Made by a program: the position numbers and the translations under genes. The notes beneath the pieces were generated by a model. It searched no databases. It saw nothing but the letters and a program-made list of their open reading frames with translations, and had not been told where the DNA came from. Positions 1 through 64,000 of a stretch of DNA of 64,000 nt are shown here, piece by piece. This DNA is from Podarcis filfolensis (lineage: Eukaryota). The first letter of the stretch is position 1. Each line of letters opens with the position of its first letter. The stretch lies in NCBI GenBank assembly GCA_964270895.1, contig OZ185446.1, one strand, 5' to 3'.

Positions 1-1532
1 TGGTATGGAAATGTTTCAGCGTGTGTTTCACTTGAAAATGAAATGGTAACTGGAAAGTTTGAAACTGTTGGGATAGTGACAAATTCAAATCTGTGTAGCT
101 TAAGACAAAACAGTGAAGTAGCTTATGTACAGTGCTGCAAGCAGGAAGAAGAAATGGAGCAGTTATGTTATGGCTCAGTGGCCAACCCCACCATGCCTAG
201 GCTGCTGTAATGTGGCTGTCAGTAGAGGGGCAACAAAAGCAGAGCCTCAACTGAGCTCTACTTAGTATGAAGTACATTGATTACATAAAAAATCAGGTTA
301 TGCTACTGTTGTGTTAAAGGCAGCAGATAGGGGTTGTTTTCAGTCCTAGGATTGTTGTAGAAAGACAGCCTTGTGTCTTCGTCTTCAACAAGGCCATGAG
401 AGGGGCATGATGTGCATGAAAAGCATGTACACAAATGTGCAAAAGAAAATAAAAACTGAGCAAATACCATTAACTGGAAAGTCACTCAATGATAATGAAG
501 TTTAAGGTCCAGACACCTCAATAGTCATTCCTTTTAGAGTAAATGGACCCGACCTTCTCTCATTCCATGCATCATATATGCATTTAGACTCAATATGACT
601 GTTCAATTAAAAATACCTAATGTATTCAGAACTATAAAATTGATCTGATTAGAACAGAACTACATACCAAATGAAATTAAGTGTGGTTGCTTACATAATT
701 TGAGCTGAAATGTTTAAGGTATTTTTTAACTGTTTTCATTTTTATTCTCTTAAACTACTGCAAAATTATATATATTCTGTTTTTAAAGTTTGTGTCCCAT
801 CCTGATCTATATTCTATAAGTTTCTGTACCATTGTGTTATCACATACTTTGCCATTTACTTGGTTTTCTTTTAGTACTATTGGTTATATATAACATTTCC
901 TAAAGTCAGTAAATGCTATTTAAAATGCTATTTCATTAGGAGACTAAAATATTTATTTTGATCAAAATACTGTATTTTGATCACTGATGAACCACTGTGA
1001 AAGAGGATATTTTCTCCCCTACAAAGAACAGAAATAGGCACTTCACCCTTAACCATGGTACTGTTGTAGCCAACTTAAGCATTCTAAATGCATTGCCTAA
1101 AGTTGATATTCTGTGAACATAAATTCTAAAAGCAATTTGAGCAGTGTGAAATTTTTCATATATTGGTGTTAAAGGAGCAAGCATGCCACAAAAGAGCACC
1201 AAATTGGTATTTTAAAGAAATAAACACTTATAAGCTTTTAATCTTCTGTGACAGAAGAAACAAGTTTTATACCATCAGCTCTACCCCTCATTAACTGTAC
1301 ACAGATCACATTATAGAATTATAGAATTTTAGAGTTGGAAAGGTAGTTCTTTCTGTTTTATGTACATTTAAAGACTGGTTTAAATTAAAGGAAAAGAGGT
1401 ATACAATGTAGCCTGTTTTTCTTGATGGGGGAAAAGCACGTACAGCTTTAGTTTTAAAACAGTACAGGGTGCGCATTTTAAATTTTGATGAAGAATGTTA
1501 AAAGGACAAGACAATTTTGTACAAAACCTCAA

Positions 1533-1538
1533 TTTATT
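1533..1538 (-). terminator. Candidate proximal polyadenylation signal of FZD1
   Basis: + strand tttatt = AATAAA on the minus strand, 1.87 kb past the stop, after an AU-rich block (1545-1610). Cleavage would fall at about 1510-1520. Confidence 0.55.
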
Positions 1539-3400
1539 TCAAAGAAATTAAAAATATGTATTTTATATATATTTATATATAAACTTCTATTCCTCTATAA
1601 ATATAGTTGATCTTGCAATAGTGAACAGAAAGAAATGCATACCAAATTCACATAGCTATGCATTTTAGGGTAAGGTTAAGTCATGGATAATATTTATGAC
1701 AGGTGCTTATATAAAAAGAAGTTTGAAACAGTACAATTGGAAGAGCAGCAAGTCTGCTGCTATACAAAGGATTAAATATTAAAAGGTGTTTGCCAGTTAA
1801 AATTGACACATCTTGTATAAGCCTGTTAAGGAAATATGAGCCATAACAGTTCAGAGAGAACACAGACCAATCATACACAGGCTCTTTTAGCTTTACATAT
1901 AAATTACTATATTGAAACATCAGGCTTGTAGATTCTTTGGGGTCTCACACCCTATCATTCAACTGAAATCTATTTTTCTTGGCGGCATAAATCACCATGC
2001 CTTTCATTCACCTACTAACAAGAAGGAATTAAAACCCACCAGTTATGAAGATATGTAGAAATGAAATGTCAGTGTTATAAATGCTATGAAAATCTGAATA
2101 ATCCAAGCTGCAGAGATCTTTTACTGGGTTTATGCCCCCCCCCCTTCTTCTTGGTCATACTGAGTAGGTTTGTAAAAATCGACTCAATAGCGCTTTTCCT
2201 GATGGCTCTCTCCCAGCAAACTCATTAAACAGAACAAAAAAATCTATCAAAAGAGCAGGCTATTAAGAAATGGAGTGTCAAAATCACAATCAAAATGCAC
2301 CACCTCATCCTCACTACAGATTAACAATTACAACCAATGGCCGTATTTCCATAGAAAGTAGAAGCTGCCTCTTGCAGGCTTAAAAAGCAGGCTGCCCATT
2401 CCATATATTAACAAAGTTAAGAGAAAAGTTAGCAGTTCTTTAAAATGGTCAGATGTGTGTAAAGGAGCAGCTGGTGAGAAAAATATCATTCCCAACCTTT
2501 CAATTTCATCCTTCTTAAAAACAGTTCACACCTTTAGGCAGAGCTTAGGAAACTTTCTCACCAAGAGTTTGGTGGTGGAGAGAGAGTTTTCTTAGGCAAG
2601 GGCTAGGCAATACAGTTGGGTAATAATAACATGCAGTTCCCTTTCCCATACTCCTCCCCAGGTGGGGTGGAACAGGTAAAACTGCTTGCTCCTTTATTCC
2701 TTCAGGTCATGCTGAGCAGAGATGGGAGTTAAGGCTTTTCCACTCCCTGTCTGTATTTGTCTTGCAGCGCAGATCAAGTCAGCCATGCAGCCTACCCAGA
2801 CAATTTTCCTGAAACCATTAATTCTACTGGTATCAGTGGGGCAATTTATAACATATGTCAAATTATGAATCAGTTATCCTTAATCCTAGACCTAAGCAGC
2901 TTGACACACAACTATTACCATGACGTGTGGGAGGTGAGAAAAGGAAAGCTATTGGGCTCATTTTGGTTCCTATGATATCAGCTTTGCAAATAAAATAAAG
3001 AAGAACATTGGTTTTCTTTCTCCTTCAGAGAGAGAAAGAGAGAGGGGGGGGAAGGCTGCAAACTGGTTAAAAAAGTTCTAAATAATTACAAAAGTGAGAA
3101 CTTTGCAATTTAAATACAAATATACTTACAAAATCTTACAGAGGCTATTTACAACCTCAGATCCACATTCCCAACTTTACAGTAAAATTTAGTCCAGTAG
3201 AAGACAAGAGGCAAGGGGAATAGGGTCTGTTTCTCCACCAGCACCAACCTCTTTACATCCAGTCCCCTGTGGGCTGGAGAGAAAAGTCATGAGACTTTGG
3301 ACAGCACCTATGTGACCACTTTCTCTCCTTTACTTTCTGGCTGGGACTGTGAGCAGAGAGGAAGTTCCTTTGCCAGGTGTCTCTGGTTGGTGTGGGAGCT

Positions 3401-5179
3401 TCACACTGTAGTTTCCCCTTGCTTACTGTTGGTGAGTCTGCTATAGAACTTCCTCCAGGAATTGAGTGTTTTCCCAGACCAGATCCAAAAGCCAGAAGTG
3501 ATGCCTACAATTAAAGTCATGAGATACTTGATCATAAAGACGGTGAAGTCAGGACTCATGGGCGGATGGTGGTGGTTACTGGGGCAAGGGATGGCATAGC
3601 TCTTGCAGCTTTGAGCAAACCAACTCCTTTCCCACTGTTCCCTAAATGCTTGCTCGTAAAAATAGCAGGCAATGACTATGGTAGCAGGCACTGTGTACAG
3701 GACGCTGAAGATCCCTATCCTAACCATCAGCTTTTCCAGCTTCTCTGTCTTGGTACCGTCGTGTTTCATGATGGTCCGAATTCTGAAAAGGGAGACAAAT
3801 CCAGCCAGGAGGAAAGAAGTGCCAATGAACAAGTAAACAAACAAAGGAGCCAGCACAAAGCCCCGCAGGGCATCCACATTGTTGATGCCCACAAAGCAGA
3901 CGCCACTCAGCACATCCCCATCCACCTGCCCCAGAGCCAAGATGGTGATGGTTTTGATAGCGGGCACAGCCCAAGCAGCCAGGTGGAAGTACTGGGAGTT
4001 GGNNNNNNNNNNNNNNNNNNNNNNNNNNNNNNNNNNNNNNNNNNNNNNNNNNNNNNNNNNNNNNNNNNNNNNNNNNNNNNNNNNNNNNNNNNNNNNNNNN
4101 NNNNNNNNNNNNNNNNNNNNNNNNNNNNNNNNNNTCGTGCCCTGTGCCACCGTCCGCGAGCCATCGTCGGAGAAGCGCTCGTTGCACACCACCTTCTCCT
4201 CCAGCAGGAACCCTGCAATGTAGGCCACCGCCACCGCCGTGTAGCAGCCCGAGAGGAAGATGATGGGTCTCTCCGGGTAGCTGAAGCGCTTCATGTCCAC
4301 CAGGTAGGTCAGCACGGTGAAGAGGGTGGAGGCGCAGCACAGCACCGACCAGATGCCAATCCAGGTGCGGGAGAAGCGCAGCTCCTCCTGCCCGAAGTAC
4401 ATGAGCCCGTAGGGGCGCCCAGACTCGCAGGGCGCCCCGCAATCCTTCTCGCCCAGGAAGCGGTAGTTGAGGTAGGAGGGCACCTTGAGCACCCGGGGGC
4501 AGGTGAACCTGCCCGCCCGCTCCGCCAGGTGGCTCCCTCCGCCCCCGCCTCCTGCCACGCCGCCGCCGCCGGGCCGCAGCTGCGGGTTGCTGGTCCAGAA
4601 CTCGGGTCCCAGCGAGGGCGTGGGCGTGCCGCGCTCGGAGGTGTTTTGGCCCACGCAGAGCTCTTCGGCGCCGTGCACGGGGAACTTCTCGCNNNNNNNN
4701 NNNNNNNNNNNNNNNNNNNNNNNNNNNNNNNNNNNNNNNNNNNNNNNNNNNNNNNNNNNNNNNNNNNNNNNNNNNNNNNNNNNNNNNNNNNNNNNNNNNN
4801 NNNNNNNNNNNNNNNNNNNNNNNNNNNNNNNNNNNNNNNNNNNNNNNNNNNNNNNCTGCACCTTGACGAGCGGGTAGAACTGGTGCACCTCCAGGCCCGC
4901 GTCCTCCTGGTTAGTGTGGCCCAGCAAGTTGGGCATGATGGTCTGGTTGTACGCGATGTCCGTGCACAGGGGGATGGTGATGGGCTGGCAGTAGCCGTGG
5001 TCCGGTACCGAGATGCCCCGCTCGCCGTTGTACTGCTGCTGCTGCCCCAGAGCGGGAAGCATCGGCGCCTCCGTGCACAGCAGCAGTAGCAGCAGCAGCG
5101 GCGGGGAGAGAGCGCCGGCCCGGCTGCCCCTCTCCGCCTCGGCCCCGCTGCAAACTTGCCGAGTCCACTTCTCTGCCAT
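3401..5179 (-). CDS. FZD1: Frizzled-1, single-exon 7TM Wnt receptor (592 codons, two internal N blocks)
   Basis: Signal peptide, CRD ([45 protein letters not shown]), Frizzled TM motifs ([35 protein letters not shown]), KTLNSW (KTxxxW) and a C-terminal SKQGETTV. That tail matches FZD1 rather than FZD2 (SRHGETTV) or FZD7 (SSKGETAV). The ATG is in a strong context (aagtATGg). Confidence 0.97.
4003..4134. other. N block 1 (132 N) inside the FZD1 CDS
   Basis: Run of n. With its 3 flanking bases it spans exactly 45 codons. Confidence 0.99.
4693..4855. other. N block 2 (163 N) inside the FZD1 CRD
   Basis: Run of n. With its 2 flanking bases it spans exactly 55 codons. Confidence 0.99.
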
Positions 5180-5451
5180 ACTTCGCCGGGTCCTCTGGCT
5201 GCTGCTCCTGCCGCCGCCGCCTCCCTGTCCAGGTCCCTCCTGCTGCTGCTTCTACCGCCGCCTTTCACCTCCTCTCCTGCCAGGTCAAACTTGAGCCTCC
5301 TGCAGGGGAGGCTGCAAGGAAGAGGAGGACGGCGAGGGCCACCCCGCGAGCACGTCCCTCCGCCGCGCCGCCAGCGCGCTCTGCGCTCTCTCTCTCTCGC
5401 CTGCCAGGCAGAGCGCGCCAGCTCCAGCTCTTGCTGCTGCTGCTGCTGCTG

Positions 5452-5502
5452 CTACCGCCGCCTTTTCTTCTTCTTTCTCCGCCACCGCTGCCGCCTGACC
5501 AT
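5452..5502 (-). other. Upstream ORF in the FZD1 5' leader, MVRRQRWRRKKKKRRR*
   Basis: Hand translation of atg gtc agg cgg cag cgg tgg cgg aga aag aag aag aaa agg cgg cgg tag. It is the only ATG between 5520 and the main ATG. Translation is not demonstrated. Confidence 0.6.
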
Positions 5503-6849
5503 TTGTGGCAATCCCTCAAGCCCTCTCTCCCTCGAACCGGTTTCCAGGCGCCCCGCAGTCTGCCTTTCACCAGAAGGGAGGAGCCTTGAAACCGACGCCT
5601 AAGTTTTCCCTGCGTCAGGGACCGTCGCCCAACATCACTCCCCGCTCCCAAGCGCAGGAGGAGGCGGAGGTCGTCCGATACGGTTTCTCTCTCTCCGCCC
5701 TCCCTCCCGCCTCGCTCCTCCTCCAACTTCTCCTCCAGGACACGAGGGGGAGGGGGGAGGAGGCCAGGCTTGGTGGGTTTTGCCTTAAAAAGAAGAATAG
5801 ACCCATATGCTGTGTGAGCAGCTAATGAATAGGAGGGAGCAGACAATTGCTTTTTTCCCCTTTCTACGCCTAAAAATTCGGTGGTTCGCATTTTAATAAA
5901 ATGCAAAAAGGGGGGCAGGAGAAGACTTAAGGCAAGGACGTATGTTTGTGAATTAGAGCAAAGTTTTAGAGCATCGCAACTTGGAGGTAGACGCTCGTTT
6001 GCTGAGCAGCTTTCAATAAAACAAAAAACGACAAAACCCTCAACCACCAAAAACTCTTCACTTGAAATGATTGTAACCTGACGCAGGGAAGTCTTTACAG
6101 GCGGCCTCTTGGCGCGCCTTACTCAGCGCTCTCTTCCCAGCCTCCCGCCCTTAAATACACTTGTAAAGTCGACATGAAACGATTATGTTTTTTTTTTTTA
6201 AAAAAATGAAGCAAACATTAAGTCAGTTTCTTCCCAGAAATTAACATTTAAAATGACAGCTGTTCCCTCCCTCCTTCCCTCCACCCATCCATCCATCCAA
6301 GAACTTACAAAACACATCATTGCTGGAGGGACTGATGTCAGGCTGGGAGGTAAAATTGGGCAAATATCTCAAAGGATTTGAAGACCAAACCAAAATAAAA
6401 CCAAAATAAAAAACCAGGACCAACTTTTGTGGCCCATTACCTGGGTGGAATTGAGTGTGGCTGGCTTTCAAATAAACATGTGAACATGAGAAGAACCTTT
6501 ATTCCAGTGGCCCATTTATTCCAGCCAGCAGTGAATCTACATTTTGGGGGCCTTGAAGCTTGAACTGTAACCAGGCCACTTCTCAACCAGCAACAAGGTC
6601 TGGGTAACCACTGTTATCTTCTTCAGTAGGGTTGTTCCATGACAGATCACCACTACTGACTCTCTAACTTTGGGATTGTTGAAATACAGTAAACAAACAA
6701 ACAAAAAACGCCCCAGTTTGAATTGTTTGACACAAATTGTGGGTGTATTAATGTTGTATTAATGGGTGTATTAATGTTAAGCAATGAGGACTAAACGTTG
6801 AGCAATGAGGACTAAAATCACTTCTGGGGCCCCTCTGGGATTAAGGGTC

Positions 6850-7205
6850 CTGAACCTTAAGCTCATTAGTTTCATAGTAGATCTGCCCGAGTCCAGCATC
6901 TTGTTCTCACAGTGACCATACATACCTCTGGGATATCGGCAGCAAAACCTGAGCACAAGAGCGTTCTCCCCTCCTATGGTTCCTAGAAGTTGATATTCTG
7001 AAGCATTAGTAACTGGTCATTGGTAATGCTGCATTACCACCTCTGACTGTGGATGCAGAGCATAGATACCATGCCTCGTAGCCAGTGAAAGCCTTATCCT
7101 CCATGAATTTGTCCAATAGAGTAGTACTCTTTTAAAGCCATGCAAGCTGGTGGCCATCACTGCCTCGACTGGGAATGAGTCTCATAGTTTAACTCTGTGT
7201 TGAAT
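6850..7205 (-). mobile_element. CR1-type LINE 3' fragment
   Basis: Minus strand reads ...ggacaaattcatggaggataaggc...ggtcactgtgagaacaagatgctggac..., typical of a squamate CR1 3' end. Confidence 0.7.
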
Positions 7206-7530
7206 CATTGCATAACTTCCCAAGCTACTCAAGGTACTCGGATTCCTTTTACTAGAGTTAGGTGGTGCTTTGCCCACTGAATAGTATCTTGCTCATGTTT
7301 GATCACTTCCAAGTGTGAGGTTAGGCAGAAACAGCAAAATAAATGCATAGCTGAAGGAGAGACAGAGATCTCACTGTGTTTGATCTGTCAGCCAAAAATT
7401 AGAGGTAGCTTTAGTTTCAAAAATACATCCCTCACCCACAAATAAGTGCAAGAATTGGGACTTGAGGCTAATGCAGCAGGTCTCTTGATAGCTGTAACGC
7501 TACAAGGAGGATAAATTGTCATTATGTTTA

Positions 7531-7547
7531 GCCACTAGGTGGCACTG
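7531..7547 (+). promoter_or_regulatory. CTCF core motif
   Basis: GCCACTAGGTGGCACTG fully matches CCASYAGRKGGCRS, about 2 kb upstream of the FZD1 leader. Motif match only. Confidence 0.6.
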
Positions 7548-8847
7548 GGCTTAGTTGTGTTTAGCTGGAATCAGGAGTTTCCTGTTGTTGTTCTTGTTAG
7601 AGACAATAGGAAGGTTCAGGCAATTCATGCCACCATTGCCCATGTGTACAGCAGCCATTCCCCTTTGTTGCCCTTGTGCTTAGCCAGCCTGTGAAGGGGC
7701 TTTGTAGGCAATGAGCTCTTCGACATAAGGAGGAATCCTGGGCCAATCAGGTGGCACCTTTGCAGTGGGGGAGGGGTACACATGTAGAGCCCCTTCACAT
7801 TCAAACTGAACGTATAAACAAGTTGAATGAAGCCATGGCTTTTGCACATGGGGTGGGGCAAGCTAGCTTCAGCACATGTGTGGGGATCATCTGATGATTT
7901 CACTGGGTAAATGTGGCTGTAAGCCTGTTTACACACTCCCATTTGCGTTTCCACTGCTGTTGTGGGAAGCGGTATACACATAGCATTAGCTAGCTTCCTG
8001 ACTGCTGGGTCCTCTGAGGTTTCCATGACAAGTTCAAACTTTTGGGATGGGAGGGAGGATGTGCCAGGGACAAAAGATGAACTCAGAATAACTGGTAGCA
8101 AAGAAGCTGGGCTGGGAACAAGTGTTCACACAATCAAGGATGTTTCCATACTAATGCTGATTCCTATGGAAGCAAGTAGTAGTAAGAATCTCTGTCACTT
8201 TCCCACCTTCCACCTCTCAGTACATAGATGTGTAATATCACTTTGTAAGCTTAGTCTTTCACACACATAATCTAAACAATATTTACAATGGTCATACTTG
8301 GTGGTCACTCTTATTGTCGCCTAGGACTTTCTAACCTCCCACTTCCCACTTTTGACAACTTCACTGCTCCACCCAAATGTATTGCCTCATAAACCAAAAC
8401 ACACCTCCTGATCTAGCCTTCCCTTCTGGAATATGGTAGTGAATTGTATGAATCAAGGTGTAGAGAGAAACAGTTGACCCATCTTCCTCCCTAAAAAAGT
8501 TATCGAATTGTAGCAAAACTCCACCCAGTTGGCCAGAAGACGTAGTTTGAGGAGTGTAGTCTGCTGGGCAGTAACAGTTGGGGAGATTAAACAAAGACTC
8601 CAGATAGCAGCATAACTCTGGTTATGCCACAGGAGAGGAGGACATGTGACCAACAACTGGAGCAGCATCCTGAAAATACCAATTTTCATAAAAAGGAAAC
8701 AAGGGGGGGTGAAGTTCCTAGTCCTCATGGAAAACCTGTAACCATCTGACCAATTTCATCCGGAAAAAGAGATCCAAATAAGATTCCTTGGGAGGTAGTT
8801 CCAATGGTTCCAAAAGCTGGAACTTTTCTAACTTGTATCCTAACTCG

Positions 8848-9093
8848 TCATTTATTTATTTTTAGATCTATATACTGCACTCATCCAAATATCTCAGGGT
8901 GGTTCACAGGATAAAAATACAGGATAGAAGCACGAAATAAATAGTTAAAACATTAACTGCTCCCTTCCACAAACACATTTTAAAGGCCATAGAATACTAA
9001 TCAGCCAAAGGCCTGGTTGAAGAGGTCCGTTTTTTGCCTGGTGCCTGAAGATGAACCTCCCTGGGGATAGCATTCCACAAACAGGAAGCCACA
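8848..9093 (-). mobile_element. L2-type LINE 3' fragment
   Basis: (TTTA)n-like tail followed by typical reverse-oriented L2 3' sequence (tactgc..ctcagggtggttcaca..aaaggcctggttgaag..gcattccaca). Confidence 0.55.
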
Positions 9094-10764
9094 TTTAATT
9101 TTGACCCTCATACATTTACAGTGGAATCCTATACATGTTTACTGGGCTGTTTTCCAAGGCACTCCTTGGAATTACACATAATTCCATTTCAACTTTCATT
9201 TACTTCCCCATCACACCATAAGCTTTCCCTTAAGTTCAAACTCTTTCCATTTGCTCACAGAAACCAACTCCCAAGTGAAATCTGAACAGAAACATACACT
9301 CCAGTAAAATGTGCTACTACATAAGTTGGATAAAGGAACCTAGGATTCTACGTCCTGCTTTGAAAATTAATTTGTAGCTTGTGCACCACAGGTTTCTCGG
9401 GTTGTCTACTCACTCGAAAGTCCTAGTGAGTTCAGTGGCACTTACTCCCAGGTATGTGCATGTAGGATTGCAGCCTGTCTCGCACTGAAACGAAACAAGC
9501 TGGAATCAAGTCTTTTAGGAGAGAATGTCTTCCAGCTTCTGTTTTGACTCTGTTGCAGCCAATAGCTAGAACATTTTTTTCTGTCTTACAGACAGATCTC
9601 AGACTAAATATTTAGGCCACTTCCTTTCTCCCAGCAGTGCTGTCCCACATTCAAAAAAGTTACTACCAACATCTAGTTATAATGAATAGAGGAAGAAAGG
9701 CGTCTTTTTGAAATAGCATATCATTACCTATCTAGTTTATCTGGTTTTTTAAATAATAAAAAATCTGTAATACACTAACTCCTGGGTACTTGAAAATTCA
9801 CAGTGCAGGACATTCTATGTTGAGAAAATGAATATATTTAAATGATTGCTGGATCTCTTTCAGATATAGCATACATATATCGTATGTAATTATTGCTGAT
9901 ATTCTTTTGGGCCAGCTCTCCTTCCAACAGGGCAATCTCATGCATGTTTACTCAAAAGTAAGTTTCATGACATTCAGTGGGACCGACTCTCTAGTAGATG
10001 TGTTTAGAATGGAAGAGCTAGGCTGTAGTCCTGCACACCTGGGAATAAGCTCCATGTGGCTTACTACTGAGTAGATATTCGTATGATTGCTCTGTTAATC
10101 CCCCCCTTTTAATTTGCACCCACAATTAATCAGATACATATACAATCAGATTTGCACAAATTCCATTGCACATGCGGGTTTGCCTCAGTCATTCTAATAT
10201 GTGAAAAAACTTTATGACGATCTACTTCCTTTTAGTATGTAGCCATTGAAATGAATGGAAAAGTAATGATTTACTGAGGAGCCTCATATGTGTGTTGGAA
10301 CGCCTGCAAATGGAAGGTGTTTCTAACTTTGCTTTTTGAGCAACCTAATTCTTCCTTAAACAATAGCGCTTTTTCAGATTTATATCTGAATATTTTAAAA
10401 ATAACACTCATTAGTTTAGACCACCTCAGCAAATATCATTTCACAACAGGGGAGAGAGCAGACATTGTTTGCACACATGGGGCAAACAAATGGTTCACAA
10501 CAATAATTAATCATTGTTGGGGTTAAATAAACTTTTTAAACTTTTCTTATAACTCACTACAATTTCAAGGTACTGGAAGGCAATCCTATACTGGTATGGT
10601 CCTAACTATACTGTTCATAGTACAATGGGAACACTTTGTTTGCTTTGTGGAATTACAAATTCAGGTTACTAAATTAATTCTTAACACTTCTGCTAAACAA
10701 GAGGAACACCATATTTTAAAAATGGACAGAAACTTGGTTAACAGAGCTGACGTTTGGTCCAAGG

Positions 10765-10954
10765 AGAGCCAATGCAGGATAGAATCTTAGATCAGGGATA
10801 TGTGGCTTCAAATCCACTCAGTCAACCCTCACTGGGTCCTTCTCTTTTTCTCACCCTAACCAGGTTTACAGGGTTGTATGGATTAAATGAAGCAGGTACA
10901 TGTATGATGCCCTGAGTTTCTTGAACAAAAGGTAGAACTAAAGTGTAATAAATA
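10765..10954 (+). mobile_element. Degenerate Squam2-like SINE
   Basis: Head remnant (ttcaaatccactcag), body (caccctaacc..ttacagggttgt) and tail (gccctgagtttcttg..aaggtagaactaaagtgtaataaat). Confidence 0.5.
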
Positions 10955-11859
10955 CAGTACTGAGATTGGATGTGGGTTCAAAACTTGCTCATAAAGTCAT
11001 GGATGGCTTTGTACAAAAGATTTTGTCTCCAAATCAGTTCCTTACATTGCAGCTACTGTTGGAGCAGACACATAATAAGATTGATGAATGGTATAAGTTT
11101 TTTGTTTAAGTGCTTGACATTGATTGGTGGAGAGCAGGGACTTTGTCCTTTGTTACAGATCACCCTAAAAGTTTGTGATAGGACAATTTGAAAATTACAA
11201 CCAAAATCAAAATCTAGACTGATTTGAAAAACCTTTGTGTAATTTAGAATGAAGTGTGAACTTGCTGATATATCTGGTCGCGTTGACTCAGGTCTGAAGG
11301 AAATGGGCATCTAGGATTGTTACAGTGTGTGCTTAGCATGATGGAACAGTATCATTAAGGCCTTCTTTCTTTTTCTCTTTCCTTCTTTCTTTTTCTCTCC
11401 CTTAGTGTGACTTAAAGACACAAAGACCAAGTCTTGCTACACACTGAGATGAAGTGCCTAGCTCTGTATTCAAGACGATGAATTGAAAAAGTGGAGTTTA
11501 AGAAGGGGAGCTTTTCAGCCAGAAGAATTTGAACAAGAGTTTGGCCTGCAGCCTGCCAAGGTAATACTTCTATTCTACTATCTACTCTAAGGATTGTGTC
11601 AAAACAATCATCAAGGGCTGTCTTTGAGGGGAGATGGAGGATGTATAAACAAGATGAATTAAGGTGCTGCTGACTCCCTTCTTGTTTGGGGGTCGGTGTG
11701 AGGTGGACAATGGGACTGTGCTGGTTGTGACGGATGTTAAAATACTTCACAGAGTAAAAAAAAATCAGAACTCTGCAAGGATTCCAGGAATTAGTGCTGA
11801 ATTAGAAGCTAGCCAATAAGTGACCATTTCAAAAATACAGTAAATTAATATAATGAGGT

Positions 11860-11983
11860 AAGGTTGCAGCAGGGCCTTTTCATTTGTGGCACCCAGCCTC
11901 TGGAATTTAGGGTGATCGACTCTTATATAATTCAGTGCCAACTAAAGGCATTTAGTTTTTTAAATGTTTTCTCAGGCATTTGC
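11860..11983 (+). mobile_element. L2-type LINE 3' fragment
   Basis: gggccttttcatttgtggcacccagcctctggaat (RAFSxVAPSLWN-like) followed by ttctcaggcattt. Confidence 0.5.
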
Positions 11984-11987
11984 TAGG

Positions 11988-12020
<33 letters not shown>
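11988..12020. repeat. (TGT)11 microsatellite
   Basis: Read directly. Confidence 0.95.
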
Positions 12021-12710
12021 GAGTTTAGCGAGCTTGACCATGGTGACTGAGTGTTCAGGGATCTGAAAATCCTCACCACACATTCTCACTACATTTTTAT
12101 TTATTTTATTCACGTATTAGATCTTTAGATCACTTTTCGCTAAAGGTCTCAAAATGGTTTTCAGTGATACAGATTAAAACCAGGTATAGTTTAAAATAAA
12201 ACAAATATTTTAAACAATACAGGATAGGGCAGCCTAAAACCTCAGGGCAGGTAAATGAAATGTGTAAAGGAAGGATAGGACTAGAACTACGTTTCGTGGA
12301 AACGGCCATTTACCTGCAGCAGCGGAGCCCTGTGGTAGTGTGAAACAGCAGCTTTGAAGTTTGCACAAAGACAGTTTTCTAGCTAGAATTAGCCAGAAAC
12401 AGGTATGCAACCTTGTGGGAGGTGGTGATGGTGGAGAGATACATGTTTTCTGGATATCTGTTGCATCTTTGCTTCCAATGGATTCTGCTCATACAGTCAT
12501 CCTCAGTTATCAGCACTATCTATCACCCAAAGGAATCAAAATCCCAGAGTCACAAACAAACACACAGCTTTTTTTTAACTCACCAGAACTCAGTTCTGGC
12601 ACCTCTCAGGTGAGTTCCTGCACCTCTCAAGTGGGCACCATTGTCGTTCTAAGAAAATGTGGGTGGTGTTCTTGGTGAGTTCCGGCACCTCTTTTTCTTG
12701 AAAAATAGTG

Positions 12711-12738
<28 letters not shown>
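12711..12738. repeat. (GT)14 microsatellite
   Basis: Read directly. Confidence 0.95.
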
Positions 12739-12741
<3 letters not shown>

Positions 12742-13516
12742 GATTTTCATTGATACTTAGAAACAAGTCGTACTCCAGATCTGATTAATTACAAAGGCCC
12801 ATTTGATTAGTGACCTTCATTTGACCTTCTCTTACTGTATTGCTCTTGGCTTTTCCTGCACTCTTTCTCTTCAAATAATCTTGTGCAGCACATTGGCTGG
12901 GATCTCCAAGAGCTACTTTAGATGCGCCCAGTGGTTGTGGGCATGCTCAATGGGATTTTTTACTTACCCATTTTGAATGGCAGACACCCTCCTCCCCAAT
13001 GCCACAGGCTGCTCCCCAAAGCACCCTCCATGTGGTCGAGTATCATATCCAAAGTTCCACTGGACAAAAAAAAATGCCTAACATAGTACTCTAAATCTCG
13101 GCCATGATGGTGTACTGTGGTTTGGATTGACGTGAGACTGGGGTGGGGAAACCAGGCTGGCTGGCTTGTGGATGGTTCTGTGCTTTTGATCACTTATGAT
13201 TCTAATTTTGGGGGAGGGGGGTTCTTGTCGTTTGGCTTGGATAAATAAACCGTGATGCATACCATGGGTTTTATTTACTTTTGTTTATTTACAAGGATTT
13301 TTATATACTGCCTATTGCAATCCACCTCAAGGTGGTGTAGATGTTTTGTAGTGACCCCCATTGATCAGAGAGGTGGATGCTGTGTTGCTAGGTGGGCCTT
13401 ATAGCTTACTTTTTTCCACCAAGGCACACCCCTTGAGCAAGTAGTGCAAACCAACTGTTGTGATATATCTGCAAATGTACACAGAGAAATGCATGTGGCA
13501 AAAAGAGAGCGCCAAA

Positions 13517-13518
<2 letters not shown>

Positions 13519-13563
<45 letters not shown>
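13519..13563. repeat. (AT)22 microsatellite
   Basis: Read directly. Confidence 0.95.
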
Positions 13564-13566
<3 letters not shown>

Positions 13567-16500
13567 GCCCTAGAAATCAGGTTTACGGCAGTAGTTTTTG
13601 CATTTGGTTGGACATTAATTACCATGCAAACTAAAAGCAAGCAAATCCTCATGCCTCATCAAGTGCGTGCAGAATCTTCAACATTTTCAAATGATATGAT
13701 AGACTAATAGCAAAATACAATTATTGAGATTGCCAAAGCACCTTGCCCCAGAAAATATGAAAGTGCCGTGTTCAAAGCACTTGGAAAATAAACTCCCATT
13801 CTTTACAGCCCCATCGTCCCTATGGGATTTGGCATAAGACAGACTAGAAAATTTCTAAGAAATGTCAGGTTTCCTTTGCTGGCATTTTTTCTTTATATTA
13901 TTATTACTTTGTTCTGAGCAGAAACAACTTGGGCTCAAAAGGTAAAATTCATTGACTGTAGATTTTACTAAATGCGAGTTTAGTCGTGCAAGCAAAGAGA
14001 AGCGGAGAGTGTACTAAATATGACTACGTTTTACAATCCCTTTCTTCCCTCTTCCCCTTCTTCTACATTCCTCCCTCCCCCCCCTTTTTTTTTGATAAGC
14101 ACTTAAGAGAAGCCCATTCACTGGAAGCTGCCAATTCTTTTATTTACAATAAGAACAGATTGGCGAGACTAGAGAAAATGTGTGTGGCAAATTAGGGTGA
14201 ACTCAGTGGCCTGAATTTTAAATGTGAGGGAGGAAATATATATGAAGGGATCTTTCCATGCACTCCTCCCCTCCCCCCACCTTTTCTTTCTGAAACTGTC
14301 CTAAAGCCATTATCATAGTTGAATACTTTGCATAATGGAAAACACAGTCACCTCAGATCTTCTTTTGCATGACAAACTCTTGATTAGAAAAATAATAGAA
14401 TGGAAATGGAATTGGTGTTTACTATGGATGGCTGGAGAAAAGAACCCAGCATTAAAAGCAACAAGGGCAAGAGAAAAGGAGAAAACGCTCGACATCCCGG
14501 CGTATGATACAGACAGATGACTGAGTCTTTTCACAACAATATAAGCTTGTTTATAGTCAGGCCCTGGAGGCTGAGAAAAGTAGGGAAATTGATTTTAAAA
14601 TAAATAAATAAATAACCCCTACAATGAGAATTCTTTACCCTTAAAAATGGAACAGAAACTTTTATTCACAGATCCAAATGTATGACTCTCCCTATCTGGA
14701 GAGAAAAACAATTCATGAACCGCATTTTAAGTGTACTGACAATGAACCAGAAAAGAAGAGAGTGGTGTTTAGTGAATTAGACCAGTTGCCCATTTAGCCC
14801 CATACTACCTAAGTGGGTGAGTAGCAGCCATGCTACATACAACTCAGCACCTTGGACAGATACCCTTTCTAGCTCAACTACATCCCATCTCAAGGTAGTT
14901 CCATACAGTACTGGTAGTCTGGCGGAGCACCCTTTTTTTCCTGTCAAGGATCAAATGCCAATTGTGGGCAGGGCTGAAGCCAGTTATGGGTGGGGACTCC
15001 TCTCTCTGTGTTTCTGATGCCTCCTCCTTTCTTCTTTCTTCTTCTCTTTTAACATCTTTCTCTACAACCAACAGCTTGTTGAAGGATGGATGGCCGGGCA
15101 ACAGAATGTTAGGCCGTGACCCACCCGTGGCCCACATAAATAGCTGATAAATTCACATGGCATTAGGGGTGGCAGCAAAGGGTTCTGTGTGGCAGGGATG
15201 GGGAATAGGTGCCCCTTACAATTCACCTTACAATTCATCGGTATTGGGTACATGCATAAATTACAATGCATCAGGTGAACCCACTGCTAGGGACTGAAAC
15301 GGCCAGCTCTGGAGACCTGGCAGTTGCCTTAGGGTGCCGGGTGCTGGGCCTGGCTGCTTGTCTTGGCTACAAATCCTGAAGGAGCTCCGCACCACGGCCA
15401 TCTTGCCTTGTGGCACTGCTGTTTGTGGCAAGAGTGACACTTGAGCCCCAAGCCACAGGTTGTCCAACTGGAGGCAAGGCTACCAGACACAGCAGGGCTG
15501 CTGGAGAAGGCAGTCATAAATTAGCGGTTGGGAAAGGCAAGAGTGAGCCAGAAGCTGCTGAGCTGGACCCATCCTTGGTGCACCTGATGGCTGGGTCTGT
15601 AGCATTAGTTTTTGCTTTGCTTTGTTTTGAAAGAAGGATAACAAAGTCAGCCACGGCACCTTCAGCAAACACAGCTGACATGTTTGAGTCTCTAGACTTT
15701 TTCTTCCTCACAAGCAAGCTGATAAGAGATGCTTTTTAGCTGGCTTTTTCTCCTCCTTCTCCCCCTCCTTTTTCCTTTGCCTCTACTCTGTCTGACCCAG
15801 GAAAAACAAACAAACAACAAAACAAAATCCCATAAGAAAGGGCAAGAAGTTCTGAGATCTGCTACATGGTTATTGTTACTAGGGAAACGACTTCCTTCAC
15901 CGTCTTGTGTTCAGCGGCTCCGGCTGACTTCTCTCCCCCCCCCCCCGCTCCAGTCTCAGGCAACAATGCAAAGAGAGTGGCACAAAGGGAGAGGCAGATC
16001 CATATGGCCTATGTATTCCCATACATGTGTCAGCCCCACTTTCAAGAGCTGAAACGTTGCCCTTTCATAAAGCGAGCTTAATTATATTTAATAAACTTGA
16101 AGACTGTGTAAGGCAGAGCAGTGAAGAAGTCTCCTTCCCTTATGCCTTTAACGCCATAATTTTTCACAATTTGGTGTGGGAAGGAAGAATGTGCGGTATA
16201 TAAGCTCCAGGTTTGATTACTGTAATGAGCTTTAAATGGGGTTGCATTTGAAGGCAGTTTGGAAACTGTATCTAATGCAGAAGGGCAAGTGGCCAGATTG
16301 ATGGCTGAAAGCAGAAACCAGATCATGTAGCACCTATCCTGGCCTGGCTGCCTATACATTTTGAGACCCCAGTACTTGACAGAACACTTCTGCCACCATG
16401 ACCCTGCTTACAACCTTAGGTCAACCCCTGAAGCCCACTTCCAGCTGCCTTTCCAAGGGTGGTTCAGAGAGTGGTGACAAAGGGCCTTTTCAGTAGTGGC

Positions 16501-17760
16501 CCCCTATATGTGAAAAGCTTTTCAGCACTTGGTAACGACATTCCTCTCCTCCCGAGCACCTGATGAGAAATGGAAGTTGCTTTCTGCCTGCCTTAGTTAA
16601 TTATCCTTTTACTTTTTTACTTCTTATCCAGTAGCATGTTGTGACTATGGCATCATTTTATATTGTTGTCTTGTATGGTTTTTTTGTGTAATTTAATCTA
16701 CTGCAAGATGCCTTGAGTCTTTTTTAGAAATAGGTGCCTACGAATTTTAATGAACTTCAACTGCAGCAAAACCGTATCTTCAGGAAGAGTGGCATACAGA
16801 TGCGCAGAGTGAGCAGGAGCTCCAGGAAGCACCACCTGCGGCTCCCCCCCCTTAAGCTGCAATTGTCTAAAGAGAGCAAGGGCCAAGCCACCTGCTTTGC
16901 CTGCGCTTTGAGACATGCCGTCTTATAGCAAGTGAGAGAAGCAGATGTCACTCCACTTCACCCCCTCAAATGAATTCACATTTCCACCAGAAAAGATACC
17001 TAGGTGCACTATAAGAGGAACTTTCTTGACAATAGGTAGCATCCACAATTTCTACAGGAAAAATGTCATGTCTGTTGCTAAGAAGAATGAACAGTGGGAC
17101 ATTGGGGTTAGAGGCCAGGGTAATTGAAATTTGACCTGTGCAACCATTGGTGTAAATCGTGGCTCTTAAGGTTTACTGTAAGCACATATGGCCAAACTGA
17201 ACAACCCGTTGGCGAGTAAATATTGGCAGAAACACATTTGTTGGCAGCTGGTTCAAATATGCATGTGCAAGCCAAACATACAGCCAAACAAGGAAGTGTC
17301 ATTGCCATGCTACAAATAAACAAATAAAATGTGGGGGATATTTGACCCTTCGGATATTTATGAACTACGACTTCCATCATCCCTGGCTATTGGCCTTGCT
17401 AGCTAGGACAGATGGGAAATGTAGGTTATCAGCATCAGGAGAGCCAAAGGTACCTCACCCCTGAAATATATGAAAGAGCTTAAGAGACAACTGTTTCAGT
17501 TTTCTAGTGTGGAATGATACTGGCATGTTTATAGATCCCCCTGTTCCTTTCTTCCATCCCAGGTGGACAGTCTCCTGGGAAAACAGAATCCCCTCCACAA
17601 TGAAACACAGGGATGCATCTGGACAATAAGTTAGATTAAATTAGTTCCCCCTGTATCAGTTGGGTTTCAAGTTAACAAGCAAATCAGGGCTAAGTGAAGC
17701 CTGAATGATAACAGTGAGAACTAAGTTAAACTAACTAGGAGCACAGGAAGGAACATTGGC

Positions 17761-17946
17761 AAGCTGCCTTATACTGAATTAGACGATTTGTCTATCTAGC
17801 TCAGTATTGTCTGCACTGTTTGGCAGCAGCTGTCCAGGATTTCAGACTGTGCTCTCACCCAGCCTTACCTAGAGATGCCAGGGATTGAATTTAGGACCTT
17901 CTGTAGACAAAGCACATGCTCTACCACTGAGCTATGGCTCTTCCCC
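17761..17946 (-). mobile_element. Squam3-type tRNA-derived SINE
   Basis: Minus strand: ggggaagagccaTAGCTCAGTGGtagagc (A box), degenerate B box aattcaatccc, body gcagacaatactgagctagat, tail cagtataaggcagctt. Confidence 0.85.
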
Positions 17947-19389
17947 ATAAACATCATCTAAAACTGAGCCTGGATCTAGTCCCAAGTTTCCATTTTGGCT
18001 TTCAAGTTATGCACTTCTGGATCCAAACCCAAGCTACGTTTTTAGATTAGAAGCATTTACATGTAATAGTAGAGTCAACAGCAATAGTTCATTTTACAAA
18101 AATAAATAAATCACAAACTGCTTAATATAACCAGTTTCCAAGCCATGTACAATTTCTAAAAAATTAAATATATCCAGTAAAGTAAAAGATAACACAGGGT
18201 GATATTCAATGTTAGTCACACTTATAGAGTAGACCCATTGGGCCAGCCTTGTTGGCAGAAGACCCACACAGACTTTTTGCTTTTGCCAGCGGAGCTCCCC
18301 TACTTCCTCTTGTGCACACACATGCTTCCCCAAAAATAGGCTCTAGGGGATTCAGGAGAACCCCCAGAAGAATGCAAAGGGGAGGAATCATTTGGTTCGG
18401 CAAATTGAAAAGCTTGTGCAGACAGAATGATTGGAAGAGTGCAGTGTTGAATAGCACCCATCAAAATCAATGTACCTTAATTCTACAGCTTTCAATGGTC
18501 TGTTTTGAGTATCATTAAAGTTGGGTATCACCCATGCTTCACAACTCTGTATTGACCAACAAAACAATGCAAATATGAATAATTTCATTCATATTTATAA
18601 TCTGAATTGTCATGTTCTCTGCTGCTGTCCTTGTCTGGGTCAGAGCATACTATTTTATATGTACATCAGGCTAACCCTGGGAAATGCTTGCTGCTGTCAA
18701 AAGAAACACTTCAATATATGAACAACTTCTCAAGGGATGCAAGTCAACAGACTTTGCATCCCTCCAAACTAAAACAATCGGCCTCTCAGGATTGTAGATA
18801 TTAGCATCTAGAAGTAAATTTTCTCAAGTAGATACATTATTGGTCTGTGGGGAAGCTTTTAAAAGATAACTTAGGATGTTATTTTGAATTCGGAGTTTAT
18901 ATTATACCCTACCTTACTTTGGTGAGCAACAAAGCAAAAAAAAGTGTGAACCTCAAACTAAGTGACATATTAAAATACGGCGTCTTCTCAGGCATCTGTA
19001 AATATCAATGTCAGTCAACACTACCACTTTTCAATAAATATATTAAATTTGCAGTGCAAAATGAGGAGAAACAAACATTATATGATAACTATCCAAAGAT
19101 CATAATCACCGTGGGTCAGCACAATATAAAAGCCTTTTAAAAAATAGCTAAAAAGGCCGTTTTGTAAATTATCAGACTTACCAAAGCCAAATACACATGT
19201 ATGTACACACCCACCCACACCCACCCCTTGTACTAAAGACTGGTAACCCTGGACTGCCATTGCACACAATAAAACAAACCTGGTACATTTGCTTTTTAAT
19301 AGTGATTTAGTACTGTGGATCTATTCCGCCCTTTTGAGCAAAATATTGAGGGTGAGCTTGATGGAGTGTAAGGTATCAATGGTTCCTTG

Positions 19390-19592
19390 TTGTGACGGCT
19401 ATAAACTATGTCTGGTGTAGGAGGCAGTATGCCTCTGAATATCAGTTGCTCAAAATCACAAGAGTGGAGAGTGTTGTTCCACTTGGGTTGTGCTTGTGCC
19501 AGGTCCCACTGGCACCTGTTTGGCTTGTCGGGCATAGGATGTCAGGCTAGAGGGGCCTTGGGTCTTACCCAACAGGGCTCTTACGTTTTCAT
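19390..19592 (+). mobile_element. CR1-type LINE 3' fragment
   Basis: ggcagtatgcctctgaatatcagttgct...caggctagaggggccttgggtcttacccaacagggctctt; same family as 6850..7205. Confidence 0.55.
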
Positions 19593-20430
19593 AAGACTGA
19601 GAATGAAAAGTGTGTGCTTGGGAGAAAGCTCTTGATTTCTCCTTCCCAGCTGTAAATCAGTGTTCTTGTTTTAATGTGGTGGCTTCTTCTGTTGCTGCAT
19701 GGCTCCAGAGACGTACTTAGGCTCCCTTGGCAAGCAGCTGTATGGGTGCCTCTGAATCTGAGAGAGACCATGGACCAGAAACTTGGCTTTTCGTTGCCTT
19801 TTGCACTCCACCAGAAGTGTACCTAGACACTTCCTTCCCTCTGAGCTCTGCTGACACTGGGCTCACTCTTCTGATAGGGCTGGTGGCCTTCTAGGGAGGG
19901 GGCCCCACAGGGCTGCTGCGACAGCCCACACCAATGACTGGATTCCTTCACTGAGGCACCCAGAGAAATCTGTGCACCTCGCCTGGCCACCCAGGTAGCG
20001 GAGGGGCAGCCCCAGATGGGCGGGCTGGCTGGCTCCTAGACACTCTGAGCCAGGGCAGGAGTGACAATTTTTGCACACCCACCCACCCAGGCCTTGTCAG
20101 GAGCCAATTTGGTCCAACCCTATGTGTGCCCTTGCATGGTGCTACATTAAAAAAGCACTGAATTCTACCAGAGGATTGAAAGAAAGAATGAGGAACACAC
20201 TGGGAGTGGGCCTGATTCCTTCTGGGTTGTATCCAGTGGTAGTTGTACTCCGTGTAGACCTACTGAAAAGACTAGATTAATTCAATTGATTTTCAATAGG
20301 TCTGCTGTGAGTAGAAACATAGTTGTATACTGGGTATAGTTGGATAGGACTGAACTGATCCATCAGAACTCCTCTTATGTTCTATATTATTGCTCCTGGA
20401 ACTTCTCACCGTTTGGGGGAAGTGGGGGGG

Positions 20431-20439
20431 TGTGTGTGT

Positions 20440-20469
<30 letters not shown>
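20431..20469. repeat. Compound (TG)5(CG)3(CA)n alternating purine-pyrimidine tract
   Basis: Read directly; 39 nt of uninterrupted alternation. Confidence 0.9.
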
Positions 20470-20471
<2 letters not shown>

Positions 20472-21412
20472 TATATCCGTCCCAACCACAACAGTTCTGC
20501 ATTTTTGTTTCCATAGTATTGGATAATCAAGCAGTTGAGTAACTATAGACTTGGATAACTCAACTAGTGCATTATAATAATTTTTTTGTCCCAGTATCTC
20601 CATGCTAATTAATCTTGTACCCTTTAACATTTCTTACTTTCCTCAGCTGCAAACTTTGTGTTTCTTTCTCAAAGATGAATTTCCTCCTACCCTTCCTTTC
20701 CTTCAACTTACTGCTGTCTCTCTGAGCTGCCATCATTCCTATTCCTCTCTCTCTCTCTTTCTCTTTCAGACATCAAATCTTTCTCCCCTGCCCTTATATT
20801 TCCCAAGGGTTCTCAGCAGGAAATGCAAGACAGCAGGCAGCTCCCAAATGTCCGACTGGGCATCAGCAGTTGTCTCTCTTGGTGCTGTTAGAATGCACAG
20901 CTTGTTCGCACACTATTGATGCAAGACAGTCTAGATTCTGAAGTAGTGTGTGTTTCGTGAGATAATTCCCAGCTTGGAAGCACAGTCTTGGTTGTGGAAA
21001 AACATTCTAAGAATTGCTGCCTTTAGGCCTCCAAGCCAGAATGGTTTGTTCCAAGATACTATCAAAATACTGATAGCGATGTAGCACCTTCTCTCTGCAG
21101 AAATTCCAGAAAATAAAAAGTACAAAACTAGGTGTTGCTAAAAAAAGAACAAAATTTCAGTCCTGCCCCCTCCCCAATCAAATCAGTTCTGTTGCAATGC
21201 ATCCCCAAAGCTATTATTTATGGTTTGAATGTGTGCCAGTTACCTCAGCAATGAAGTAGGATAAAATGTCACAAGAACTAGGAAGTTGTGTTAACTGGAA
21301 AAGACAAAGTGGCAAAGAAATATAGAAAGTGCATATTGTTTGTTATTATGGCATGTATTTTTGTGCTTTTCTTGGTAAACTGTCCTGTGATCCTCAGATG
21401 AAGAATGGTATA

Positions 21413-21768
21413 AAGGTAAAGGTAAAGGGACCCCTGACCATTAGGTCCAGTCGTGACCGACTCTGGGGTTGCGGCGCTCATCTTGCTTTATTGGCCGAGG
21501 GAGCCAGCATACAGCTTCCGGGTCATGTGGCCAGCATGACAAAGCTGCTTCTGGAGAACCAGAGCAGCGCACGGAAATGCCGTTTACCTTCCCGCCGGAG
21601 CGGTTCCTATTTATCTACTTGCACTTTGACGTGCTTTCAGACTGCTAGGTTGGCAGGAGCTGGGACCGAGGGACGGGAGCTCACCACATCACGGGGATTT
21701 GAACTGCCAACCTTCTGATCGGCAAGCCCTAGGCTCTGTGGTTTAACCCACAGCACCACTCGCGTCCC
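21413..21768 (-). mobile_element. Full-length Sauria/Squam1 SINE, lacertid type
   Basis: Minus strand starts gggacgcgagtggtgctgtgggttaaacc and ends in (ACCTTT)n. Target-site duplication atgaagaatggtata (21398-21412) / aggaagaatagtata (21769-21783). Confidence 0.92.
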
Positions 21769-21804
21769 AGGAAGAATAGTATAGAAACCTAATAGATAAT
21801 AATA

Positions 21805-21920
21805 ATCCTCCATAGATTTGGTCTCCAGCTCCCACCACCCCTGACCATTGATCATGCTGTCTGGAGCTGATGGAGATGGGAGTCCCAACATCTGGAGGAC
21901 TGCATGTTCTCCAACCCTGC
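21805..21920. mobile_element. hAT-type palindromic MITE remnant
   Basis: gctgatgg..gggagtcccaacatctggagg..gttctccaaccctg; same family as 56621..56750. Confidence 0.55.
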
Positions 21921-21979
21921 CTTAGGCAAACAAGACAGCTTTTGAACTGGGCTCCAGTCTTGGTCTTCTCAAAAGGTGC

Positions 21980-22569
21980 TGTCAGGAACAGGTCAGCAGT
22001 AACTCACATGGCTTCAGTGAAGTTAACTCTTTATTCAAAGAAACAAGACAGCTCAGGAGGCCAGACCTAGTGAGCACAAGCAACTCTTCCCAGTAGAACT
22101 TGCCCCTATGAGACACTTGTGAGGACTGAAGGTACCTGCCTTTCCACCACTTTCAAAGCCCCATCCTCCCCCAGTTCCTTCTCAAGCAATCTGAGGCTTC
22201 ATCATCTTGCCTGCTTTTGCTCTGTACTCATCATAGCTCTTCGGGTTCTGGAAGACCACAGGGGAGAGGAGCTGGTCACAGCAAGAGGGGGAGACAGTTT
22301 GGCTTCCTCACCAGCCTAACACATCGCTGTTTCTTGGCCACCATTCCTCTCCAGCCTCCTCTTCTGCCTCTGGTTCTGGACTGCTCTCTGCCACAGGCTC
22401 TTCCTGCTCACTAAACCCCGTTACCTCTTCAGCTTCCAACAACTTCTCCCAGTCTTCTCCATCTTCTCCCTCTGACCACTCATTATCATCCCACCACTAA
22501 TCCCCTGCCTCTGAGCCTCCTTCCCTTGGAGATTCCCACCACCCTTCTGCATCCAGACAATCCATGACA
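21980..22569 (-). mobile_element. Solo LTR, 590 bp (probably Gypsy-like)
   Basis: Termini TGTCA...TGACA, perfect 5-bp target-site duplication GGTGC (21975-79 / 22570-74), and minus-strand AATAAA at 22030-35 about 50 nt from the 3' end. Confidence 0.8.
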
Positions 22570-25500
22570 GGTGCTCAGAGTTCTCTGCTCTAGCCTCAAA
22601 CCCCACAAAGGTAACAAAAAAATTAATTTCAATAAATGGCAACCCTATGTGACATTACTTACTATTTTGCCTCCAGCTTTACCCCTCCTTAGAAGCCACC
22701 CAGCAAGCTCAGGGTGTAATAATGCTTTCACTGATAACAAGAGAAAATTGACCCATTCCAGTCTTGAGGAAGTGACATCTCTGATCATGAAATGTGCTTT
22801 GGTTGGCTAGCGGTTGAATTATCTTTACAACCACTGCATAAGCATTTGCTGCCATTAAAATGGCCACCTATAGACACAGTTCTTCCATTCATTCTGTGAC
22901 CATCGGGTGGATGGGCAAAGAGATAGCCAGTTTTGAGCATCCTTCACCTGCTAATTGCTCTCACTCCACAAGGTCTTGAAAGTAGGGAATAAGGTAATCC
23001 ACTACTAAGCTGTTTCTCTTCATGGTAATATCTGTCACTGGGACAGGGAGAAAAAGGAGAAATTTCCTAAGCTTGATGTGTTAGGTCTGGCCATCAGTGG
23101 TTAAGAAGATAGTGTCCAGCACAAGCAGAGCTTTATTTTACCTAGCAGGAGCAAAGTTTGGACAATGCGGAGAAAGGTCTCTTTCCTGTCAGTGTTTTGT
23201 GGCCCTGGCTACTGGCTGAGGAGAAAGCTTTTCATTCTGAAATATGCTGCTGTTCCCACCGTCTGTAGAGACAGGAATATTAGCACTGTGAATTAATCAG
23301 AAATTCATCTCTCTCTAACTCTCTGGAAATAGAACAGAGCTTAGCAATTGTGTGCTCTACTTGTTCAGCAAGCACCACTGGAAGGAACAACCGTGGAACT
23401 GTTAGTGTGCTCTTAGCTATTGTGCTTGACACTCTCAGCATGATTCACTGCAGACAATATATACGACTATTCACAAGGGGAATGAACAGTAAATACTAGG
23501 CCCTGGATTTTTTTTTTAATAATAAAAAGTCTTGTCAGTTGTTTCCTGATTTGTATCCTTTATCCTCCTCGCTCTTGTGCAGTATAAGCTTCTCAAAGCT
23601 AATGCCCATAACACCACCCCCCACTGGTAGCAGCAGGCTGTTTTGCTGCTGTAGGGTTCACACTGCTATGATTTACAATGGCGGCCATTATTCTGAAAAG
23701 CTGTGCATTAACCTAGTGGCACAGGGTTGCTCAAACACCTTCCCTCTGGTTTTACTTTCCTCTGGGGAGCAGTAGCTATTACAGCAAAAGCTTTCTTGGT
23801 GGTAACAGCCAGGCTGAACTTGGCAAGAGGTACAGCTAAGAAGCAACTTGAAATATGAGCTATATCCACATAACCAAATTATATTGTTTTGAAGAGTGTT
23901 AGTGGTTCCCCACCCCCCAGTGGTGGTACTTTGATCCTGTGTAGAAAGAAGGTTGCCTTAAGCACAGCCTCTGAATTTGTATTTTTGTCCTGTATCTTGA
24001 ACGAAATATAACCACAGGGGAATGAACAAACAGGACATTTCTTGTTAATTCAAGATCTCATTGCCACCATCGGTTTAAACCCAGAGGGAATGAACAAATG
24101 ACAATATTGTGCTGCAATTTGTTCTCAAAAAGTAAATTTATCAATAAAGCCAATGGAAGTAATTCAAACCCCTTGAACAAAAAGCTCTCCTTTCCCATTC
24201 TCATATGTTCTCCATACGTTTTTAAATTTTTTGAATTGTGGTACTAATTGTACATAAAACTACCAAGAAGCATAGAAATCCTTTGATACTTTATTCAATA
24301 TAATATTACATGAAAACAGTCAACACCTGACAAACCATTACATCTTTCATAATACAGACAAATTTACACATTGAAAACAAACAATGTAACATTTACTTAA
24401 CCATACTGCTTACTAAGCTGTCATTCTAAATTGTGTGGCTATATGTATGTATACATATTTAATATTAACATTGTTTGAGTACCAAACCCCTGTTAAAAAG
24501 AGCACTTTTGTGCCTTATATAAAGAGCCCCAGCAAGGGAAGAGTTTGAATATAGCACTGCAGAAGGGCAGTTTTCTGGGATTAGGGAATTTCTTAGTGCA
24601 TCCTTTGTTTTTGCTTTTGAGAATATTGCAAGGCAACAACAAATATAATTACCTCCTCACCTTTATGTCAAGAGAGAAGGTTTAGTTATGGCCAATAACA
24701 GAACATCTATTTATATGGCATCTATATTCGGTGCCAGTCTGTACAGTCTAAATGCCATTTATCCTATTAGGTTATAAAAACAATAATGTTTTGTATGGAG
24801 CACACAGTTCGTAGTCCATTGTGCACACACATTAAAGATCACACTTAGGGTCTGTTGCCCTCACCACTGAGAGAGGTGAGGGTTTTTCCAAACCAGAATA
24901 AATAGGAAATGTCTATGTAAAGCTCTTCCAAATGTTGAAAGGAAGACTTGAACCCCAAAGTTTTCTAGCCATTGTGCATTAAAATTTCCACTGCTACTTA
25001 ACCACTTTATTCTTAAGAGAACCCCAAAGGTACTGTATAGTCAAGTAATGCCTATACTACTCCACTGTTTAGGTGTTCTGCATGTTTGGTAGGGTTCCTC
25101 TGAGAAGAAAAATCAACATTACAGCAAACTCTTATTGTTGACTGCAAGCTGAAGCTCTTCACAGCTTCAGAACTGTGAGTCTCCTCTCCTCATTGGTAAG
25201 CCCACTAAAACAAGAAGGGGTGCAATTCAGGAGTACTGTAAGGAAAAGGAAAGCTGTCACATTTCTAATACCAATCACATAGGCCCAATCTGTTATCAAA
25301 ACAGCACGGTTGTGGCTCTACCCACCTCTGGTCCTCTATTGCTAGTTCTCTGGCTATGCATTTGAAGCACAGAATCATGCGGAATAGTTGGATCCTGTAG
25401 GTAGACTTTACATCTACCCATGTGATAAAGCTCATTCAACTGTTACTGGAAAAGTACGGGATTCAATTATGGGAAAGCAACAACCTCCATTTCAGCAACA

Positions 25501-28500
25501 TATGAATCAGCCCACAATTGTTATATACATGGGGAAATGAGAATAAGAATTGTTTCTTTTCAAGTAGCTGAAAGGAGGACTGGAACTGTATCAAGTTTTG
25601 GCTTTCGTTGCAATCTTGCAAAGCTCAGAGTGGCTTCATAACACAGGGGAAACAGTGCAAGGGACTTTGGAGTGCCCAGAGCGCAAGATTCCCATCTCCT
25701 GCTGCAGTCAAGGGCACAATGTTCAGATGCAGAGAAAGCTTGTGCAGCTGATGGTGGAGGTAGATGTAACATTTAAAAACCTGTGTTATGTAGTATTCAG
25801 AGCTCTCCAGGATTGCCTTTACACCTCCAGAATAGAGCTCTGGAAATTAGCGGTTTTGCCTGAGTGACCCTTAAGAGAATCATTAGAGGGATAAAATGGT
25901 GCAGAGGGAGTTATGAACAAAATTATCTAGCCTTGGGACTTGGCAGAAACAAATAGAACATTGGAATATATTTTGGGGTTGGCGTATGCTCTAAAAAGGG
26001 GAGGGCATGGTTTTATAATTACTACTCTCTTTGTTGAGGACTTGCATGAGTTAACTATACTGCACTGGATTTTTCTCTTGGCCAGCCTGATGATGTGGAT
26101 ACAGCAGATCATACTGCACAATTTCAGCCCATCACACCACCCTTATGTGTATTCCTCTTACACTGCAGTGACAATTACCTCCCCACCCCAATACAACTAT
26201 AAAGTTCAAGCTGGTTTAAAATTTAGTTGCTTGAAGTACATGGAATTCTGTTGGAATCTCAGCACCTTGAACAAAAAAGTAACTTCTTTAAGAAGCTAAA
26301 TATAGGGACTCTGCCAAAACTATTGTTCTCATGCATGCTTTTGGAATGATTTGTATGAAGGGATATCAGTGGAAAATAACACTGGAATTGAAAAGCCAGA
26401 TTATAACAGGAATATCTAGGAATGACGTAGTATTCTGACCACAAATCCTTCTTGGGGAGTGTGTAGATATTCAGTTTTCACACAGTGTTTTTATGTATGT
26501 AATCCTCCCTGGGAAATCACTCCAAAAACATGTAATTGAAGTGATATGCGTGGAGTGGGGCTGACTCTCAGACTTTGATAGCTGATAACTAAATATTATA
26601 GGCCTATATGTTCAGTTGCATTAATAGCTATTTTAAATAGCGGAAGCACTGAAAGCATACATACGCACATTCACAAAACCTAAGCAGAAGTTCTGAGCTT
26701 TTGATTAATTGAGGACAGTAAGGTGCTAGGCATTTAAACCACAGATGAGAGCTCTTCAGTAGAATTCCTCTCTACATCAAACCATCAGATGCCTCAACAA
26801 GGAGTGTAATTGCCTCCCTCACTCCTTAAGCTGCCAAAGCAAGAGATTTACATCTAAAGATCTACCCTCATTTTCCTAATTGAACCTTTGTTACATTCTC
26901 AAAGATTCCTCACATTTTTGCAAGCACAGATACTTTTTTTTTAAAGAAACCCTCATCTTGAAACATCCAACTAAATATGACCTAACTTGGAAAAGAAGAT
27001 TACGTACAAAAGGTTGAATATGAAACTCAAAGCAAGTCATAGTTAAGGCATCTGTGTTACGTTCAAAGTGTTCTATTATATTTTGTGATTATTTGTTTCC
27101 ACAGATACAGAAACAAAGTTTGAGATATTTAGGGTTTGAGTTTTAGTAGCAGTATTTAGGAGGTGCATATTTTAATTATTGTATAACTACTGGAATCAAT
27201 ATCACAGAATAATATTTACCACTGTTGCCTTTTGCTAAAAACAACTCCTCTGCAAAATCAATAATTTGCCAACTCCAAACAATATCAAGACATCAGTTTA
27301 CAAAATGAAAGTACAGAATGGGTCCTATATCCCTGTTTTCTCCTTTTTTTTCTAACATAGCATTAGATGCTACAATCGATGTGTTACAAAAATAGACGTG
27401 TTTTTAGGCAGCTGATTTACTAGAAAGGCAAATAAGCTTTCTTTGTTGGAATAAATGGATGAGAAATCCTCACTGTAAGCATGTCAAATTTATTTTTTTG
27501 GATTGCCCACTCCCCATCTCCTAGAATACAAGTGTTATTAATCATGTTAGGGATGGTGAATGGTAGGCAGAAACCGCTACAGCCCGCAAGATTCCCATAG
27601 GCTCCATCATCCATCCTCCCTCAAAACAAGAATAGAAATCCCTTCAATTCCCAATTACTTTAATCTTTAGAAATTTGAACGATTATTGGGAAAAATCCCA
27701 TTTGAAGATGCAGTAACAGAGGCATTTTCCAATCGTATCTGAACATCTTATAAAAATAACTGGAAAGATGCTTTGGTTTGGAAGAACAAATATTTGGAGT
27801 TCGGATGACTATTAAAAACTAGGCTTTTTAATGGCTCATTCAGCAACTACAGATTCTATACCATAGTGCTTATCCTAATGTAAACTCATTTCCCCCCCCC
27901 CCTTCATCTTCTTTATTTTCCTTTTTAGAATATATTATGAACTAAGCTACAGGAAAAAGTAAATGTGGAACCCCAAAACCCCTTTATTCTAAATGGGTCT
28001 CAAATATTTGAAGTACTCGGTACTATATATATAGTGGAAGTCTGTTTTAATATCTGCCAAATTATGCAACATAGGCAGAGTAACCAAACTCAGGGTGACT
28101 AAGATGCACTTATTGCCATGGTTAAAGAAAGGAACGTGATGTCCTCTAGCAGTAATAAATGGGCATAGTTGTAAGATACTGATTGTGTTACAACCAACTT
28201 GGAAAGCTCTGCTTTAGCTTAAAGTATCCTTCTGACAATTTGCAAGATATGTGGAACATTTCGATGAACACACACACTGTGGCATGCCATGACTGGCTTT
28301 TATCTACAGACATTACTGAAGAAGTGTGAACACCAAATGTGTTGTCTTAATAAGACATTGCTGGTGAAAGCATAAATATCTTCACAAGGGTTTTGTGCTG
28401 CTGTGGAAAAACCAGATAAACTCAACACAAAAGGCTGGGGGGGAAAGAACATGCCATGTATCAGTAAGCAAAAAAGCTTAATCTTCACAGAGGTCTCTGA

Positions 28501-29512
28501 AATCACAAGGTATCAAAATGCGTGCAAGGTTTTAAATAAACTGAGAGGGAAGGGGAACAAGATCTTGCCAGCATTGTTTTTCTTGTGACTGAAATCCACC
28601 ACTGAGAGAGAAAGGAAGCAGGGCCATGGTGTCTTCATAGTGTTGGCTCTCTTTTTAGGTTTTGGTTCTCCTCCAGTCTGGTGATCTTAGTTCCTATAAA
28701 AACCAACAGAAAGTACAATAAGGATCATGGCCAAGAACATAACAGTACAAAGTAACTTGTTATAATGCTTAAGTATCAGCAAACTGATTTTGGTTTAAGG
28801 TAATAGGGTTCCTTTTTTTCAAATATTAAGCTATTCTGAAGGAAAGGCTTGAACTGTAGGCACTCTTAAATGTTTTCCTTGAATGGTGTGTACTAAAATA
28901 CATAGCTTGAGCAGATCCACAGCCACCCCTTCTTCCTAAAACAACGGAACTCAGGAGCAACTGGTTGTGCAACAGAAACTGGCTGTGTTGATCGCCAGTT
29001 GGCTGACTCTTCTGAAATTACAAAGACACATCCACCTCCCTGGCCTGTGAGCTTCCCTTAATCAGCTCTAGATATGGAGCCAGGTACGTGGGTCCACATT
29101 AGAGTGAGATGTGGGGGAGGAGAACAGAGTTCCATGAACAGTCTTGAAACTCACTCTATAATCTTGGGCAGACAATTTAGTCTTAAACCTTAACCTAACC
29201 TAACCTACAATTTAGTCTTAAACCTAACCTACATAGGATGGCTTGTTAGAATAAAAGAGATAATATCATGTAACTCTAGGAATGGTTGGATAATGAAATA
29301 AGATGGACGTTATAGAAGCTCTACAAGAATGAGGAATTTAAATAATAATTTAAAAAATTAATTAAGCTTGCACCTAATATGTAAAAAGGTATGCTGGGCC
29401 TTCAAAATTTGCTCTGAAGTGAAATTGCCCTGAATCCCAGACCCCAATTTGTGTATGTGGGTATGTGTCTGTGATGACTTAGTAATGGAGTTTAGATTGT
29501 ACATGCTTTAGG

Positions 29513-29752
29513 CAAGCAGTAGGGAACTCAGGTATGGGGCTTGAATAGGTCTTTCAGACCTCTCTATCTGGCCACACCACCTTTTCAGCCACACCTCCCA
29601 CTTGCCTTGGTTTGCATTCTAATAATTTTGGCTGGCTAGAATGTGTCCTAGGCTAATGGTTCACCCAGTTTTGCCACCACTGGCACATAGCTCCTGGAAG
29701 TTTGCCCGGAAGGCAATGAAGTCCTTGGGTTGGAAAAGGTTCTCCACTCTTG
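29513..29752. mobile_element. hAT-type MITE
   Basis: Imperfect terminal inverted repeats caagcagtagggaac / ggttctccactcttg with ctttag-type target sequence on both sides. Related fragments at about 40930-40985 and 59803-59950. Confidence 0.55.
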
Positions 29753-29827
29753 CTTTAGAGTACTATTTCCATGCACAGAAAATGCAGGGCACCTTATTAA
29801 TGGGTTCTAGTGACTAATAACAGCTTC

Positions 29828-30140
29828 TGACAGAGATTCTGGGTGACGCCACTGTGGCGATCACACAGGGTCCCCGGACATTTAATGGTCTATTGATCCC
29901 TGTGCCACCACTGTGCTCGCTTCCCCGCTGCCACCAACCAGTTATCTCTGGTAAAACACTGAGTCCAGTCAGTTTTTAAAAGTGAACCAAAAAAACAAGT
30001 TTATTTTACAAGCATTAACAAGTTTATGGTTTCTCAGATAATATTCCTGTCAGTATCTTAACTTTAGTTTCTTTACTGGCCTATACCTTCCTAATACCTT
30101 CTGACTGATTATCTCAACTGTTTGACTGACTCCTCTTAAC
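29828..30140 (-). mobile_element. Probable LTR fragment
   Basis: Minus strand has AATAAACTTG upstream of a ...tctctGTCA end. The other terminus and a target-site duplication were not found. Confidence 0.4.
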
Positions 30141-30332
30141 AAATTTTTTAGTGGGTGCTGTTGATGCCACCTTCAGTAGAATTAATTTATGCCTTATGAA
30201 GTACATAGAATTGAAATTGGAAGTGGGGAAGTGCTGTTTCTTAATCACTGTGGGTAAACTTCATCCTTTCAAACAAGCATTTGTTGATGCTAGTGTGCAG
30301 AACTAGCAGAAAATAGAGCTGGAGACTGATTG

Positions 30333-30436
30333 CCATATTTGCTCAAATCTAATGCTCACCTTTTTTGGCCAAATTACATTGTGAAAATTAAGATGCACAT
30401 TAGATTTGATGGTGCATTATACTTGAGTAAATACGG
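30333..30436. mobile_element. Tc1/mariner-type MITE
   Basis: Inverted ends ccatatttgctcaaatctaatgc / gcattatacttgagtaaatacgg followed by TA. Confidence 0.65.
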
Positions 30437-31945
30437 TACTTTATTCTTATGGTGTCATTAAAAAAAAATCCAACATTTTGCTTTGCCAGAAGAGTGAGAA
30501 ACCACTTGCCTGAGGGAGAGAATAAACCAATACAAAGTCTAGGGGACAAGACAATGGGTTTTACTCAGTGCATAAGTGTTATAGACACAATGTCTGTTCT
30601 TACATTATAGACCAGTCCTTGGTTTCATGGCAGTATTTTTAAAGCTATTTTAGAAAAGAATCCAGTTAATTTTTATTTTTTCTTCAGATCAGGAAAAATC
30701 AAAGTTTCTCTTAGAATCTTTGCAGATGGTGATATGGCCTCCGGTCACATCTTTGCTTATAACAGCAACTGCTGCAAAATCCAGTATTTGCTACCTCTGA
30801 TTTCCCAAGAGCAAAGGAAGGCTTGCTTTCAGAGATCCTCAAAAATCCCTTTGACGTAGAACAACATACTGCCACAAAAATGCACTTTTAATTTTGAAAC
30901 GCAAAAGATTGTGTGGGTAGGTTTGATTTCTTCACAGTGTATTTACAGAAAAAAATGAGCATGATTAGGATACAACTTAAGGGCTTAAGAATCAGTACAA
31001 TCATGTTTTCATCTTGTCCACAAATCCTGTGCCATATAGAGCTGCTTCTCTCATAAATCAGAGAACCATTTCTGACTTGAACAAAGAAGCCAAATAATAA
31101 CTTTAAAATACTGTTGCTGCTAGTCTGAGGAGAACAGAAGTGAGACAAAGCTTTGATTTAAAATATTAATTATAGTTCAAGGCATGGGGTAAGATATCAC
31201 TATTTCCAGAATATTTGTCCCAATTAAAAAAAATACTTAGGGCATGCTAGCTTCTTTTTGCATACACACCATGACTTTTAAGGGCAGTCCATTTGGAGGT
31301 ACATTCTGAGAAAAAGGATGGGGCAGGGCTCCCACAGTGTCTTAGCATGCTGAACACACTCACGGCTCAATGCACACAGCTGGCTTGATACCACTTTAGA
31401 ATACTGGTTCCTCCAATCACATGGGTTGTTTTTTTAAAAGCGAAGCGATAGCGAAGAGGATGCCCTGTTTCTCTGCATGCAAAGTGCCGTTCCCAATTAC
31501 TGGTAAATTCCATTGATAATATTAGGCAATAGATAACACCCCCTCGAATGCATTGAACAAGCACTCTTACCTTGCTTACATTTTTACTGAAATCATCTTT
31601 TGTGAATCAAGAATAAAAAGATTTTATGTTATTGACAAAACCATGTATATGGCAAACAAATTCATGCTAGTATTCTGCTACCCATGTTAATGAACTGGAT
31701 CACCAATACCCATAATGCAACTTAATTCTGACCCACATGCCCTATGAACCAGATTTCTTTCTTTCTTTCTTTTTTTAAATTCAATTTTCTTAAAACCAAC
31801 TGTCAGCATCATGTGATGGAAGAGATGAAAAATGAAAATGAGCAATCCTGCTGTGCAGGTGAGTGACCTGTGGGAGACAGCTCTGCCTGGTAGGATTTTT
31901 ACACGTACCATCAGACACAGACCAATTGATTAGATCATCTTATTC

Positions 31946-32101
31946 NNNNNNNNNNNNNNNNNNNNNNNNNNNNNNNNNNNNNNNNNNNNNNNNNNNNNNN
32001 NNNNNNNNNNNNNNNNNNNNNNNNNNNNNNNNNNNNNNNNNNNNNNNNNNNNNNNNNNNNNNNNNNNNNNNNNNNNNNNNNNNNNNNNNNNNNNNNNNNN
32101 N
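31946..32101. other. N block 3 (156 N), non-coding
   Basis: Run of n in sequence with no repeat I recognise. Confidence 0.99.
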
Positions 32102-33359
32102 CACTTCATCACGCTTCTGAGCAAACTGAATGTAAGAAACTTTAAGTGCTAAATACAAGCAGACACAAATTAAACCTGGCCAGCCTCTCATAAATTCCCC
32201 TCCCCCTCCTGCTTATGCATATGCAACATGAATTATACCTACACCTAGATTATTCCTGTTTGTACATTTGTGTACATATATGCTTTGATACACAGCAGAC
32301 TGCAAATGAATGCACTATAAACATATTGCCTTGGTTTCTCACATTTTTCTTGTTTCTGGATTTAAAAGTAAATGCTATTGTGCTCAGTAAGACAAGGAGT
32401 GTTAGCTCAACTTTGCAATTTTTCCTCAGGCCAGGATCATTGCAGGCAGCTGCCTATTAGCCAAGTTTTTCTTCGTAGCTGTAGTAACGTTAACAGTGAG
32501 GTTGAATTAATGGATGTATTAGCGATGGTAATACCCATTCTAGCTTGATTTATAGCTATAAGGAATCTGTTCCTGTGCTAAACCATGCGTGCATTTTATT
32601 GAGCTCCATTGTTTATTAGGAATTAATAGAAAGCTACTATGGACACATTTCAATTGGAGTTTAATTTTAAGCAAACGGGTTCGGGCTTACTTTTTTCCCA
32701 TTCTTCCTATTCGTAAACTAAAATAGAGATAATTTGTAAGGCTCAGTTTTGTATAAAAAATATATACTGGGGAGAAAGTTACTAAGACTGATTATGATAG
32801 AGTTCCAGTGCGTAATAATTGAAGGAAGTGAATTATAGCTTTTCTTTTTCTTATTTTGCATGGGCACGTTTGGGAAAAATTGTGATCTCTTGACTTTCCA
32901 GTTAGTAGTTAGAAGTAGCACACTGCGGTAAGCTTATTTCCTGGGGAACTCTCTCTCTCTCCCTCCCTCCCTCCCTCCCTCCCTTTCTCTGTTAGAGGGA
33001 GGAGCTGGGAGAACCGTTGCAAAGAATATTCCCCCAGCAGCAGAGGCAAAAAAGAGGGGGGCCTATAAGGAAGAAGGAACAGCTATGTCAATTCCCAAAT
33101 TGAGGTTGTATTAACTATTTAGCTATTTATTACATTTATATACTAACCTTTCCTTCCAAGGATCTCAGATAGACAGTTACACTGCTCTCTAACAGACAAA
33201 TCTAGCTCTACACTGACTGATTGTGGCTCTGTTTCAGACAGATTTGTCCAGCCCCAGGAGACAGTAGTGATTGAACCTGGAACCTACTTAATGCAGAACA
33301 TGTGCTCTATCACTGTGATATAATATTTTCCTAATGAAAACCCATTATTTCCAAGGAAA

Positions 33360-33633
33360 TAGCAGTATAGCGTGGGTTGGGGCAAATGTTGTGCCCCCCT
33401 GGTGGACTGGGCAGCTGGGATGGAAGCACACGTGAAGTCCGCATGGAGGGTGAATGGAACCTGCCTCCAACAGGCTCCTCAGCCACTGCGTCCATCCACC
33501 TGCCCACTAAAAAGCGCTTGCTGCCACACCTCAGCTGCCAGGGCTTCATGCCTGTCATTGGGGCGCCTGATTGTGCCCCCTCAAAAATGTGTGCCTGAGG
33601 CCATGGCCCCACTGCCCCCCACTTACACCTCTG
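33360..33633. mobile_element. PIF/Harbinger-like GC-rich MITE
   Basis: Ends gcagtatagcgtggg..ggggca / gcccccacttacacctctg resemble cagtggcgtagc...ttacgccactg termini. Confidence 0.45.
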
Positions 33634-36600
33634 CTAGGAAAGCTGCTTAGCTTCAGAGCATGTTCTGAATCAAGGCACATTTCATTAACAGAGGAGAAAT
33701 GAAAAGGTATAATAGATTCCTTCCTGGATATTTTCATATGCAGCCTTATATAAATGGCAATTAAAGTGGTTTTTGGGTTTTGTGTTCCACTAAGATTTTT
33801 TTAAACGGCCAGGGCATTGCAGACCTTTTCCTAGAAAAAAATGAGGAACTCTAGTTTTGAAATTACACGGGATATTTAGTTTGGAGAAATAGCTCAAAAG
33901 TTGCAGAGGTAATATATTTTAGAAGTAGGGGGAAAGTACTAAAATAAAAAGCAAACAATTATTACATTTTGACATGCTCTAGTTACTAAAAAGTGCCAAA
34001 AGATTGAGACACCAGCATGCATTTGATAAGTAAAATCCCTAAACTTTTACATGGACCTAGGCCTACTTTGCATAATCAATTATTTTCCACCTTAGTGCTG
34101 AATGTAATGCATTTCAGTGTATGCTTTACCTGTTGTTCTATTATTAAAATACCCAAGTGAATTACATGCACGGAAGCTTAAAGAAATAAAATCTATTAAT
34201 CCTAGTTATTTACTCCTGCCTGCACTTGCCTCAATAATAAAAATGGTAATTATCAACAGGGCATTAATACAGTATTTCTTCAATAGTATGTGGCATTTTT
34301 TCAAATTTGGTCTATGCCTACATTTTCTTAATTACTCCTCCATGATTAGTACCTAGATTCTTCATGCTTCTCACAGAGGTTACGGTTGGGGATCTGCATC
34401 CTAACTGCATTTTTAGGGCTATTTATCATAGCTATGAACTTTTTTGTGCAACTGTGAGTGAAAAGAGGAAAAAAGTGACTGCTCAGTTGGGTGAAGTGGG
34501 TACAAACGCCTTTTGCACCTGTACCATCCACATCACAACCCCATAGCTCCAGGCAGGAGGAAGATAGGTCATTGAGCACAATTCAGATGGATCATTCTGA
34601 AAACCCATGTTTTCTCAAAAGTACTATATTATGAATGGCAAATATACGACGATGAAAAAACTTGGGTAGTTCTTTAAAATACAGGTGCAGAAAGGCCCTT
34701 AAAAAAGTGTTCTTCTATCCAAAGACTTGATCTACAAAAAGCATATGAGACAGCCCTCCTGGCATTTTACACCTTCAGAATGCAGATGAGTGAACTGCAA
34801 GTTTGAATGCTTGCTCTCCCATAAAAAGAGGCCGCCCTAAACACAAACAGAACATCAAGAAGCAGGCTAGGTCTGGAATGCTACATGGACAGGGAAGATT
34901 TTAGCACTGCAAGCTAAAAAACTGAATTATTAAGTGGTGCAGTCCCAGGATGGCCACCATATGACAGCACTTACACTGGCACTGAAAAGTCCTTAAATTA
35001 TATGTACAACTATACTTTGCTGCAAATGATCAATGGAAACTAATACTGTATATAACTCTGGATATTAGCTATTAGAGTGACTGGAGGGCTTCATGGAATT
35101 GTTTACAGACAGGCTTTTCCAACTTTTAACATGGCAAATGAACACAGTACAGGACTTAAGGATAAGTTGAAGGAAAATCTAAGAGAACCAGCGTAGCTGG
35201 GAATGTCATAATCAAGAGTTATTTTCAAACAAGGAAACCCTAATTGTTGTTTATTATCAATGTTTGTCCACAGCCCAGGTAGCCTTTTTTGCACTTTACT
35301 GAAATATTTTTGGATTGAAAAAGGTAATACCAAATAGGAGCCAAAAGTAATCATTTTCTTCTATTTTCTATCCAAAAGAAAGAATTCTTTTAAGACCAGC
35401 AATACATTTTCAATAAGACTGTAATACTGAGTTGGGAGAAGATTTTATTTAAAAAAAAACATAAAGGAATGCAATATGTCGGTTCCTACAGCACAAAATA
35501 CTTCTTGTGGGTGGGTGGGGGGAAGAGATTACTTTTATGACCCACTTTTTATGTTCACTTGTTACTGTATTGTTTTATAGGATAGCTCATTGCAATTAAA
35601 ATAATTACGGTAAATCAAATTCCTTAAAGTACTGGAGCCACTAACTATACACACACTATTAAATGGAATGAAAACCTCTCACGCTTAACTTTAGAGATAT
35701 TCACTGTCAATGGAACCAAAACATAAGCTTATATAATAGGTATATAATTCACAATTATCCATATACTACATGGAGCTAGAAAATCTTTGCCCACCTACAC
35801 AAATGCTAGAGAAAACGAAAGAGATCAGGAAATTCTTATTGCAAAGCCTTTCAAGTGGAGGATGTGGCTTCCCAATCCTTAGTCAACCTCACTTTCAGAG
35901 ATGTACACATAGCTCCTTGCTCCCATGCCACGAGCAGCTACCAACTTTGGACAGCAAACCACAATTTTTGTTTTGTGAGAGCTGCATTAAACTACTTGCT
36001 AAAGATAGCTATCGCTCTGTAAAACCCATACTTCTTTTCCCAGGAGCTGAGGGGAAACAAGAACAACATGACAGATCCTTGCTATGCAACCTAATGCTGT
36101 TAACTTGTGATACATCATATGCATGTTATTGGGGGGAAACTTGAAGAAAGAATTTCAGAAACCTACTTTGATAGGAACTCCATAGAAATGATACTTGAAA
36201 AAATACTAGCTATGGGAAAGGGTTAGTGTGAGGCCTTTGGGTAAGCTAATGAGGTAAACTAAGAACATGAAATTATATAAACATAGATGATGACACAGTT
36301 GGTATGAGTTAAGATAGCGGAAGCATAACCATTTGTGAACAGCTGAAAGTAAGAAATAGTAAACATGTTTAGGATGAAGAAGTGTCTTTAGTAACAACAT
36401 AGCAAAAACAACATTTAGTCAAAACAAGATAGTATCAAGAAATTTCAAAGTGTTGGAAAAACACAAGAGGGTCAGAAGTCTCCAATAAGACACATGGTTG
36501 GCTAACAAGATGAGAACCAGCCAAGGTGAGGAAGAATTGACCAGTGTGAGCTGCCTGGTACGGAAAGGATTATGATTTGTTTTGAATCATACATTAAATT

Positions 36601-38279
36601 TCAATTGTGAAATCCAATGTATAATGTAAACCAATAAGCCTAGAAAAGTATATGGAAGAATTTAGTTCATTATGTCAATTGCTTTCTGTGGGCTTAAATA
36701 TTTTGAGAAATATGATCTGGTCAAAACATGTATCAGATGCAAAAGAATGTAGGAACTGAAGTGGATAAAGGAAGGACACTAGAATGCTAGTTAATCCCTT
36801 GAGCAAGTCCTAAAGCCCTTATATGTAGAATATCTACAACATTGGGTTAAATGCATCAAGTGTAAACACCCAAAGACAAGAGACAGATTAAAAGGCTACA
36901 TGGAAATCTGCTGGGGGTGGAGTGGGGGGCGGAATGGAGCCGTGCTGTTAGAATGACATCCAGCAGTTATATCTGTGACAGGCATGGGAACGTAGTTCAT
37001 TCTGATATACAACAAACTGGACATTTCTGCAGTGTATTGTAATTATTTTTTCTTTAAGTCTGCTTTGAAATTGTGTAACAGTTTAAGCTTAAAAATGACA
37101 CCCTATTTCAGTACTAAGGGAAGCATTTTTAGAAACAGTTTCTATATGTGTAATGTTAGGCTGCTAGCAACGTAAGAAGGCTCTAGAAGGCAAAGTATAT
37201 GTTTGCAACAGGGGATATAACCCCAAGAGCCTTGTCAACAAGCCTCCTGTATAACTTGCACTACTATCTAACTTGATGAAATCATTACCCCATCTACTAT
37301 TAAAATCGAACAAACATAGAAAATGCAGTCTCTTGACACTGTATTGGAAAGTGGGCCCTGTGGCGTATTTCACAGTATCATCTTAAATGACTTGAATGTC
37401 TAACCAGGTATTGAAAAACATTAATGCTTGCATTTTAAATAGTTCCAAATTTAATCTCCCTAGATGCCTTAAGAAATGTATCCTGTGATCAGTAAAGATG
37501 CTATGCAACATCACAAATTGTACATGCTATTGAGCCCAAGAAGTTTGTCCAACCACTGTGCCAAACTGCACATAGCATTCATTAGGTGGCTCACTGTGCA
37601 GACACTGAAGTCCAGGCAAATTTCTGCTCCAAAATGTAAAATGCACATGTGCCATAGTATTTTGACAGTTATTTTACCAGTAATTGCTACCTTTGACTTT
37701 AATGGGGCAGGTAAACCTTAATAACCTTTGAATTGCTGCTCAGAACTTCATCAAACCAAAATTTTAAACCAATAAAAGTATAGATTTCAGCACTTTTAAA
37801 CTTACTGTAAATCCAATAATTTTCATTGGATCAGTTTGAAATTTTGTAGACCTCATCAGGTCGATCGTGTAATGTCAGGTTTCATGTTGATAGCTCATGA
37901 GATGCCATTATTATAAAGTATAGAATTTTAAGGCTTATAATGGTGGAAACGTTTTCACTACTCAACTAAAGAGGCACTCATGTGCCAATTTAACAGAATT
38001 GCCAGCTGGACAGAGGTAGAAAATATATTATCCATTTGCCTTAATTAAGGACATGAACACTTAACACCCTACACAGAGAGAGAGGTCCCCCCCCCCACCC
38101 ATTTTTTATTTTATTTTTGGAAACACATGGACAAAAAAATTAACAGCACTAAATTACAGTCTGTCAAACTGTCCAATAGAAAAAAGAGGCAACTATTTTG
38201 TAAGGTAAGGTAAGAATTTGAATAGAATATGATTTTAACCAGGAGACTTTCTTCTCCTGCTAAGAAACAAATGAATAAA

Positions 38280-41200
38280 AAAAGTCTTCTACTGTATTTT
38301 TATTCATTCATTCATTCATTTTAGAAAAAACAGTACCTCATGTTGTTGAGGTACTACTGAATATTTATTGAGATAAAAAACCTCAAGCAGTTAATATCTG
38401 AGCAGACGTAATGTGAGTGGGCAACAGAATAGTGACCTCTACACAAATGGGGAAGGTATATTATATTAATACCACGACAGCTGCGCAAAAAGGCAATAGT
38501 AGCTCAGCAGGAAAACATTAGCACATAACACTGGACTCTCAATAAGAGCAAGATGAACCTGACATTCAAGTCACCATGTTTTAACACATAACAAAGGTTT
38601 TTAAAGCAGTTTTCTTTTTGGTTAAAGTTGTGTTTTAATCCCCCCCCCAAAAAAAAACAACTGGAAAAAGGTTGTATTATTTGGATTAAAATTTAAAAAC
38701 TGCACACAAGTTCAGTTGCTTTAGAAGTGTCTGAATCACCTCACCTACATATATGCCAGTAATGCCATAAGCCTATATTTGCGGCACCCAATTAACTTCA
38801 TTTAATAAAATTTATAAATTTCAGATTGGTTACATTTGGTGTGCAGTTTTAAGTTTATGATAATTTTCGTTATTTAAAAGTTCTTCAGGAAAATGAGCTA
38901 GCAATAGTGTGTATATATTTTTTAAGAGTCTACAACGTATCCTGCTGTTATATATTCAGTAGCTTATTTATTTTTAAAAGTAGTATCCATAGTAGTGCTT
39001 GCATGTTTATCTAAAAATCTTTACTTCAGGACAGAAATGTTCGTCTGTGAGGTTTCCTCTACACATGGCAGGCAGCTGTCAGAACCAGTGTGAAGGGTTA
39101 AAGGTCAGCACAGCTGCTCTGTTGAAACGGAGGGTTCCATCAACATCTCAGAATTCCTGTCGAGTGGGAGATGGGAGACCACAGATTAGAGTACACAGGA
39201 GTGCACATATAAGGTCACTTTGTGTCTATCAAAGTGATATCAAACTGCCTAGTTGTACAATACACTTAACTGTGGTCCATGTTCAAAGAAAATAAAATGG
39301 ATGTGTGGATAGCAGACCACCGTTTAACATAAAATTTCATACAATCCTTCAGATAGAAGGACCTAGATATTGTAAAGATATGTTGGCTGTGTGGACATAG
39401 GTGGCAGGCATGCTGACTGAGCAACCGATTTCATAAAAAAGTCTAAGTTAAGTGCTAACAACATCAAATAATTCTTCGTAATTCGATTATGAGGAAGAAA
39501 GAGAAAAATGTCACAGAAAAACCAGGTGCTTTGTATGCAGCAAACCTATAAATCAATACATACATGATTTGTGTTCTATGGATTTGCTTCAAAGCAGTGC
39601 TTAGTGTGTTGTTATTAATTTTTCCAAAAAGAACTGTTAACATGCATTTGAAACCCACAGGTTAAAAAAAGGTGGTTTGAGGATAGGGCAATTGGGAACA
39701 GAGAAGCAGAAGGCAGGGAAGGGTTAAGTGCTTCTTCCTAACTCCAAATCATAATATTTCAAAGTTGATTTTTCTGGGGATGACGACCCTAAAAGGTCTG
39801 TTAATGTGTGTATGTAACTGGTCTGCACATTAGACATGAGTACTTATTTTTATTTTGTGCACACAACATCTGAACAAAACACAGGTAGTAGAATCCTGTC
39901 CTCTGTCTTTGTCTGTCTCTCACAAACACACAATCACTATAATGCAACCTTCTATAATAGTTCCGACAGAAGGGCCCTATGGAAGTTTTCATACTTCTAT
40001 TTGTGTGAAGCACACACACAACTTGCAAGTTATGGCACTACTTCAGATAAATAGAGTAGGTGACTCAGGCACATAATTTACAAATTATGTACAGACTAGC
40101 TGAACTGTTGCAGCAAACTTGGGCAATAGTTCTGGAAGCAACAGAACAATACATCTGTCTGATACTACTATGCATAAGATTTGCAACATAATACCACCTA
40201 CTGCAATGTTGTTATAACATCTGTGGTTTTGTTGCGGCTGTTGGAATCAAGCTGCACAGGGATCACTGATGAGTGATCGCAAAAACGCTCTTCTTTTGTC
40301 CCTCAAACAGCAGGGATCAAATAACTGTTTCTCAGCTGCTGTTCTTTTAAACTAAAACATCTTCACTCTATGTATATCTATGGCAGGTTGGTATCTGTTT
40401 CCTCACAAATGTTTTGTTTTGTTTTGAGACCACCAACCTCGGATCACTAGGTGGTTTTGAGACTAGAAAAGTTCCGTCTCCCCCCCCCCTTTTCTTTTTT
40501 TTAAAGACTTGACTCCTTTAGGTATCTAAGAATTTGTGTTCATTGGCCCCATTCTGTTTGTCTTCCATAAAGACTGTGCCCCAAATGTAAGTAATTTAGA
40601 AATATCAAAAGAGGATCATTAGCTAGCTTCAGGTAAACAAACTATGGTTTCATATTCCTTGAGTCTCACAAATTCTACTGAGAAGTGTAGGACTTCTGGG
40701 TGTTTAGTGTAGTGAATGCCTTTTAAAAAGATGCACTGAGCCATAAGTATGGTAAGGTTTTTTTGGGGGGGGTTGCTTGCATTGTTTAATAAATGATTGT
40801 GTCAGTAACTTCTGCAAGAGGTTATGCAGTGCTACTATAGGTCCTCTATCACGGTTCTCATATTTCTGCTTGTACAACAGGCTTTTGCACAAGTGGGAAA
40901 GCTTACTTTTGAGGAATGCTCTAGGGAAGGGGTGGGGGGGGCATCAAACCTGGGGACCAGATGCAGCCCTCCAGGTCTCTCTATATGACTCTTGGAATTC
41001 TCCCTAGGCTACATCCCATCCCTGAGTATCTTTGCCTTGAATTCTGATAATGCCTCTTGCTCATCAGGATGGAGGCTACAGAGGGGTTTGTTAGTGTGTG
41101 TGAAAGCTTGCCTACTGTACAAAAGCAAAAATATATAATTGGCTGGTTCACTTTGACCTCTGACCTCACACAAAGCTGGCATGTGGTCCTTGAAAGTTTG

Positions 41201-41350
41201 GCCAAAAAGGAGTACAGCCCCATGCTGAAAACTGTTATCCACCCATGATCTAAGGGAAAACATTAACAGATTTGCTGTTAAGTGGGAGATGCCATCTATA
41301 TACAGATTTTGTATCCAAAGATTCCTTCTATTTGCAGGTTTGTATTCAAC
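38280..41350 (-). other. Candidate non-coding terminal exon / 3' UTR, attributed to CDK14 by synteny
   Basis: Strong minus-strand acceptor tctcttccatttgtcttcattacttttgcag|G at 41351/41350, then about 3.07 kb of AU-rich sequence, AATAAA at 38299-38304 and a U-rich downstream element. CDK14 lies upstream of FZD1 on the same strand in other vertebrates. There is no coding sequence to confirm identity. Confidence 0.45.
38299..38304 (-). terminator. Candidate polyadenylation signal of that terminal exon
   Basis: Minus strand: gaatgAATAAAaatacagtagaagactttttttattcatttgtttc. Confidence 0.5.
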
Positions 41351-43907
41351 CTGCAAAAGTAATGAAGACAAATGGAAGAGATTTGGCCTTTATCTTCTTA
41401 AGTCATATTTAATAATGTTTTTGAAAATCTACACAAAGCAATGCATTCGTATTTAATTAATACCACACCTTCCTTCTACAACGAAACTCAAAGACAGCAT
41501 ACATAGGGTTCCCACATGATCACCCATATAGAAGTACTGACTAGACCAGCTTAAATCCAAAAGATTTGACATATTGTGCATTGAGATAGTGCAGTAGCAA
41601 TATCTCAGAATCAGTTTTGGTTTACAGAACCTTCACATGTGTAAAACTGAAGGATTTATGGGTCAATTATGTGTTTATCAGACATACTTAGTGGATATTA
41701 TAGTTCTGTTTTAATTCCTGCCGTTCTGTTTTTTGTTTGTTGCCTTTATTTTAATGCTTTCTATTATATATTTTATTGTTTGCTGACGTTTTCTAAATCT
41801 GCAGCTTCAAGCCACCTTTGAATACTTGGGTAAAGAGAATAGCAAATATTTAAACAAACAAATATTTTAAAGCAAACAGGCAAAAACATTCAGAAATATC
41901 AAGAAAGGGCTCATAATGAAAGTTCAGGGTAAGAAAAGGTTAGAGTTCAATTAATAAATATAGTACTTGACGTTAGGCAGGTACAAGCAGCTCTGGACAA
42001 GACCACCAACTGACCATAAATAGTCTTTTTCTGCCTTCCCCCTCCAGGGGCTATAGGAGACCAATGAAACCATGACAGCCAAACTAGTATAATTACTTAA
42101 TCAAAGCTGTTTAAATAAACACAAGTCAGCAGAAAAGTTTAATTTAGTGACTGAATTGGGAGACACGTGGCTTTCTAAAGAATGAAACACCCATGGCCCA
42201 TGCTTTATAGCTGCTGGTGTCCAAAAGGATTACAGAAAACTGTAACAGCAGAGGTATGTAGTTTAGTTTTGAAACCTGTCCATTTTCACCAATCTAACCC
42301 CACTAAAGTTGTCTCCAAAGCTTTGAAGAAAGGAGTCTCCAAGGATCTGAATTACTTGAGATAAAACAGTGTGATAAGTTAGAGAGAAATGTTGGGGCCT
42401 GCGATAATTATCTCAAAACAATTCACAATATACTCTCAGTGCAGACTTGCTTTGCAATCTATTGATAAATATATTATATAATAAGCATAGTTTAAGCTTT
42501 CAATGCTTTAGTTCAGGGGTAGGCAAAGAGAAATTTGAGTTTTCCTGTTTTTAATACTATCAGGAAGGAACAGCTTTGATTATTGGAACCTCTTGCATAT
42601 GGACAAGTGACAACTTGTATATGGACAGTAAGGAAAGGTGCTTTCTAGAACTTCCCGTTCATACCTTGGTTTCAAACACATTTCTCACTTGTAAGTCAAC
42701 TCCCATTGAAAATGGAATTAGCTCACTACTTTTTTAGAGTACAGAACAAGGTTTTATCATCAGAATTGAGGTACAAACCTTATGCTAGGGGAATGTATCT
42801 CTCAGGTAAAACTAAAGGGAAAAGAGTCTTCCCAAGTTAGGTAACTCAGTGCCCTCTTATGTTAAGACAGAGGAACCTGGCTGGGGGACAGAAGTTGCTT
42901 GAGTGTTTTGTTGGGGTTTTCTTCTAATGTCACAGGGCTTGCTTAGCAGTTCTCTCAATGTTTTGTCTTCTGCTACAGGGATGATATGGAAATTGTGGAA
43001 CATCACTTCCCTGGGGGTCATTTGCAAATTGTTCGTCTAACGACCAGGAGAAGGAACTATCCCATTTTAAATATTTCTAAGTATTGATTGAAATTTGAGA
43101 TTTGGAAGAATGTGATCAGCAGCTATCTCTCATTGTGGTCTTGAATCAACTTATGCCCTGTAGAAAGGTTTGTACCCATAGAGTTAAATATAGGATGAAT
43201 TTGGTCAAGTGGAAGTTACTTCAGTGTATCAAACTCTACAGCTGGGATTTCATACATTCAAGCATCAAGGTCCTTTGATAAGAAATGTTGCCACAGCAGC
43301 TTATAAAAGGGGCAGGGCAATCAGTAAAGGAACAGAGCAGCAGGCTGACTTCTCAAGTATCTAGGATGCAGTAAACTTATACAAATGTAAAGCATGAAAG
43401 AAAAATTTAAGAAGTAAATAAAAAGCACCATATAATTCCTTAAGGAGTACATTTTTGTGGGAAAGAATGCATTGATTACTATTACCTCATATTGCTGTCT
43501 TCCTTTTTAGTAAATGCAGTGATATGATTCTAAAGTAAATTTTGAAGTGGGAAGTGAGAAGACAACAGGAATTCCTTATGAATAGGAATTATAAGGCAAC
43601 AACAGAATAAAAGCAAAAATGTTACCTAGTTCTACAAAATTAAGGAAAATGTATCAGCTATGATGAATTTAATGCACAGCAGGAGAAAGATTACTGTATT
43701 GGCCCAAATATAAGCCACATCTTTAGAATTCAAGTGGGGGAAAGAAAAAAAGACAATACCTTAATATAAGCCGCTCTCTAAAAATTCCACAGGCACTCAC
43801 ACCTGTTCCGTTTTATCATATGTCTGTTTCAGCAGAGATATTGTAAAAGCCAATATTGTAAGGTCGCTTTTCACAGTCGGAATTTGGGGAAAAAAATGAG
43901 GCCTATA

Positions 43908-44097
43908 CAGTGGTACCTCGGGTTACAGACACTTCAGGTTACAGACTCCGCTAACCCAGAAATAGTACCTTGGGTTAAGAACTTTGCTTCAGGATGAAAA
44001 CAGAAATTGCGCAGCGGTGGCAGGAGGCCCCATTAGCTAAAGTGGTACCTCAGGTTAAGAACGGACCATATTAAGTTCTTAACCCGAGGTACCACTG
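43908..44097. mobile_element. Tigger/pogo-type (Tc1/mariner) MITE, 190 bp
   Basis: Perfect terminal inverted repeats CAGTGGTACCTCGGGTTA / TAACCCGAGGTACCACTG with TA on both sides. Confidence 0.92.
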
Positions 44098-47000
44098 TAT
44101 TCAGGCCAATACGGTATATGAAAAGACTGTACAATTTAGTCTATATTACTTAAAGACAGATCTGTATATGAAGTGTTTGAATAATAAGTGCTAATGAAAT
44201 GCATAGAAACCTTGGAGCTAAAAACTGCAAAACAACTTAATTAACCACTATGACACCTTTTTTGACACAGATAGAAATAGCCTATTACTTCAACTATCCT
44301 CTATGTTTAATTTAATAGTAGATGCCAGTTGCATCATCCAGTTATATTACAGTATATAATTCAGGAATTGGAAGGATGGATGATTTAAGTTTGTGAAATC
44401 CTTTCAAACATTGCAAATAAACAATATTTCTCTTGGATTTAAATGACAAAAGCAGATAACTAACTGAAATCTTCCCAGATATGGATTTTTCAGCTGAAAA
44501 CACCATGTGCTTTTAAAGAGGTGGTGGTAGAGGAAAGAAGACTAAAGAATACAAAGAAAGGCTGGAAACACTGGAAATTTGAAACCTGGTAGCAGGTCTG
44601 AGGCTGAGAGATATGTTCCGAATCAGCAAATTTTGCCTAAAATGGGAAGGCTGAGTCACAATACCTCCAGAGAGCATGTCTGTATTCAGCCTGAGAAAAG
44701 CTGAACTATGGAATTCCCTGCCACAATGAAATTTAGCAATGAATCTAACAATTTCCCAAGAATTATTAACTGTCAATATAAAAGGATATCAGTAATTAGC
44801 AACTGATTACACCAATTTCCTCCTATATATATTACTGGCTCTACCCCTCCACCACCATATTATGATTCATGGGCCTCAGAAATGTTTAGCCCTGTCAAGC
44901 AAGCCTGGGGCTTAGAAAGTTTGAGAGGCCCTTGACTATCAAGCTATTTGGGTAATTAAAGGACTGCCTTTTTCTTTTCAAATATAAAGCTGTATCAGTA
45001 GAGTGCATGCATGCATGCATTTGGTTACTCCAGGTTCTATCATGGATCAATACCTCAACCTATTACCACAAAGTATGTAGAAACAGCTTTTTTATATTTC
45101 ATGCCTATTTTGAAAGACAAGCTATTCCAGAACAGCTGTGCAAGGGTTAAGTATGTACACAGCAAAATGGGAGGAGAATGTTGTAATTTTGGTGGGGATT
45201 TATGAATTGCTTAGGCCAGTCAGCATCTTGTGCACAACAGACTCTGTCTAAATCTATTCCATACCTGCTGGGCAGAGACAATTCCCCTCACACTTGGAAC
45301 CTTGAAGTCCTTTAAGCAGTCTGTTCTGTAACCTTGGCAGCTGGGCCTTACACAATCCTTCATCTTTTGCAACTGGGCTTCACTAAATGAAACTATGGCA
45401 GCTTGTTAGCCAACAACTGAGCATGAAATCACTACACTGCAGACCCCTGTTCTGTGAGTCAATCATTTTTTTCTCCCATTACACATTTGTATGCTAAGGT
45501 CAAGGAAAGGAACCAAAAATGGAAGGTACGGAATAAAGTGAATACAAAAGATTGTGAAAGGCAGGAAAATCTATTTGAAGATGTAGATTTAATGCTGTAT
45601 TAGGAAGTTTGTTAATGGATTAAAAATACATTTGAAAGCGGTTAAAGATGTAAAAAGGCTTATTGTTCAACACTGTATTTGAAGCATTCTAATTCTTGTA
45701 GAATCAGTCAAGAATTACGTATAAATTACTAGTGTGTTCAGCATCCTAAAATTTGAATATGTTATTATGAACACATGTATTACTGGGTAAACTTCAGAAG
45801 GTCAAACTACATGTTATATTAAACATGTTCTTTTAAGCACATGCTTGCAATTAGCTACCTCCCCACCCAACTCTGCACTGATTTCCCACTGAAGGTTGCC
45901 TCTGATGCCATCTTCCTTCCCCAGTAAAGATGGATGGCCACTACTGGACTAAAATTTGCTAAGATCTCAGGCTTATTGTGAATTGCTGCTGTTTGAAACA
46001 CTATTTTACTGTTTTGTTTTTTTAAGCTTGTGACTACTTTGGGATCTCTACTGATGAAGTGTGTTTTAGAAGTAAAATAGATCAATAGCCACTGCAAAGA
46101 GTGGCAAGAGGGGATATGGGCAGGAAAAAATGGGATAACATCCCTCCTCTCCCTCAACGCTCTAGATGCAATTGGTAGCCCCCAGTGGATGGCTTTTTGT
46201 ATTAGTATCTGAAACACCAACTAAAGAGAATGTAACTAGCTTGTCAGAAAGGGCAAGCTAACAGTGCTTTTGTAAATTAATATATGTTTTTAAAAGTCCA
46301 AAGAATCGGGCCATCCCAGGATCATGGGAAGCCACACCCGAATGCAAACCTATTGATAGTTATGTTCTCCAGCTCTAGGGTCCCAAGGTTTGATGCAGGT
46401 GCAAGGAATTTGTGCATGAGTCTGAAGTACAGCAGGCAGAGGGTACTGGTCTGTTAAATAGGTGAGGGCAGAAATCCCTTACCTGCATTTATATCAGCTC
46501 TGGGCAATCCAGGTGGTCCATGCTGCCTGCCAATTGCAGGGACTAATGTTACAAATCTCATTCCTTTCTGTGTATGTACAAGGCTGTGCAAGAGAAACAG
46601 ACACAGGCAGCTCACAGAGCAAGACTCAGCCATAGACCTTGAGGTTCTTGCTTCTTAACACAAACACCTCTATAAAGATGGATCAACATTCAAATTCTGC
46701 AGAGAAGTAACACTAAAGTTCGAGGTGGGATAATTCACAGACAATATCTGAAAGGCATATTCTATTGCTCGGTGTGCAGCAGAGCATTCCAGGTTTGGGA
46801 GTTCAAAAGAAAAAATATGTCGTGAAGTGGGATAGATTAATTTTATTCATAGCTATTGGCTACTTGCATGAGCAATATGCAGCCTGTCCCGAGTTTCAAG
46901 GAGCAAGTGCCTATAGCAACCATGTTCACAGTAATACATCCAGCATAGGTGGTCAGACTTAACCTACATTCATGCAAGGACTGCATGGGGGGCAGGGAGA

Positions 47001-48237
47001 ACCCTTAGATGCATGCAAAGCTACATTTCAGAGAAGAACTGAGCTTTACGACAGACATATTTTAAACTGCTGTGCTTGCAAATGAAGCAGACAGGCCCTA
47101 ACATGATCAAGAACACCACATGCTCCATGTCCCAATTTCACATTCTTTTTGTAGCAACTATGCAACAATATTATTTCTTAGGGCCCTAATAAGCTTGAAT
47201 TGTGAAGTAAATTTGATGGGGGGATTCAATGTTGAAATATACTCTAAATTTACTTGCTTGGACCCTTTTTAGTATTTAAAAATCACCACACAAACATATA
47301 TATGGTTCAGTTTCAGAAAACATCTACCTGGTATTATGCTGTTTCCAACAGAGGCTGATATACTAACTACTGATACCGAAGCAATCCATAGCAAACAAGA
47401 TATCACACACAAATGAAATGATGCAACCATGAGTTAAGGAACAGAGGGAGATCGAAAAGGCAACTGCGGTGCAGGGTGAGGAGGTGGGTCTGTTTTAAGC
47501 CAGGGGAGGGGACCTCAGTGAAGACTCCTTCAGTGAAGACTCCTTTGGGAGTCCCTATCAGCTCCAGCCTTCTGAATCCCTGCTTCCACACCTGCCTATA
47601 ATTGGCCAATTTTGCAGACGGGCCAATTTGAATTCCCACAGCCAATGGGAGAGGTTGTTATGTCTTCCGTTGGCTGTTAGAGCCTGGCAAGGAGAGGCTA
47701 GGTGATGGCGGCGTGGATATGCAGGGCTGTAACTGCCATTCCACTTTTAGGTAAGGTCAACACAATTAATTCAGGACATAAGTACAAAATAAAGAATGGG
47801 ATGAAATGAAATTCCAGTGAAAACAATGTAGTGCACGTATAACTATGAAGGAGGGGGAGGTAGTTAGCATCCCAAAGTAATGGACCATCCACCCAATAAT
47901 ACAATTAAAAGGATCTGCTTAAAGGAAGACTAGGGGAATGGTCATTCTGTCTACTAATGTCACTGTTAACCATTCTGTGCAAGAGCAACAGGACCCTGCT
48001 GGAAACGTATACACTCCATTTTCTCTTTTGGGTTAAAGCCAAATGTTGCCAAATCCAGAGAGATGGCATCAGAAACCCAGGCCCTCTCTCATGCTTCTCT
48101 GATTGAATTAGCTACATACTTGTATGGTTCAGCAGTTCTCCCTCTTAATTTCAATCCAGCAGTGTTTTTGCTCAAGGATGGCATAGTATCAGTCAAGCAG
48201 GTATTTAATCAACACAAACTACAAATGAAACCAGTGA

Positions 48238-48459
48238 CCCTGTTCGCATGCAATGCTAAGCCAAACCAAACCATGACTTACAGTTCATGATTTGTCAAAC
48301 TTGTTTCAGATGACAGGGCCAAGCCAAACCATGGTTTAACTCACTGCAGCATAGCAGCATCAGGACCAGACAAGAAGCAAAGCAGTTGTGGTTTCCTCTC
48401 CAGAACCCACATGCTTACACTAAGTCAAGGTCTGGCTTAGCATTATGCGCAAACTGAGC
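48238..48459. mobile_element. Harbinger-like palindromic MITE
   Basis: Inverted arms gttcgcatgcaatgctaagccaaacc / ggtctggcttagcattatgcgcaaac. Confidence 0.55.
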
Positions 48460-49550
48460 TAGTGTCAGTACTATTAGAAGGATAAAAACTGGTGGAAGGA
48501 TATTTCTTCTTTATGATAGCTATACATCTACAGAGCCTCCCTGCCCCCCTAAAAGAAAATAGGGTTTCTTTAAGATGCAAGGTTACTGCAGTACTTACCA
48601 AGAAAAAAATGCTACATCTGCTCTTTTCTCCCTGTTTAAGTGTTCAATATAATTACAGCAAAGGGCTTGTCTTTTTTGGTATCCAGGGGGAAAAACAATT
48701 TTTACAAAAATAGAAAATTACATTAGAAAAAAGCCTCTGGGTATCTAATACTGATTAGAGTATCAACCCCTCTACCCCAGCTGAACATTTCTATTTACTG
48801 TACTTGGCTTTTCTCTTTCCAGTGATTTTGCTTCACATAATATAGAAATGTAACAAGCTTCTCATGATACCTGCTCATTATCAACTAATATAGCACTATA
48901 GGAAAGTTGTGAGGACTCCGATCCAGATCAGAACTGCAGCATGAGGGTGTTCAACCTATCTCCCTCTTGCATCCTTCTCCTGATGCAAGTCTGTGAGAGA
49001 CATGATCTTCCCCTTTAGGAAAACCTATGTGTACCTTAAAAAGGTTACACAGGACCAGTAACACCACACATACCTAAATAGGTCATTGAAGCTCAGACAT
49101 CACAAACAAGACTTGGAGATGGGACAACCTTCCAATCAGGCTGCCTGACACGTTTAGAAGCAGATATTTAAATTTTCATAACTAGACCAAGGCTGCAATC
49201 AAATGCCATTACGCACTGCTTGGAGGCCTAGAGGAATAGTCAGTCAGTCAGTCACTAGAGGAATATAGATTTGCTGCACCAAAATTACAGCTCCAATATC
49301 CTGTGCCTAGAAGTTTACATAATGCTATAGTCCTATCACTTGAGCTTGTGTGGGCCAGAATACTGAAGAACTACTTCCAAGGGCAAGAACCATCATAGGT
49401 GATGCATTCACTACACCAGGTTATCAGAATGCTCACTGGCATGAAGGGTAGTATTGGGTCAGGAAGAAGCATTACTTCCCATCTTCTTGCCTTCCAGCTT
49501 GGAGGATCCGGTGAAGTGTTAGCACACAAAGGAATGGATACCTGTATGAT

Positions 49551-49946
49551 TGTCAGGAACTGCTCCTGAAAAGCAGTGTCACTCTAGCGTCTCAGGGACA
49601 AATTTTCCAGACTGATCTTTCCCAGGCTGGTCATTGGCTACTAATGGGCAAGACAGAATATAAGAGGATTTCCTGACTCAGTGGTGATTTAGTCAAGCAA
49701 CAAGTCCTATCTAAGCTCTAGTGTGACTTCTGTTTCTTGCCTTGTTCTTTATGACTCTGGGCTTGTCCACTGGCCCTGCCTTTTGGTTTGCCTCCCAATC
49801 CGGATTGCTTCTTGATGCCAACTCCTGGCATATTCTACCAGTTCTGCCTTCTGGGTTGCCATCTTTTCAAATTGTTCTTCAGCCCTAACTCTCAGCTCTG
49901 GGCTCCTAACTCACTCTAGCCTGATTCCCACAGCCTAGCATCGACA
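49551..49946 (+). mobile_element. Solo LTR, 396 bp
   Basis: Termini TGTCA...CGACA, 5-bp target-site duplication with one mismatch (ATGAT / GTGAT), internal ATTGG (49633) and TATAAG (49659). Confidence 0.65.
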
Positions 49947-52407
49947 GTGATTCACAAACTGTTCATATAACCAACTACTTGCACACTTACAGGTGTTGGG
50001 CACATCTACACATTCTGTTGTTGACTTTTAAGGTAGAAATATGGTTCCCCCCCCCCATGGTATCAAACCTCATCTTGACATAATAGGACATGAATAGTAA
50101 GTTTCTTAATAATAGCTTTATTGTACTGTTTTTCAAAAAAACACACAATAAAATAAGTTTTCAGAAATGAAGTTGTGTATCTGTGGGTAGCAAATGGAAC
50201 TGCATATCTGGAGAGGTAGTGAGTTTTGCTTTTTTAATAAACTGGCAAGGCATCAATACTTTTAGCACTTTTGCTTTAAAATGAATCATTGCCTGGTATG
50301 CCTATGTAAAGAGTCACTATTCCTGTCCTTCATTGCCACTAAAAACACAGTCATTATTTTTTTTCATCTTAAAGTCTAGCTTCTGAACAAGTGTAGGATT
50401 TTTGCTTAAATGATGCCAAGTTAAAAAAAATACCAGTTGCAACTACAATTTTAAAATAATGACCTCTTACTATTTTGTCAGGGGAGAGCTTGAATAAATA
50501 TTTTGTATGTTTGTTTTTTAATTACTCCATTCTGAGCTTTCACCATGTATATATAATCAACATTTGGAAAATTTAACTGCAGCTGGAAAAGGATGTTGTA
50601 ATTCTTGAAAGTAAATTAAATAAAAATAAAAATAAAGAAACACAAGAAAGAATAAAGCCTTCATAGAGAGTTTCAGCAATTATATCTCCACAGCTACAGT
50701 ATAACCCAAAACTTTGAAGCAGCTTTGATTGCTGAACCATGGTTGAAGGGAATAATTCGGCTTTCACTAAGAAAACAAGCACATTCATTCTTACCACAAT
50801 GGATAGAGGCAGTTTTAATTAAACCTTATCAAAAGATGAATAAAGAATAAACTCAATAACCATTCCACAGGACTCTATTTTCATCTGTTTAGCTGAAGCT
50901 TGCCATGTTCCTGCAATAATTAACCACTGTCCGAGGAATGCTGGAGTTGTGTTAATGTTGGTAAAGATTTAATTAGTTCAATTATCTAGAGAGTATTCAA
51001 GGCTCAGCACAGCACTAATTTCTTCAGGCTTTATACATACCTCAAATCAAAATATATAAAACTGAAATGTAAGTGAACAAAAGAAGCCCCCTATTTCACT
51101 TTAACTATTGAAACACTGCATATTTAATCGTTTTATTACCATATCTTTCAAAAGACTCAACCTAATACACGTGAACTATTTATCATCATCTTGGACACTG
51201 AAAAAGTAAGGTTTTGACTGGTTAAGTACAAAAATGGGGAAATATAGTAGAGGCTGTGGCTCCTCTGCCATTTTCTCCTCTTGTCGCTTACATATTTTAC
51301 TTCTTTCATAGAAAATGAAGCATTTAGAAAGCATTGAAAGCACAGTGACACAGACAACTGTTTCAATCTGTCAGACAGCATGGACAGACAGTAGGGATCA
51401 TGTCAGAAAATAGAATGGCCCCCAGCGGTTTGACCTTCCTGGTGGGAAAGAGAACACAGTGGTGTGCTTGACAAGCTCAGCAACAAAAGAAGTATATTTA
51501 GTCCCCCCATATTCTGACATGCTTCTCACAGTAAAAATGTGCTTAGGGATGAGGGGAAAGTTCATCTCATCTAGCAAGGGATAATTTCTAAACAGTGATT
51601 AACACTACCACCCTATACAGGCCTACTCAGAAGGTAGTCCCACTGAATTCTAGGGAACTTATTCTAGGTTTCTAGCCTAAAAGTCTCCTCCCTGCACAAA
51701 AAAATTAATGAAGAAAACCTCAACTGTTTTTAAGGATTATTCAAACCATAGATGCTAGAGTCTAACTACTTTTTCGAACATTTAATACAATTCATCCACA
51801 AGCTTTCTCCAAACCAATAAAACAAATGTTTCAAGTTGGGTCATTTTGGCATGTCATCCCATCCCCCTTGAGAACCAACTATTTTGTATCCGTCTTCTGA
51901 ATACTAGCTTTAGAGGCATGTGCTGATTTACAAGAGGGCATTCTCTTTATTGCTGGGGTGTATAGAAAACAATTTTGTAGAACCCCCTCTGAAAATTCAG
52001 GCAATACAGATCAAACATTATTTGGGTTTTTATTGACATTCTCATTAGATTTATGAAACCTATTTCCTGACACAAGATCGCTACTGAATCAATATATTTT
52101 ATCCATGTAATGGAGCAACCAGTTTGTAGCCATATTTTTTAACTACTCTCTGCAAAAAACCAATCTATATTAAATGTACTTACTAGCTGCTGGAAACAAA
52201 CACAGATGTTTAACATCTCCCCAAATGTATGCTGTATTTGTTATTACACTGACTTATGTATTAAGCATTATTACATAAATTTAAATGTTTATTATAAATC
52301 CACATAAATACTAGATAACAGCTTAATAATGTGTTTAATGCTAGTACTAAACAAACAAGTTTTAAAATCTTAGTTACAGTATAGTTTATGGGGAGAGGGA
52401 GTGCTTT

Positions 52408-52880
52408 GTGTCCAGTTCAAGGGAAGTAATAGCCCTGCTCTATTCTGCCTTGGTCAGACCACAACTAGAGTACTGTGTCCAGTTCAATTTAAGAAGGATA
52501 CTGACAAGCTGGAACCTGGGCAGAGAGGGTGACCAAGATGATAAAGGGTCTGGAAACCAAGCATATGATAGCAATCTTCAAATATCTAAATGGCTGTCAC
52601 ATGAGCAAGCTTGTTTTTTCCTGCTCCGGAGGGTAGAATCCACACCCAATGGATTCAAGAAAGGAGATTCTGACTAAGCATCAGGAATAACTTTCTGACA
52701 CTAAGAACTGTGGAATGACCTCCCTTGGAAGGTGGTGACTTTCCTTTATTGGAGGTTTTTAAGCAGAGGTTGAATGGTCACTTATAATGGATGCTTTAGT
52801 TGAGCTTCAAGCATTGCAGGGGGTTGGACTAGATGGACTTTGGGGTCCCTTCCAACTCTAAAATTCTATGACTTTATGAT
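52408..52880 (+). mobile_element. CR1 LINE 3' fragment
   Basis: SSSREVIALLYSALVRPQLEYCVQF (CR1 ORF2 C-terminus), ending ggtcccttccaactctaaaattctatga. A short minus-strand end of this family lies at about 1311-1343. Confidence 0.9.
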
Positions 52881-55239
52881 ATGCAAGGAGTACAGTCTTT
52901 GCTTACAGGTATCTCTACATACATACACTTTTGCATTTCAAGCCTTTTTTGTCTTACAGTTTGCAATATTGCCTTCATTCAAGGATAATACAAAGTATCT
53001 GATGGAGAGGGCCACAGACTATAAAAAATTAGACCATTAAGACTATTCTCTGTTTTTGTGGGGAAAGAATCTGAGTTATATTTCATTATAATATGAAGAA
53101 TAAGGGTTATTTGTCCAATCTGGTATCCAAAATATTGAAAGTGTATCATTAATTTAAGAATCACAGCAAGCAACTGAACAACGTCTCCACAGCTAAAATT
53201 TTGGAGCCAGGCACTCTAGTTGCAATGCAGTTAAACTTTAAAAAATATGTTTTTCTCACATGCATTTCTCACACAGAGAGATTAATTTTAGTTTGCTGAT
53301 TTTTGCCAAAAGCTACAAACTATAAAACATATTAAGTACAGACTTCTATAGCAGATATATGATACAGGATGTAGTTTCTGCTTTCTTTTTCCAGTCTTTC
53401 AAATATTTTGGGTTGTTTGAGTTTGACTGATGAGAATGAGGGTGTTTTGCATACATAGTAAAAAAGAACTTGTTTCAGCTTTGGAGTGCAAGTCATTTTT
53501 ACCATACAAAACCCCTGTTTTTGTGCAAGCAGAAGGGAATACTTTGAGCCTTTTGAATATAGGAGACCTTAAAGCAGACAATAGTATGTAAACAATCTGC
53601 AAATATATAACTTTGCTAGGACAACCTCAAGGCTGAGAGCAAAGCTTTCAGAAAGACCCCTTCATCAGATTTCCTTCTACTCTTCATTCCGAACAAAGCC
53701 CTGGCTGACAATACAGAAATCTCCTTCTTTCTTAGGATTAAACCCCTTTGCAGGAAAAGTATGCAAATGCTGTACGTGTTTCCCTTGTCTGAGGCTACTC
53801 TAAACCAGATATCTTTTCACTGTCTGTTTTATTCAGGCAGACCATCCTACTGGCTGACAGGGAGACCAGCCTTCCAATTCAATATGTTTCACAGTACTGA
53901 CAGTTGGATCCTGGGGCCTGCCATGGACTTTAAAAAGAGCTCATTTAGTCATAATTAACTATTCCTTGCATATTTTCTAAGGTATGGTAATTGTGGTAAT
54001 AGCCAACAAGTGAAGCATTCATTCCAGTTTTCTTTTAATTTTCTTTTCCACAGCATTTTTTTTTAAGCTCCTTTCCCCTTTTTCTTATTATTGGCCTCCT
54101 CCTTGGTAACCTTCAGAGAAACTAGACAGAAAGAGGTACGTAGAGGAGGGGGAAGGGGGGAAGGGAAAGGTTGCTTTAAAAAAAGCAGAGCTTGCCAAAT
54201 TTTACCCATTATATAATTGTTTTGTATCACAGAGTGGAGAATATGAACAGGATACAACTGGTATTAATATTCAAAGGATTGGCAAGCCAACCAGTCTGCA
54301 TAGTTGGGGAATAAGTTGTATCTAACTTACTACATATTTATATCATAAATGCATTCGTTCTTACCCATCTGCTCTTACTGCCCAAATCTGAAATTAGTTG
54401 GAAATTATATGAGTTCAGGCAAGGCCATTTCAAACACTTGTGTTTGAACAGATCAACATACCCACAGAGTGCAGGGGTGTTTATTTATTTTTCTTTTATT
54501 GTGCAGATACAAAAAACCCCTCAGATTTATTTATTTTTAATCCTCACAAACATATAATTAAAGATTGGTTCTAAAGAGGGAATAAAATCTTCAGTGATGT
54601 TGCAAGCTGGAGTATAAAGTGGAGAATGTTAGAAGCATTTTCTCCTGAAAAATTCAATTCTTGGATGTCTAGGAGCTGCCAAAAAAAGGGAATTTCCTCT
54701 CTACCTATTCTGCTACTACATTTTCATTTCCTCCCAAATGCACTAGTCATTTTCAATGTAATAGTAAATGGCATACCACAGCATTAGAAGCTCACCATCT
54801 AGATTCCATTAAGAAGAAAAATAGATGGTAAAAGAGTGTAGCATTTGTAACAGTCAAAGCTGAATGAAATATCATCATTAGAAGAAACACTCATTCATAT
54901 GACAGCTTTGTGTGCTGTTGATTGACCCCTTCAATGCTAAAACCAAAGGTTTGAAAATCATGGCAGAAAAAGCAAGTGTATATTTCCCTAAGTCCAAGGA
55001 TTGGGAAATTGTTCTGGCCTGATGGCGACGTTTTGTCTTTGTCAACCTTCTGGGCACCACATGCCAGTGATGGGTGTGGCCAAGGCAAAAGTGGGTGTGG
55101 TCACCCCATATAGCTACAGAGACAAATACCTTCCCAAAGCATTTAGGCTTGAAAAATGCATTTTAGATTTTTTTCAAGCACTGCTTCAGTGGTTCCGCTC
55201 CTATACTTCCAGGGCCACTTCCATAAAGTAGTCATGAGG

Positions 55240-56080
55240 GGTTTCTGTTTCAGTTCAGCAACATGGAAATTATCTTGTGGTATCCCCACAGGATGATCTT
55301 GTCACCCATGCTATTTAACATTCATATGAAGTCTCTGGAAGCTGTCACCAGGAGATTTGGAGTCAAATGTCATCAATATGCAGATGACACCCACCTCTAT
55401 CATTCTGTTCCATCTGACTCTGGAGAGACAGTTGAGGTGTGAGATCAGTGCTTGGAGGCAGTGATGGGACGGATGTGGGCCAATAAACTGAAGATGAATG
55501 CTTAAAAGACAGAGGTGTTACATGTCTCAGGTTCTCATGTTGCGGAAGTGGGCAAGCAGCCTTCCCTGAATGAGGTTGTACTTTCCTGACAGGAGCAGCT
55601 TTGCTGTTTGGGAGTGCTCCCAGATTCAACACTGTTACTGGAGGCTCATCAGTTGACTTCAGTGACTAGGAATGCCTTCCTTCAGTTCCAGCTGGTTTGC
55701 TAACTATGACCCCTTTTTACTCCATGCTCTAGTAACTTTCAGACCGCAATAATTCAATGTGCTATATGGAGGGCTGTCATTGAAGATGACCCAGAAACTT
55801 CAGTTGGTCCTGAATGTAGCAGCTAGATTACTGGCTGAGGTTCCAACTTAGATCTCACATAACCCATGTTTCAAAACAGCTGCACTGGTTGCCAGTTCAT
55901 TTCTGGGCCCAATTCAAGTTGCTTATGTTAGTGTTTAAAGCCCTAAATGACTCAGGTCCAAAATATCTGAAAGACCATCTCCTTCTCTACAGACCCTACT
56001 GAGTGCTGAGATTGGCAGAGGGACCCTCTTGGCAAATCCTCTGCCCTCAGAGGCTCAGGGGGTGGAGGCCTGGGAGACGT
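55240..56080 (+). mobile_element. L2 LINE ORF2 (reverse transcriptase) fragment, decayed
   Basis: ILSPMLFNIHMK...CHQYADDTHLY (YADD at 55377-88) and LHWLPVHFWAQFK...KALNDSGPKYLKD, with frameshifts and stops. Confidence 0.9.
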
Positions 56081-56381
56081 TGAAGGGCAGGAAACAAACA
56101 AACAAATAAATAAATAAATAATAAAACTATTAGTGCACAACTAATTATTTATAGTTGTTTTTATTTATAGGACTGCAGCCAAAGGTCTAGTGTGCAAACT
56201 GTTAAGCTGACTATATACCAAGTAGCCCTATAAACAGTTTCGGTGCTAAATATAGTAATTTTTAAGGCATACATATTTTCATATTTTTCCGGATTTCTAT
56301 GGCACACACAGCCTGTAGTTGAAATTCAGAATGTTCTGGCTTGTTTAAAATCTATAAATTATAATTAAAACATCACATCTA

Positions 56382-56599
56382 CAATGGTACTTCAGTTTAC
56401 AAACTTAATCCGTTCTGGAAGTCCGTTCTTAAACTGAAACCATTCTTAAACCGAGGCGCGCTTTCCCTAATGAGGCCTCCTGCCGCCGGTGCCCTTCTAC
56501 CGGATTCTGTTCTTAGACCGGGGCACTACTTTCGGTTTTGTGGAGTTCGTAAACCAAATTGTTCATAAACAGGGCAGTTCTTAAACAGAGGTACCACTG
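56382..56599. mobile_element. Tigger/pogo-type MITE, related to 43908..44097
   Basis: ta|caatggtacttcagttta ... ttaaacagaggtaccactg|ta. Confidence 0.85.
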
Positions 56600-56620
56600 T
56601 ATTTTTGTTCCATTATCATA

Positions 56621-56750
56621 GGGATGAATAACCTGCAGCTTCCAGGTGTTGTTGGACTATAACTCCTATCACTCCTGGCCATTGATCATACAGGCTGGGG
56701 CTGATGGGAGTTGGAATCCAATAACATCTGGAGGGCTGCAAGTTCCACAC
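56621..56750. mobile_element. hAT-type palindromic MITE
   Basis: Long inverted arms tccaggtgttgttggactataactcctatca / tgatgggagttggaatccaataacatctgga. Confidence 0.75.
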
Positions 56751-57989
56751 AGATACCCTATGAAATCTAGTTGTCATATCAAAATTGCAGAATGGCACTG
56801 CTTATTCCTGCAGCAAACTTTACTTAGCCCTCTCCTGTGCATCTTGTTTCTGCAATCTAGTAGAACAATTTTATTTCCTTGGTAGACAGAATGATACTGC
56901 AACCTTGAAAATGTCTCCTGATTCCAAACAGCAACCCATCACCAATGGTACTTTTTCCAAAGTGTCTTCAGCAGTGAGTTGCTGTTTGTTCCTCCCTATG
57001 AGTTTTTGGATTACCGCTTGCTGCCCTCACCCCATGAGTCTTCAGGGTGAGCCTCTTTCCTTCTCCTGATGCAGACCAGTAAACTGCAGAAACAAACTGC
57101 ACAGGAGTGGTTGAATGCAAATTGGCTTAGAAATAATTAAAGCCATTTCCCAACACAATCAAGGTTGCTTATTATTAACAGTAAGTATCAGCACTGTTTA
57201 GATTTCCTCCCCGCCTTCCCTTTCTTAAAGGTCAGAAGGATGAATCACAGATTCTATACTGAAGTAAAAAAGGGGACGACGACCCTAAAAATGATAAAAT
57301 TGAAGATGTCAAGGTAAGCACTTTTGGTGGGGCTAGACCATTTTAATAAAATAAAGTAATTACTTCCTACACTGCCACCTTGGCACCTTGGGTTGCACTA
57401 GTCTCTACCTGCCTTGTAAGCTTTTGAAGAAGTCTGATGGTTCTCTAAACACTCACTTAAGCCTTGGTATTTCTAACTGGCTAGAATGTTTTGCTTTGAT
57501 ATATTCTAACTGTACAATTTAATTTTCAACCATCATTAAATATATTCATAGGCTAAACACTCACAATTCTAATTTACATCCTGGAACAAAACCCATGTCT
57601 ACTCACAATGGAATTTTATATACAGTGTATGTGCTATTTAGGAGGGTACAGGATCACATAAGAAAGCTCAACAAGATGCTGGACAAAGACCTGGAACAAA
57701 AAATAGAAACATTATGCCCAAATCCTATATGGCAAACTAATCTATTTCTAAACTGAGGAAGAATAAAAGTACAGCTTTCACAAAGAAAGGTGTGGCCTCC
57801 AAGCTTTGAGGAATCAAGCCTGAGGGCAGTGATTGTACAGAGAAAAGTGCATCAGTCACCAAGTCCTAAAGAAGTTTCAGTTTGAAAGTTACTGCCAAGG
57901 TTGGCAGAGGTTGCCTGTGGGGTCTTGCCCAAATCCTACACAGAAGGAACACAATGTGTCCCTCACCAGAGATAGTTCCCCTCCCCTAA

Positions 57990-58552
57990 CACATCTCAAC
58001 GCCTTCCACATGTGCTGTGTCATGAAGATTTTGGGTATCACATGGGAGGACAGAGTCTCAAACAAAGACATGCCCACATTCCCAGCATGTTTGCACTCCT
58101 GTCTCAGCAACATCTACGCTGGCTTGGTCATGTCCACAGATTGGAAGATGGCAGGATCCCCAAGGATGTGGGGAGCACCAGGCCCATTGCCAGACCGACG
58201 CTGCATTACAAAGGTGTCTGCAAAGGTGATATGAAGGTTGGCAAAATCAACCCTGCCTTGTGGGAACACTTTGCAGATGACTGCAGTACCTGGAGACATA
58301 GTCAGGTCATGCATCTGTAGCAGTGACCAGCTGACGAATGACCAGTGGGAGAAATGCAGAGAGAAGAAACACCAAGGTGCATCTGCAGCAGCACAACTGG
58401 ATGCCTTCATCTGCCCCAGCTGCAACAAAGCACGTCTCTCCCATATTGGTCTCTACAGCCACAGCAGGTGCTACAACCTTTTGACAGTTTAACTTCACCC
58501 CCAAAGGCGCACTCCTTCATTGTTTCCCGAGGCAGATGGATGTCAGCAACGT
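57990..58552 (+). mobile_element. RTE-clade LINE 3' fragment
   Basis: HLNAFHMCCVMKILGITWEDRVSNK, LRWLGHVHRLEDGRIPK, terminal CCHH finger CPSCNKARLSHIGLYSH and a short 3' UTR. Confidence 0.85.
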
Positions 58553-61500
58553 ATTATATCTACACCATGTCATCTTTACTTGCAGCTACATGCTGACTAT
58601 AGCAGCGTGGCACCATAAGGGAAATACGTCTGTAGAAATCAAATTACCTTAAGAGGTAAAATGAACTCTGCTGTTCTCTGTAGTGTGTGGTGTCATTTTC
58701 TTTTGCATCTTCCTACATTTGGCATCACTTATTGTCAAACACCACAGTATGTTCAAGAGAAAGCTGTGTCTATTGATCAGTGTCTCCAAACACTAATGAA
58801 GTCCTGAACCATCATAAATTAATTTGCTGCCAAGTTCTCACTCACAGTTGTTAATGCCCTATAAAGCAGTCTTGTAAATAAGTCCACATAAGTTAATAGC
58901 CTGCAATTTTTTTGCTAGTCTGCTGGGGACTGCCACTTGTTCTTTATGCCGGCTACTGAGTAGACATGGAATACTCTCATCCTCTTCTGCAATTCAGCTC
59001 ACCAAATGAAACTAATTGTCTGTGTTCAATTTGTTTCTACCTATGGCATCCAGGACTGCACTTAATATGTACAAGGTTGCTATTAAGAAAGTTCTAGATC
59101 AGAAATTCTGCAAGGTGATACAGCTCACTGGTACAGCACATGCTTTCATGCTGGAAGTCCCAGGTCCAATTCAACCTCCAGTTAAAAGCAATTCGGACAG
59201 CAAGGCTGAGAAAGACTTTCCTCTCCCTCAGACTCCAAAAAGCTGCTGCCAGCCTGAGTAGAAATACTGGACTAAGTACTGATCTAAGGCGTATAAACTT
59301 CATATGTGCCTAAAATGGAGGTAGTACTCATCTCTCACAGACCATCTGTTTTGTTAGAATTGAGGGGGTAGACTACGTGAATCAGTCCCCACTCCAGTCT
59401 GTTCTATCAGCTCCTTCACTGTGCTAGGGGTGAGGAACAGAGCGCAGGAAAGGGTGACCAGGGATGGAGGCCAAACCATGACTCCTCCTCTGTGGCAGTA
59501 TCATCACAATACTTCACTTTTAGTCAGCTCAAGTGATAAGCCAACTTGCAAGTTTGCTTGTCTCCTATTTTGTATATAAACTTTAAATTAGGATTAGGAT
59601 TGGGTGAATATCATAAACTATAGCTAGTCAGTGACAATACTGTGTTGTCTGGAATAAGAGGGCCTCAAACCTACATTGCATGTACTATATATTATCTTCC
59701 TGTTACTCAGTATTATGCACAAATATTTTTTCCCACACCAATTATGTACCTATCAGGGAATAAGTAGAATTTATTTTAGAGTTCAACTAAAGTAGGTTTA
59801 ACTCAGTAGGGAACCTGAGGTCTAGTCCAAATGCTCTCTGTTTGGCTCCAGGGACACACCTGAGGCACATACCACCTCTTCCCCAGACCTGCTCCATCCC
59901 CTCCTCGAGTGTTTTGCCTGACTAGAATGTGTCCTTAAAGTGTGATGTCATCTTTTGCTTGCCTGAATGGAGAGATGTGTTCGTATAAACCTATAATTTT
60001 GCATGGTTGAATGGTGTCTACTGTACAATGGTAAGAATCACATCTATTGGTCTGCCTATGGCCATGTTCAACATTGCTATGTGGCTCCCAGAAGGTTCTT
60101 TGCAATATAAAATATTCTCAGGAAATCTTAGAGACCACTGTGCTTGTGTATGAGTAAGAATAACTTATGAGCTGCTTGTATTACAAGATGGGGGAAGGTT
60201 AAATTGAATTGTCTGTTCCAAACCCTAAATTTGGGGGGGGGGAATGGTAGTTTGAAGTCATTCAAATAACATTGCATTGCAAACTAGGAATGGTGTTCTG
60301 ATCTCATGCAGTCTGCCTACCCACAGAAAATAAACATGAGCTGCTTTATAATTCAGTCTGTGTTGGAGACGGGGTTTTTTCGCCTTCCAGCAGAAGCTAA
60401 ATGGGGTGTGTGTAGAGAGAAAATCACATCCAGAAATCCCGCCCCGCTTTATAATGAATGCAACTCATATATACAAGCTTCTGCTGAATTGCTACAATTG
60501 CAGAGATAAACCATTTGAGAGTATGTCAGGTTTAATTAATACAACATGACCTGATCATTTGCACAGTTAGGAAGAAAGAAGTTTGCATTCTTTAAATCCA
60601 GAGCTCAACCTAGAGATTATGCTAAGTTGCTTCATTCACAGTCCACACTCCTCCGCACATGTCAGATGGGCAGCATTTGTCCCCTCTAGTGATAAACAAA
60701 TTATACATGAAATCAATTCCACTTCACAATAATTCTCCCTATTGGGCATTATCTTTCCTCCTCTGCTCCCTCCAGTTAAGCGTGCATCCTGTAACTTGCT
60801 AATGAGCTGGGGGCTCTCTGTTCCAGGTGGCACCCCCTGCCTCGAAGTCATGACATTTCCCATTTCGAATGCTGCTGGCATTTTTCAGCAGCTCCTGCTA
60901 ACTAGCCTTTTTGACCTGCGCTAAGAGGAACTCATCTCATTGAATCCTCTAACCTGCCAATCATTCCAGCAAATGATCTTCACAGTCACTCCCAAGGCAG
61001 GAGGAAAAAAAAGAAAGAAACAGAAAGAAAGGAAAAGCCAGCGAGAGAATGAGGGAGTAGGCAAGCAAGCTGCCTCTGCAGCTACCTAATGAGAATATTT
61101 TAAGTCTCAGAGGCAGCAGAAACATTGAAAAACTGGTGGGAAAATTAGGATAGAACTGAATGCCTGGCCCTGTAATTACTGATTTCTCTCCATCTTGAGA
61201 TCATGTCAAGAGCAGCACCTCTGAGCTTTGTTTTTTAAAACCTAGGCAAGTAAATTTCACCATAGAGCTATGAAAATAATTTCTTTCCTCTGCCACCATC
61301 AATATGTAATTCTCACAAGGCTACTTTATCAAATAGAATTCTTTCAAAATTAATTAAGAGCTATAAGCTTGTTAAAATGAATGTTTGCAGCTAAAATTGA
61401 TTATGTGGATTTGGTGGCAGTAGGGCTGTAAGTATATCCTAAGAACACCATTTTTACCCTGTAACACTGTATTCAACCAGAAATATGTTTTTGCACAGAA

Positions 61501-62913
61501 TTTGTGCATTATTTGTATGTTACATATTTTTGGTTTAGAAAGCTTTAATATAGGCAAAACTGTTTTTTTTAACAACAATGGTTATCCAGTCATATGCCTA
61601 TGTTTATTTAAAAGCTCTGTACATATCTCAAATTTTGTTCAAACTTTGCAAATGCCTGTTTCAGGATCACAGGATACTGAAGAGGAAGAATGCATAAACA
61701 CATTTTGTTGTGCAAATATGTTTTAATTAATGATTCTGAATTTCAAATCTCTCCCTCTCTACTACCCTTCATTAGACCATTAACACTATTCTATTTCTAT
61801 ATGAAGATAGAAGAAGCCTATTATAGACTGGTACAACAAAGTCATACAATTTGATCAAAATCATGCTTAAAAATCTCTGCACTAATAGGCAGGATTCCCT
61901 CTGAAACTAGGAATGTTTAATTCCCCATTAACCTCAGTGGGTGTTGGTATTGGACAGCTGAACTGAGTCAGTCTTTAGGGTATTTAGCTTTCTTTGTTTC
62001 TCGGACTGCTTCAGTCTCTTTACACTCAGTATCAATATTTTAGCTGTAATTCTTTTAGAAGCTCTTGTTCATAGAAACAATCCCTGCATATAGTTTTGGA
62101 GGACTTATAATTAACAATGTATTTTATTTCAGAATTCCACAAAAAGTAAAAATGATTTCTGAATTTTCAAATGCTGTAGATTATGCCTTCGAGACAATGC
62201 CTTTCGTTGGTTTTGCTGTCTCTGTAGGTTACAGGCCATGTGTCACAACTAAAGCTTTGTCTGGAAACCTCAGTTTCTCCCCTTCAGTGGTCCCACCTCT
62301 TCCCCCTGCCCTAGACAAAGCCTAGCCAATGGGTCACGTGACACAATAATCCTAAAAAAGAGGTAACGGTCTATGGGATAAACGGGATGGTTTAGAATTT
62401 CTTTTGCTTCTCCTTTTAGTCATTGTCATTAAGACATTGTCCTCCATGTATTCAAATGTCATTCCAAACCATCAGCCCACTTCAACTCAAACAGCCTTTT
62501 ATGTCCAGGCAGACCACTGGCAGACCAAAAAGATTGTTCAGTGGAAATCTGCTGCTTATCCTAATCATACAGTGAGCACAGAGCAAGGAAAGTTCTATCT
62601 TCTGCAACACAAATTCAGGAGCATACACGAAACAAAAAAACTCCACAAATTGTGCCTGATAAGAATCTTAATACTATCAGAATCTAGTAGCCTGTATTAA
62701 GATATATATTTAAATCAAAGTATTATTCATTAAAACAATCATCCACAAAATTGAGGATATTTTGCTTTTAGTCAGCTCCACATGGTTAGATTAGCAAACC
62801 TTAACTGCACATTTCATAAAGCAAACATAAGGAAAATCTCATTTGAATTCCTGTCACAAAAAGTCCTCCCCATCTATTGTCAACAACCCCTCACCACCTG
62901 TTGCCTGGAGCAG

Positions 62914-63775
62914 TAGGGTGTGTCATTTTAGGGGGTGAAACTTAATTTTTGCAAATTTCTTCAATGAGGGGTCTTGCGCTTGGACAACATTTAGTTTCGT
63001 AAATCGACATTTGATTAAAAAGCACATAAACTGCTCTCCGATTTTTATTTCACCTTCTGAAAATGTCAGGTAATGTGTTGTATTCTGCCTTTTCATTAGA
63101 AGTGGAATGCATACTTGGTTTTCCTAATGTAAATTCATCATTTCCATCAAGGCCATTAGCTATTTGTTCTTCATTTTCATCAGCAGTGAAAATAATTTGA
63201 TTTGATGGTAATGAAGCCTCCTGCTTACTTCTCTGCTTATATTCCGCAAGCCTTCTTTAGTCTTTTTGCCGCTTCCACTTTTTGACTTGTCTGTTATGCT
63301 CTGGCAGATTGAGCAAGCCAATCTGGTGTGGTCCAACAGAACCAGTCTTCTCTCCTCTGTCCTTTAATAAAAGCAAGTTGCTTCATAGGGATCTTCATCT
63401 CCTTAGGGCATGTACAGTTAATGTGAACTTCCTTTTTGCAACCATCATCTGCCGGACAGCCAAATTCAGGGCAGAAAAAAAAAATATACACTTGCAATTG
63501 AGGATGTCAAAAAGCTTGTCAAGTTTTGAAGGGAAAGCCTCTTTGACATCTAGCTTTTCTCTACCAAGAGACATGTTTTTGGCCTGCTCCCAGCTCTCTT
63601 GGATCTTCTTTAAGATTGTGACTCATGAATTTACAATAGGAGTGACAAAAGAACTGTTTACTTGTTCCTACCTTTCAAGCACTTGGAGTAAAGGCCCTTG
63701 CAAGACTGGCTGCTGGGTAATTTCTGACATCCTCACCACTTTGTTCTCTTAGCAGTAGCCCATACCTCAATGGGA
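62914..63775 (-). mobile_element. Truncated hATm/hATx-like DNA transposon: N-terminal transposase pseudogene plus one terminus
   Basis: Hand translation across frameshifts: YGLLLREQSGEDVRNYP / VTILKKIQESWEQAK..KLDKLFDILNCKC / CPEFGC..HINCTCPKEMKIPMKQLAFIKGQR / EKTGSVGPHQIG..EYNTLPDI. Terminus TAGGGTGTGTC at 62914. Subgroup assigned from recalled motifs. Confidence 0.7.
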
Positions 63776-63789
63776 GTTCAGAGGGCAAC

Positions 63790-64000
63790 AACCCTCAGCC
63801 AGTTCCAGTTCTGTTGTGCTGGTTTTGACCTATAAAGCCTTAAATGTCTCAGGGCCACATAACTCAAGGATCTCCTCTTTCCATGTGAACCTCCCTGGAC
63901 CCCGAGATCATCCTCTGAGGCCCTTCTTTGTGTGCCTCCTCCTCGAGTGGTCCAGAGGGTGGAAACACGAGAACGGGCCTTCCCTGCAATGGCTCCCCAT
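63790..64000 (+). mobile_element. L2 LINE 3' fragment running off the window
   Basis: gtgctggttttgacctataaagccttaaat (VLVLTYKALN)...gagatcatcctctgaggccctt...gaacgggccttc. Confidence 0.8.

Follow-up and report, generated by a model that had tools for sequence, protein, structure and literature searches.

The window analyzed here, the whole 64,000-nt stretch of DNA from Podarcis filfolensis, carries the gene for the Wnt receptor frizzled-1 (FZD1) on its minus strand. The coding sequence occupies positions 3401..5179 (-) as one unbroken open reading frame of 592 amino acids, with two N-masked stretches left unfilled. The best matches of its product are squamate frizzled-1 proteins, at 87-100% identity, and both PF01392 and PF01534 are present, as expected of an FZD1 ortholog. 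Residues 160-345 are 100% identical to frizzled-1 of Podarcis raffonei, and the 2.5 kb lying 5' of the gene are 96.3% identical between the window and that species.

A short upstream open reading frame, here called uORF1, was found at 5452..5502 (-) by direct translation, together with orthologous uORFs in a comparison of nine amniotes. Its ATG (5502-5500) and its in-frame stop codon TAG (5454-5452) both lie 5' of the FZD1 start codon, and its codons are ATG GTC AGG CGG CAG CGG TGG CGG AGA AAG AAG AAG AAA AGG CGG CGG TAG. The product, MVRRQRWRRKKKKRRR, has 8 Arg and 4 Lys in 16 codons (75% basic), which bears out the count of 12 basic residues in 16 codons given in an earlier sequence-only reading of this DNA. 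That reading also placed uORF1 out of frame with FZD1 and about 270 nt upstream of it, and both statements are confirmed: the upstream ATG (uATG) is 323 nt from the main ATG and 323 mod 3 = 2, so uORF1 is out of frame, and its stop codon is followed by 272 nt (5180..5451, minus strand; 69% GC) that reach the FZD1 ATG at 5179 and contain no further ATG. The G at +4 of the uATG, also noted in that reading, is correct; there is a C at -3, and the context caaATGg is therefore adequate rather than strong. The main ATG of FZD1 has A at -3 and G at +4. The 5' flank of the uATG, cttgagggattgccacaa, spans 5521-5503.

Codons 3-16 of uORF1, from the AGG at codon 3 to the last CGG, form a basic tract (5455..5496, minus strand) in which 12 of the 14 residues are Arg or Lys and the longest unbroken run is 9. 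The other two frames of the tract are Gly/Ser-rich and Ala/Glu-rich. At the same position, other amniotes have (CGG)4-5 and AGG/AGA. Tandem Repeats Finder reported only one repeat in the uORF1 region, a (CAG)7 at 5453-5432 that begins at the uORF1 stop codon, and the basic tract of the window is therefore not a pure microsatellite. P. raffonei has a uORF1 100% identical to that of the window, and the neighboring (CAG)n and (GA)n differ in length between the two. The sense-strand GC skew, a crude indicator of the transcription start site, begins near 5750 and not at 5520.

We compared the window with the FZD1 loci of three lizards (P. raffonei, Varanus komodoensis, and Phrynocephalus forsythii), the amphisbaenian Rhineura floridana, and four other amniotes: the penguin Spheniscus humboldti, the turtle Carettochelys insculpta, the marsupial Dromiciops gliroides, and the warthog Phacochoerus africanus. 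One frog (Xenopus laevis) and one skate (Amblyraja radiata) served as non-amniotes. We found GAGGGATTG-N-CACAAATGGTCAGGC as a shared motif in 9/9 amniote sequences, the window included, and in all of them also the ATG with a basic run in its frame. Each of these frames begins MVR and continues with 7-14 Arg/Lys in succession, and the remaining two frames give Gly-rich and Ala/Glu-rich strings. The alignment proposed in the sequence-only reading thus found ATG, frame, and basic charge retained throughout, and the mammalian leader sequence that it had given matches the warthog and marsupial DNA (GAGTTGAGGGATTGACACAAATGGTCAGGCGGCGGCGG).

What follows the basic run is much less uniform. Among the amniotes uORF1 is 13-60 codons long, its tails are unrelated and often of low complexity, and both the position of its stop codon and its frame relative to FZD1 differ; in every amniote it stops 117 nt or more short of the main ATG, with no overlap. 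The penguin uORF1 reads MVRRRRRRRRRRR, followed by the stop codon; the warthog uORF1 begins MVRRRRRRRRRRRWGE and has 33 codons with 11 Arg. There are 14 Arg in a row in the marsupial and 7 in a row in the turtle and the agamid, Phrynocephalus. A pure (CGG)4-5 is retained in bird, turtle, agamid, marsupial, and placental. In the lacertids, Rhineura, and Varanus, AGA, AAG, and AAA codons stand in place of much of the CGG run, a change that takes away GC-richness and predicted structure (in the window, z = +0.57 for the first 82 nt and +1.84 for the whole leader), and 10-12 basic residues are still encoded. This exchange of codons with retention of charge, read from the sequences, favors charge over RNA or DNA, and it is only suggestive because an AAG-type repeat is basic in two of its three frames by chance. 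The squamate tracts also show Arg-to-Gln and Arg-to-Trp changes of the CpG-transition type, and a 1-nt insertion in Phrynocephalus makes the distal tract read EGAEE, so that only 7 Arg remain, the same number as in the turtle.

Both non-amniotes retain part of the arrangement. In the frog the motif and ATG GTC are kept and the frame reads MVGARF before its stop; the skate has a recognizable GACACCAATGGACAG, at lower identity and 3' of a recognizable piece of the conserved block described below, which opens a non-basic uORF of 21 codons. On this comparison of one frog and one skate, the ATG and its motif are probably older than the amniotes. The basic run is confined to amniotes among the sequences compared, since the frog and skate uORFs are non-basic. 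The amniote conservation that had been proposed for the element therefore holds for the basic run and is probably too narrow for the ATG and motif.

Most amniotes have a second conserved upstream ATG, in the sequence CTTCATGA(G/A)TC(T/G)C(A/C)AGTTT, which opens a frame (uORF2) whose peptide starts MSLKF or MNRKF. Where present, this ATG is 86-193 nt before the main ATG and in a weak context, with T at -3 and A at +4. The place of the uORF2 stop codon varies: in turtle, marsupial, and warthog it falls within the FZD1 ORF, at +6 to +8; in the penguin it precedes the main ATG by 2 nt; and Varanus, Rhineura, and Phrynocephalus have it more than 470 nt into the coding sequence. uORF1 runs over the start of uORF2 in the marsupial and in Varanus. 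At the corresponding position of the window (5299..5301, minus strand), other amniotes have CTTCATGAGTCTCAAGTTTGA and the window has AGG, as does P. raffonei. The uATG of uORF1 had been described as the only upstream ATG. This is true of the 342-nt leader of the window and does not extend to amniotes generally; the single upstream ATG is a peculiarity of lacertids, because they lost the second one. A single ATG is in itself unremarkable in a 342-nt leader of 69% GC, since dinucleotide shuffles contained 0.92 on average and had 0 or 1 in 80% of cases. None of 5000 such shuffles of the leader (0/5000) gave an ATG-initiated ORF with at least 12 of 16 basic residues, although this null is too weak because shuffling destroys the triplet periodicity of the tract; under a fairer null, a given frame would read basic with a chance of about 1 in 3 if the repeat is CGG and 2 in 3 if it is AAG.

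The sequence-only reading knew of no description of such a uORF, and this is now outdated. In August 2026 Hashimoto et al. (bioRxiv 10.64898/2026.08.12.739961) described uORFs of 93-453 nt drawn from human and mouse RefSeq 5'UTRs, of which the 111 conserved between human and mouse at 60% or greater amino acid identity were kept, an FZD1 uORF among them. The conserved uORFs were expressed as FLAG/EGFP fusions in an optimal Kozak context. According to the same preprint, a category named "translation-restricted uORFs" is enriched in basic residues and in local RNA structure, stable local RNA structure adds to the restriction for many of them, and main-ORF translation efficiency is lower in genes with predicted restricted uORFs. 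The FZD1 uORF is presented there as an "extreme example", in which removing the poly-arginine stretch brought accumulation back to the control level. For the human uORF, failure of the reporter product to accumulate is reported to depend on N-terminal position. In that work, the uORFs were picked by annotation and not by Ribo-seq, the poly-Arg deletion takes out RNA and peptide together, and the scope is human-mouse conservation and a tagged reporter rather than endogenous translation or FZD1 output.

From the length filter, the poly-Arg wording, and the warthog ortholog, we infer that the FZD1 uORF of the preprint is uORF1: the warthog uORF1 has 33 codons and 11 Arg, and the other conserved uATG opens a frame that overlaps the coding sequence and so lies outside the 5'UTR-only definition of the preprint. 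By sequence, the lizard uORF1 would then be the ortholog of a uORF already mentioned in human, and its 12 basic residues in 16 (75%) agree with the high basic content of the translation-restricted class. A full-text literature search returned nothing else of relevance on an FZD1 uORF, and no Ribo-seq reports on FZD1. New here are the basic run across amniotes, the probably greater age of the ATG and its motif, and a second uATG that lacertids have lost.

The uATG is embedded in conserved DNA. The motif immediately 5' of it, CTTGAGGGATTGCCACAA (5503..5521, minus strand), forms together with ATGGTCAGGC a block that is invariant, except at a few positions, in 8/8 amniote lineages in the cross-amniote alignment; counted from the ATG, the 8 lineages show almost no variation between -16 and +13. 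Directly upstream is a deeply conserved noncoding block (5527..5633, minus strand), defined by pairwise identity to penguin and Xenopus and in part to skate. From 5633 to 5527 (107 nt) window and penguin share 90.7% identity, and from 5595 to 5540 it is 86% identical to Xenopus over 57 nt; the block is partly recognizable in skate. It is probably the proximal promoter; with a start site further 5', it would instead belong to an extended leader. The strongest conservation thus sits upstream of the uATG, in a 107-nt block that is better conserved than uORF1 itself, and the ATG motif forms the 3' edge of this block, from which it is separated by a GA-rich spacer of variable length.

Within uORF1, nucleotide alignability among distant amniotes stops 8-10 codons in. 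Extra character states at codon positions 1/2/3 number 3/2/3 within codons 3-9 and 11/9/8 within codons 3-13, counts from 8 lineages that have low power. With these 8 lineages, an underpowered sample, we found no third-position excess or other coding-type substitution pattern, and so selection on the peptide is not demonstrated. Nor is there a conserved amino acid sequence along the whole of uORF1; the only part in common is MVR and a basic run of 7-14 residues. Retention of the frame is automatic because a triplet repeat abuts an invariant motif, and amino acid and DNA conservation are inseparable because nucleotide identity is so high. Taken from the sequence, the conservation of uORF1 looks like that of a DNA or RNA element rather than that of a selected peptide. 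Conservation restricted to the DNA motif, which the sequence-only reading had listed among the outcomes that would refute its proposal, is what we see in part (the invariant -16 to +13, the better-conserved upstream block, and the lack of third-position excess); frame and charge are nonetheless kept in amniotes.

These observations are what would be expected if GAGGGATTG-N-CACAAATGGTCAGG were the downstream end of a deeply conserved CpG-island promoter, acting as a transcription factor or start-site element, which is the main rival explanation but in our judgment a somewhat doubtful one. The (CGG)n/(MGG)n would in that case be an ordinary promoter triplet repeat, and the ATG and Arg frame would be by-products with translation absent or negligible, a corollary that we hold equally doubtful. 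The position of the best-conserved DNA upstream of the uATG fits such a promoter element, as do the persistence of motif and ATG in frog and skate above a short, non-basic ORF, the lack of a wobble-position excess, the C at -3, and the variable GA-rich spacer between block and motif, which is as expected of promoter modules. By eye, an inverted CCAAT-like ATTGG is also present about 130 nt upstream in mammals and skate. A purely DNA-level account is opposed by the human and mouse RefSeq 5'UTRs, which, going by the preprint, apparently contain the uORF, so that on the scanning model some ribosomes should start at such a first AUG, which has G at +4. It is opposed too by the survival of the lizard basic run through replacement of the CGG repeat by AAG/AAA/AGA. 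Furthermore, no transcription factor site was recognized in the motif, which is by eye a poor YY1/TISU match.

Readings of the motif as a YY1, TISU, E-box, NF-Y, or MEIS/PBX site were each considered in a by-eye comparison, and none was convincing. A metagenome scan with GGATTGNCACAAATGGTC gave 61 matches, all attributable to chance and none with the flanking motif or the upstream block.

A second alternative places the function in the RNA: the start-proximal (CGG)n/purine-rich tract would form a hairpin or G-quadruplex or bind a protein, and would in this way restrict 43S loading or scanning whatever the frame. The purity of (CGG)4-5 in bird, turtle, agamid, marsupial, and placental over hundreds of millions of years is consistent with this, as is the contribution of local RNA structure to many restricted uORFs according to the preprint. 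The predicted folds do not agree among species: the 5' ends of turtle (z = -1.36) and warthog (z = -2.17) fold somewhat better than shuffles, but that of the marsupial does not (z = +1.03). In the window, the 82-nt fold at the uORF1 start has a minimum free energy of -17.6 kcal/mol (z = +0.57 versus shuffles) and a centroid that is almost unpaired, and shuffles of the whole leader are more structured than the leader itself (z = +1.84). Stable local structure was thus not found at the 5' end of the window uORF1 in the 82-nt fold, in a model to which G-quadruplexes are external, and matches to Rfam families over 5100-5800 were not near any gathering score. Folding was set aside as an explanation of the lizard tract, there being no excess structure in either the 82-nt fold or the whole leader, and we regard an RNA-level element as improbable.

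The explanation that we prefer, at roughly even confidence, is that uORF1 is a start-site-proximal, cis-acting, poly-basic repressive uORF whose ATG lies within an older DNA motif. If the start site is upstream of the uATG, which is what annotation in human and mouse implies, some ribosomes should use this first AUG according to the scanning model, and the human reporter result in turn predicts that the basic run makes translation of uORF1 unproductive. Some scanning 43S complexes would start at the uATG, with its G at +4 and C at -3, and the resulting 80S ribosome would make a highly basic peptide that is still in the negatively charged exit tunnel when the stop codon is reached. Slow elongation or termination would then reduce reinitiation and block following scanners, so that fewer ribosomes would arrive at the FZD1 AUG 272 nt downstream. 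The peptide would be a by-product without a function of its own, and the DNA motif bearing the uATG probably also serves the promoter or start site. For the lizard, we infer that the uATG is transcribed and used and that its use lowers FZD1 output.

Counting in favor of such a brake, the first 9-16 codons of uORF1 are nearly all Arg/Lys across amniotes. Counting against it, the conserved motif (-16 to +13) is longer than what initiation requires, and the C at -3 is not optimal; if no more than about 19 nt separate the cap from the uATG, many ribosomes may skip it. The squamate R-to-Q and R-to-W changes, the frame-breaking insertion in Phrynocephalus, and the presence of the ATG without a basic run in frog and skate also count against it. 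The proposal of an amniote-conserved brake, made in the sequence-only reading, therefore gains from the 9/9 conservation and from the one experimental result found, the restoration of the human reporter by poly-Arg deletion in the preprint, and is weakened by the DNA- or RNA-like character of the conservation, in which selection on the peptide is not shown.

The same reading had offered a micropeptide as a second possibility, namely, an Arg-rich product that would be set free to work in trans, by nucleolar or RNA binding for instance. Arg-rich peptides bind RNA and enter nucleoli, and the MVR start and basic run are common to all amniotes examined. However, the lengths spread over 13-60 codons, the tails are unrelated and often of low complexity, and the substitution pattern is not of the coding type; because only MV and the basic run are shared, a bioactive micropeptide is very unlikely. 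The human product, moreover, accumulates poorly even when fused to EGFP, according to the preprint (bioRxiv 10.64898/2026.08.12.739961).

The Wnt receptor FZD1 is dose-sensitive, and there has been little work on how translation of Frizzled receptors is controlled. A poly-basic uORF, if used, would be a simple and conserved handle on receptor output. Since FZD1 is intronless, EJC-dependent nonsense-mediated decay should not be triggered, and any effect would be mainly translational. The FZD1 uORF also offers a clean natural test of N-terminal poly-basic cis-brakes, because lizards changed the codons (CGG to AAG/AGA) and kept the charge. As it stands, the element is the ortholog of something noted in human.

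The closest known counterpart is the human/mouse FZD1 uORF, which shares the gene, the basic N-terminus, and, judging from the warthog and marsupial orthologs (MVRRRRRRRRRRR...), the ATG, the motif, and the Arg frame. The lizard version differs in having 16 codons, below the 31-151 codon screen of the preprint, in mixing Lys with Arg, in its Q and W interruptions, and in having no predicted local RNA structure. Conserved-peptide uORFs such as the fungal arginine attenuator peptide, the MAGDIS uORF of AMD1, and plant CPuORFs are likewise cis-acting, with a nascent peptide proposed to control the downstream ORF. Each of these has its own specific, length-constrained peptide with coding-type conservation, often responsive to a ligand, whereas uORF1 shares charge only.

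Stalling on poly-basic or poly(A) sequence sensed by ZNF598 (Hel2)/RQC resembles uORF1 in its consecutive Arg/Lys codons and the electrostatic drag expected in the exit tunnel. The run in the window, in contrast, is 9 residues long with one AAA codon. It has no more than 4 consecutive A's and hence no poly(A) tract, and its place is right at the N-terminal end of an ORF of 51 nt. An ORF of that size has room for two ribosomes at most, and ZNF598-sensed collisions are doubtful there for that reason; involvement of ZNF598/RQC at uORF1 is speculative. The TISU/YY1 element (SAASATGGCGGC) at near-cap AUGs has in common with the uATG a conserved ATG motif, G at +4, a presumed start site close by, and a following GGCGGC. 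By eye, no match to SAASATGGCGGC was seen at the uATG, where the sequence is ACAAATGGTCAG; over the window sequence ACAAATGGTCAGGCGGC, A at -2 and G at +4 are the sole TISU fits and there is no YY1 GCCAT core. TISU, moreover, serves the main ORF of short-leader mRNAs and not a uORF.

The two-uORF leaders of ATF4 and ATF5 are similar to those of most amniote FZD1 genes in having a short uORF1 and then, 67-122 nt on, an out-of-frame uORF2 that reaches up to or across the main AUG. They differ in that the FZD1 uORF2 context is weak, that uORF1 of Varanus and of the marsupial extends over the uORF2 start, and that the lizard window has no uORF2. The likeness is one of sequence architecture. It would be consistent with the amniote FZD1 leader being a two-uORF gate about 320 million years old, in which the poly-Arg uORF1 slows or sheds ribosomes by charge and uORF2 (MSLKF/MNRKF) overlaps the main AUG, so that Wnt receptor synthesis would depend on reinitiation capacity in an ATF4-like manner; the lacertids would have rewired the gate by loss of uORF2. 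We consider a gate of this kind a long shot.

Finally, the CGG-repeat uORFs, namely, the FMR1 CGG repeat with its RAN translation and uN2CpolyG of NOTCH2NLC, also have a CGG repeat in a CpG-island leader; it is translated ahead of the main ORF, whose output it can tune. Those repeats are read mainly from near-cognate starts and chiefly in the Gly frame, and they are length-polymorphic or expanded, whereas in FZD1 uORF1 an AUG sets the Arg frame and the repeat is short (4-5 units), stable, and in lizards partly composed of AAG/AGA.

A second upstream ATG, CTTCATGAGTCTCAAGTTTGA, is conserved in amniotes and opens a reading frame designated uORF2, about 86-193 nt 5' of the FZD1 ATG (loci L002-L007 and L009). 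Its initiation context is weak, and in amniotes having this ATG the encoded peptide begins MSLKF or MNRKF. In 7/8 amniote lineages uORF2 is in a different frame from FZD1 and either overlaps or abuts the main start codon. Both the window (5299-5301, minus strand) and Podarcis raffonei have AGG instead of ATG at this position, and the uORF2 start has therefore been lost there.

The uORF2 start is also overlapped by uORF1, the Arg/Lys-rich upstream open reading frame (16 codons in the window), in the marsupial and in Varanus. The uORF1 stop TGA of the marsupial Dromiciops overlaps the uORF2 ATG at -136 (ATGA). In Varanus (-134..-118), uORF1 is extended to 60 codons and stops at the TGA of the conserved AAGTTTGA motif, 17 nt beyond the uORF2 ATG. 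The NCBI frizzled-1 model of the turtle Carettochelys insculpta, a 629-aa "LOW QUALITY PROTEIN" entry, takes the uORF2 ATG itself as its first codon (ATGAGTCTCAAG, L005:2501), 100 nt 5' of the MAE start common to other species. Translation of the turtle locus does not give this model, and its start at uORF2 is likely an annotation artefact arising from the overlapping uORF.

Two repeats lie on the minus strand of the window leader: a (CAG)7 microsatellite that begins at the uORF1 stop codon (5432-5453) and, 3' of it, a (GA)n run (5380-5400). Both differ in length between the window and Podarcis raffonei, and the 51-nt uORF1 is identical in the two. A ~26-nt motif, AAGGCGGCGGTAG(A)AGCAGCAGCAG, occurs twice in the leader, at 5437-5465 and 5240-5265 (minus strand), as seen when the leaders of Podarcis and Varanus were matched against it; the first copy supplies both the end of the basic Arg/Lys run and the uORF1 stop.

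Directly 5' of the conserved motif around the uORF1 ATG is a non-coding block (5527-5633, minus strand) that is more conserved than uORF1 and probably represents the proximal promoter. Its sequence includes a TGACGC motif; mammals and skate also have an inverted CCAAT (ATTGG) there. A further ATG inside the block (5632-5634, minus strand; MLGDGP, then a stop) is present in squamates and turtle, is absent from penguin, marsupial and warthog, and would constitute an additional uORF only if transcription started further upstream. Across species, the lizard block is 90.7% identical to that of penguin over 107 nt and 86% identical to that of Xenopus over 57 nt, and it is recognisable in part in skate.
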